From contig BQFW01000008.1 in NCBI GenBank assembly GCA_020891255.1, positions 310,001 to 374,000 of the forward strand: DNA of 64,000 nt, written 5' to 3'. Position 1 is the stretch's first letter. Each line of letters begins with the position of its first letter. Below, one piece after another: positions 1 through 64,000 of the stretch. The notes under the pieces were generated by a model that searched no databases, was not told the DNA's origin, and saw only the letters and a program-made list of their open reading frames with translations. Source of the DNA: Entomortierella parvispora E1425. Lineage: Eukaryota > Fungi > Mortierellomycota. Made by a program: the position numbers and the translations under genes.

Positions 1-146
1 TATTCCTCTCTGACCTGAGCCTTACTGCCCGAGCTAACCTCTGCTTTTCGTCCTCTCTTTCTATCCCTCTCTCTCTCCCTCCCTCGCTCTCTCTCCCCCT
101 GACGGGCGGACGGATCAACCCACACCATCCCGATGCACCCAAACAG

Positions 147-878
147 GCCACAAATGACTCGTATGTCGACAGAACCGCAGCCTTTGGCCCACGGATCCCA
201 GAAGAGGGCATCATTCTCAACCTGATAGCAGTCGAGACGTTGGAAGGATCCGACCAATCCGCCTGTCAAAGAGTTTATGGCGCACCCGTAGACTTGGACT
301 GGGTTGCGTTGGTGGAACGCGGTGGTGATTGCAGCTTTGTGGACAAGGTTCGCAACATGCAAGCCAGTGGTGCAAAGGCCGTTATCGTCGGTGATAATCA
401 ACGAAGTGGACTCATCACCATGTATGCTGGCGGTAAGTCGTTTTTTTTTTGTGTCCTTTCGATCTGATTTCTTTTTTTTTTTTTTTTTTTTTGTTCTTTG
501 TTCTTGTCATTCTTTGACTTTCATGCGCTTCTGCTGCGGGAAAAAGAGGAAGAAGTGAGGAGGATGTTGAGCCAATTACTTCATAAGGGGATCACGCTCC
601 ACCTCCTCACTTTGACTTTTTGTTTGTTTGTGTTTTTTTGGATACCCTTTTGTTTTTTTTTTGTTTGATAAATTGTCTGTGCATCCAAGACCTCTTTATA
701 TTTTTTCCAGGCGAAATGGAAACCCTGGACTTGGACACAGCAGGGGGAGAAGGGGGAGGAGGACAAGCCCTTTTGTTTTCTGTGTATGCATGCATGCATG
801 CCGACGGGCAAAAAAAAAAAAACATTCTAACGAAAAGAGATCGGGAGTGCTTTTTCTGGCCCTAACCCTCTTTCTCAT

Positions 879-909
<31 letters not shown>

Positions 910-2172
910 CATAGAGGATACCTCGGATGTCTTGATCCCTTCAGTTTTTATCGCTCAGCATCATTATCGGGAATTGCGCTATTTCGGAATGGAACTTGGT
1001 CAAAAACTACTCGTCAAGCTGACCCCGGATGACCTGAACTGGTGAGTCAATTGTGATCCATGAAGGAAAGAAAAGAAATGCTTGGACCTCTCAATTTTTT
1101 TTTTTTTTTTTTTTTTTTCGCTCCACTGACGCGTTCAATTCTTGTGACGATTTGGGGTCCACTTTTTTTTTTTTCCAGGCCAGTGTTGGACGTGATCATT
1201 TTCATCATTCTTTCGCCCGCGTTCGTGATCCTGTTCCTGTTCTTGCTCTGGAGGATCCGGATGCGACAACAACTCATTGCAGATCTGGCACCCAAGGAGG
1301 TCGTGAGCAGCTTGCCCATCAAAGTGTTTTTTGTCTCCAAAGTCAAAGAGAACGATCCATTGGAATGTGTCATCTGCCTGGAAGAATACGAGGACGATGA
1401 TGAACTCCGTGTCCTGCCTTGTAGGCATGAATACCATATTGCCTGCATCGACAACTGGCTGACGACCCGAAAAAAGTTTGTAAGTTTCTCCGCATCTGGA
1501 AACGATCTATATACCTGGGGTTCCTTTTTTTTATTTCTTCAATGGGTCTAATACCATCCTCTCTTCCATGAATCGCTTCTTTGATGACTGTAGTGCCCCA
1601 TTTGCAAGCGGGACATTAGCATGCCCACAGAGACAACACGACTGCTGAACCGTCCCAGCCGTCCGATCCGCTCTGGAGGAAGCTATGTTAGACCATCCCC
1701 TGTCAACTCTTCGTCATCCTTGGCGGCGACCGCACCCAGTTCTTCAAGGCACCCCATGCGGTCAGTTTCGGGATCAGGATCACGATCAAGGACTGGAGCA
1801 GGAACTGGAGCAGGAGCAGGGCCCTCCAATTCGGCAGGCTCAAGTTCTGGATCTAGGTCTGGATCAAGCTACAATCCCACACCAGAGTCAGTGCTAACTC
1901 TGTCCTCCTCCCCCACTCCTGAAGAGACGGCTACGGTGACTTCATCTTCTCCTGTCTCCTCAACCAAGCCAGCATCAGATTGCCTTCATCGTCCTCCACT
2001 AGCTGGGCCTTCTTCCAGGTCTGCACAAAAGCGAGATACGGAAGAGACAGTTGTAGAGAATGGAAACTCGCCATTGGATAGCGTTGTGATCTCCATGGAG
2101 GATGAAGATGCCTTGCCCTCATGGCCTACTTCTACGCGACCAAAAGAAGAAGACTCTCTGGATCAAGTCTAA
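147..2172 (+). CDS. PA-domain, transmembrane, RING-H2 E3 ubiquitin ligase (RNF13/RNF167/RMR-like); 5' end outside window
   Basis: Approximate exons 147-432, 915-1042, 1179-1479, 1593-2172 with GT-AG boundaries. PA domain ([32 protein letters not shown]), TM helix ([20 protein letters not shown]), RING-H2 CVICLEEY...[16 protein letters not shown]..[intron]..CPICK, Ser-rich tail. Confidence 0.9.
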
Positions 2173-2472
2173 AACAAACTTGCCGACTTGAATGGCCTGT
2201 CAGCACCCCGAATCCAATTCACTCGCAGAGCACCCTTCTATCAGTTACCCAGCTCCTCGCCAACATTTGTATCATTCCCTTCCCCAGGGCCTTGTAATAT
2301 CACCTTGCGCATAGACAACCTACCCAACCTTACCCCCATCTCGTTCATAGGTAACTGCATGCATGCAAACCTCCAATAAATGCCCATTTTTTAGGTCCAA
2401 GTCAGCCTCTGGATATTATTAAAAAGTTTGGTTCAATACAAGTACACGGTGTGGCTGCTCCCTGGAGCTAGT

Positions 2473-5400
2473 CTAGTTCTTTGAAGAGGGCGCGAGTTCA
2501 GGAACCAAACGAAGAGTCGACAGATCCACAGCAGAGTCGTTGTCGCCAACCGTAGCCTTTTCAAAGTTCAGTGTTGTTTGTTTGACGGCTATAAAAAAAC
2601 AGCACATTAGTTGAAATCCTAGGATCAAAAAAGAGGTTCATTCTTGCTGCTTACTTTGTCGATGAATGCCTGCATAGTAAAGCCGCATGTAAAGTCTCTG
2701 GATCAAGTCTTTGGTCTAAGAAACAAAGCAGAAAACATTGGCTGATCAGTTCACATGAAAAACGCACGATTTCAGTCATCTCGTTTACAAAGCGGAAGGT
2801 CAGCGATAAACAATACCACTGTGCGCTCCATGAAGGCGGCTCGAACATCCACAATCTTGCCATGCATCAATCGCAATTTCCTCAAGACCGCCTCCAAGGC
2901 ATGGCGGCCATAACTGGCAATCATGTGCTCCTCATCCAGACAGTAGCTAAACACCTGGATCCTCTGTCCAAGACTCCTGTAGTTCGTCTCACTGTTGATC
3001 ATGAATTCCTTGTCAACAAAGAGCGCTCGGTGGAGCTCTTCTAGATCGGGGGCGTTTTGACCAGCTGGAATCGGTGACAGCTTCAAATAGGCAAGTGCGA
3101 TTCCTCTGCGTAGGAGAGTGACTCGTGTTGAAAGTGAGGGTAGTTGATGTAACGCCAGGAGGACAAATGGAAGGGATGTACCAAACACTTGCAAGATATC
3201 GTCGCAAATTCTTGAACGCTGCAGATAGTTGATGCAAATTTTGTCAGCCAACTTGAAAACTTCTCATTCACAACAAGCCTCCCAGGAGAGTGTATGGTTC
3301 CCTTTACCTCTGATTCCCACGATGCCTCTGGGATGGCATTGAGTAGCGCCACGATAGCAGATCCCAGGGCTGACTTTACATCTCCAATGATTGGATCGGT
3401 TGTCATCCTCAGGAGCAAACTGATAATTGCCCTGATCTCTTCCTCGTCATAAAACAGGGGGCTAAGAAAAAAAATACGGGTCAGTACCAGTTTGCAAACG
3501 ATACCACCAAGACTGTCCCGCAGGATTTATAACTTACTCCAGGGTTGCCGTCATGTTGATCAACTTGATAAGCGCTTTCAGGTTTTGCCTTGGAAATTTG
3601 GGGGTATCCGAGTCTGTAAATAGATAGTGGAATGGGCAATGTCAGAAGGAGCCAGTACCTTACACATGTATCGAGAAAGTCAGACTTACCGATTGTACGT
3701 TCACGTTTTGACTCTGGAGTAACAGGAGCCACGCTCCATTCAATCTCCAGATATTCTTCTCTGGCACCATACATCCGAAAAGCAGTGATCAAGTCTTCCT
3801 GATCCACTCCGAGCAGTGAGGTTCTCTGAGAGATCGTCAAAAAAAAAAAAAAAAAAAAGCGTCGTTAATACGATAGAAATGAAAGAGTACTTGGCCAATA
3901 GCTTTGTGTTCCTACCTGAGCAAGAGCTCTCTGAAGAACTGAAAAGATGGATGTAGTCACTGCTGTATTTTGCTCCGCCGCCATGACCAACACCAACCAG
4001 TGGAACAATGATGGAGGCATTCTCCAGGCAGAGTTGCTCATGATGGCAAGGAATGGGGACGTCAAAAACTGGCTTCTCGCTTTGCCGGTCCGCGTGCATC
4101 TTTGTAATTTTTGGATGACTGGATCCACTGCGTCAATGTGTTCGGGCTCGTAGGGTGGTACGCTCAGGGTCTAGATCATTAAACCAGTTAGCTTTTGGCA
4201 TCAGGTACAGCCAATATTATAAAAGGTAAGACGTGTCATTCTGGGTACCTGAGGCCAGTGGACAAAGAATTCTGCAAAGTCGTCCACTATAGTATCTTGG
4301 CCATCCTGAATAATCTCTGAAAGTACGCCTTCCTGCTCATCAGATAAAATTCCTTTAGGGATGACGGTCGGGGAGAAGAGGATGTCCTCTTCGTCGTCTT
4401 CATTGTATTCCTGTAGTAACTATTCATCAAAAGATCAATTATATTGTGTTTTAGAAACTAAGAGTGTTTTCTCGATGGAGACTTCATCATCCATGCTCGC
4501 ACTTACGTTGTCATCCAAAGCCATATGTGCTTTTGCGGTTTCGATATCATATCCTGCTTTCTCTCTCCGCGTCTTTTCTTTCAGCAGCGAATCTAACGAG
4601 AACAAGGGCTTCCTCGCTTTGGAAATCGGTGTCCGTTTGACTGGCGTTTCGTTTACCACGACTGGTTTGGCTTTGACAGTTGAACTCCTCAGACTACGCG
4701 TAGTCACACGCGAGGGCTTTTGAGTGGATTTCGTTGGGCTTTTTTTCGCCAGTGGTCCGCCTCCAAATGGATCTTCTTCGTCCGAAAAGCTAACCGAACT
4801 AGCATCCGAGAGGGAAGATCCATCATCACCAGCTGCTTTAGTCGACTGCAAAGGTGTAGGCGCTTTTGGTGAAGAAGTTGCCGTTGTCGCAGCAGGTGTT
4901 GTATCTGCAGAGAAAGGGTCATCATCCAAATCGGATTCAGATTCCTCCAGCATCTAAAGTGGCAAAGGTCAAATCGTCAGTCATGAGAATGCACAACATA
5001 CGCATCTAAAAACTGCGCCATGGTTTACCTCCGGGATCTTCCTGCTACTAAATCTTCTAAGATCAGGGATATCATCGTCTGATGAGATATCACCGACGAT
5101 GGCGGCTGGCTTCGTCTCTGGAAAGGCCTCTTCGACTATAGTATGGAAGGCGATCCAACAGGAGGTTTGTGAGAAAGCTATCCAACGGATGTCCTAGGTC
5201 TGCTCTGGATGGCAGCAACTGTACCTGTTTCCTTTGGCGATACAAACACGTCTCCATCGTTCCACTCTGCATCTGATCCGGGATCTGAGCCCTCCACTAT
5301 ATCCTCGACAGCATCCATGAAAACATCAGAGGATTCTCTCCTGGGTGAACTGCGCTCTGACGGGGATGCGTCTCTTTCCAGTTCGGCCTCAAGTCTGGCC

Positions 5401-6132
5401 GAGAATGAGAGGGTGGGTATGGGAGCCGTGTTGAACAGCTCTTTCTTCTGTTTCGGTTTCCGCGGTGAAAGAGCTTGTCTCCGGATTGATTCACTGGACA
5501 GCTGAGAGCTGAATCGCAAATGATCCATAGAGTCCAAGGGGTCAAACTCTGATGCCCGAGGACTCTCTGCCTGCCAGGGCTCTACTTTGGCTGTCTCGCT
5601 ATCCTGCATATGGGTGCTGCCTTTGCTGACATCACTGGAATCCAATGACTTGGATGTTGGTGGGTTGAAAGGGTCTTCCAAGCCATGGTCGTCCATTGTG
5701 TTGGTATTTTCGACAGGGGTAAAATTGGTGGCGTCAGCTGGAGGTTCTTGCGACGGCGTGGGTCCCAAGGTGCTTGGCGGCGAAGGCTCCCGTGGCGCAG
5801 GTGCTCTAAGAATCACATATAGTAACAGTTTCCCGTGGTGTTAGCAGCAAGCTGATTCCTTCTGGTGGTTGGTGTTTGGCTGCGTGCATCTATGTACCTG
5901 GTGGAGAAAAAGTAGGAGCTGATGGGCCGTGTCCTGGATTTCAAAAAAAAAAAAAAAAAAAGGGCAAAAAGTGGTCAGTGCTCTGATGCCATGACAAGGT
6001 GTCCACTCTACTTTCGAACGAGTTAAAGGAGGGCTACAAATGAGCCGTGCCGTACGTTAAAGGCGAGGATTCTGTCTTTGGATGCCTGCCCATGGTGGTT
6101 TCGAACAAAGGTGAGTTTTGTCTGCCATTCAT
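2473..6132 (-). CDS. Multi-exon protein with disordered N-half and a C-terminal helical domain resembling SLF2/Nse6 (CANIN domain, Smc5/6 loader)
   Basis: An in-frame spliced model can be built from ATG 6132 (exons 6132-6056, 5933-5898, then about nine more) to TAG 2473. Motifs FSLDSLLKEK, PPSLFHWLVLVM...DLITAFRMYGA and KLRLMHGKIVDVRAAFMERTVTKDLIQRLY resemble the SLF2/Nse6 pattern as I recall it. Start codon and family call are uncertain. Confidence 0.5.
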
Positions 6133-6341
6133 CCATGGCAAAGATCTCGTGAAAGGTGGCAAAAAAAGAGGTCACATGACCTACGATCACATGACTCGGC
6201 GAAATGGCCCCAATGGCCATTTTATCCGCCCTTTGCTCCCTCTTGTCGCCCTTCACTCCTCACGACTTCCCCTCGTCCCATTGCCCTTTCCTCTTTTTCG
6301 TCCCGGTCTGCTTTCCAAACACACAAACAACCCCTTTCACA

Positions 6342-8991
6342 ATGAGCAACAGCAATGACCAAGCCGAGGACCTCATGGAGAACGTGGAGCAGTCCCAGAC
6401 GGGAGAGGGCTCTAGTGGCGACGAAGGCGTGACCTATATCTACGAAGAGGCCGCTGAAGATGACGATGACGAGGAGGAAGAAGAAGATCACGTCATGGGG
6501 GAAGACGAGGAAGACGAGGAGGAGGATGAGGACTATGTAGACGATGGCGACGACGACGACGAAGAAGAAGAAGAAGAAGAAGACGCCTTCTTTGAAATTT
6601 TTCAGACGGCGGAGAGCGACGACGACGACGATGACGATGAAGCGACCCATACAATCACCCTCGCCGATCTTGTCGCTGATGCGCGTAAGGCTCTCTCCAA
6701 ACATGAGGCACTGCTCCTTGACTTCCTGCATGTCATCTAACACGGTCTCTTTCTTGATTCTCTAGAGGACCAGCCGGACAGACTCCGACGTCGTAAGTAG
6801 CACAATTTCTGTCGCGAGGATTCGCCCTGCTACCCGTCTCACCCATGCTAACATAGCAGGCATCGAAACTTGTTCATCTAGTCATGGCGATTATAAATGC
6901 CATTAATGGTGGTGGGGGTGTGGGCATGGGAAGTATCCGAGGTCGCCGTCAACGTACACCTTCACCCATGCCTGAGCCAGATCTGGAAACAGGGAAGGCG
7001 CTCCTCAACTCGGGCGAGTTTGGTCGTGTCGAATCCGCTTACGCACCCGCAAACATGCGGAAACGAAAGAGTGTCCAAAAGAAACTCTGGATGCGGGAGC
7101 TCAAACCAAAGTCTGTGAACTCGTTGTCGCTGGGAGAGGTAAACATCAGACGATGCTCTTTTTTTTAAAAATTCGTTCGATACGTGTGACTTTAACAAAC
7201 ATCTTGCTCCCTTGCAGTCAATCTTGCCGAATAATCCAGGAAAGGTTGTTGCGGTCTACAATGCGTCGGCGTACTCGGGGCAATATTCGGCAGATGGGTG
7301 AGTTGGAGATAAGACAAAAAAAAATGCCATTCTGGATTATTATTATTTGCGCAGCCAGCCGAAACCCCTTTTCTCATGCCACACAAGAACACGAACGAAG
7401 ACTGATTCTCCACAACAGCTCGAATTTTGGGGCCCCATTGGCTAACGTCCTTTTTTTTGCGTTCACGTCTCCTTCTTAGATCCATATTTGCGTCTTGCGA
7501 CAAGGATTGGCAACTGCGCATCTACAAGACTGCGGGCAACAGGCTGATTCGTCAAAAGGTGATCCAGGGCATGCCAGGACAATGGACCATTACCGACCAC
7601 AACCTCTCATTAGACAATGATTGGCTTATCTATTCGAGTATTACACCGTACGTGTACCTTACCCGCACCAGCGCAGACGCATCCGATGAGCATCATCAGC
7701 TGGATTTCTCAGACGACCGATTTCAAGGAGGGGTAGGAATCCACAAAGGAGAGGAGTGAGAAGAAGGGCCTGGTCTGTGTCTGTGAACTGATAGCTCTCA
7801 TCGCTTTCACTGGAAAAATAGATTTGGTCTGTGCGATTCTCAGGAGATGGAAGAGAAATTGTTGCTGGAGGTCACGAAAGGATTTATGGTACCATATGAG
7901 GGCACATCGTAGCTTTGAGCATATGCTTGTGCGCAGCTTCTCACCGGTTTTGTTGTTGTCTCTAACACTTAGTGTACGATATCGAATCGAGGACTGTTCT
8001 CCATTCAGTGAAGGCACACACGGACGACGTCAACTCTGTGTGCTTTGCAGAGCCCAGTTCATCCCATGTCATCTTCAGTGGAAGTGATGATGGCCTAGTT
8101 AAAGTCTGGTAAAGGATTGTGAATAAGCGAGACTGGCTATCCAGTCGGATACGAAAGGCAAATGAGGACGAGACTCATGTTTTGTATTTTTTTTTCTCGT
8201 AATAGGGATCGTCGGTCTATGAAAAGTGGACGAGGCAGCAGACCATCTGGAATTCTTGTGGGACATGCTGAAGGAATCACATACGTGACATCCAAAGGAG
8301 ACAACCGGTACTTGGCCAGTAACGGAAAGGACCAAAAGATGCTTCTCTGGGACCTCCGAAAGATGCATTCGACCCAGGATTACATGAATCTACCACGCCG
8401 AAGAGACTCTGGTTTTGACTACAGAGGAGACCAGTATACCGGCAGCAAATCTGCTACGATCCCTGTAAACAAAACAGCCGTGCAGCAGGAAGTTCATTGG
8501 GGAATATACCAAGATTCAAATGTTCACTAACGACATTCTTTTCGAATTCATTATTCCTATTTTTTTAGGGCGATTGTTCTGTAATGACTTTCCAGGGACA
8601 CAAAGTACTGAGGACATTGATCCGCTGTCATTTCTCACCCGCGCACTCGACCGGTCAACGCTATCTCTACACTGGAAGTGCCGATGGAAAGGTGGCCATC
8701 TATCGATTGGATGGTACACGCGTTCGGACATTGGATGTTAGCGCTGCTTTCCAGCGCTACAAGAATACAAACCGCACTCAAAACTTTTTGGCCCGTGATG
8801 TGAGTTGGCACCCTTACTACCCAACCATCATCAGTTCTTGCATGGAGGCCAGTCGCACCTATTATCAGGATTTTGAGGCCGGTCTTGTAAGGCATTCCTT
8901 TGGACGCGTGGATGATCTTGAGTCAGAGCTTTCCGATGACTCGTCTGAAACGGACATTGCTGGTCCTCGACCCCGGCGACGCCGGTTCTAG
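6342..8991 (+). CDS. DCAF11: WD40 DDB1-CUL4-associated factor, DCAF11/WDR23 (LEC14B) homolog
   Basis: Acidic N-terminus; WD exons GQWTITDHNLSLDNDWLIYSSI, IWSVRFSGDGREIVAG, AHTDDVNSVCF...SGSDDGLVKVW, GHAEGITYVTSKGDNRYLASNGKDQKMLLWDLRKM, TFQGHKVLRTLIRCHFSP..STGQRYLYTGSADG; GT-AG introns. Confidence 0.9.
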
Positions 8992-9189
8992 CCTTTTTGA
9001 TCCCTAAAAAAAAAAAAAAAAAAAAATGTGCCCAAATAAAAGCAGTCGGCGGGAGGGAAGGGACCATTTGTTTTGCAATGCTGTCCTTTTGATACCAAAA
9101 AAATAAACATCCTCTCCCTGTCAAATGTAATTCATTTAGACGGTTTTTAATCTGGTAGAGGACTGTAGCTCTAGACAACTATCTTCAGT

Positions 9190-11519
9190 CTAATGGCTCA
9201 TGGGGAGGAAGAGAGGGCTCAGTCGAGGCTGTCCCTGTTGCCGCAGCAGCAGCATTGGTTCTAGGAGCTGTTGTGGGAGACGATCCAGGTAGTCGGGATG
9301 TTGCCCTTGCTGCCCCTGTTGCTCCAGCTGTCGCGTTTGCATTCGCTGGAGGATGTGTATTTGTGTTGGTGCTGCCAGTGGTCTCTGTAGTCGCAGGGTG
9401 GCCCTCAATAAGAGAGTATCGACTGGGATGAAATTACAAAGCCAAGGGAGAATGAGTTAGTTTCATGTGTGCTGAAAAAAAATAGAAACAGTTGTGGGCC
9501 ATTTGACTGCTGTCTTTACCAAGTAGGACAGGTGCCGCTCACTTTGAGCCATGGCTTGATACACGCGTCGTGAAATATGTGCTTGCATGGGAGCTGCAGC
9601 AACGTATCCTCCTTTGTGAACTCATCCTTGCAAACACTACACTCTGTCTTGTCCGCTGTAATAGAAACAAATAAAGATCATTATTGTTAGGTCATTCACC
9701 AGTCAGACTCTTACAGTCAACACAAAGATCGGATGGAGGGCAGTCTTACCGAGCTCTTCGTCGGACAGGGTGTGGTGCGGTATATTGTTGATGAGTTCTT
9801 CCGTAGCACCGACAGGACCATGCTGGCGGCTAAAAAGAGTCATGGTCAGAATTGATTAGTAGAGTTGTTCTTCAAGATCGAGTTCCTTTTCCAAAAAGAG
9901 TGAATGCTTACTTTTGCAACTCCATCATCTGGGAAATAATATCATCTAGTCCACCTTGACCCCAGGCATAGTCACCTGGGTTGCTGACCATGGGGAAGAG
10001 TCCGCCACCGCCTCCCATTGGAACTCCAAAGCTGTGAAGAGCTCTTGGGTCAGTTGTATAACTAAGCTGGATACCGAGTCGGTTCAACAGTCTATCCAAG
10101 ATGAAAAAGAGAAATGGTTAGTGATCCATTTTACCGCTTCGGTCCTCGATCCCAGTAGGTCTGCTGTTCTTACCCAGAGATAAACGCAGGAGGTTCATGC
10201 CAGCCCTCGCCTCCGGCAGCATGAGTAGCATCAGATCCGGCGCCAGATCCATTTGTATTTGTTTGAACTCTTCCATCCGGTCCAACGGTGGTTACAGTGC
10301 GTGTAAATCCAGAAGGTCCGGCGCTAAACACGAACGCATGTGAACTTCCACTTCTCTGTCCACCAAACGGAGTCGATTGTTGCTGTCTTTGCTGCTGCTG
10401 TGCCAATCTTTGCGGATTGGACACGACCTGAAATAGTCGAAACAAATCCTCCAAGTTCACAGGCTCGTGTGAGGTTGGGGCTCCCGGAATACGACCATCG
10501 ACACTAGAGAGGGTTCCAGGATACTGACTGCCGGTGGATCGGAGAGGTTCCGCAGGCTGCACAAACGCTCGCGGGTCGTTGCTGGCTTCAATCTGCGGAG
10601 TGGAAAAAAAAATATGCACGGACGTGTTAAAACTGAGCCCAGACTCTTGTGTGCACCCTCGTTTTAGGGTGTCACGGCACAAAGGGTCGACTATCAAAAG
10701 GTCTTGCAACAAAGAAACCAGCCATCTCAAAACGAACCTCTTCCACGAAATCGTTGTGGCAATGCGGACAGATAGGATCGGGAACCATAATCGGCGTGAT
10801 TTCTCTTTGGCACTGTCCACGACACATGATCCCAGAAATATAAAAAAAACGTTAGATTGGCTGTGGTCCACAACAAGAATCGAGACAAAAGCTTTGCCTG
10901 CTTTGCTCTTGAGTCAGCAAAAGTCAGAAACAAAAGGATGTCATACCTTATGACACCAATATTCTTTTTGCTCTGTTGTGGTGGATGGATCGGCTGTTGG
11001 GGGTCCAGTAGATGAAGGCGCCTGGGAAGATAATGGTGCTGCTCCTGCAGGAGGATTCGTCACAGGGGCGGCAGCAGGTGCAACCGCTGGTGAAACTGCA
11101 TGTGGAGGAGGCGGACCTTGGGGTGGCGGGTAGTTTACTGGTACAGCAATCAAGTTAGTTGCTGGTGGGGGTCCATCGGGTGGAGGGTTATTTCCTGTCA
11201 TTGGAGCTGAAGTGGCTCCTGGCGATGGTATGCGTAAAGGGACAGGGGCAGTAGCTGTCAAATTAGCGGATATCGTAGCAGGAGCTACTGAAGGGACGGG
11301 CTGAGATACTGTTTGGGGGGCAGGTGGAGGAGTAGAGGCATTGGCAAAAGTTGTTGTAGTGGTTGTTGATGAGGTCAAAGTGGCCCCCTCTGGTGGAGTT
11401 CCGGTCCAGCTCGTGGAAGACTGTTCTGGCTGTTGCTGATGGTCCGGTTGCTGGGTTCCAGGTGGCTGGTCCTGTTGGCTAGGCTGCCGACTCGGGTCCT
11501 GGTTCTTCTGTAGGTCCAT
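9190..11519 (-). CDS. RING-H2 E3 ligase of the RNF115/RNF126 type with N-terminal zinc ribbon
   Basis: Spliced zinc ribbon YWCHK|CQREITPIMVPDPICPHCHNDFVEE|IE; PGDYAWGQGGLDDIISQMME motif; RING-H2 CSVCKDEF...[25 protein letters not shown]|RYSL; Pro/Gln-rich N-terminus from ATG 11519. Confidence 0.9.
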
Positions 11520-12291
11520 ATGTGAATGAGAAGTGATGAAGCGGAATGACGAAATAGTAAAAAGAGCAATGGAGGGAATGACCCATGGTTTTCTCACATG
11601 AGACAACAGCGGAAGAAAAAAAAAAAAAAAAAAAAAAAAATGACGCGCTGCGCGCACAGCGTCCGGGTAATTTTGACCTGAGTTCAAATTCCGGTTTACT
11701 TGGCACGAAATTCGTTGCATGGTTGCTTTCCCATACCAAGAATCCTTCTTGTTCTGCTCACTGGAAGCATCGCACATGCACCTGGGGACTGGAAATGAGC
11801 TGGATAAGCACCTTGGTAGGCAGAAAAGAGACACAATCTTTGGTCTCTCAATGGGTGCGGCAGGTGTCGGTCTTACTGGCTGAAGAAGAACTCGCTGGCA
11901 CCTACCAAAAACCAAACCGGAGAGATCACACCTCTCCTGTCGTAAGCAACATGAACAGCCATGGCTTTCAAACAAATGAGTACTGTAGTGTTGGCTCTTT
12001 TCTGCTTGTGTCCTTTGGGTTGTAAGAACTACATCACGAACAAATGCTTGCTTTCTGGCGAAGTGATCATGTCAATTGAAAGTTCTCTCCTAATTCTTAG
12101 TCTGTGCCAACTCCCTTGATGGAAAGATATTCATAGTCTCCTTGTCATCTGGTGCGCGTGCCTATGCAGGCGTCCTCGGGGTTCAACAGTTCAAAAGTAC
12201 CAAGGATGGCATTGTATTTAAACAGGGAGTTTCATTAGGGGATGAGGTATAAGATAGGACTATTGCATTACATCTAGCAGGGTAACATGGG

Positions 12292-13696
12292 TTACAAAAT
12301 TTGCTCGACTCGCTTCCTGCACTCCTCCTGTACTCTAGCGCGGATTTTATCAATAATGGAGCTCTCCTTGAAATGAACTTCTGAACCGTCGGGCATGATC
12401 ATGGTTTCAATTGGAAGAACCAATCTCGAGGTACCTTCGTCAAAAAAAAAAAAAAAAAAAAAAAAAAAGCACAAGCACACAGGGGTCAGATCAGCAATCA
12501 ACACTGCAGCACATTTTTGAAAAAGCTCAATGCAGGCCACCTACTGGATATGAAAGCGCCTTCCCAATCCTGGATGTTTTTCAAGTTGGGAAACTTGTAT
12601 AAGATAGGTATCTTTTCTTGTTCACAGACGGCTATAACCATCTTGAGGATCGTTCCTAGCAAAACACTGTAGAGAGGTGCCGTGACCAACGACTGAAGCT
12701 TCCTGTCGTAGATGCAAAAGTTGGATGAGAGCCCTTCATACAAATCTTGACTCTCCTCATCCAAAAGCAGAGCCTCGTTCGTATCCTTTGAGAGGTCAGC
12801 CTCGAGTTTGCTCCGATCACTACATTCCAAAAGAGCAAGAATAAATCAGCTCCTCCGTTTTTCCGCATTAACGCCCAATCGCAAATACTCCTGGTGGCCA
12901 TATCAAAAGTCGCTTACCGAACCCACTTTGAATCCTTTGCTGTTGCGTGGTGTCTTGGTGATCCATGAACCATGACTTTACAGCGGCGCTCTTTAGGTGC
13001 TTTGAGTGGCTCGACATGGGCAATGAAAATCGGTGATCGGTTCTATTGTGATTTGCGACTTGTTTAGTACCATTGAGAGATACGAGTACCATTTTGAGCC
13101 AGCTATGTTCGACGCATTCTTACATTGCTATCCCATGAACAAAGGACCGTAACCTTGGCCTCCCCCAGAGTTGACTCTTCTGGGACCTGACCATAGTAGT
13201 CCCTCAGGCCCTCTCGAACCAGATCAGTCATCAATGGCTTTAGGGTCTTTGCATCTCTAAATTGCGCCAAAGCTTCAGCTACTTCCTGCTGCTCATTGCC
13301 TTGTTCTTCCAGTTCCCCTTCCTCCTCTTTGTCTTGCTCTACTTTCTCCGTGTCCATGGCTGCGACAGAGAACTGAATCTGGGATAACGAGTTGGCAAGA
13401 CGGTTGACATGGCAAGAGAAATCCATGATGCCACGGTGTTCAGAAGTGCGCATGGCTGTATAGGCACCTGTGGGGTATTCTATCAGGGTATCATTGGCGC
13501 TCTTGGTGGTCAAGGAGACGCTCAAGTTCTTGAGGGTCGTCTTTGTAGTTTCGTTGGCTGATGCACTGGCTGCGACTGCTGAGACAGCGGCTGTCGTGGG
13601 AGAGGAAGAGAGAATTGCAGGGCCGAGATTGTACCTGACTAGAACAAATGCCGGTCTTAATCTCGACAGAGGAGAGCTAACCAATGGAGGCGTCAT
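12292..13696 (-). CDS. Fold-type IV PLP-dependent enzyme (aminotransferase class IV / D-amino-acid transaminase / ADC-lyase-like)
   Basis: Motifs GAYTAMRT, HVNRLANS, HATAKDSKWV (candidate Schiff-base Lys), YEGLSSNF, VLLGTILKMV; four exons with GT-AG boundaries. Confidence 0.85.
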
Positions 13697-13805
13697 GGGA
13701 GATGAAGGAGAAAAGACATGCAACAAAACGGAGGAAGGGCGCATGCACACATGACAACCGAATGACCCCGACATGGGAGAATGGTGGCGTGTAGGAACAG
13801 CGGTC

Positions 13806-13843
<38 letters not shown>

Positions 13844-13861
13844 GATCTAGGGGAGAGCAGA

Positions 13862-16738
13862 TCATGACCAGTCTCTGTTGGCGGCCTCCATCCTTGAACG
13901 CTTGTGTCTACCAGACCTAGACTCCACCCAGTGCTCATGATTTACTTCATCGTACTGTGGTTCTTCCTCCCCAACGTCAATTCTTTGGTCTTCCACCAGC
14001 TCATACTCCTGTTCTGCCTCAGGGTGGTGAGTATTGTCATAGGCTTGTTGATCGTGGTAGCCATCATAGTTGTCTGGGTATTCGTGGCCATCTTCAGGGC
14101 CATAGGTATACGCTTGAGCAATATCGAGGTCCTCGTGGACCTGTTGGGCTTCTTCTAATTCCCGAATAAGCCGACGTCTCTTCTCGCCAATGTTGGGTGA
14201 CTTGGGCACAGTGAGGGGTCGTGTTGAACGTCGAATATCAATTGGCGAGTAGTGACGAATAGGCCCAGCATGGGTAACCGTGGCCTGGCGACGTTCTCTT
14301 TCTTCTCGTAACTGAAAAAGTATAGAAATAGGCATTAGCATGCTTTGGAGACACCATTGAGCGAGTAAAGAAGGAAAGCAAACACAACAACAATAGATAG
14401 CCCTGAAGACCCACCTCTTGCTCACGCGCCTCCTGTACTCGCATCTCCTGAAGAATGCGATAGTTCCCTTGTCTCTCAGCTTCCAGTGCCTTTCGCTCTT
14501 CAGATCGTTTGTCTGTATGGAGGACCACGTTTTCTGGGCGGGTCAAGGGTCGAGTCGACTTGCTCGGGATAAATAAATCTGGGTATACCGGTACCGGCAA
14601 TGCTTTAAAAGCATGCTCACGGTCAATACGCTTCCACTTGTCTAGCTTACGCCTAAAGCGTTCTTGATGTCGGTCGCCCCTCTTTTCTGTAGCCAGAGTG
14701 AAAGGCTCTGGAACCGTTACAGGAATCGTTCGCAGTTCCTGATGAGATCATGTTAAAAAGGTATTAGCAGCCTTTCTTTTGTTTGGGGACAAATGTCAAT
14801 AATATCGACAAATCAGCATACCTTGCGGACGACCGGTCTGATAGCGACAGGTTCCTGGGAGTTCTCGTAGTGCTGGTGGTGGTGATGACTGTCAGATGAC
14901 GCCTTTTGGTACCCTTCTTTTCCTTGGCTCAATCGTCTGGCAGAGTCAGCAGAAGAAATCAGTCCTCGTACTTCGACTTTGTGCTTTGGTGATACAACCG
15001 TCGATTCCTGGCGATTATACAGTTCTTGACTCTGCCTCTGGTTCAAGTGATTCTGATGCAAGGTTGGGAAGACGGCGGGGCGAAGAGGTGCAGGCCTGCT
15101 TTTAAGAATCACAGGGGACCCTCGGCGTTTAGGTGGAGATGGTTCGAAATCAAACACCTAACGAATCATAGATAAAAGTATAGTCTTAGCACAGCCAGCA
15201 TTTCATACAACGGCTCCGTAGATCCTATACTTGTTTAATTCATGGAGACCTACCGGTTGTCTTGGAACAGAGGTCGCTGGCGCAGAGACTCTCCTGCTTT
15301 TTTTGTGCGATCCGATCACAGAGATAGCTCCATCCAACTTGGCCTCTGTCTCTGGCGAAAAGAACTGCTGTAGATTCGAATATACGCCTCGAAGTTGGTT
15401 CGTCAAATCCGTGGTCGTCTCTGCAACCTCCAGTAAACTGTCCTCGACGTCATCCAAATGGTTATTCCTCACAGGGGTCATCATTGCTGGTGGGGGGTTG
15501 GCATTGACTGCATGAGTTTGTCCAATGGAGAGTCGACTGCTCTGTGATTTGGATAACCGAGGGCTATAATCCGGAGTATGTGAACGATCATCGTAGTAGA
15601 AGGGACTCTCATGAGGTTGATGACGATCCACGAGTGTGCTGTGGTTCGAAGATGAGCCCAACTCAAGCACCTTGTAAGAAACTTCATCGTCTTGGTGATC
15701 ATATCTTTGTCGGCTCTCCTTTTCTTTTGGATAACTGTGGCCCTCGTCCGACTCACTGTAAAGTTCATCCTGCAAAACCTCAGTGGTGTATCTTTCACTT
15801 AATCGTGACTCTTCCTTGTCCTGTTGTTCTAATGCCGTCTGTCGATGATGCTCCTTCTGACGAGCCATTTCAGCTCGTAACCTCTGCTCACTAGAGCGTT
15901 TAGCGAGAGGAGAGTCCGGGAATGGTGAAAAGGAGGACAGGCCCTCAGGATCGTCCTGCGCATGAGCCAATCGGTCCAAGAACGGCCTTCTGGAGGGTGT
16001 TCCTGCCATGGAGCTGCGGGGTGGGGTGCTCAGCAGACGAAGAGATCTGTTCGGCGAGACGTCGTATTCTGTTTCTGTAGTTCTGAGTCGTGGTGCAGGC
16101 TTGGACAGGACGTCAGAGGTGCTCGTGGATCTGCCCTGCAAAGTTCCAGCTGCAGGAGTCGAAGAGCTAGTCGAGCGACCTAACAGCCTATCCAGGCTTT
16201 CAGACATTTGCTTCGCCTGTTTTGCATGGAAAGCGCTGGCAGGCTCAGAGGTTGCAGACTTTGGAGTTGGGGGTAAAGGTTGCTTGAAGAGTGCCGAAAC
16301 GGAGGCTAGGCGTGGTCGATTTGATTTTCCTGGCCTCTGTGGTGATGGTTGAAGTTCCTGGTTCTCTTTTTCAGAAGAGTCCGGCTCCATGTGCTCTCGT
16401 TGCTTTCGAGTTTCGTCGAGCAATTGCTGCCTCCGCAGAAAAGATGTACTAGGGCTAATGCCGGATGCCTGTTCCTGGTTCTCCTTTTCAGAAGAGTCTG
16501 TTTCCTGTAGCTCCCGTTCCTTTTGGGCATCATCAAGCAATTGTTGCCGCCGCTGGAAGGACATGCCAGGGCTAATGCGGGGTGTGGTTGATGCTGGCGA
16601 GTTGGAATTGAAGGGAAAAGATTGGCGCAAGTAGAGTCGTTTGGGGGTGGTCTTTCCCGGCGTTGCAGAACGTGCGCGTCGGCTCTTCCTCAGACTTGGT
16701 GAGATCAGGCCGTGCTCGATGCGTGACGGCGAGTCCAT
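13862..16738 (-). CDS. TPX2: TPX2-like spindle assembly factor (disordered N-half, TPX2 C-terminal repeats)
   Basis: Spliced C-terminal region VTVPEPFTLATEKRG...FKALPVP...LHTDKRSEERKALE...HAGPIRHYSPIDIRRSTRPLTVPKSP follows the motif order of the vertebrate TPX2 C-terminus (EPFxLxTxxR, FKAxP, HKANPIR.Y...PLTVPxSP). Two KEN boxes in the N-half. Confidence 0.75.
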
Positions 16739-18003
16739 GATGATGAGAGGCAGTGAGTGATGAGTGATGTGTGGCGATAGTGAAGGATGGAAGGGCAGGT
16801 CCATGCTCGCATGTGTCTGCCCCACCTTCATTCAACAGGACAAACAAAGTCGCGTTCTTGCAAAATACACCTCGCAGTCACATAATTCTTTTTTTGACGC
16901 GTCTGTCCGTCACTCGTATGTCCCCATCCATGCCCCCCTGGGACGACAAGGCACAGGGGCGAAGGAGCAACCTCATTCCAATGACAGACCGTTTTTTTGT
17001 TTTTGTTTTTTTGGCTCTGTAGCTATTAAAAGGTTCTCCAGGCACGGCTCAACGGATCTCCTGGATGCTGACAATAGCCCTGTCTGCAACATGAGCAACT
17101 TTGACCTTTCCGTTCCTCTCGTCCTCCCTCTCCTCCTCCTCCTCCTCCTCCTCCTCAGCAGCTGCCAGCTGTAAAGACAAGGACATTCTTCAAAAAGTTA
17201 TTATTATTATTTATTTTATTATGGTCGTGGTGGCGCGTGTTCAATTAGGAAATCGCGCTGCGAAAACGGCCGAAAAGGAGGTGTGTGCCCATCTCTTCCC
17301 TTCTTGTTTCTTGAAGACTCCTTTCGTTTCCCCTCTCCCCTTGCGTCGCATGGCTGACTCTCCAGAGCCTGCTTTTTTACCTCTTCTTTTCCTCCTTTTC
17401 TTTTCTCTCCCTTCCTCTCTGTCTCTCCATCTTGCCTTTCTCTCTCTCCATTTGAACCCTCAAGATCATCTCATACTGGACGATTTCTCCTCTTTTTATT
17501 TCCTGTCTGCCCTCGTAAAAAGGCCTCGCAGGCGTTTTTCATAACTGCCGACAGGCCCACAGTCAGGATACCTTGCTTTACTTCTCTCCTCCTTTCTCTC
17601 TCTCTCTCTCTCTCTTTTTTTTCTGTCATTCTTTCTCTCGTCTCTCTCAGAGTTTCCTCTCTGTCTCTCTCTGTCTCTCAAAAAAAAGGGAAAACTCGGC
17701 TCTCCGTTTGCGAGTTCTCTTCTTGCTGCTCTTTCTTTGGTCCTCTCCTTCCATTTCCTTCCTTCTTTCCCTCGCTTCCTGTCCTTTTGTTTCTCCTTTT
17801 GAACCTGTATACCTTTTGATCACTGCAAGAGCGCCCATTGCTCAATCACCAACGACAACCTTATGGTCATAACGGTAATCCTTCAAACGACAACAAAGAA
17901 AAACCTTGACCCCGATCGCCGCGATCACGATCATCCAAATCACATAATCTTTTTTGTGGGCTTTTTCATCTCCTAAAACAAAAAAAAAAACAAAAAAAAC
18001 ACC

Positions 18004-21000
18004 ATGGGTGCTACCGTTTCACGCGAACACGCCCGACTACCCTTTGCTTATACCCATGCCCGCAAGGAAGACCACTCTTGCAATGCCTCATCGCCTTCAA
18101 TGTTTTCGACTCGTCAACGGATCGCCAGTCGGCTGCTTCTCCTCAAGAGCCCAGACACCACCACCTCTATCACACCGGTGTCGTTCCACCGCTTCCAACA
18201 ACAACATCCATTGCAGACCCAACAACTCGGTCAAGGAGTAGGCGGTGGTCCAAGCGATGATCTACTGTTGAATGGTCAGGGTGTAGACCCAACTCAAATG
18301 ACATTGCTCCAAGGGTCCCACATGACGGGGAGTGAAGAAGATGACGAGGACACGGAAATCGTCTCGTTAAGCTCCATTTTGATCCAAGGACCCGAATTCG
18401 AGCTAAAGTGGCATGCGGTTGGACAAGACCAGGACTTTTTAGATAGTCTTATGAATGGCATCAGTGGCGACACCCCTTCTCCTCTTCCGCCTTCTTCTTC
18501 TCCCGCAGCAGCCACGACAACGACCATAACTGCCGATGCAAACAACGGACAGACGACCATGACGATCCTCAGCGCGGTGTCAGCCACCAGCCTCCTTCAG
18601 GACACGGATTCAGGCCATCACGAGGAGACGTGTTTCCTACACTCAGGTACCTCCACCTTGGACTTGGCCCAGAATTTGCCGAACCGTCGGACCTCCCTGT
18701 CAGGAACGGGGACAAGCGCATCCGATACGGGATTAAAAGGGGAAGAGCATGTCCACAGCCACAGCCCTTCATCAGCAGCAGCAGCAGCGGCAGGAGCTTC
18801 CCAATCTGTAACTGCAGCACCCTCCTCTGATTCTGAAACGACCCATCCTCAGCACCCCCCATCCCTGGCCTGTGCGTGCTCGCCCACTATAGCTCAAGTG
18901 GGCTCTCCCTCTGCATCATTCAGTGCATCTGCAGGAGGTTCGACAACGTCAATTACGAGTGCACTGACAAATCTCCTCGGCACGAGGAGAGGTTCCATGT
19001 TGAGCACGGCCACGACCGCTGTCTCCACTGCCTCGGGGTCGACCACCACCTTACCTGTAACAACATCATTAACTCCTTTATCACCCGGGGGTCAACCTCA
19101 TCACCCTCATTATCAACCACAAAATCGTCTTTACCCTCACGGAGCTCCTGCAGAGACCGACACCGATATTATTCACGGGGAACTGATTCATCTTGACAGT
19201 GACAAAGAGAGCGAGCGAGGCAACCGTGAAGATCAGAGCGACGAATCTGAATCCGAAGACGATGATTGCGACGAGGACTACTATGACCTAGACGAGGAAG
19301 AGAGGACGAGGAAGATGGACAATCGCAAAATGGACCTCATTGCAGCGTTAGGGATAGCAGACCAGCCAGACGAGTTTGAACCGGAGCCTTTCAACTTTTT
19401 CAAAGGAGAGCCCATCTTTCATCAGCAGCCTGACCGGTTCATGAATCATCCAGCGGCCACTCGGAGGTACACCACAGACGGAGTGAATTCAGGTCGAGGA
19501 GGGTTTAGAGTACCATGGGGGAATCAGGACGACTATCATACGGCAGTTCTTTTGCCCGAGGATTTCTTTGAAGGGGGACTTCAATCCTCCATAGAGGAAG
19601 ATGATGATCTCGAAGGAATGGAAGAGCAGTCGGATGTGGAAGGAGCTGGCAATTCAAGATCAACAGGAGAAGGAGAAGCGGTGAGAATGGACACCTTCTC
19701 GCGCGATTTAAACCAGGATCCACTCGAATCAAAAGGTCGCTTTCATCGAAAGCGGTTGCTAAAAGGCAAGCGTGCAGCAGGTCTGGGACACGCGTTTAGT
19801 CAGTCTACTGGCGCGTTAGGAAACTCATCCAGCCCATGGCGATCCCACGGTCCATTGTCCTTTGGAGATGAAGATGTAGCTCATTTGAGTCCGATCCCAT
19901 TCTCCGACCTGCCCAGTCTGACCAACATTGGACTCTGCACCAGCGAGATCGTGAAGCTTTCCTCCAACATCCGACTTTTGTCTTCGGCCACAAGCATCCA
20001 GCTGTAAGCAATATTTCAGTTTTTTTTTCCTTTTATTTTTTTTTGGATGTCTCGTATGGCTGATACTCATCCTGTCCACATATCCTCATAATCGACCCTA
20101 GTTGCTGTAATGACCTGAGCAGTATTCCTGTCGAGATTGGTCACCTCCGTAACCTGACCCTATTGGATCTCTCCAAGAACACGCTGACCAGTTTACCAAA
20201 CTCGATCCGTTATCTGACTCGACTTGTCGACCTAAAGCTATCCTTCAACTTTTTGACAGCCCTCCCCTCCACGATTGGTGAGCTCACCAAACTCACCTCC
20301 TTGCATTTGGACAATAACCGCCTTGAAAAAATTCCTCGCGAAATCGGCCGTATCAAGGGACTCGCCCATCTTGACCTCGATGACAACCCATTGACCGTCC
20401 TACCCGCCGAAATCGGTCAACTCCAATTTCTGCGTCGGCTCAAACTAGACCGTTGTCCCCTCGTCGAGTCCTTTGTCCATTACCCTCTGCATTCTCCACC
20501 AACGCTGTTGGAATTGGCGGCAAGGGTCGTGGTCCGCCATCGGATGCCCACTCCTCCTTTGTTGCCCACCCATCTCAAGACCTACTTGCGAGGGGCCAAC
20601 AAATGTAGTTTCTGTGAAGGACCTTATTTCGAGTCGTTTGTGAAGCGTGGAAAGATGATTGACAAGAACGATACCCTGGTACCCTTGGAATACTTGCTCT
20701 GTATACCCCATTGGAACACAGAGTCAGAGCGCGTCCGTCAGTTATTTTGTCCGCGGCCTCCGACTGCACCCCCATTGCCATTGCTAAACAGCCGCCTGCA
20801 GCCTTCACGACCGGCCTCTTGTGCGGGCTCAAGAAGGGCTTCGAAATCAGAGAGTCCCCTGAACCCACCTTTGCCCACAGTCTCGTCTACTGGATACTCT
20901 AGCACGACCGATTTGTTGGCAGCTTCGTCCGCCATGGCCCTAGCATCAATAGTGGGGTCAGATTCATCTAGGGGAGAAAGTGAGAGGATGGGACGAAGGT

Positions 21001-21263
21001 CGTCTGAGGGACCCAAGACGCTGTCAACGAAAACAAGAAGATTCGGCTCAAGGCTAGGATCCTCTGGGGCATCAACATATAGTCTAGATGCTCTGCCGAT
21101 GACCTCTAGCACTAGCATGACCACCCTCCCACTCTCCCCACCTGTTCCTCCAATTATTTCCCTCCCTCCGTTCTCTGAGCCCACGACCTCTCCTCCAACT
21201 TCCCGGTCGAGCAATGGTCGCTTCTCGATACGACTACGATCGCGCGGACCAAAAAGTGGATAA
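18004..21263 (+). CDS. Leucine-rich repeat protein with LRRC58-like C-terminal BC-box/Cys-rich module
   Basis: Exon 1 18004-20005, intron 20006-20101, exon 2 to 21263. About six LRRs (LDLSKNTLTSLP, LKLSFNFLTALP, LHLDNNRLEKIP, LDLDDNPLTVLP), then PPTLLELAARVV, CSFCEGPYF and VPLEYLLC. N-terminus MGATVS fits the myristoylation consensus. Confidence 0.75.
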
Positions 21264-21365
21264 AACTCAAAAGCACCTTTACATAAACTCTAGACATCTC
21301 CTCAGTCAACTGCAATCCTCTTGGAATGTTCATCTTCACCAAAGATTTTTTTTTGTTCAAAAAGT

Positions 21366-23320
21366 CTAAAATTTGCAATGGTTGTTATATCTGGGGAAGG
21401 GGATCACGTCTCGGACGTTCTCCATGCCTGTGACCATCAGCAGGTATCTCTCAAAGCCAATACCCCATCCGCCATGGGGCACGGTGCCAAACTTTCTCAG
21501 GTCCATATACCATTGGTATTCTTCCTGATCCAGTCCAAATGCCAATAGCTGCTCTTTCAAAATCTCGGGTCTCTCCTCCCTCATCGACCCACCCATCAAT
21601 TCTCCGATTCCAGGAACCAACAGATCAACACATCCGACCGTCGTCCTGTCTTGCTTGTCTGCCGATAAGGCAGTTGTGATTGAGGGGTCGTTCTTGCGCA
21701 TGTAAAAAGGCTTGAGCGAGGCTGGGTAATCTGTTACAAACACTGGTCCTTTGCAATATGTTCCCGCAAGCCATTTCTCATGCTCGCTCTGCAATCCCTG
21801 GCCCCACTCTGGCTTGAACTCAAACTTCTCGCCAGACTTTTGCAAGATCTCAATGGCCTCTGTGTAAGTCAATCTCTTGAAGGGTTCATCCACGAGCTGA
21901 GTCAATCTTGCTTTCAAAGACTTGTCGATCCAGGTGTTCAAAAAGTCAATATCCTCCCCACAGTTCTCCAGAAGGTAACGGGTCGTCTCCTTCAAGCAAG
22001 CCTCTGAGAAATCCAGCAAATGATCCAACTTGTCCAAAAACGCAATCTCGGCCTCCAGCATCCAGAATTCGGACAAGTGACGTGTCGTCATAGAGGGCTC
22101 TGCGCGGAAAACAGGGCCCATGGTGAAGACGCGTGAAAGTGCACTGGCCACAATCTCGAGATGGAGCTGACCAGAGACAGTCAAATAAACGGGTGATCCG
22201 AAAAACTCGGATGGCGCGGGTGCTGCTTTGGTGAGGGCTGATTGTTGTTGTTGCTGCTGAGCTCTTGCAGATATCCGAGGTGCAATCTTGAAGACCTCTC
22301 CACCACCCTCACAATCGTGTGTCGTCAACAAAGGTGTATGAACCTGCACAAACTCCTGGGACTGAAAGGCAAACGAGGACGAAGATCGACCAATTAGTGC
22401 CATATTTAAGCATTCCGTTTCAATTATCCATATCCGATTGTGGAGTCGCTAGGGTTACCTCGAAAAACTTTTGGAATCCCCAAGCAGAAGCGCTTCTGAG
22501 TCTCAACACAGCACTAGCCGTCTTGGCGCGCGACCTCAAATGAGAAATATCTCTCAAGAACTCGAATGAGTGGCGCTTCTTTTGAAGAGGGTATGTCTAT
22601 TGGAAGGCAGCACAACATTAGCAAAAAGAACCGGATCACCTTCGGCACAATTTGATTCTGTTCAACGTTCAATTTACCTCGCCATCACAGGATCCGATCA
22701 CCTTCATGTTGGTAACCTGGAGTTCCAAAGCCTGCTCCCTTCCGGGACTCTTGACCAGCATTCCTTCCAGCTCTACACTCGTTCCTGCCACCAATCTACA
22801 AAAACAAAAGCAGAAATTAATAAAAACGATAATCAGCAGAAATGGCGGAACAAAAACATTTCCTGACTTACCCCTTTCCTTGACCTCCACCGAGAATAGC
22901 CTGAACACCTTTGAGACTTGATCCATCATTGACTTCCATGAACGTTACATTCTTTTGCTGGCGGGTTGATCGGATCCATCCCTGAACCTTGACCATCGTG
23001 TCTGGCTCTGTGGAACTCAAAAGCGTCTTGATAGTCTTGTTTGGCAAAGCGGGGGGGATCACTCTGTCAACGTTGTGGGTTTTGTCGGTAACAGTACCAA
23101 TGTATCGGCGACTGTTCAGAGAGACTCTGTCTGATCTAGCAAACGATCCCGAGGTCACTGTAGCCCTAACACTATAGATGCTTCTGGTCGAGGTTGTCAG
23201 GGACGGCATGTTTCGGAGGCTTTGCCCGGGTCTGGATCCAGAATGGGCTTTGCATTGTTGCAACAGAGGGAGCGCTTTTACGCCACTCCGGCTAATGGGC
23301 TGTCGCACAGTCGAGAGCAT
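21366..23320 (-). CDS. SLM5: Asparaginyl-tRNA synthetase, mitochondrial type
   Basis: Arg/Ser-rich presequence; OB-fold [26 protein letters not shown]; [18 protein letters not shown]...[47 protein letters not shown]; four exons. Confidence 0.95.
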
Positions 23321-23597
23321 TGCATCCACAGTCGGTCGAGTGTTGGTAGATTCAATGAGAAAAGGAGAAGGCGCGATTGATCTCCAGGGATTCGGGTCAA
23401 AACCTTTGCGGTTGTATGAGTCACGTGGAAAATTGGTGGCGTACGAAGGATGGAGACTATAGGCGCAGCGACCATGATGACCATAAGAAATTCCGAAAAT
23501 TAAGAATGTTGGATTTATGTACTATTGCTACGTGAGTAGGTGGTCATATAGACGAGGAAAAGTTGAGTGGGTAATATGGACAATGGCTGTGAATGGT

Positions 23598-25934
23598 TTA
23601 GTTGAGCTTGATCTGAGAGGTCTCCTCAGCGAGAAGCTCCGAGGAAGCAGTCTCCTTGGGCTGAGCGGTCCACTTCTGGATCCAGGAGATGACCTCCGAG
23701 TGCCAGCGCAAAGAGTTGGCGGCCTTGAGAACCCTATAATGCCAAAAATTGAAAAAGTAATGCATACTGTTAATAACAACGAATTTCAGAGATTTTTTTT
23801 TCCCACCGAACCGTTGACAAGGCTCGAGAATCATTTGTCAATTAATAACGTACCAGTGGTTCTCATCTGGGAAGTAGACGAAGCGGGAAGGAATGCCCTT
23901 GCGCTGGAGAACAGTGAAGGTGGCAAGACCCTCGGTGACGGGGAGGCGGTAATCCTTGTCGCTGTGGATGACCAAAGTGGGGGTCTTCCAGTTCTGGACA
24001 TGGTTAGCAGGGTTCCAGCGCTCATAGTTCTCACGAGCCTTGGGGTCCCATGGGACACCGTTGTACTAAAAGGGATCAAAAATGATGTTTAGAAAATGAT
24101 TTCCGAATGAAAAATAAAAAATACCGAAAGAATGGCAATGGCAGTAAAATCTAACCTCGTGCTCGGGGAAGTAGAGCTCCTCAGTGGCATAGTAGCCGTT
24201 CTTGGTGTCAAAGATACCATCATGGTTGACCAAGCAGTTGAAACGATCGGTGTGTCCGTTGATCCAGTTCATCATGTAACCACCATAGGAGGCACCAAGG
24301 GCAGCGACGCGCTTGTTATCAATGTAGGTGTACTTCTCCAAGACGTGGTCCAAGCCCTTCATCAAATCAATATAAGGCGAGCCTCCCCAGTTGTTGTTGA
24401 TGGCATCGGTCAATCCCTGGCCGTAACCGGTAGATCCAGTAGGGTTCAAGAAAACGACAACGAATCCAGCGCTGGCAAAGACGTTGGGGTTCCAGCGTGT
24501 GCTCCAGTTATCATTGAAGGCGCTCTGGGGACCACCGTGGACGATGAAAGCAAGGGGGTACTTCTTGCCCTCCTTGAAACCAATAGGCTTGAGCAAGAAA
24601 CCGTGAATGTCCTTGTCGTGATCACCCTTGAACCAAACATCCTCAGGGGCAGAACGGTGAACATCAGCAAGGTCCTGGGCGTGGATGGAGGTCAAGCGCT
24701 CAATGGCCTTGGACTGGACATTGACCTTGTACAAATCAGCGGGGGCAGTGAGAGAGGCGGTCGAGAAAACAATGTTGCTGTCATCGATCAAGTTGATTCC
24801 GCTGGAGGCGTGCTCGCTGACAATGGGGGTAATGACCTCAGACTGAACATTGATGTGGAAGATCTTGACGTGACCCTGGTCCTCGGCAGTAACAAAGATG
24901 TTCTCATCCTTGCTGTCAAAGGTCACACTGCTGGGGCTGCGGTCCCAGTTTTCAACAAGGAAGCGAGACTCGCCGTTGGAGTGGAGAACAATGCGGTTGC
25001 GATCAGCCTCGTACTGGGGCTTGAGCATCTGGAGGTAAGCAATCGTCTTTCCGGTGGAGGAGTAGACGGGGTGGCTGGCAGCACCGACAGACTCGGCATT
25101 GATGTTCTTGGGGGCAACACCACCGGTGGTAGGGACCGTGTAGATGTGGGTAGTTGTCTGCCAAGCGTTGTCAGGGGTGGTGATCTTGGAGACAAAGACG
25201 AGCTCCTTACCGTCGGGGGAGATGTCAAAGTCGCCAGAATCGCCAAAGGGAATCACGGGGCACTCAAGGCCAGTGTTTTGGAGCAAGTTGATGGCCTCGC
25301 CATCCAACACAAACTTGTCGCCATCCTTCTTGATCTTGGCCACGAAGACGTTGTTCTTCTTCTCCTGGACAAACTCATCCCAGTGGCGGACCATGAGCTG
25401 ATCAAAGGCCAAAGCGGTGTCCTTCTTGTTGACCTTGAGATCCTCATCCTTATCCTTGGCGCCGGCCAAGGTGCCATCGGCATAAACGGCAGCAGAGAAA
25501 GCGATCAAACCGGCGGCCTCGTTGAACTTGACGTTGGAAATACCGGTGGGGTAGGAAGTCAGGGCATAGGGCTTTTCGTCTGAACCGACCTTCTTGACAT
25601 AGACCTGCTCCTTGGAGACAAAGGCAACGTGCTCATCATCAAGGAAGAAGGCGTTGTCGTGGCTGGTCTCAGGCTCCTGAGGGGTCAAGTCAGAAAGGGT
25701 GTTGTTGTCGGCCAAGTTGACAAGGTGCAAGTTGCGGATCGACTTGTTGTTCTCGATGGAGTAGCGCGAGGCAGAGAAGACGGCGAGATGCTTGTTGGGG
25801 GAGAGGGCTGCGCCGGAGGGGCGAGCAAGGGTGAGCATGACCTCGGGGGTCAGAGGCTTGGCAGCGGCAGCGGAGGAGACCATGGCGATGAGGATGGCGG
25901 TAGAGGAGCGGATGAGAGAAGAATCGAATCTCAT
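23598..25934 (-). CDS. DPP5: Dipeptidyl-peptidase V (S9 family serine peptidase)
   Basis: Signal-peptide-like N-terminus, beta-propeller, catalytic Ser in GASYGG, Asp in DKDYRLP and His in DENHW (the last two in exon ~24070-23850); final exon VLKAANSLRWHSEVISWI to stop 23598. Confidence 0.95.
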
Positions 25935-27366
25935 TTGGGGGGACCTAGTGTTTTAAATAATGTTATGGGGGTTCTTTCTTCCCTGTGGCGGGCTGACGGA
26001 GTGAGTCCTGTAGAGTGAAACTGGAGGGACAGGAAGACAAGGGTGGGAATTTTATTGCGAACTGACAAGGAAAGAGAAGGGCGGAGGACGAAAGGAGCAG
26101 GAAAAGCGAAAGAAGGTCGCTTTTGATGCGACGACGGAGGGGGCGTCCTGGGAAAGTGGACGGTGCTCATTGGGGGGAGATCAGAGGCGGAAGAGCGCCA
26201 TAAAAGGACACCTTGCGTTGGAATTTGATTCAACCGTCAGGTCTGGAGAAGCAGGAAACCCCTTTGGAAGAGCAATTGTGCACCCTCCTGGCGTCAGTCA
26301 AGCGGCGGTCTTGCATCGATGGACACTAGACAGATCAAAGAAAGACCTGGGCTCGGCCGGGACAGCTTTGGTCAGGGGTCTTGCATCTAGCTTGCCACGA
26401 CGACCCGCCCTCGCGTGGATCAAGTCTTCTTTTTCTCTCCTCTTTTCAGGAAACAGAAAATGAGGAGGTGTGCCAGTCACACCTCTTTCATTCACTCACT
26501 CCCTCCCTCTGCAGCCCATGCGACCACGGAAGATTCTTCCAGTCTGACCAACGGGACCCTCCTCTCCCTCTCCTCCCAGTCTCTGAGTCGCGCGCGCGTG
26601 TCACCATTTTCAGCATTGCATCATTGAAGATCAATCTCGCCTTCTTTTGCTCACTCTGTCGACTCCTTCCTTCCTTCCCCCCGCTTATTTCCCTTCTCCT
26701 CCTGTCTTCTGCTCCTTCCTTCCTTTCTTTATTTTACATCACCTTCCTCCACCATCGCAATGTCTAGTCCAATAAGCCGAACGGACTCTCCCTCCCAGGG
26801 TACAGCTACAACAGCATAGCCGTGTGTCCATCCATCTTTGTGTGCCCTCGTCTTTAATGCCGTCATTCATAGTCGTTTTTATTCTCTTGTTGTTTCTTTT
26901 ATTGTTATCGCATGCTTCATCCTCCAGACGAACACGCAAAGAGAAAGAGAGACGAGCAGGATGCTCTTGAAAAGCTACAGGGCGAGTCGACATTGGTGAG
27001 TGCTTAATCTTTTTTTCGTCCTCCCCTGATCCATCATGACCAAAAGATCCACTCGAAGATTTCAGTTGCTCCTTCAACACCTTTTTTTTTTTTTTTTTTT
27101 TTTTTTACCTCAAGGACTGACACCCCCTCTGCTGCTTTTCTTGTCTCTAGTCCTCAGAAGTCGAAAACCTTCCACCCAAGAAGATGCAAGTGGTTTTTTT
27201 GTCCAGGAGAGGCTGACTGATCCCAATTGTTTTTACTCTGCTTCATGTCTAACACTGACACCGCCACTTTTTTATGTTGTACCTTATCCATAGTAAGCCA
27301 GAAGAGTCCCACACGAATACAGTTTCAAAGGCAGAGGTGAAGAATATTCAGAGGAATCTCAAGACC

Positions 27367-29099
27367 ATGCCCTTGGAGGATCAAAAGAGTATTGAGGGAC
27401 AGAGCAAGGACAAGGAGATGGATGAGGTCAGCGAATCCAGCACCGGTGAAGGCTCGCCTCAAGAGTCTCCTGCTCAGGGCCCGGAAAAGATCGAGTCCCG
27501 GCCTTCGTCTGCTGCATCATCTATCACCACCACAACACCGGTACCAGCAGTAGCAGAAACGGAACCACCCAAGAGGACTAGCGGCTTCAACGACACCTCC
27601 TCGGTCAGTCCCTTTGCAAAAGTAAAGTCGGGAGAGAATGTCTTCTCGAGTGCCGCCAGCCCCTTCGCAGCCGTTGAAAAGACCACCAGCATCTTTGACT
27701 CGCAGCCAGCCTCGTCCTCTGCATTCTCGAGCGGATTCGGCAGCAGCGCATTCGGGGGCGACTCGGCCAAGAGTGTCTTTGGCGCCGACTCTTCAACGTC
27801 CACGAGTGTGTTTGGCTCTGGATCGTCGACCACCAAGAGCGCCTTTGGCTCTGATTCCTCGGCAACCAAAAGCGTTTTTGGCTCTGAACCCTCGACGACC
27901 AAGAGTGTTTTTGGATCGTCCAGCTCGTTTTCGTCTGGATTTGGACAAGGATCGGAATCGACTGCCTTTAGTGTTTTTGGTGCAAAATCTGTTGTTGGAT
28001 CAGTCGGGAACCCCTCTCAAGCTGCCCGCGAGAACACTTCTGTAAGCGAATCATCTTTGCATCTGTTTCTTTTTTTTTTCTCCGTGGAAAGGGTACTCGT
28101 GTGGCAATTCTTTTTTTCTGGTACTGACCCTTCCTTTCAAAAAAAATACAGGCCTTCACTTCATCACAGCCTACGAGCTCTTTTGGCGGTACTTTTGGAT
28201 CAAAGGCCAGCTTTGGCAAAGAGGCCAGCTTCTTGGGTGATCAGGACAGCCAAAATCAGAGCCAAGGAGATTTTGGTGAGATGTTGTCGCAACACCAAGC
28301 CGGCAACGAGGATGATCAGCAAGAAGAAGAAGAAACAGAAGATTTTGGAACAGGAATATTTACGAACGCAGAGCAAGTCGACGGTAAGTACATCTCACGA
28401 ATCCAGAGATCTGAGAAAAGAGGCTTTTGGGGGGGTTTGAACAGCCTTGGGACCCACCCTTCATCTGCTTTTATTCATCCTTTTCATCCTCCCTTAGTAC
28501 AAACTGGTGAAGAAGACGAAATGAACATTTTCTCAACCAAGGGCAAGTTGTACGCTGATGCGGACAAGACACAATCGTGGAAGGAGAGAGGCAAGGGGAC
28601 ATTCAAGGTCAATGTCGGTCGCAAGGATACTAAGCTTGCCCGCCTCGGTAAGTGATTTACCTTTCTTTAGAAGGAGGGCTCTACTTTTTTTTTCGCAATT
28701 TTGTTTTCAACCATGGATCTGACATGGATGACCCTCCTGTTTTTTTATCTTAGTGATGCGTGCGGACGGTGTGTTGAGACTTATCTTGAACATTGCGATC
28801 TTTCCAGACATGAAGGCCATCATTACTGGGGACAAATACGTGCGGTTTGTAGGCGTAGAAGATGGTCAACCCATGTCCTTCCTGCTGAAGGTATAGCGAA
28901 TTTTCTTGCCAGGCTCTCCTCTCCACTCATTTTTGTTTTTGTTTTTTTAGAAAGTATTAATCCACGAATACTCTCCTCATTTGGCTCATGTCAATAGGTC
29001 AAGGACATCACAGAAGCAGAGAACGTTGTGCGCAGTATCGCTCGTGCGTCTGAAAGACAGCTTCATGGCAAAGGACAAGGAGTTGTGTTGAAGGACTAG
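27367..29099 (+). CDS. RanBP1-domain protein with FG repeats (Yrb2/RANBP3- or Nup2-like)
   Basis: Ser/Phe/Gly-rich SVFG/SAFG repeats; spliced Ran-binding domain VQTGEEDE..IFSTKGKLY...WKERGKGTFKVN...RL|VMRADGVLRLILN; five exons from ATG 27367. Extra upstream exons (26759-27300) cannot be excluded. Confidence 0.85.
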
Positions 29100-29263
29100 A
29101 GAGGATTAGAGACATTACAGTTGTCAATGGACACCAAAAAGTTTAATAATAAAAAAAGGACAAAAGCGAATGCCCTACTCAACCCTTATGAAATATGTAA
29201 AAAGGACAGGGTTGGGCATTAGATTCAACGATGAGGAAAGAGGAAACAAAGTGAGAGAGATTT

Positions 29264-32715
<3,452 letters not shown>

Positions 32716-32780
32716 TCTAACTGCGTGCACCTGGGAACGACAAACGAGGATGAGTAAGGTCAAGAACATGGACTCACACA

Positions 32781-32784
32781 CATG

Positions 32785-32819
<35 letters not shown>
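32781..32819. repeat. (CA)n microsatellite
   Basis: Near-perfect CA run just upstream of the AlaRS ATG, inside a predicted 5'UTR intron. Confidence 0.95.
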
Positions 32820-32821
<2 letters not shown>

Positions 32822-33184
32822 ACACAAGAACAAAGGTGGAGGACATACAGGGAGGATATGAAGAGGGGCGGATGGGGGAAGAGAAAGAGCAAGAACAAAA
32901 AGAATAAGAGGACCAGCCAGGAGCGAGAAACCATGGCAGCAGGCGGTGCGCATGGCCAGAGCCCACCTGGACAGCAGGCAGCAGGGCGAGTGGTGGTGTT
33001 TGTGGGTGGCTTGGCATGGCTCACCTTGTGTCAAATCGTATTCATTCTGCACGTGATCCTCAATTTGCCACCAATTTTTCATGTGCCGCCTCATCCTTTT
33101 TTCCACAGCGCAGATGAGAAAGTGTCCACATCCCATCTTCATCCTCCGCCGCCGCCGCCGTCGCGCGTCATTCTTCTGCGCCTC

Positions 33185-34783
33185 ATGGACCAAGTCAAGG
33201 AGTACCATGGAGCTCGCATCCGAACATTACTCAAAACGAATCGCGTCAGTAACAGTCATCATGCCATCAACAACGACGTTTCAAGTTCAGATACAGATGG
33301 CCCAAACACTCCCAAGACCCTCAGCCCGGTCGAAATCCCAGAGATTCTTTTGATAATCCTGGAGTATATTCCAAGATACACCTACTCATCTCTCTGTCGC
33401 GTCTCGAAACTCTGGCACAGTCTCATCCAACCGCTAATTTGGGGGTCGCTATCCTGTACGGACGAAGTGGGCCTGCGGCTTATTGCGCCCCACTTCTCAT
33501 CCAACGTCGATTACATCCAAAAGATCGAGTCTATCCTCTATATGGAGCAGAAGTTTAGAGAACTATCATGGCTGCCTCGCCTTTTCGTGGATGGCAGGAC
33601 ATACCCCAACTTGACTACGATTTGTTTAGACGGATTTACAGAGTCGCCAGAAACGGGAAGCAAAGAGTCCTATTTATTGGGTCTTGTTCGATGCTGTCCC
33701 AATCTCACGGAAATCGACCTCCGCGGGTGCCAGCTTTTGGTGTCGTATCCGCTCGACTTTTTATACGAATGTCCGCGTCTGCAATCATTGTACTATGACT
33801 ATCCTTGTTGGTCAGATTCCATTGGCGTCCCTCCCTGGGAAAACAGTCCGCTCCTTTCGGCCGGAAAGCATTGGCCCAACCTTCGACATTTGCATATCAA
33901 CGATTCTTATGAACTCGGCTCTCGAGCTTTGGAGCTGTCCGAAATTCTTTTGAAAAGCTCATTTTGCCTGGAGTCTTTGTGTTTGGGAGGCCGCGCTTGG
34001 ACACAAAACGTATTCAGGCATCTGGCGACTCCAGGACCAAGGTCAGAGGGAATCACTAAATCACAGGAGGCAGTTGCGTCGGAACCCACAAAGTCCATGG
34101 TGTCATCCTTAAAGCTGCGGGACTTTCACTATTCGAACATTGACTTTGAAGAGATGATGCCCAGATTGACAAAACTAGAAATTATGGAACACTATGTAAC
34201 CTCCGGGATTAGCAAGCAGCTTGGTGAAGGCATTTGCGGGCGTCTAGTGGAGCTGGCCATTACGGAGAGCCATCTAAAGGAGTTGTGGGCACCTTTGAGC
34301 AACGCCGACCATCTCCGAAAACTGGCAGTGAGACTTTTGTTGGGTAACGGCCTGATGGACTGTTCAAGTGCAGAGTTGCCGCGATGGACATGCCTGGGGC
34401 TACAAGAGCTGTCACTTGGCTGGACAGATCGAAAGACACGCGACTCAGAGTCCAACCTGAGTTGCTCATCGATGGCCCTTTGGGAGGAGATTGCCAATCT
34501 TAGACAGCTGAGAGTCCTGCGACTTCTGAATTGCAAGGTCATCAGTGATGAATCGGTCACCCCTTGTCCTCTTGCGATGCTCAAGGATCTCGACCAGCTG
34601 CGGGAATTAGAGGTGACCCATTCTTCCCAGTGGACTCGGCAGGAGGTGGCGTGCGTAGCCGAGTTCTGGCCAAGATTAAGTCTCTTCAGGTACCATCTCT
34701 CCAAGATGAGCATTTTCCATTGGAGTTGGCTTCGACAGATGCGACCGCTTCTGTCCATGGAAGACATAGAGAAAATCAAATAA
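33185..34783 (+). CDS. Intronless F-box protein with degenerate LRR-like repeats
   Basis: F-box-like EIPEILLIILEYIPRYTYSSLCRVSKLWHSLIQPLIW followed by LxxLxL repeats (CPNLTEIDL, CPRLQSLYY, WPNLRHLHI) and WTCLGLQELSL; first plausible ATG 33185. Confidence 0.8.
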   Translation: MDQVKEYHGARIRTLLKTNRVSNSHHAINNDVSSSDTDGPNTPKTLSPVEIPEILLIILEYIPRYTYSSLCRVSKLWHSLIQPLIWGSLSCTDEVGLRLIAPHFSSNVDYIQKIESILYMEQKFRELSWLPRLFVDGRTYPNLTTICLDGFTESPETGSKESYLLGLVRCCPNLTEIDLRGCQLLVSYPLDFLYECPRLQSLYYDYPCWSDSIGVPPWENSPLLSAGKHWPNLRHLHINDSYELGSRALELSEILLKSSFCLESLCLGGRAWTQNVFRHLATPGPRSEGITKSQEAVASEPTKSMVSSLKLRDFHYSNIDFEEMMPRLTKLEIMEHYVTSGISKQLGEGICGRLVELAITESHLKELWAPLSNADHLRKLAVRLLLGNGLMDCSSAELPRWTCLGLQELSLGWTDRKTRDSESNLSCSSMALWEEIANLRQLRVLRLLNCKVISDESVTPCPLAMLKDLDQLRELEVTHSSQWTRQEVACVAEFWPRLSLFRYHLSKMSIFHWSWLRQMRPLLSMEDIEKIK

Positions 34784-34958
34784 AAATGTTACGGCCATAG
34801 CGCGTCATCTCTGTGTCATGAACGTTTTATTTTATTCGGCCGTTTTTTTTGTCCTCCTCCTTTCTTTCTTCTTTCCATCCCAAACGCCTATCCTCCTTCT
34901 TCAAGTCACAAAGACCCACCCTGCTTTCACAACAAAACCACTCAATCAATAATCCAGT

Positions 34959-36739
34959 ATGCGAATCTCTTTGCTGTTGCTATTGCCTTTCCTCGATATC
35001 TGGATCGAAGCCGTTCGTGCTCGAGATTCTGTCGCGTGTGGCCCGTCTGTCTCCTCGTCATGCCCCGAATCCACACCCTGTTGTAACAGTATGTTCACGA
35101 TTCACCTTGTTCGTTTTTGCTGCAATCATTGACTGATCACTGTTTCTTTTTGATCAAAGATGGAATATGCCACCAAACTTCTTTGACAGCATGTCCGATT
35201 TCTCTGGGCTGTGACCCTTGGCATTCTTACTCTCTTGAAGACGTTCCGGTCAGTAAGCAACACAAAGAAAAGGATTCAAGCCAGAAATCGAACTCACCCC
35301 CCAACAGCGCATGCTTTGCCTTGCCTGTGTGCCGCTCTTTCAAGGACAACTTCAAGAGCAACAAGCCTGATCGACGGGGACAACACCAAGTATTGATTCC
35401 AAAGTTTGATTTTTCCGGCGACCCAGACCAAGCGCACTGGACCTCGGACTTTGAGCACCTTGCTTCAGAGCATGTCTTGGTGGACACCAAGAAAAAGAAG
35501 TTACTTTTGAAAGCAAAAAGGTATGGGTCCTTTCCTTTTCGCACCCTTCACTTGATCCCTTACGACGAAATGCACTATTTCAAACAAATCATTACTCTTT
35601 TACTTACTCAATTGACCAATCCTTTTATTAGGGACAAGATCAAAACTCAGAGCGGCGGAGGGTTTGGCGCAACCATCTCTTCCACTCGATGGAACAAGTA
35701 TGGGTCGTTCTCTGCAAAATTCAAGTCTGGCGCCTCAGGTCCCGGGATTGTCACGGCCATGATGCTCTCTAACCCAAACTTGGGAGAAGAGATCACAATC
35801 GAGGTCACTGGTCGAGACCCTAAAACTGTCATCACTGACTTTTTCAGGGACTCTGTCCATTCTCAGACTCGGGGTTGGAGTGCCTACTTTCACGCTATTT
35901 CGTTCAAGGGCCTACGGTCGTGTGGACGAACACTCAAGAACTTGTTTCTCCCCTTGAAAGGCAAGACGAAATCCAGAGCCGTCGTGCCCGTGGATTATTC
36001 TCACAAGGAGGTGTCCAAAAAGGGCAGCAGAGGGATCCTCAAAGACCTTAGAGAGGCAACAGAGCTGGATAAAGACGATGGGTCCCTGGAGGCATCACAC
36101 GCGCTCAAGAAATCTGCCGTGGACAAGGCACTTGTCTACAAGATTGAATGGACCGAAGAAAAAATTGTGTGGTTCGTCGATGGAAAAGTGCTTCGAACTC
36201 TGACATCAGCCGAGTTGCTCCGAGAGCGAGGTTACGGGCTGCCTACAGAGCCTATGCAGATGCAACTCACCATTTGGGACGCGGGTTACTCCAAAGAGAC
36301 ACGCGCTTGGGCTGGAGGCGAGACCGATTACGGGGCCAATAATGAGAAGGAGTATGTCACCTCGGTCGACTGGATCGAGATTGTCTGCCAAGACGCCAAA
36401 GAGAGTTCCCGAAACCCTTGGCCAGGTCTTGAGGCGGAAAAGCGGTTGGAGCAAGTCAAGAAGGAAACAGAGGCGATAGCAAAGGAAGAGGAAAAGAAGG
36501 CTCAAGAAGAGAAAAAGAAACTGGAGGATGCAAAGAAGGCGGAAGAACTGAGAGGTAAAGGAGGCAAGGAACGCGGCCTTGCAGTGAGGTTTGTGGGCGC
36601 GTTGGTAAACCTCCTTATCAAATGGGCTTTCATATTGGTTATCATTACTGGCAGCGCTGCTTACTTGACCCAACCGCTCAAGGACATGCCGCCCTCAAAA
36701 CTGCCGACAAAGGAGGAGCTATATGGGTTGCAGCAGTAG
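34959..36739 (+). CDS. Crh/Utr2-like GH16 glycosidase/transglycosylase with signal peptide, Cys-rich chitin-binding-like domain and C-terminal TM helix
   Basis: Exon 1 (34959-35088) MRISLLLLLPFLDIWIEAVRA...CGPSVSSSCPESTPCC; introns 35089-35159 and 35521-35631; GH16 motifs ISSTRWNKYGSFSAKFK, GIVTAMML, EEITIEVTG, YKIEWTEEKIVWFVDGK, PTEPMQMQLTIWDAG, WAGGETDY; TM FVGALVNLLIKWAFILVIITG. Confidence 0.85.
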
Positions 36740-36902
36740 ATGAAAAACATCTCAATTGGGAATAAAAAAAATCCTCGGCTGTGTCCATCTTTATCATAGG
36801 CAGTGAGAACTTTTCTCAAACCACTACATGGTACATAGGATTCTATTCTGTGGGAACTCTGGGCCCTTCAATGACAATGCACTGTTTTCCTTGTCTAGTC
36901 TT

Positions 36903-38504
36903 TCAACTAATACGAACATTGGTATCGACTTGTCGGATCTGCACCTTTTTTTCTGTCAGAATCCCCTTCAAGGCAGTATCCATGGTGGCCAGTGGATGTA
37001 ATCCCCCAATCACCGAATGCAATCGTGGCCACTTTTCAATCATCCAATGGACATCGTCCTCTTTCAGTTCTTGAGGCACATGATGCAAAATCAGAGTACG
37101 AAGGTCTCGCCAGGTTTCCAAGCACCCAAGGGACCCTGTCAGTCGGAACTGCAGACTGGATTGGCCATAGATCGGACGCAGTTGAAGATACTGCAAACGC
37201 ACAAGAGTGCTTAATCGCTCCATAACCGCTTTTTGAGTCACATCTACATCGTCATTGTCCACATTATCCACATTACTTGTTTGAATTTCGATCGCGACCA
37301 CCAAACGCTCGAGACCCAAGCACACCCAAGGACGAGCATCCTGCATCATATCCCCACTTCGAATCATATAAGCGGTGAAGCTTACGAGCCCAGTCAAGCT
37401 GCATAGCATGTCTTGCACCACTGAACTCCCTGCAAAGGCAGAGACATCTAGGATCCGAAGCGTTGACCAGTGATGTTCTCGAAGTAGTTTCCAGGTGTCG
37501 AAGCCAAACTGAGCTCTAGGCAGATTCATTTCCTGCAGCTGCAGACTCGCTCCTGACTCCAAGAACCGTATCAAAATATCTTCATTTCGGTAATCAATGC
37601 CAAGGGTAATGTTCGTGAGCTTGGGGCAGTATTGAACATGTCGTTCCAGCTCGGGCTCTAGCAGTTTTCCTGTGAAGGGCTCCGGATTGACAAACCAGAT
37701 GAACGTCTCCAGATCCGGACAAAATCTCAAGAGAGCGAGGTGGTCCTGTAGCCTTTCAATCCCCTGCAGGAGTCGTAACTCGAGCGTCTTGAGCTTCGTG
37801 GGTCGAGAAGGATCTTCCTTTGAGAGCAATTCGTACAGGCTTAGCGGTTGCGACGGATGGTGCTGAGGCTGTTGCTGATTGTCATTGTTCTCTTGCTCTT
37901 TGTCGGTAAACACCTTGGATGAAAAGCTGGCTTCAAGAAGGCGCAGACAGGTCAACCGGGACCATAGAGGCCAACATACATGCCAATTCCTGTGAGAGAC
38001 GTGCAACTTGGAGATGGAAAGCGATTCCAAGGACGGACAGGAAGCAAGAGCCCGCCACAGCTCGTCGCTTCCTTCCAGAGCCTTATTCCCGGTAATCATT
38101 TTGGAAAGATTAACGTGGATGAGGGTAAGTCGATGGCGATAAACCAGGTTGGCCCGGTCGTTGACATGGCCGATCAAGGCCAGGCGTTCCAAATTTTGAC
38201 AGTGGAGTTCGTCGAAAAAGGCAGAAAAAGGGGTTGCCATGTCATCATAGCCATTGTGGTTGTTGCAGGTGAGGTCCTTGACGAAGTGGGAATAGCGAAC
38301 GAGGAAAGCTCTGCGAAGTTTGACGTTGGGGTAGCTGAAGGTGGGAACGAGAGCGAGGGTTCGCCAGAGGAGGGGCAGGCAGGTCAGGCTCCACGACCTG
38401 GACACACGAGAGCAAATGGCAAGGTCATGGCGGGTCAGAAACTGGACAATGTGGCTCCTGATCTCGGGCAGGTCGAATGGATGTGACATGGAAGTTGAGG
38501 ACAT
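36903..38504 (-). CDS. Intronless F-box protein with degenerate LRR-like repeats
   Basis: HPFDLPEIRSHIVQFLTRHDLAICSRVSRSWSLTCLPLLW F-box; repeats CPSLESLSI, CPDLETFIW, CPKLTNITL; PWVCLGLERL and WPRLHSVIG motifs shared with the other F-box gene; ATG 38504. Confidence 0.85.
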   Translation of the reverse strand: MSSTSMSHPFDLPEIRSHIVQFLTRHDLAICSRVSRSWSLTCLPLLWRTLALVPTFSYPNVKLRRAFLVRYSHFVKDLTCNNHNGYDDMATPFSAFFDELHCQNLERLALIGHVNDRANLVYRHRLTLIHVNLSKMITGNKALEGSDELWRALASCPSLESLSISKLHVSHRNWHVCWPLWSRLTCLRLLEASFSSKVFTDKEQENNDNQQQPQHHPSQPLSLYELLSKEDPSRPTKLKTLELRLLQGIERLQDHLALLRFCPDLETFIWFVNPEPFTGKLLEPELERHVQYCPKLTNITLGIDYRNEDILIRFLESGASLQLQEMNLPRAQFGFDTWKLLREHHWSTLRILDVSAFAGSSVVQDMLCSLTGLVSFTAYMIRSGDMMQDARPWVCLGLERLVVAIEIQTSNVDNVDNDDVDVTQKAVMERLSTLVRLQYLQLRPIYGQSSLQFRLTGSLGCLETWRDLRTLILHHVPQELKEDDVHWMIEKWPRLHSVIGGLHPLATMDTALKGILTEKKVQIRQVDTNVRIS

Positions 38505-39051
38505 GGCACAGACATGGAGAGATGGTAAAGAGCAGCGAGCAACGCGAAAGAATGAACAAAAATCTTCCATCAGCCACAACCTTTACCCTCATTCGCGCAT
38601 GCACAACTTTCGGAGTTCACCAAGCTCATCATGCACCCATCTTGATCTGCCTGTTCGCCGAGGAAAATCGGAGAATACTCCCTCGTCCAGCACAACCGCA
38701 TCCCTGGCAAAGCATGCGAAAACAGCTACGCGACCCTCTTTGTTTCGTTGCAGTAACGGCCCTTCCTGAGACTGACCACCCAATTCCACAGCATGGCGTG
38801 TCTTCGTGTCTTGGAGGCCTGCACTGCTCCAGCGCGACCCCTCAACAAACGAGGCGTAGTCTTTTTTTTTTTTTTTTGCTGCGGTAGTCCAATATTCAAT
38901 CTTGTGTTCCACGGAGCAAAAGCGAAGAGCGCGAACGAGACGCGCGGTGGTGGAAATGGGTCTTGCCTAGAACGCGAGGGGTCAATGTGAGGGTGTTGCT
39001 GGGCGCAGAAAGGAACAAAGACGCAGCACATCTTTGCCTTTGAAAAAAAAG

Positions 39052-39058
39052 TATAAAA
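39052..39058 (+). promoter_or_regulatory. Candidate TATA box (TATAAAA) for the vWA gene
   Basis: TATAAAA about 100 nt upstream of ATG 39157, followed by a pyrimidine-rich CT tract that could host the initiator. Confidence 0.4.
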
Positions 39059-39156
39059 TGGTTGTCGTATCTCCTCCTTCGTTCAACAACTCCCTCGCTC
39101 CTCCTTCCGTTCACAAAACACCTCACTCTCCTGCACAGGATCTTCGAAACCAAGAA

Positions 39157-40647
39157 ATGTTTGCCACCAACTCCACTCCTTCTGCTGTTCCTCCTCCTCA
39201 GGGCTTGAACCGTGCCAATGATGAGGTCTTCCAGAAGCTCAAGGCAAACTACCTTTCAGAGTTCAACTTCAAAGGCATCCGGGTCTCGGCGACGCCGCTC
39301 ATTCCAAGCGTCCTTCGCGGACAGCAGACCGAGCTCCCTGTTCTCTTTCAAATCTCGGTTGGACAGAGATCTGGCGCTGATGAGAAGGATCTCGTCCGGA
39401 CCCCCTTCAACATCTGCTTGGTGCTCGATACCTCTGGATCCATGTCGGGCTCCCGTCTCGATGGCTGCAAAACGGCCATCAACGCCATCATTGGGCAGTT
39501 AACTCCTTATGACACCCTGAGTCTTGTCACCTACAGCACCACTTACGAGACCGTCTTTGTCGACTGCAACCAGTCTCACTCAAGCCATATGCTCGAATCC
39601 GTGGAGAAGATCAAGACCACTGGCTCCACCAACTTGCACGGTGGTCTCGAGCTCGGGGTTGAGACATTGAAAAGGAGCATCAGCAAGGATGAAGCGGCTC
39701 AGCAAAAAGGAATGGATAAGAACAAGAAAGCGACAAGAAAGGCCAACCGTGTCTTCTTGTTCTCGGATGGCCTGGTTAACGTCGGTATCACCTCTGCGGA
39801 TGCAATTATGGCCAACGTCGAGAGCTGGCTCAAGAATACCGATATTCAAATTTCGACCTTTGGTATTGGCGACGGGTACGATGAGAAGTTGATGACGGCC
39901 ATTGCGAAACACGCCAATGGTGACTCGTTCTTTATCGAAACTGTGGAGGACATTGAGGATTTGGTTGCGAAGGGTCTTCGAGGTGTCTCCAACATGGTTT
40001 CACCTTTGGCCACCTTGACCCTTCGAGGATTGGGGGACGCAGTCATCAAGGATATTCCTGGCCATGACTTGACAGACACCCCTGGTCAGGTCACGGTTCG
40101 TAATCTGAGGAGCAATGGACTTATTCAGTTGGTTGTCAACCTGGATATCCGCGTGCCAGGACTTGACGAGTTCTCGGTCCACGACATGGATGATGTGGTG
40201 GATTCGAGAAACATTCTTGGCTACTCTATCAGTTTGGGAGAAGATGAACAGACGTTTGTGGACTTGGCCGACTGTGTGGGAATGAAGGGAACGTTGGCTG
40301 TCAACTACACTGTGGACAGCTCCTTGGTGGCCAAGGACAAGCAGCACGACGATGTTGTGACCTATCTAACCATTAAGAACGCCTCCAAGATTGACAAGGA
40401 GGTGGTGGAACATTTGGCCAACAACAGGACTGCGGAGGCAATTGCGGCCAAGAAGAAGGTCATTGCCATGTTTGAGGGCATTGAATCCAAGGATCGACGA
40501 GGATTTGCTCAGCGCTTGAAGGGTCAAGCTGAGCGTTTGGTTCAGAACCTGGAAGCATCTGGTAACACCAGATATGCTCAACAGATGTGCCATCAGCAAC
40601 AGCAGGAGGAGTCGGATGATGACATGGGATTCGGACTCTTTGACTAA
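39157..40647 (+). CDS. Intronless von Willebrand factor type A (MIDAS) domain protein with a C-terminal ribosomal P-protein-type tail
   Basis: MIDAS DxSxS in ICLVLDTSGSMSG, Thr in GSTNLHGGL, Asp in VFLFSDG; ISTFGIGDGYDEKLMTAIA; ends QQQQEESDDDMGFGLFD* (40606-40647). Confidence 0.9.
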   Translation: MFATNSTPSAVPPPQGLNRANDEVFQKLKANYLSEFNFKGIRVSATPLIPSVLRGQQTELPVLFQISVGQRSGADEKDLVRTPFNICLVLDTSGSMSGSRLDGCKTAINAIIGQLTPYDTLSLVTYSTTYETVFVDCNQSHSSHMLESVEKIKTTGSTNLHGGLELGVETLKRSISKDEAAQQKGMDKNKKATRKANRVFLFSDGLVNVGITSADAIMANVESWLKNTDIQISTFGIGDGYDEKLMTAIAKHANGDSFFIETVEDIEDLVAKGLRGVSNMVSPLATLTLRGLGDAVIKDIPGHDLTDTPGQVTVRNLRSNGLIQLVVNLDIRVPGLDEFSVHDMDDVVDSRNILGYSISLGEDEQTFVDLADCVGMKGTLAVNYTVDSSLVAKDKQHDDVVTYLTIKNASKIDKEVVEHLANNRTAEAIAAKKKVIAMFEGIESKDRRGFAQRLKGQAERLVQNLEASGNTRYAQQMCHQQQQEESDDDMGFGLFD

Positions 40648-40974
40648 GTGGATATAGTCAAATCCCTGCTTCATCGCCTTGACCATTTCCGAATAAAAAA
40701 CAAACGATTGGAAAACTCCATGGCCACCATTGAGTGCTTCTGGTGTAAAAAAGACCTTTCATTCAGACGAAGCAAGACGTCCTGGGAGGCGAGACGATGA
40801 GACAGGGCTCCTTATGATCAGTGACAGCATTCATTCGTAATAATACGTCAAGCCTACGTTCTACTCTCTTTCTCCTCTTTCCTCTCTTCTCTGCTTCACC
40901 TGATTGCTCCTAACCCACCCCCAGAAGTATTCAACAAATCTCAACTAAAGACATCGAGCAAGATATTCAACACC

Positions 40975-41549
40975 ATGGAAGGAAACGCTCCCGTAAGTTG
41001 TATTTAGAAACCCGATACAGCTCTTTCTCGTCGGTCCTTTGCACTGACCTATTTTACGCGTAAACGAGTTGTTCGCTATAGACACCCATCATCCCGTCCT
41101 CATCTGCGGAGGACCCAAAAGAACAAGCCAGCTCAGTAGCATCGGTTCTTGGAGCTGCAACTTCCGAGATCGTTCAGAGCTTCAAGCCCATGGGTGGCAT
41201 CTGTGAAGCCTTCTGTGGTCTGCATGTGTACCCGTAAGTTTTAGTGAAAAGAAACAAAAAAAGCAGTGAAGGTTCTGGTTTTTCTAAATCACCCGCCCGC
41301 TCGTTTATAGTGATGATCACCGACGTCAGATCATCGCTTTCCACTACTGCCACGCTATCGATGAAGACCGACGCCAGTGTTTGATCTACGATCGCGATGA
41401 CAAGAACGCAAAGCTTTTGCGAGTTGAGTACATCATCTCTGAGAAGCTTTTCCAAGGTCAGCAGGAAAAGAAAAAGAAAAAAAAAAAAAAAACTGCCAGC
41501 TCGTCACAGCAGAGTTCATCTTTTTTTTCCCCCCTCTTTGATCAAAATC

Positions 41550-41585
<36 letters not shown>

Positions 41586-42031
41586 GACTTGACGACGATG
41601 AAAAGAAGTATTGGCACTCTCACAAGTATGAAGTCGAGAGTGGCTTGCTGGTCCAAGTGACAAAGAGTTTTGTCCCGGAATCCGTGGCCAATTCTGCCGA
41701 GAAAGGGCCGCTCAAGATTCCTGTGAACACGTACGGCAAGACTTTTCAGTTTTGGCCTGTGGATGAGAAGGGCGAGTGTTCGAGCCTGGTGCCAACGGGT
41801 CCACCTCAGTTGCTGGTCGCGTTGACCAAGGATAGCCAGGTGGATTTGGATCTATTGGCAAAGCGCGACCGGATGTTGGGCATCTCCACTTTGGAGAAGC
41901 GCCATGCCCGTGAAGGTGAGATTCAAGGCCACCCCGTCGCGGAGGGTGCGGACCAGTGGACTCACGGAAAACCGTGGCAGATTTACGATCGGGGTCAGGA
42001 AGGTGCTCTCAGCTTTCACCCCCAGAAGTAA
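40975..42031 (+). CDS. DUF1264 / oil-body-associated-protein-like
   Basis: Four exons; HYCHAIDEDRRQCLIYDRDDKNAKLLRVEYIISEKLF|..LDDDEKKYWHSHKYEVESGLL, TYGKTFQFW, and DRMLGISTLEKRHAR are DUF1264-family motifs. Confidence 0.85.
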
Positions 42032-42436
42032 AAGAATAGAGGTCTGATGGATTCGCGAGAGCTGAAGAGATTGCCCCCTCGGCATCCTTCGGCGTTTGAA
42101 ATCGCACCTCCACCTCTTTCATATCAATAAAAACAGGTCAATCTTCAATTTGTATCAAACGGTCTGTTGTGTGAGGAGGGATGTTCGCCCTTGGAAGCGG
42201 CTGTCTTGTCGGATATTGGGTGCTGAAATCTAATAAACGCGTGTACCGTACCGTCCTCTAAAAACGTCATGTAAAAGATCTGATGGCCTGTAGCATGGTG
42301 CCAATCCTCATATTCGAATGGCTCTTTATTTTGATTATGAATTGATTGTTCATACGATGATGTATAAAAAAAGCAACAAGAAACCACCTGTGGCTCTCAT
42401 CCCTTTGGCCGTGTGCGTGTTTTTAATGTTGGGTAT

Positions 42437-44840
42437 TTACAAATTAGCCTGGGCGGCAGTGACTGGGTATGGGACCGCGTTCTGAAGCAACTCTTTCCAG
42501 TCGACGCGTTTGATCTCGGAGCCATCCATGATTGCTCCAGAGTCCTCCTTTGAAGAAGGAGAAGAGGCAGAGGAAGAAGACTGAGCGGCGATGGCGTAGC
42601 AATGATCCGAATCCAAGAGCGCTTCCTCAAAGGACCAGCCTTCTTTTGGTAGCAGCTCTGGTTTGGGGTCGTGTACCTCCATCACCGTCGACAGAATCGG
42701 CGTTTGTGTCTCCTCAGTATCCTGGATCGTCATCTCGATCGACTTCAGGTTGAAATCAATTCCCACATCCAACGCCTTCACGATGGATTCTTTTAGACAC
42801 CAGAGTCGATAGAATCGTCGAAGCTGATTCTCCGCCATGGGTTCGGATGAGGCGTCGTCGCTATCACTTGCCTCGGCCATAAAGCTCATCTCCTTTGCGG
42901 TGAACTATGGACAATTATTCAAAAATAAAAAAAGGGTCAGCATGAAAAAAAAAATCGTTATCTGAAAGTACCCATCAAGTGGCGCTGAAATGCAATGATG
43001 TCAACATGACGTCGTTGTTAATGAGGGGGTCAGATCGGTGACACCACGCGGCAAGTGACAATGACAACAATGCGACTGAGCGGGGCGCGGGGGGAGAGGA
43101 GGGCAACAAGAATGGAAGGGGGCAATAGAACTCAAGAATGACGACACTCAACAAGATACGCAGGACCCGTGGGTTTGTTGAGAGCACAAAAAAATGAAGG
43201 GCAGGGTTCTGAGGAGAAAAGGCGGTACATGTATCAAGAAGAGGGTAGAGGATGGAGATGCCAAACTAAAATGATGTCCAAGGGGACAAACTGAGAACCC
43301 ATCCACCACGTTGCCCGTGCAACTTGAATCGTTTTTTTTTTCTCTCTTTTTTTTTGGGAGAGAGGGGGGGGCTGTTCATTAGTGTCTCCGATCTGTGGGG
43401 AGAGCAATGGATGGACAGGAAAGATCTCACTCAGATCTGGTGTGTACTCTTTGTACGTTCAAGACATGAGATAGCGTTCATCGACCCTCAAATTTCTCTC
43501 ATTTTTGTGCTTGGTTCCAGTTATTCTTCTTGTTCAAAAAACTAGAATCCGATCTTTACCTGGTCTTGGAAACTGGCCGAAAAAGACTCAAAGGAGACAT
43601 GGTCGTGGCCCGGGGCCTGAAAGTCGACCACGTCGACACCGAGTCGGACGGGGCTACTGCTCCCATTTGCATCCTCCTCGGTTTCGCCCACCAGAATTAC
43701 CCAATCTCCATGGTGAGAAATCCTGAAACTCACATTCTTCAATGGCTCGGGGGCGATCTATTTTTTGATAACAAAAACAAAGATATGATATCGGCACACC
43801 AGATCGCAGTTTTTGGTTTTTGATCCCAATGGACGACCAGAGAATTGCCATCAAAAAAAAGGAGGGACAAGATAAGCGAGAGGGAGAGAGAGAGAAAGAG
43901 AAGAACGTTATGTCAGTAAACCAATCGCGATGAAAGATTGCAAAAAAGGAGAGAATGAAAAATAGACGCGACGAACAAAACGACAAGGAACGATGGACGT
44001 GAGGTACTCGATCCGGGACTCGGGGCACACAAACATGAACAGAAAAAAACAAAGGAGGGCACATGTCCCGTCCAACCGAGGACTTTTTCCTTGTCTTTTT
44101 TGAATAAGGCAGTAAAGGACGGGCGACGACCTCCGGAGAGAAAAAAAAAATAGAACCGGAAAGCTTGGTGCATGTTTGTATACCGTTCTATGCATGAGCA
44201 TGAACCAATTTGAACCAATTGTACTGTACAACATCCAGTTTCTGCATGAATTACAAGGACACCCAAACTACCTCAAGGCCAACCTCAAAGGACCGGGTGC
44301 GCCGCTGCAGGTTTACAGAGAAAAAGGAACGGAAAAAAAGGAGATAAACCACAAAGACCTTAGGCAATTGTGCATACAGAGAACGGAGATGGGGGTGATG
44401 GGCCCGGGAGTGTGTGTGCAGGTGCAGGTTGAACGTAAGGTATGAGGGTGCGGAGCCCGGGAATGACCGTTTAACTTTGCCTTTTGTTCAACAAAAAAAA
44501 TTAATGAAAGGAAAAAAAAAAAAATGAAAAAAAAACTCACCAGGACTGGGGACGTGCTCTCACTGCAATCAAAGACGAGCTCCTCCCAATGACAGGAATG
44601 GTGGGCTGTAAAGAAGGCATGAACCATCAGTCGACCCACCAAAGCCCGTCGCATGTCGTCCTCTAACCGAACCTGAAGCAACGCGTCGGCTTCGACTTTA
44701 GGCAGGTAGTTTAATAGATTTGAGACAGGGACAATGTTCTGTTTGCTCTCATCACCATCGGTCAGACAGGTCACCAGAGGTTTGACATTCTCGAGTAACA
44801 GTGGTTGGCGGATATTGAACGCCCAGCGGACAAGAGGCAT
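42437..44840 (-). CDS. Sfp-type 4'-phosphopantetheinyl transferase (Lys5/AASDHPPT family)
   Basis: Exons 44840-44541, 43757-43560, 42904-42437; RRALVGRL, ISHHGDWV, LGVDVV, FYRLWCLKESIVKALDVGI. A possible N-terminal extension exon is described in findings. Confidence 0.9.
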
Positions 44841-46495
44841 GATGGAAAAGGGCTGTGGTGTTGTCTTTCTTGTTGATCGTGAGAGGAATTGAGACACGGA
44901 GGAACAAAAGGACCGTGTGAAGGATGTCGAAAGTGTGGTGTTGGGAAGTTGATGGTCGTTTCTAGCGGGACGTGAGATTGTGGAGGGTGGATAACAGGAC
45001 TAGGGCGGTCGCGTCGTGGCAGGATCGACTAGTTTGATGTGCCTGAACTGAATTTTCGTTAGTCGATTTGAAGGTGAGCGGGCTAAAGGGAGAGGAACGA
45101 TCGCAAGAGGCGGAGTAGGTTGTGGTCGTGAAGCGGAAGGTTGTTTGGGCGGAGGTGAATGAGGCAAGGGAATGCGAGCGTGAATGCGAGTTGTTAATGG
45201 GAGGGTGAGTTGCGATCGTTTGTTGGCATGAGTGAATGAACGGAGAAAAAAAAAGAGAAAGAGAAAAGAGCGTGAGAGGGCGCGTTTTTAAGGTATCCAG
45301 GCACAGACTGACCTGGGGAAGGTGTGGACTGGGTGCAGAAGAGACAATGCAGCCATGATGCCTCATTCAATCAGTCCCAAGGGCCATCCAGTCTTTACTG
45401 GAAGGGAAGGTATCTTTTGGACAAACACACACACACGCCCCATTCTTTCACTTCCACAGTGACAACATAGAGTTGATGAGGGCGATGATGAAATTGCTCT
45501 CTCTGTCCATCCCGTCCGTCCTCTGTCTTTGTCAATCTGTCCCTCGTCGGACAAGATTTCAAGGGTCGCACACTGAGGTCTGACGATGAGAGCATCAAGG
45601 ACAACAATCAACCCGACAAAACAAATACAAACAAAATTGTCGATGACCTCTCTTGTCCGCAATGTTTTATTTTGGACCTCATTCTCTCACTCCCTCTCCA
45701 TCTGAACGAAATTGGGCCAAAGCATCATCATTAGCACAACACATGGGATCGTTGACACCACCCTTTTTTTTTTCTCAGCCCACTGGAGCACAGGTGCTGA
45801 GAGCAACGGCAAATTGACAATTGAATACCCCTCCGCCGGGCTTCAGATCATGAGGAGAAATTGATCATGAAACGGCAGTTACCCACATCACGATCTCCCG
45901 CACAGCGGAAGTGACCGCAAGTTCTGAAGCGAATGCTGCAACCAACCCCTTCTCAAACCATTCCTTTTTGTTTGGTATCCTTTTGTGGAAGGGTTTCCAA
46001 AAAGTGCCTCACCTCTGTTGGACCGGGAACCTGATCCAGTCTGGTCTCCCGGGTCAATCTTGACAAGAAGGGTCCTGTGAACTACCACCGCAGATAAACC
46101 ACACCGCTAGCAGCAATGCATACGTTCATGATCACTCTTGGCAGAACTACGGTGGACCGTCTGTTTTCGGACGTTGTATGCAGCCTTTGGCCCACCGTAG
46201 TGAAGCGCTGTGCACATGTGCAGTCCATCCCTATCTCGACGCGTTCTAGGAGCTCAAATTATCGCCGTCGGACGCGTCTTGCATGCAAAGCACGCCAATT
46301 TCTCGTTTTGTTTGTTATTCGAAATTAGTACCATTGCCTAAGCATCGAAAAGACCGAGCTGCACTTTCGTGCACTCGGACTTCTTTTTATTTTTTTCAAA
46401 AGGTAAAACGGTCCCTTGCAGAAGAATCAACCAGCATCTTTGTCGAAAGAAATGTTCCTTCCAAATGGAGAAAGGTTTCGAATCAGTGTTTACAA

Positions 46496-46612
46496 TGGCC
46501 CAAAGCAAGGGCCCAAAGCAAGGGCCCAAGGCAAGGGCCCAAAGCAAGGGCCCAAGGCAAGGGCCAAAGGCAAGGGCCAAAGCGAAGACTCAAAGCAAAG
46601 ACTCAAAACGAC
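46496..46612. repeat. 13-bp minisatellite GGGCCCAA(A/G)GCAA, seven good plus two degenerate units
   Basis: Units start at 46496, 46509, 46522, 46535, 46548, 46561, 46574, 46587, 46600 with an exact 13-nt period. Confidence 0.95.
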
Positions 46613-46790
46613 CCCAAATCTTCGTTTTGCTGTTTCCCACCCTATGTTGCTCACTGCACCACTTCTCTCCACCCCCACACATCATCCCTCCATCTTCCAA
46701 GCCCAGGGATGTTGTTTTTTTAATCATTTTTTTATTGCGTTCCGATCTCCAACAAAGAGGAGATATGACACAACTCTCATGTTCTGCTCG

Positions 46791-47564
46791 TTACTCCTTG
46801 ACCAGCTGAATCAAGGCGGCGACACCACCCTCGGAGCCGCTCTCCTTGGTGAACCAGTACTCTTCACAATCCTCCAAAGCCACACCACACTCGTAAGTAA
46901 TGGTCATGAACTGAACTGGCTTCTCAATCACAATCATGGGGTGGTGCCACACATTGGGTTTGTAGTTGATTCCCAAGGTGTTATTGCAACGGAAGGCTTG
47001 CAAAGAGCTCAAAATGGGCTTGTCATCCGATCCGTTCTCGGCCGTCACTACTACGTAGGATCCATTGCCATCACCACCCATGGGCATGAACATTTGTGAA
47101 GAGTACGAGTGACGCTCCAACAGCTTGATTCCAAACTGAGGGGTCGCCACTGGCTTGTAGCATTTGAAGATGGCAATGTTGGCGGTGGCCGAGGCCAAGG
47201 TGGGGTTGGGGTTGGCAGTGTCCGTAGAGGCAGGACGGAGGTTCACAAACTCGGCGAGATGAGAGAACTTTTGAGCAGTGCCTGAATTGTGCAGCGTGAT
47301 AGAACGAACGAAGGAGTGAGCAAAAAAAAAAATGATGAAAAGCAGCTTTTTTGACCTCAATTGAAAAAGGACGAGGAGGAGGAGGAGGAGGAGGAGGAGG
47401 AGACGGACATATGGATCTTTTGTTTTACCTTGGTTGACTTGAACAGCGTTGGGATCGGCGTCAGGCAAGCGGACAACTTGGCCCCACTTTGCAAAGTTCT
47501 CGTTGGTAATGTCGACTGGGACGATGGTGCTCAGGGCATGGGCAAGGTCTTGAGAAGGGGTCAT
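46791..47564 (-). CDS. DAL3: Ureidoglycolate lyase/hydrolase (allantoin catabolism)
   Basis: ITNENFAKWGQVV, VNQG|TAQK, LLERHSYSSQMFMPM, GINYKPNVWHHPM; ATG 47564, one in-frame 147-nt intron 47428-47282. Confidence 0.9.
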   Translation of the reverse strand: MTPSQDLAHALSTIVPVDITNENFAKWGQVVRLPDADPNAVQVNQGKTKDPYVRLLLLLLLLLLVLFQLRSKKLLFIIFFFAHSFVRSITLHNSGTAQKFSHLAEFVNLRPASTDTANPNPTLASATANIAIFKCYKPVATPQFGIKLLERHSYSSQMFMPMGGDGNGSYVVVTAENGSDDKPILSSLQAFRCNNTLGINYKPNVWHHPMIVIEKPVQFMTITYECGVALEDCEEYWFTKESGSEGGVAALIQLVKE

Positions 47565-47944
47565 GTTGAAATGTAGGAATGCAGAGAGACTGTACAGGGA
47601 GGAAACGAGTGGTATACGTGAGCAAGCTCGGAGAGAAGACAAGTGAGGTGAGGAGACAAGAAGAGAAGGGAGGAGAAGAAGATGAAGGAAAGACATGTCC
47701 CCTCATGACACCCTCCTCTTTTATGCTTTTTTCCTAGGGCTTTGTTGGTGGCACCGCACGGCACCGGAGCAAAAGGGCGACCAAGCACCGCGCACAAACG
47801 CCATGTAAACCCATATTGCGGAGACACAAGTGCGGGCAACCCAGGAAAAAAGCACGGGCGCAGCCCGAGCTCTCCGAGGTCACGTGGTGTCTTCATCCGC
47901 ATCCGCGTTTCGACCTTTCTACGTTTTTTTATTCCTAGAGGGAA

Positions 47945-50900
47945 CTAGTGCAAAGTTCGGCGAGACACCTGTGGAGACCGCTCGTCGTCTCCATCTCGGC
48001 CCAACTCTTCTTCTTTCTCCACGTCTTTCTCGTCCTCTTCTTCTTTTCTCCGGCTGCTTGCAGTCGATTCGTCGGCAAGTAACTCGCCAACACTTCCACG
48101 TCGTCCATAACTGGACCTCCTCCGACCGATCGGTACTGGCGCTGGCACGGCTTGATCTTCTGACGAGAACGTGTCAGGAAGTTGTATCGATTTTCTGCCT
48201 AAAGATCTTTTCCGTCTCTCAGATTTGCTACTTCCGGGTACCACCGCGGAATCATCATCTGCACAGGCGCCATCGTCCACCTCATCCTCCTCATACTCAA
48301 AGTGGAGGCTTCCACTTGTTGGCTTCCGATGTAAGTTTGGTCCGGAGGATGAATTTTGTGATGCTGTCCCAGATGTCAGGCCGTTTTCTTCTACATGTGG
48401 AATAGACGAGTCTTGCACTGCTGACGCGTCGGCATTCGATCCTAGTCCAATTCCAAGACCGAGAGCCGCGCTCGCGCTATGGTTCTTGTAGAGACCAGCA
48501 GTTGCACTCTCCTGTGACCGATGAATAGAATGTGAACTTCTTCGCCTCATGGACTTTGATGACGATGAAGAAGGCTCTTTCGTCAGTCGTGGGCCTTGCT
48601 GCTGTTGTTGTTGTGGCATCTGATGATCCAAGATCTCCTCCGTGGTGGCCTCTCTTGGGTCATTCTGGTCGGAGGAAGGAACTGGTGGTGGTGTAGAGAG
48701 TCCAGTGGCAGCCTCTCTAGAGCCATCCCTATCATCTGCTTTTAAGGCAGACTCTCCAAGACCATGTTTTTGATCCCATTCGCCAATAGAGGAATGGCTC
48801 TGCTTTAGAATCTCTCGACTGCCCATGCTTTCAGAGGCAGAATCCAGAACCGAATCCGATACAAAGCCAACATCATCTCCAGATCCGTTATATCTCATCT
48901 CTGGCGTTCTCAATAATGAGTTGTCGAGTACTGACGATATGCTGTGTGTACCGTTATCGAGATCTTTGGGAGACTCGTGCAAAACATGACCACTCGACTC
49001 TAGGCCCTGCTCTTGTTGAGGCGGCTGAGGTTGCTGCTGTGCATCTTCTGGACTGTCTGATTCTGAACGTCCAATTGCTGCTAGGGATGCTGTGGTATCC
49101 ATACGTAAGGACGAAGACGGACGTCCCTGTGGAGAGTGATAATGTCCATAGTATCCAACTGAGAGGCGCTTCATAGCAGGTGTCGTTGGCATCGATCCTG
49201 AAAACCGGCGACCCATGTTCATATCTCGTGATATGTATGCGACATCAGCATCTGAAAGCTGACCATCATCCTGCATACTGGAAGAACTCTGGAAAACAGG
49301 CGAGTCTGGCCGGTAATCGCTGGGGTAATGTTGATTATAGTGAGGTTGCTGTTGTTGGTGATTCTGGATGTTGGACGATGAATTAGATGGGTCTAAGAAA
49401 AGGCGTCCTCCAGGTCCAAAACTGTGCTTTGGTGTAGGGTAAGGTGTGCGTGTTATATGGAATCGATCCTGTGGCGGGTTATAGAAGAGTTGACTGTCCG
49501 AGGAATCAAGTCGATCCAGAAGAGGGCTCAAGTTGGAGGGGCTATTATTTCGCTCGACATCACCAGGGGACCTCTCCATGCTGTCCTCGCGATGCATGGA
49601 GGTGTTTGAGTTGGGCTGCGGGGACGCATCGACAGACTGATCGTGACTATCCAGCATGCGAGAATGCGATTGATTGGTATCCGGGGTGAGTGGACTCATG
49701 GGTGACAATGGTGGTGACATCTTTGAGTCCTCTACCAAGCGAATACTATGCACACTATTATCGCTGTGTTGTTGCTGTTGCTGTTGCTGTTGCTGCAGAG
49801 ATCTTTCATCAAACATGCTCAGTGCTTCCACAGAGCCGATGCGGACAGAAGGTCGAATGCTGTCCTGTCTTGCCCGTTGTCCTGCAATGGCTCTCAACTT
49901 TGCCCCCAAAGGCGAGTGCTGGATTGCATAATGCATTGACGAACTGCCGGTAATGGCCAGATATGCCAGAATAGAGAAAATGGTGATGGCGCCAACGACG
50001 ATGAGATGCCGCTGGAAGAGAATCTGTGTGCATTTTTTTTTTTTTGAGTGAGTGGCCATGAGTTAGAAAACCAGGACACCAAGGTAGGATAGCCAATGCT
50101 TCAAATGAAGTACATAGAATCAGTGAGCTTACCTGAGATCCAAGAAGATGAACTTGGGATGAGAGGTTGATGAAATCCTGACGCTTCCTTTCGCCATCAA
50201 TCTCGACATGTCCACGATAGCTATAGGCGAGTTGGTCATATTTTCGCCCCTACGTGAATAACATCAATTAATATTTTTTTTCATGACAATTTTCTTTTGT
50301 TGCTGACCGTTATGACAAAACTTCCATGCTGCAACATACCAGTACTTCCAGTCTTCTGTTGGCTTCGTTCAGATGGTAAACGAGCTGGTTGATCTTTTGT
50401 TCGCTTGACTCGATCACCTCATTGAAGACGTTGCTTTGTTCTTCCAGATACTGATAAGACAGAGAAGAGTTGAGTTCCAGAACCTTGAGACGATTGACGA
50501 TGTTTTTGTATACACTCTCCTGTGATGAGTGCGCTGGTGATGGCACTGGGTGAGCAGAATGACCATCTCCAGCTGAAGACGCTCCACTAGTAGTTCCCAG
50601 GCCAGCTGATGAGGCTTTGGATGGAGGCGGCTTTGGCGCGGCAGTTGGCCTATTCTTTTGGGAAAAGGTGATCATGCCCAGGTCCCCACTCTTCCAGTCA
50701 TTGTCATCCTGCAACGAAGCTGGTGATGTCGAAGCTGGGATTGGGAGGGCGTTGGTCGGGATGGTTTCCGATAACTGCGTAATTGTCTCTTGAGCAGGCT
50801 GTTCTTGTGGGCTATCTACCCAAGGTAGATCTTTGAAATGATCTTCCTCGACTTCCTCGTGTGGCCACTCCGGTAGCAGGAATGTCGCAGTTTCTGTATG

Positions 50901-52888
50901 CTCATGTGCCTCTGGTTGTTGATCTGGAGGCGACACTGTCACTTCTTCCTCGCCTGTGTGGAAGGTTGATTCCTGTTCGCCTTGAGTGACGGGTTGAAGA
51001 ATGTCTCCATCATGCTGGTGCTCTGGAATTTTTGCCACTGAATCCTGAGAGTCCTCGTGAACGATGTCAATGACATCCGAAACTGCGGGGACTGACTCTT
51101 TCGTTGCCTTTTCTCTCTTGGCAATTTCGTCCGCCAGCTCAGTTGCTGTTGCTGCCGCTGCGGCATCCTCTTCATCATCCTCGGCGTCATTGGCGGCTTG
51201 AACAGCCTTTTCTCGCGCTGCTCGCTCGGCAAGACGCTTCTCCTCCTCCTCCTCTTGCTTCAACTGCTCGAGTGCAGTTGCACCATAGACTCGCAAGAGA
51301 GTCACTGGGCAGTAGTATTCCCTGCCGTAATGGTTCACAAAATCGAATCGAATGTATGTGGCGAGTTGTGGAACGGCTGGTTTGAATACCTTTTCGAGTC
51401 AAGTAAAAAAAAAAAAAAAAAAAAACTCGATTTAGCCTCGTGGTGTGACATTGTCAGACGGGGTCATCGGGTAAATCGTCGAACCTGTGCGTCTCTGGTG
51501 TTCCTTGCTTGGAAGTGGCCAAGTATACTCCAGCCGTCCTCCCTTGGTGGATATCGGTTGACAGAAACGACAAAGTCCTTGAACGTCGATGAGAAGAACT
51601 CGTAGTTGCCCAAAATAAAAGTGTCGACCAGGATTTCCTCACATAGCTCGACTACAAAAAACTTGTCCTTGGTTGAGCACTTGTTGAGCATGTAGTTGTC
51701 CTTGCCTTCGTTCAAAATGGCTGTGATGTGAGTTGCATCCTTGCTCGCTCTGACAACACTGGCGGCACAGGTGGCCGAGGCATGATTAAAACGATCCTTG
51801 GAGTCCTTGGCGTATTCTGATTTAATCCACTGTGTGTCTGGACTGGCTGTTTTCTTCACGTCAGGTCCATTGCCCAGCTTTCCGGCCAGGTGCTGGAATC
51901 GATCTTCGCCGCCTTTTCCATTGCCGCCATTGTCCAGATTAGGGAAAACAAAGCCGAGCTCATCCTCGCCACCGATGGCCACGTCGACAGCACTTTCCTG
52001 GTAAGGCTTTCTCCTCCTCTGTTTCCGCTCGTTGGTGTCCGAGTCCTTTTTATCCAAAACCTGCTTACGCCATTGCTCATACGAAGGAATGTGTCTCTCC
52101 GTGTGAACTATTGTCGTTGATGCTGTCGAAGCTGCAGGGGATGGATCAGAACTCGCGGATCGGGCGGCCCCAGCGCCTCCGTTTGTGGTATGGACTGTGG
52201 GCGAAGCACCTGCAACAGCCACAAAAGTGGGTCCTGTAGAGCTGTCGTCAGGATAACTATGCGCTGTGTTGGGATGAACCTCCATGCTACTCTCTGCAAC
52301 GACCGTCACTGTGGTATGCGTCTGCTCCGGGGCCACCATGTTGACTGTTTCTGATGGAGCCATAGACACTACGACGGTTGATCCTACAAGAGAAGGGCTC
52401 GAGGCTGGCTTATTGATGTTGCCGGTGGCGGTATCGTCATATTCGTCTGCTGTCATAACTGAGGCGATGAAGTTGATGGCATTGTCTTGTCCTGCAACCT
52501 GTAGAGAAAAGACGACAGAAAAGAAGTACGGATAAATGCTCGTTAGATTCAACCTGAAAGAGTAAAGAGAACAAGCATCCTGGTAGCCTTGAGCTTGTAC
52601 GTCTTGCCGTTTCTCTTTCTCTTTGTTTTGTTCTGTGAGCATTACCTTCACTTTGGTTTTGCTGTGCGTGGGCATTTCCGCGTGGTGAGAGTCGGGTGAA
52701 TGTAGACAGAGAGGATGGTCGAGACGTGTACATTGATGCGTCAGCTGGGACAGGGGATCCTGGTAAGGACAGATGCACCTCGGGCTGACCAGCATGAGCG
52801 CTGAAGCCGAGAGCGGGGTCAGCGCGCAGCAGAGGAGGATCAGCGCACAGACCGAGGCCCTTGTCTTCCAGGGCCATGCTGGAGCCAT
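47945..52888 (-). CDS. SLP1: SUN-domain ER membrane protein SLP1/SUCO-like
   Basis: Signal peptide from ATG 52888; mid-SUN domain RFNHASATCAA...KDNYMLNKC...FFVVELCEEILVDTFILGNYEFFSSTFKDF, HYGREYYCPVTLLRVYG; QESVYKNIVNRLKVLELNSSLSYQYLEEQS coiled coil; TM LIVVGAITIFSILAYLAI; long disordered tail. Confidence 0.9.
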
Positions 52889-52890
52889 GA

Positions 52891-52925
52891 GGAGAGGAGA
52901 GGAGAGGAGAGGAGAGGAGAGAAGG
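52891..52925. repeat. (GGAGA)n pentanucleotide repeat
   Basis: About seven GGAGA/GAGGA units immediately upstream of the SLP1 ATG. Confidence 0.9.
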
Positions 52926-53160
52926 AAGAGGGATGGACAAGGATGGAGATGGATGGACAGCGGGGGACAAAGAAAAAAGAAAAAGAATAAAAAAAAAGAA
53001 AAAGAAAAAAGAACACCCACCGCCTCCATTTCCCCACCCACCCCACACACAGACATCAATCACATCACCGCGCGCTTTGGCTGCCACGTCGGACAGGAAC
53101 AGAGCGACCAAAGGGGAAAGTGCGCTTTCCTGTCAGGTTCTTCCTTCCTCGTTCCTTCCC

Positions 53161-53264
53161 TCCTTCCTTCCTTCCTTCCTTCCTTCCTTCCTTCCTTCCT
53201 TCCTTCCTTCCTTCCTTCCTTCCTTCCTTCCTTCCTTCCTTCCTTCCTTCCTTCCTTCCTTCCT
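53161..53264. repeat. (TTCC)n tetranucleotide microsatellite, about 26 units
   Basis: Perfect TCCT/TTCC run of ~104 nt ending about 70 nt before the MCD4 ATG. Confidence 0.98.
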
Positions 53265-53332
53265 TTCTCTCTCCTCTTTACACATCCATCCATCCTTCCA
53301 TCCATCCGCTCCCTCATCCCTCCTCATCCGAC

Positions 53333-56300
53333 ATGGCATTGCTGCCATCAAAGCTCACGAGCACATGGCTGCTCATCATAGGGGTGCTCTTCCATGTCAC
53401 CTACATCATGTCCATCTTTGATATCTACTTCACATCCCCCTTGGTTCATGGCATGGACCAGCACCACGTTGCGGCCCCTGCTCCCGCCAAGCGACTCGTC
53501 CTCTTTGTTGGTGAGTCGTCTTTCTTGCTCTGCGCCTTACTCCAGACCTAACACGCGGCTCCACCCTCCAATTCATTCATTAACGATCCTCTTTGAATGT
53601 TCTAGCCGACGGTCTGCGCGCAGACAAACTGTTTCAAATGCATCCTGATCCCGCCACGGACAAGCTTTCGACAAAGGCACCATTCCTCCGCAATGTCGTG
53701 GAGACCGAGGGTTCCTGGGGCGTGTCCCACACCCGCGTGCCTACAGAGTCGCGCCCTGGACATGTTGCCATCATTGCCGGATTCTACGAGGATGTCAGTG
53801 CCGTCACCAAAGGTATGTTTTTACAGGACCTGGATCAAGAAATGTCCACGCGCGGTAGATCGCACCTCCTCCCTTTGCCTTCTCTTCCCTTGCCTGGCCT
53901 GACTATCCTTTCCTGCCACATTGGTCTGGATCCTAACCCCTCCATCTCGGCCCTCCTCTCTCCTTCTCTCTCGCCATGATCCAGGTTGGCAGATGAACCC
54001 CGTCAACTTTGATTCTGTCTTCAACCAGAGTGAACACACCTGGTCCTTTGGATCGCCCGACATTCTGCCAATGTTTGCTCATGGAGCTTCGGACCCAGAC
54101 AGGATCGACACCATCATGTACCCAGCAGAGCACGAGGACTTTGGAACAGGTAACACCGAGCCGAGATAGACAGGATATATGCGCAATGGATCGATTCCCA
54201 CCAGAGATTCTGATGAGTCTTTCTCGGATCAATACACCTGTTACCTCAATTTTGCTAGGCGATGCGAGTGTGTTGGACACCTGGGTATTTGACAAGTTCA
54301 CTCTGCTATTGGAACAGTCCAAGACGGATGAGGCTTTGTACAAGAAGCTGCACTCGGACAAGATTGTGTTTTTCTTGCATTTGCTTGGCTTGGATACCAA
54401 CGGTCACTCACATCTTCCTACCTCGGAATTCTATCTGAACAACATCCGGATTGTGGACGATGGTATCAAGAAGGTCACGGAGCAGTTGCGTGAGTTTTAT
54501 GGCGACGATGGAAAGACCTCGTATGTGTTCACAGCCGACCACGGAATGGGCAACCGAGGTAAGGCTTTTGTCGTGACGAAGAAAAAAAACCAGAATCAAG
54601 CTCAGCAGTGGCAAAATGTTTATGCCAAGCAAGAGCTGGGTTTCTTTGGCTCTCAACAACTCACTAGGACCACGCTATTTTTCTTTTGCCTTCTTTTTGC
54701 CACGTAGGTGTTCATGGAGATGGTCACCCTGACAACACCAGGACCCCTATCATCGCTTGGGGAGCTGGAATCCAGGGACCTGATAAAGTCAATCCCCAGG
54801 GACATGATGAGTTTTCTGCCGATTGGGACTTGGACGCGTACAGCAGACACGATGTCAAGCAAGCTGATATTGCCCCTCTCATGGTACGGATCATGCTAAG
54901 AATAGCAATCGTTGAATGCAGATACAGTCAGGGAAATGGTATGCAAAGATACTGATCTTTTCCCCACTCTGGCGGATAGGCTTCATTGATTGGAATCAAC
55001 TACCCTGTCAATTCTGTCGGAGAATTACCTCTGCCCTACCTTAATAACACTGAGGCATTCAGAGCTATGTCCACGTTCACAAATACGCTTCAGATTTTGG
55101 AGCAGTATCACGTCAAACAGGAATTGAAGCGTCGCACAGAGCTATTTTTTCAACCCTTTTCAGGATTGACGGGAGAACACTCGCCTGAGGCTGTCAAGGC
55201 TCAAGTGCAAGCCCTTATTGATGCTGGAAAGTACCAGGAGGCCGAAGCTGAATGCACCGTTGTTCGTGGACTCTGCCTGGATGGGCTTCGTTACTTGCAG
55301 ACGTAAGGATCTCAATCTCAAGTGTTGTTATTGAGTGGCGACTTTGCCGTACTGACTCTGCGGCGTGCTCTTTGGTTAGGTACGACTGGCTTTTCCTTCG
55401 CTCGGTAGTCTCTGCTGGATATCTGGGCTGGATTGCTTTCAGCTTGAACTTTATCCTGAGAACTTTTGTCAGCGGGAACGATGGACGCCTGGGATCGTTG
55501 GGAGGACCCAGAGGCACCAGGATTCAGAGAAACGTCGCTTCTTCGTCCGAAACAAAGATGGTATGCGAACTGTTATAACCTCGATGAGACTTTTACAGAT
55601 TGACTAACTTTGAACTTGATACCTTTAATATAGGTGAATGTGCTTGCCGTTGTTGTATTCACCTTCTTTGCTGTTATTTTGACGATCAAACAATCGCCAC
55701 CTCTGTATTACGCATACGTCGCATTCCCTGTCTTCTTCTGGAGCCGAGTTGTCTTGGCTCGCCGGGAACTCTTTGCCGCAATAGGAAAGACAACAAAAAC
55801 TTATGGATGGATCAAGTCTATCCTTGCAGCCCTGGGATACATCGTCGCCCTGGAGGTTCTTGTACGTTGGTTTCATTTTTCGATCAGGCTTTTCTCTCTT
55901 TCTTTTCTGCCGCGACATCAGGTTTATTAATACCCTTTTTTTTTGCTCCACTTTCCATGGAATTGTATAGGTTTACAGTTACTTTAACCGCGCGATCCTT
56001 TCGGTCTGCTTTCTCTTCTTGGCATTGTGGCCAGTATTCTTGCCAGACGCCGTTCAGCGCAACAATGCACTCTTGATGGTCTCTTGGTCTTTGTCGTGCT
56101 TGGGCACGAGTATCTTTACTTTGCTTCCAGTGGAGAAGGGAGAAGACCAATTGCTCATGTAGGAATCTCTTTGGTTGTGAGAATCTATATCGTTCAGACT
56201 ACTTGAAATATGACACCTAACTGTGTCTTTGTGATCCATAGCCTTGTTGGAGGACTGATTTTGACTCTGAGCGGCATCTTTGCTACTGCCGTGGTCCCTG

Positions 56301-57554
56301 GAGTTACCTTTGGCCCAGACGCCCAACAACAGGAGGAATCCAAGACTGCCCGATCTGTCATGGCTTTCCAGGTAGAGTACCTTGTCCTCCTTTTCATGCT
56401 CCTTGCCAGACATTCTTCGTACTCCCGGATCACTGGTATCTAATCTTTGTATCTCTTGTATTTACAGACCGGACTCGTTGCGCTTTCCACCCTCATCGTC
56501 AACAGTACTGTCAAGAGTCTTGCCGCTCACGAAGGATTGCCTCTTTTGAACCAGACTCTCAGCTGGATCATTTTGTGTAAGACTGGAGATGAAAGAAGAA
56601 AAAAAAAGAGGATGTGTTTTGCCTCGTATTGTCACCACTAACTTCTGCTTCCCCTCATTTCACGTTTGATAGTTGTAACTGGAAGCATCCCCTTTGTTTA
56701 CGGTGCCAGATCGAGCCAACATTATTTGCTCCGCATGGTCATCATCTACTTGTCATTTGCCCCCATCTTTATCCTTCTCAGTATCTCGTAAGTCGTTCTT
56801 GGAATTTTTGATCTTCATTCCTGTTCTGGTCGTCTTTGAGAAGGCCAGTCTCTAATGTGTGATTTTTTGTTTTTTGTCTGCATCTAGGTACGAGGCCATT
56901 TTCTACTTTTTCTTGTCGACCACCCTGTTGTCCTGGTTGATGTTGGAGAGAAAGATTTACTCTGCCAGCGAGATGCAACCCCTCTCAGACACGCTTGGAT
57001 CTGAAAAGAGAACATTGACAGGAAATCCTTCTGCGAACATTTCCTCCACCGGCTCAGTTGTGACGATCGACTACCCCACCCGTGGTTTGGGACCCAAGGA
57101 TGCGAGACCTGCCATCTTTTTCCTTTTCTTTATCAACGTGGCCTTCTTTGGAACGGGTAACGTTGCCTCTTTGGCCTCGTTCTCGCTCCAGTCCGTGTTC
57201 CGGTTGACGACCGTGTTCAACCCCTTCTTCATGGGAGTGCTCTTGATCTTCAAGATCTTGATTCCTTTCTTCTTGGTCTCGTCCATCTTCCGAGTCCTCG
57301 GCCGCTCCTTGGACTTGCCTCCCTTCTCACTGTTCCTATTGGGTCTAGCTACCACGGATGTGATGACGCTCAACTTCTTTTACCTCGTCCGAGACGATGG
57401 CTCCTGGCTCGAGATTGGCACCAGTATCAGTCACTTCTGTATCTCGTCCTTGATGGTGCTGTTCACCATCTTGCTGTTTGCTCTCAGTGATTTGCTCGTC
57501 GGCAGAGTCCTCGTGCCTGTCGTCGGTGAAGGTCAGAGAAAGAAGAGGAGCTAA
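53333..57554 (+). CDS. MCD4: GPI ethanolamine phosphate transferase 1
   Basis: [34 protein letters not shown]|[65 protein letters not shown]|[38 protein letters not shown]; about 11 exons. Confidence 0.97.
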
Positions 57555-57890
57555 AAGAAGAAGAACGGTGGATGAACTCCTGATGACGAAAGAAAAAGAA
57601 TAATATATATATGAATGTGTAGACGATTAGCATAGACCCCCCCCCCCATTTTGTTTTCCATAAAAAAAAAGTACCATACTGGCCCCATTGCCAAATATCC
57701 TGCATGTCCTTTCATATCCTTCACTTTTCTTGTTTTGAATCACAAACTCGTATGGTTTATTGCGTTGGCTATGATATTCGTCAACAGGAGTCAAATCCTT
57801 GTTGTTGTCGCTATTCTGTCCTATTCTCTGGCTCAAATCCGGCTCTGGATCACCCATCCCGAGCTTCTTGTTTTCGTCATCATCCAAAAG

Positions 57891-60570
<2,680 letters not shown>

Positions 60571-61188
60571 GGGAACTTGATAGTAGGCTGTGTGTGAATA
60601 CTGGTGAATTGGAGGCTAGCAACTGATGAAGCTGCTCGGGGAAAGAGGAGATGTGAACGACGAAGGAGTGGAGAGAAGAATTGAGGACGGACAGAGGTAT
60701 ACTGAGGACTGAGGAACGAAGGTCTTTACTTGTCGCCCGAGAAGCTGGCAACGGGCGTCTGGCAAAGTGGGGTGAGGAAGGGAACGGTAATGGCAAGGAA
60801 GCAGAGTTGAGGGTATAACATTGGGGACTGGGGCGGGGAGACTGCAGGGAGGAGAGACGGCGGGCGGAGAAGGGAGAAGGATGGAGGAGAGGGATGGAGA
60901 AGAGGGATGGATTAAGTGAGGATGGAGAAACGAACAAAGAAAAGAACCTTCGGGTTTTTTTTTCTTTTTTTTTTTTTTTTCCTTGTCCGATCGAGGACAA
61001 TGAAGGATCACAGCGCCCCTCAAGCGGCGGATTTGGTGGCGCTTTCTTTCTTTCCGCTGCTTCTTCTGCTGTGTCTTTCAATGGAAGGATGGAAAGACCG
61101 CCGTCAATCAGCAAAAGATGACTACAACAACACTGGTCTGACGTAGGTAAAGAGACGGTTTTATTACAAGCCCTCTTTTGTGTTGTTA

Positions 61189-62065
61189 TTACTTGGCCTT
61201 TTCCTGGCTCTTGGCCTTTTCCTGGCTCTTGATCCAATCCTTGGTCAAGATCTCCAGGACGACTCGCTCGCCCATCCACTCTGGGACACGTTCAGTCTGC
61301 AAGAATCCAAACTTGTAGAACAATCTCAAAGCTGGGATCTGATGTCCCTGCAACGTCACTTGGACCTTGGTCAACTTCTGGTCCTGGCTCAATTGATCCA
61401 AGGCCGTCTTGAGCAAGACCGCTCCAGCGCCCTTCCGACGAGAGTTCTCCTCCACAGTCCAAATAGTAAACTTGGCCACACCCGAGGCCTTGTCCACCGT
61501 TGCGCCAATGCATCCCATAGTCTCCTCATCGTTCTTCTCCAAGACCCAGAATTGATTGTCCTTGTTGAAAACAGTGACAGGGACCAGAGCAGCCTTGGAG
61601 ATTGGACTGCTGCTCCTGTTGTTGTCGCCCTCACCCTTGGCGTCGGTTGTTGCTGCTCCTGTGGATCGCTTCTCGACGCCAGTTTTGTGGGTGCCGGCCA
61701 TGGAAGAAGAAGAACCTCTAGTCTCGCCCTTGAGATCCTGATCGGCAAAGAACTGAAGCTTACCCACGACGGATGATCCAGGTGCTTGCGTGGAAGCATC
61801 ATAGAGCAACACCAGGAACAAGAGACCTTGCGCGATAATAATGGATCCAGCCAAGATCGTCAGGACTTCGTTGTAGTTGTAAACGCTGGTCTGTCGAAAC
61901 TTGAGGATCGCAGTGGAGATGGCCGTCCAGACCACGAGGGCGATGGGTCGCAACTTGATAAAGTTGAAAATATCGGGGACGGCACGGACATGGGCATCAA
62001 AGACCAATTGACGGACACCGGGACGGTTCTGGGATGTAAGCGGTTGTATTTTGAGCGACGACATT
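61189..62065 (-). CDS. Membrane-anchored GNAT acetyltransferase (NAT8/camello-like architecture)
   Basis: ATG 62065; two hydrophobic helices (IALVVWTAISTAIL; VLTILAGSIIIAQGLLFLVLL) before the GNAT fold with FWVLE..MGCIG, acetyl-CoA motif RRKGAGAVLL and PALRLFYKFGF; ends with a duplicated SQEKAK (18-bp tandem duplication). Confidence 0.8.
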
Positions 62066-63041
62066 ATAAATGGAGCTGAGAAAACTTGTAGGGGAATGAA
62101 AGAGTAATTTGCAAAAGAATCGGAAACAGCGATTGCTTTGAGATGACGAACAACAACTGGGAATGAAGGTGGGTGACAAATGAGATGAAGATGAAAGAAG
62201 AAGAGATGAAGATGATGTTGCCGGAATGGAATGCGAAAGAACGAAACATGGAGAAAAAAATAGAAAAAAAGAGCGTGGGATTGCTCGCGTGTGGTTGGCT
62301 GACGGCGATCGAGGGACGGACAGTCTGGACGTTTTTCTCCTTGGCCAATCACCTCGCCTGGGGCGCCTTCTCTCTTTCTTTCAGTATGGTCATGCCTGGT
62401 CTACAGTCTGGTTGCAGGCAATGAATCAAGTTCCTCTCGACCCAATACTGGACTGCAAGGGATTAGCCCAGAGTTAGGGCAAAGACATGCTCATTAGGAA
62501 ATTTGTCAGAGATAAAACGACTTCATAGCAATCTTTGACAGAAAAATGTTTGCAAATCCTTTTGAATCTCGTCTATCCAAAAACAAGAATCATGAACAGC
62601 TCTGGGATGACACAACCCTTTTGTTGGACGATTTACATGTACATTGCCCTCTAATGTCGCCGAAGAGGCCGTATTTGCAGATGATGATGGGCAGTTGACA
62701 ATGACTTTGTGGGCGTGGATGAAATAGAGAAATAAATGATGTAGCTTTTTTTTTTTGCCGGCTCCAAGAAGACCCAACCGCCTTTGAAAGTCATACACCA
62801 GAGTGCAAATCAGCTTTATATAGGTTTGAAGACACCGTTGGTGGTTTTAAAAAGGACAAGAACAAAGTAAAGAATGCACGGGTGTCTGGTATGTGTGAAA
62901 AGTGTGTTTGTAGAAAGACGATTTACCGAGCTGCACAGGTATGGAACAAGAGCTGTCCCATGTACAGGACCTGGCAGCACTCCATTTCTGTTCATATTGA
63001 CCGCCAAACATGCTCCTCGATCGACAGTTTGTTTATGACAA

Positions 63042-64000
63042 TTACGACCAAACCTAATCGCGAATAAGAACATAACCAAACAATCAATGGCCTTCCTCCA
63101 AGGTGAACACAGGCATATAAAAAAGATAAAAAGAAAACACTTACCCTGAGCGTCGTGTCCCAGCTTCCTGTTGCCATGGCCATGCCGTCCGAGGAAACAC
63201 CCAGGCAGGAGACGCGGTTTTCGTGGCCAACCAGCACTCCAGCACGCTCTCCCCGAAGCACATCCCACACGTTGCAGTTGAAATCATCGTAACCTGCAAA
63301 CAGCAATCGACCCGAGATCGAGAAAGCGACTGATGTGATTCCACAAAGGATATTGTCATGGGTGTAAATGTTCATCTCGCGATCCGCGCGAAGGTCAAAC
63401 AGACGGCATGAAGCATCGTCTGAGCCCGTTCCAAAAGCATCGCCATTGGGGAAGAATCTACCATGAGAACAGATGAACAACCACTGTTCAGTCAGCAGAC
63501 AGAAGAAGTCACTCATTCAGATATGCCTCCATAGCTCAAACTTACTGCACAGCATTGATGTCTGACTCATGTCCTGTGAAGGTTTGAACACATCGGCCGG
63601 ACCGAATGTCCCACACTTTTGCCGTAGAGTCGCATGCACCGGATACAAACAAGCGCTGATCCGGAGATATAGATAAACTAAGGGGGTTCATTGAAGTCAA
63701 GTCGGATAACGTCAATAGGGATGAAACGATGCTAATTGCTTCTCCCTCTTCCTTTTCTCCCCCGCGATTGCTATGGCGCCTGTTGCTGGATAAACAACGG
63801 AAGCAGTACGTGAACTTTGAGAAGCAAGATACACATACCTCATAACATCTCCTGTGTGATCATTAAACTCCATGATCCTGACACCTGCATCAATATCCCA
63901 CAGCAAGCAGCTCATGTCTCCACTAGATGTCAAGATTTGTCGGTCATTCAAGAATCGGCAGCATGAAAGATATCCTGTGTGTGCACTCAGCTCTCTAGCC
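63042..64000 (-). CDS. GPB1: Heterotrimeric G-protein beta subunit; 5' end outside window
   Basis: [115 protein letters not shown]|VWS*. Confidence 0.97.

Follow-up and report, generated by a model that had tools for sequence, protein, structure and literature searches.

The C-terminal tail of the ribosomal P-stalk is among the most conserved short motifs of eukaryotes, and is the common point of contact for the GTPases of elongation, termination and initiation, for toxins of the ricin and Shiga type, and in GCN2 activation. To our knowledge, it has so far been regarded as exclusively ribosomal. What, then, is such a tail doing at the end of a protein that is not part of the stalk? The question is raised by a gene in a 64,000-nucleotide stretch of the Entomortierella parvispora E1425 genome (contig BQFW01000008.1, positions 310,001 to 374,000; the window hereafter). 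An open reading frame of 496 codons, at window positions 39157-40647 of the forward strand, encodes a von Willebrand A (vWA) protein whose C-terminal end reads CHQQQQEESDDDMGFGLFD, followed directly by a stop codon.

Architecture of a stalk-tailed vWA protein

The gene and its parts are laid out as follows, in window coordinates.

39157..40647, + strand: complete single-exon CDS of the stalk-tailed vWA protein, 496 aa plus TAA, translation unbroken
[quoted passage not shown]
39406..39990, + strand: vWA (von Willebrand A) domain, residues 84-278 (Pfam PF00092; alternating strands and helices in the AF2 model)
39427..39441, + strand: MIDAS motif D91-x-S-x-S95 (D91-T-S-G-S95), the site being completed by T158 and D204
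39994..40311, + strand: C-terminal part of the beta-sandwich, residues 280-385 (AF2 strands; Foldseek matches)
40348..40593, + strand: four-helix bundle, residues 398-479 (AF2 helices 398-421, 425-442, 450-468 and 471-486)
40594..40605, + strand: QQQQ linker, residues 480-483 (from the translation; Gln-rich at this place in all Mortierellaceae orthologues)
40606..40644, + strand: stalk tail EESDDDMGFGLFD, residues 484-496, an acidic run with a CK2-type Ser and a hydrophobic GFGLF core

The TAA stop (40645-40647) comes right after the 13 codons of the tail. The first-pass annotation of this DNA had warned that the fusion would fall if it proved to be an assembly chimera or to lose its tail by splicing. 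Both a chimera and a hidden intron are ruled out by the unbroken frame, the collinear orthologues and the shared order of the locus. The protein aligns full-length and collinearly with 22 Mortierellaceae orthologues, and because its start (MFATN...) and its length agree with theirs, no intron is required. The gene's neighbors are F-box-like, GH16 and DUF1264 genes, and synteny extends to an orthologue's contig, where the order is GH16, the vWA gene, DUF1264.

Pfam's VWA match covers residues 85-270 (E 1.2e-16). No variation is seen at T158 and D204 in the Mortierellaceae orthologue alignment, nor at the MIDAS-equivalent D, S, S, T and D across 15 distant tail-bearing relatives. The annotation's description of an exact P-stalk C-terminus, joined by QQQQ to a MIDAS-intact vWA domain, is thus borne out by the translation, by Pfam and by the residue positions. 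Neither a RING or B-box nor a VIT domain was found in the protein by Pfam; identity with Dictyostelium Vwa1/VWA5A, which are VIT-vWA proteins, was rejected on account of this difference in architecture. Read from the translation, the first 40 residues are polar and contain no hydrophobic stretch, and neither the signal peptide nor the transmembrane segment of the secreted vWA type (integrin, ITIH, CLCA) is apparent.

An ArnB-like body

The AF2 model of the protein is confident overall (pLDDT 85.6, pTM 0.82), and even the tail is modeled at moderate confidence (pLDDT about 77) as opposed to being fully disordered. Top Foldseek matches are the ArnAB structure 8s05 (E 3.5e-21), 4fx5, 5a8j (2.2e-17), ITIH1 and Sec24; against ArnB chains, the alignments span about 450 columns with TM 0.54-0.70 and sequence identity of 12-16%. 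Like ArnB and ArnE of the archaellum regulatory network of Sulfolobus, and like the Sec23/Sec24 core, the protein combines a vWA domain set in an eight-stranded beta-sandwich with a four-helix bundle and MIDAS residues. In ArnB, the vWA domain is inserted in the beta-sandwich and a regulatory helical bundle lies at the C-terminus (PMC12852372); as modeled, the helical bundle of the window protein is the counterpart of that regulatory bundle. [quoted passage not shown]

Unlike ArnB, the vWA protein has no ArnA-type zinc-finger/FHA partner, either adjacent or known, and whereas control of ArnB comes through phosphorylated threonines in its bundle, the vWA protein instead adds a stalk-tail motif. 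The zinc finger and gelsolin domain of Sec23/24 are both missing. From sequence and model together, the protein has a body resembling ArnB and the Sec23-24 core and a C-terminal stalk motif borne on a short Gln linker; it is quite possible, if a little short of an even chance, that it is a cytosolic adaptor holding out that motif as a free C-terminus.

Identity with the genome's own stalk

All 13 residues of the tail are identical to those of the P0, P1 and P2 tails encoded in the same genome, where the 13-mer ends P0 (C6), two P2 genes (C3, C4) and two P1 genes (C2, C4). A degenerate DNA pattern for GFGLFD followed by a stop matched, in the 38.9-Mb genome, only P0, the two P2 genes and the vWA gene, with 0 matches for the reversed control; the P1 tail is interrupted by an intron within its second Gly codon. 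The pattern search therefore identifies the vWA gene as the sole non-ribosomal bearer in this genome. The protein fits the consensus [ED][ED]SDDDMGFGLFD of the P1/P2 C-terminal tail and, like uL10 (P0), P1 and P2 of the P-stalk (PF00428), carries the acidic run, CK2-type serine and GFGLF core in its last 13 residues.

Unlike uL10, P1 and P2, however, the vWA protein lacks a dimerization domain, an Ala/Pro/Gly hinge and an rRNA-binding domain, and its body is a 480-residue vWA module. Its sole ribosomal match in Pfam is a sub-threshold one to Ribosomal_60s (18.7 bits, cut-off 28.1), in which model positions 75-88 (of 88) fall on residues 482-495. Since this match is confined to the end of the model, the tail is there while the P1/P2 dimerization domain and hinge are absent, as had been claimed at first pass. 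The segment before the tail is helical bundle and QQQQ, where the genome's own P proteins have a hinge rich in Ala, Gly and Pro.

Selection on the tail and its drift

Codon usage speaks to the age of the motif. Six of the 13 tail codons differ from those of P2, all synonymously, and the first Gly codon, GGA, is common to both genes; the earlier argument from the tail's codons is broadly right. Compared with an 83%-identical orthologue (P0002), the tail has accumulated 6 synonymous and 0 non-synonymous changes, and dN/dS for the whole gene is 0.138. Judged from these substitutions, the tail is under purifying selection. Recent capture of, or gene conversion from, a P gene is ruled out by the 6/13 synonymous codon differences and by the presence of the tail in distant relatives. 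The comparison of tail conservation and dN/dS across orthologues, which the first-pass annotation had proposed as a check, consequently sides with its view of an old motif under protein-level selection as opposed to a recent capture of P-protein mRNA.

Across 23 Mortierellaceae proteins and 24 clade representatives, the latter preselected by their match to the strict motif, two residues, D(-8) and G(-6), never vary, and the changes at positions -5, -3, -2 and -1 are all conservative. Within Mortierellaceae, the tails relax to D-x-G-[FWY]-x-[LIV]-[FY]-[DE]: in Linnemannia, Gryganskiella, Podila and others, and in this genome's paralogue, the acidic run is lost and aromatic residues are changed (DKGWGIYE, DLGYGLYE). 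The orthologues thus do carry the tail, on whose presence the earlier reading had been staked, although in several genera of the family in drifted form. The paralogue, on C3, ends KRDLGYGLYE in the same genome in which P0, P1 and P2 keep canonical tails, which indicates a constraint looser than that on the stalk, and sets the vWA tail apart from those of uL10, P1 and P2. Two old paralogue lineages behind the two tail types of Mortierellaceae were considered and rejected, since in the tree each lineage has a single gene and the tail drifts; the duplication of the vWA gene is private to this organism's lineage. Taken at face value, the drift raises the prospect that the partner of the tail may be lineage-specific, or may be the vWA protein itself.

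The second of these prospects leads to a distinct explanation, in which the acidic tail folds back, or across to a neighboring molecule, onto the MIDAS site or the helical bundle, acting in an autoinhibitory or head-to-tail fashion, and its likeness to the stalk has nothing to do with translation. MIDAS sites of vWA and integrin I domains do bind acidic ligand residues, as this explanation needs, and the drift in Mortierellaceae is compatible with a tail that co-evolves with another site of its own protein. The modeling of the tail at pLDDT about 77 and the regulation of ArnB through the same end of the protein (PMC12852372) are further points in its favor. We nonetheless consider such a latch quite improbable, for reasons that emerge from the wider family.

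An undescribed family in distant protists and giant viruses

Searched with a profile, 1.84 billion representatives yielded 5623 relatives at E<1e-30. When a tree was built from the 149 closest representatives, with the tail columns excluded, 31 of 32 P-tail bearers fell within one set of 55 rows, whose other rows mostly have degenerate versions of the tail. Of 53 members of the clade, 17 have MGFGLFD as their exact C-terminus, and the pattern D-x-G-[FYWM]-x-[LIV]-[FY]-[DE] is matched there by 24. On this tree, the tail is ancestral to the clade, which takes in about a third of these 149 representatives. Its bearers are found in Mortierellaceae, a chytrid (Borealophlyctis), Amoebozoa, Euglenozoa and an ancyromonad—named examples being Nematostelium, Clydonella, Phalansterium, Peranema, Lacrimia and Fabomonas—as well as in Yasminevirus and giant-virus-like contigs, and those from other supergroups and giant viruses share 25-40% identity with the vWA protein. 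This breadth counts against a latch, which gives no reason why tails from fungi, Amoebozoa, Euglenozoa and viruses should match the ribosomal one letter for letter when the bodies are 25-35% identical. On the other side, short C-terminal motifs past the helical bundle are a clade-specific feature of the wider family (basic Y-x-K-R-R-x-S, acidic-W and others), as a latch would allow.

As all six protist records derive from transcript assemblies, a tailed mRNA exists in those protists; the fungal records are genome annotations, and it is conservation that suggests expression of the gene in E. parvispora. Some contigs with the tail gene have giant-virus gene content, and in giant viruses the translation genes eRF1, SerRS and peptidyl-tRNA hydrolase lie near it. 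IMG/VR holds one full-length relative only, from a giant-virus MAG. The annotation knew of no described function for such a fusion, and a literature search likewise found no published description of a stalk-tailed vWA family. By the alignments and tree, then, the tail marks an undescribed protein family common to distant protists and giant viruses.

Fusions to ligase modules and to a uL10-like region

Relatives within the tail-bearing clade offer clues to function through the domains to which the module is joined. Four of them (P0122 from Nematostelium, P0130, P0133 and P0135) carry a RING plus B-box N-terminal to the module, and two (P0137 and P0027) a B-box alone; other relatives are fused to FHA, Macro or ADP-ribosylglycohydrolase domains. 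In placing RING plus B-box before the module, the clade relatives resemble both the RING-vWA E3 ligases of plants and fungi (WAV3) and the TRIM RING/B-box ligases. The window protein differs from these in having neither RING nor B-box, and TRIMs end in SPRY or other C-terminal domains as against the vWA module of the clade relatives. We know of no stalk-like tail described on WAV3 proteins.

In P0165, known from one metagenomic sequence, a single ORF with even GC content runs from a region matching P0 residues 83-249 (E 1e-9; PF17777, 1e-9) into the module and its tail; the search for further uL10-vWA fusions returned P0165 only. A latch leaves this uL10-like fusion unexplained. It does invite the thought that the body docks on the ribosome or its stalk, there adding a factor-recruiting tail or, in certain conditions, replacing one, to make a specialized stalk: the region in P0165 matches the N-terminal and insertion domains of P0, which sit at the stalk base, and the gene lies near eRF1, SerRS and peptidyl-tRNA hydrolase in giant viruses. 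We regard a ribosome-bound accessory as very unlikely, however, given that neither Pfam nor the fold search finds an rRNA- or P1/P2-binding element in the fungal protein, that the uL10 fusion is a singleton, and that the relatives fused to RING/B-box speak for a role as enzyme adaptor.

A possible bait for readers of the stalk tail

The reading that we favor, while holding it to be slightly less than evenly balanced, is that the vWA protein is an off-ribosome adaptor that would present the stalk tail as bait to its readers, be they translational GTPases and GCN2 or stalk-docking toxins. Because the motif is unchanged from the ribosomal one while the body has diverged, the tail is probably read by the factors that read the ribosomal stalk, and probably engages these away from the ribosome. 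Candidate readers would include eEF1A, eEF2, the eRF3-type and eIF5B GTPases, GCN2, and stalk-docking ribosome-inactivating toxins. A captured reader would be coupled, off the ribosome, to a ligand of the MIDAS face and helical bundle, which could amount to sequestration or scaffolding for the fungal protein and to ubiquitination for the relatives with RING/B-box. Constitutive phosphorylation of the stalk tail and its binding of trGTPases and Gcn2 are documented (PMC11624264); Ser486, which lies in the same EESDDD context as the phosphorylated stalk serine, may tune availability of the tail. The stalk mimic put forward at first pass gains circumstantial support from the uL10-like fusion, the RING/B-box clade and the bacterial vWA-L12 proteins discussed below, and loses some to the drifted, acid-poor tails of Mortierellaceae. 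Co-folding of residues 440-496 with this genome's intronless eEF1A, in a run without controls, gave a score of 0.00 that weighs neither way on binding.

An immune decoy would be a special case of this bait model, in which the reader is exogenous. Here the tail would lure ribosome-inactivating toxins or other stalk-docking effectors, to be neutralized or ubiquitinated by the vWA body, in relatives together with its RING/B-box; giant viruses would thereby protect the translation that they need. A laboratory precedent exists, as synthetic peptides of the last 4-11 stalk residues, free of the ribosome, bind the ribosome-docking site of ricin A chain and Shiga toxin, compete with the ribosome and, for ricin A chain, block depurination (PMC6162817), although the vWA protein, unlike these, is a natural and conserved gene product. 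At least one ribosome-inactivating protein (RIP) is described as using the bacterial L12 stalk likewise (PMC12737465). The TRIM-like RING/B-box fusions and the FHA, Macro and ADP-ribosylglycohydrolase relatives are typical of conflict systems, as is a patchy spread that includes viruses, and L12 domains occur in bacteria both on vWA proteins and beside SUKH immunity-type domains. Yet a decoy should keep matching its invariant target, and the tail drifts in several fungal lineages; nor is a toxin partner known for Mortierellaceae. A PF00161 (RIP) search matched nothing in this genome, nor in any control genome, and self-immunity to a RIP of the fungus's own was set aside on that same search. 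On balance, a decoy is an unlikely reading.

Under the bait model, whichever the reader, a stalk handle on a conserved non-ribosomal scaffold would offer a naturally occurring and genetically tractable means of competing for, or sensing, the readers of the stalk tail, in a family that has ties to E3 ligase modules and that translation-tampering giant viruses have acquired. It becomes testable whether stalk-binding factors are regulated or guarded by cells off the ribosome, and what use giant viruses make of the GTPase-recruiting system of their hosts. The natural variants GFGLFD, GYGLYE and GWGIYE likewise allow the importance of individual tail positions to be tested.

A bacterial parallel in vWA-L12 proteins

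Bacteria present a comparable design, in that vWA is combined with the L7/L12 C-terminal (L12/ClpS) domain, which is the trGTPase-contacting domain of their stalk and the bacterial counterpart of the P tail. One Atlas cluster has, per its record, VWA in 100% and Ribosomal_L12 in 94% of its members, and Kaur et al. 2020 (PMC7159879) describe an L12/ClpS domain inserted into vWA components of conflict systems in bacteria. These published cases differ in belonging to another vWA lineage (MoxR-associated, with beta-propeller), and the domain was read by the authors as a multimerizer (PMC7159879). It is tempting, if decidedly tentative, to envisage a class of off-ribosome, ArnB-like vWA stalk mimics across eukaryotes and giant viruses—some of them TRIM-like E3 ligases, one fused to a uL10-like domain—that would act as immune decoys or as controllers of free trGTPases and GCN2, with bacteria arriving at the same design through L12 on vWA.

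In a word search that started from an L12 domain, no vWA-L12 protein turned up. PF00542 scans of 301 Myxococcota genomes, 44 of which had extra matches and were re-scanned, returned many non-ribosomal L12-domain proteins, none with a Pfam vWA. L12 domains are also found next to SUKH immunity-type domains.

A vWA protein with an exact ribosomal stalk tail

The frame at 39157-40647 (+) translates without a break into 496 residues ending ...CHQQQQEESDDDMGFGLFD before a TAA stop. The first-pass annotation had called its product a MIDAS-intact vWA protein that ends in the stalk tail and has neither the P1/P2 dimerisation domain nor the hinge, and each of these points is borne out. The vWA domain is recognized by Pfam, the metal-site residues are all in place, and the sole ribosomal Pfam match covers the final 14 positions of Ribosomal_60s at a score under the family cut-off, so that the stalk tail is present while the dimerisation domain and hinge are absent.

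Residues 85-270: vWA domain (Pfam, E 1.2e-16)
D91-x-S-x-S95, T158, D204: MIDAS residues

The same 13 residues end every stalk protein of the genome itself, encoded by one P0 gene, two genes for P2 and two for P1. Across the 38.9-Mb genome, a degenerate DNA pattern for GFGLFD followed by a stop matches P0, both P2 genes, the window gene and nothing else; the reversed pattern, used as a control, has no matches. The observation of this tail on a non-stalk protein is thus real, exact and unique within the genome. In both P1 genes the stalk motif spans two exons, an intron of ~100 nt interrupting the tail's second Gly codon (…ATG GGA TTC G|GTATGT…AG|GT CTC TTC GAT TAA, from locus position 1726). 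Two apparently intronless genes encode eEF1A, their open frames being 460 and 473 aa long.

L001 (contig C2, - strand): P1 gene
L002 (contig C4, + strand): P1 gene
L025:1435-2817 (-) (contig C11): eEF1A gene
L026 (contig C13): eEF1A gene

Age of the tail and constraint upon it

Recent capture of a P-protein mRNA, against which the first-pass annotation had argued from codon usage, can be set aside on two comparisons. Six of the 13 tail codons differ from those of the P2 tail, every difference being synonymous, and the dN/dS check proposed for the tail gives six synonymous and no non-synonymous differences from the closest orthologue (83% identity; whole-gene dN/dS 0.138, dS 0.67). On its own contig the orthologue is likewise flanked by GH16 upstream and by DUF1264 downstream, which places the gene at a stable chromosomal locus; this shared neighbourhood and an unbroken frame collinear with the orthologues exclude an assembly artefact. 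Just upstream in the window lie two F-box-like ORFs, the nearer divergent to the gene, a neighbourhood retained in the closest orthologue's contig and not in Mortierella sp. AD011. In Dictyostelium, a cytosolic VIT-vWA protein works together with an F-box protein (PMC10539598).

36903-38579 (-): F-box-like ORF
32663-34783 (+): F-box-like ORF

Mortierellaceae, the family in which the orthologues place this fungus, carry one copy of the gene per lineage, and in some the tail is relaxed.

Tail ends by lineage
Mortierella sensu stricto: DMGFGL[FY]D
Podila: D[ML]GY[GR]LYE
Linnemannia / Gryganskiella: D[KR]GW[GS]IYE

D(-8) and G(-6) do not vary across the 23 Mortierellaceae proteins, and substitutions at the aromatic, aliphatic, aromatic and acidic positions are all conservative. 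A duplication private to the E. parvispora lineage (99% support) left the window copy with the canonical tail and a contig 3 copy ending KRDLGYGLYE.

C3:1010130-1011617 (-), locus L021: paralogue, 67% identical to the window gene, tail drifted to ...QQAQKRDLGYGLYE

The paralogue has a Gly/Pro/Phe-rich N-terminal extension of ~110 residues and matches E. parvispora EMPS_02382 (P0008), to which it is apparently identical, judged from both ends and length. The genome's ribosomal tails have all remained canonical, so the constraint here, though real, is less tight than that on the stalk.

Distribution of the tail

Profile searching across 1.84 billion representatives returned 5623 relatives at E<1e-30. 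Among the best 150, arranged in a tree of 149 built with the last 14 residues excluded, 31 of 32 bearers of P-type tails fall within one set of 55 rows, so the tail, whose presence in relatives had been proposed as a test, extends across a clade. Most other rows of the 55 have degenerate tails (e.g. DMGMGLFD, DMGFDLFA, DLGYTLF, DMTFGLTD); an exact MGFGLFD end occurs in 17 of 53 clade members, and D-x-G-[FYWM]-x-[LIV]-[FY]-[DE] fits 24 of 53. Fifteen distant tail-bearers, 23-43% identical overall, show no variation at the MIDAS residues or at the D-M-G..L-F positions of the tail.

Tailed relatives come from fungi (Mortierellaceae and the chytrid Borealophlyctis), from protists (Nematostelium, Clydonella and Phalansterium in Amoebozoa; Peranema and Lacrimia in Euglenozoa; Fabomonas), all six protist records being assembled transcripts, and from viruses, namely Yasminevirus and contigs with giant-virus gene content. 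An Atlas cluster that is 43% Nucleocytoviricota agrees with the viral sources.

Gene content of the giant-virus-like contigs
Contig 1: eRF1, Rpb5, DnaJ, Mrr
Contig 2: helicase, RNase T, dUTPase
Contig 3: PTH2, TatD, RINGv
Contig 4: topoisomerase II, SerRS

A subclade of the tail-bearing clade (P0153, P0154, P0156, P0139) ends in another acidic tail, closed by an aromatic residue, as does the one giant-virus MAG copy in IMG/VR, L089:2429-3844(+); examples are …GGMF.DDDDDW, …GDLFGGDDEDDW and …FGAGDMDAGW.

The sister clade of 94 rows has different C-terminal motifs, often Y-x-K-R-R-x-S. Its members P0134, P0142, P0162, P0163, P0164 and P0195, which have no P tail, often share a conserved terminal H/Y-x-x-Y-x-K-R-R-x-S-x-x-Y stretch that looks like a basophilic-kinase site, suggesting that, throughout the family, the module's C-terminal end is an exchangeable regulatory motif.

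Fold

From an 18-sequence alignment, AlphaFold2 gives a confident model (pLDDT 85.6, pTM 0.82).

Residues 41-68: N-terminal strands
Residues 84-278: vWA domain
Residues 280-385: further sandwich strands
Residues 398-486: four long helices, then the tail

The top Foldseek match in the PDB is the archaeal ArnA-ArnB complex 8s05 (E 3.5e-21), described as 'an archaeal ortholog of the Sec23/24 core motif', followed by 4fx5 (E 8.7e-18), the ArnB paralogue 5a8j (E 2.2e-17), and then ITIH1 and Sec24. ArnB comprises an eight-stranded sandwich split by a vWA domain and then a regulatory helical bundle, and its nearest eukaryotic structural relatives are named as WAV3 RING E3 ligases (PMC12852372); the model has the same topology. 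Structural neighbours in the ESM Atlas comprise a diatom cluster and a range of bacterial vWA proteins, of which some also carry FHA, Macro or ADP-ribosylglycohydrolase domains as fusions.

Fusions and possible function

Among longer clade members, RING and B-box domains precede the module in P0122 (Nematostelium), P0135 (Peranema), P0130 and P0133, a TRIM-like E3 layout; P0137 and P0027 have the B-box without RING. The relative P0165 (L018:1392-3965 (+)), encoded on a metagenomic contig by one ORF of 857 codons with even GC content, runs from a SHOCT-like start through a P0/uL10-like region, a coiled coil and the vWA module to ...DADIGFGLFD. With phmmer, that region matches residues 83-249 of P0/uL10 in many P0 chains of solved structure (E 1e-9), and it includes the RL10P insertion domain (PF17777 at 1e-9). 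It is a singleton, the only such uL10-vWA fusion found in 5.8 billion clusters.

The motif keeps every letter of the ribosomal one in fungal, protist and viral members whose bodies have fallen to 25-35% identity; most simply read, this means that the stalk tail's own readers would also read this one. Such sharing is plausible, as the stalk tail, which is constitutively phosphorylated, binds translational GTPases and Gcn2 (PMC11624264), and peptides of the free tail bind the ricin A chain and prevent depurination of the ribosome (PMC6162817). We tentatively favor, at somewhat less than an even chance, an off-ribosome bait or adaptor, one arm of which would hold a stalk-tail reader and the other a ligand of the MIDAS or the bundle, or, in relatives, an E3 module. 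Rival accounts would be a toxin decoy, in effect a special case of this bait, a self-latch in which the tail sits on the MIDAS site, and a ribosome-bound accessory.

Fold and motif are each already known. The first-pass annotation knew of no function for such a fusion, and our literature search, including 40 titles among the 62 GFGLFD-containing papers, likewise turned up no account of a natural protein bearing the stalk tail outside the ribosome. What appears undescribed is vWA fold and stalk tail as a conserved combination, together with its occurrence in giant viruses and its fusions to E3 modules and to a uL10-like region.

Bacterial parallels

L12/ClpS domains inserted behind a vWA domain have been reported in bacteroidete conflict systems (Kaur et al. 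2020; PMC7159879), and the Atlas lists a bacterial cluster of 50 members, 100% of which have vWA and 94% Ribosomal_L12. Scans of 301 Myxococcota genomes, ~44 of which have extra PF00542 matches, gave many non-ribosomal L12-domain proteins, none with a Pfam vWA domain. There the L7/L12 C-terminal domain occurs in non-ribosomal proteins, for example as four tandem copies in 391 aa, with SUKH/SMI1, with collagen and TSP3, with TerB, with a B-box, and, as an L12-like domain, at the end of a conserved 410-513-aa family.

Myxococcota L12-domain loci
L058:529-1701(+)
L062:1492-3051(-)
L084:747-2054(+)
L087:659-2467(+)
L085:523-1803(-)
L078-L083, L086
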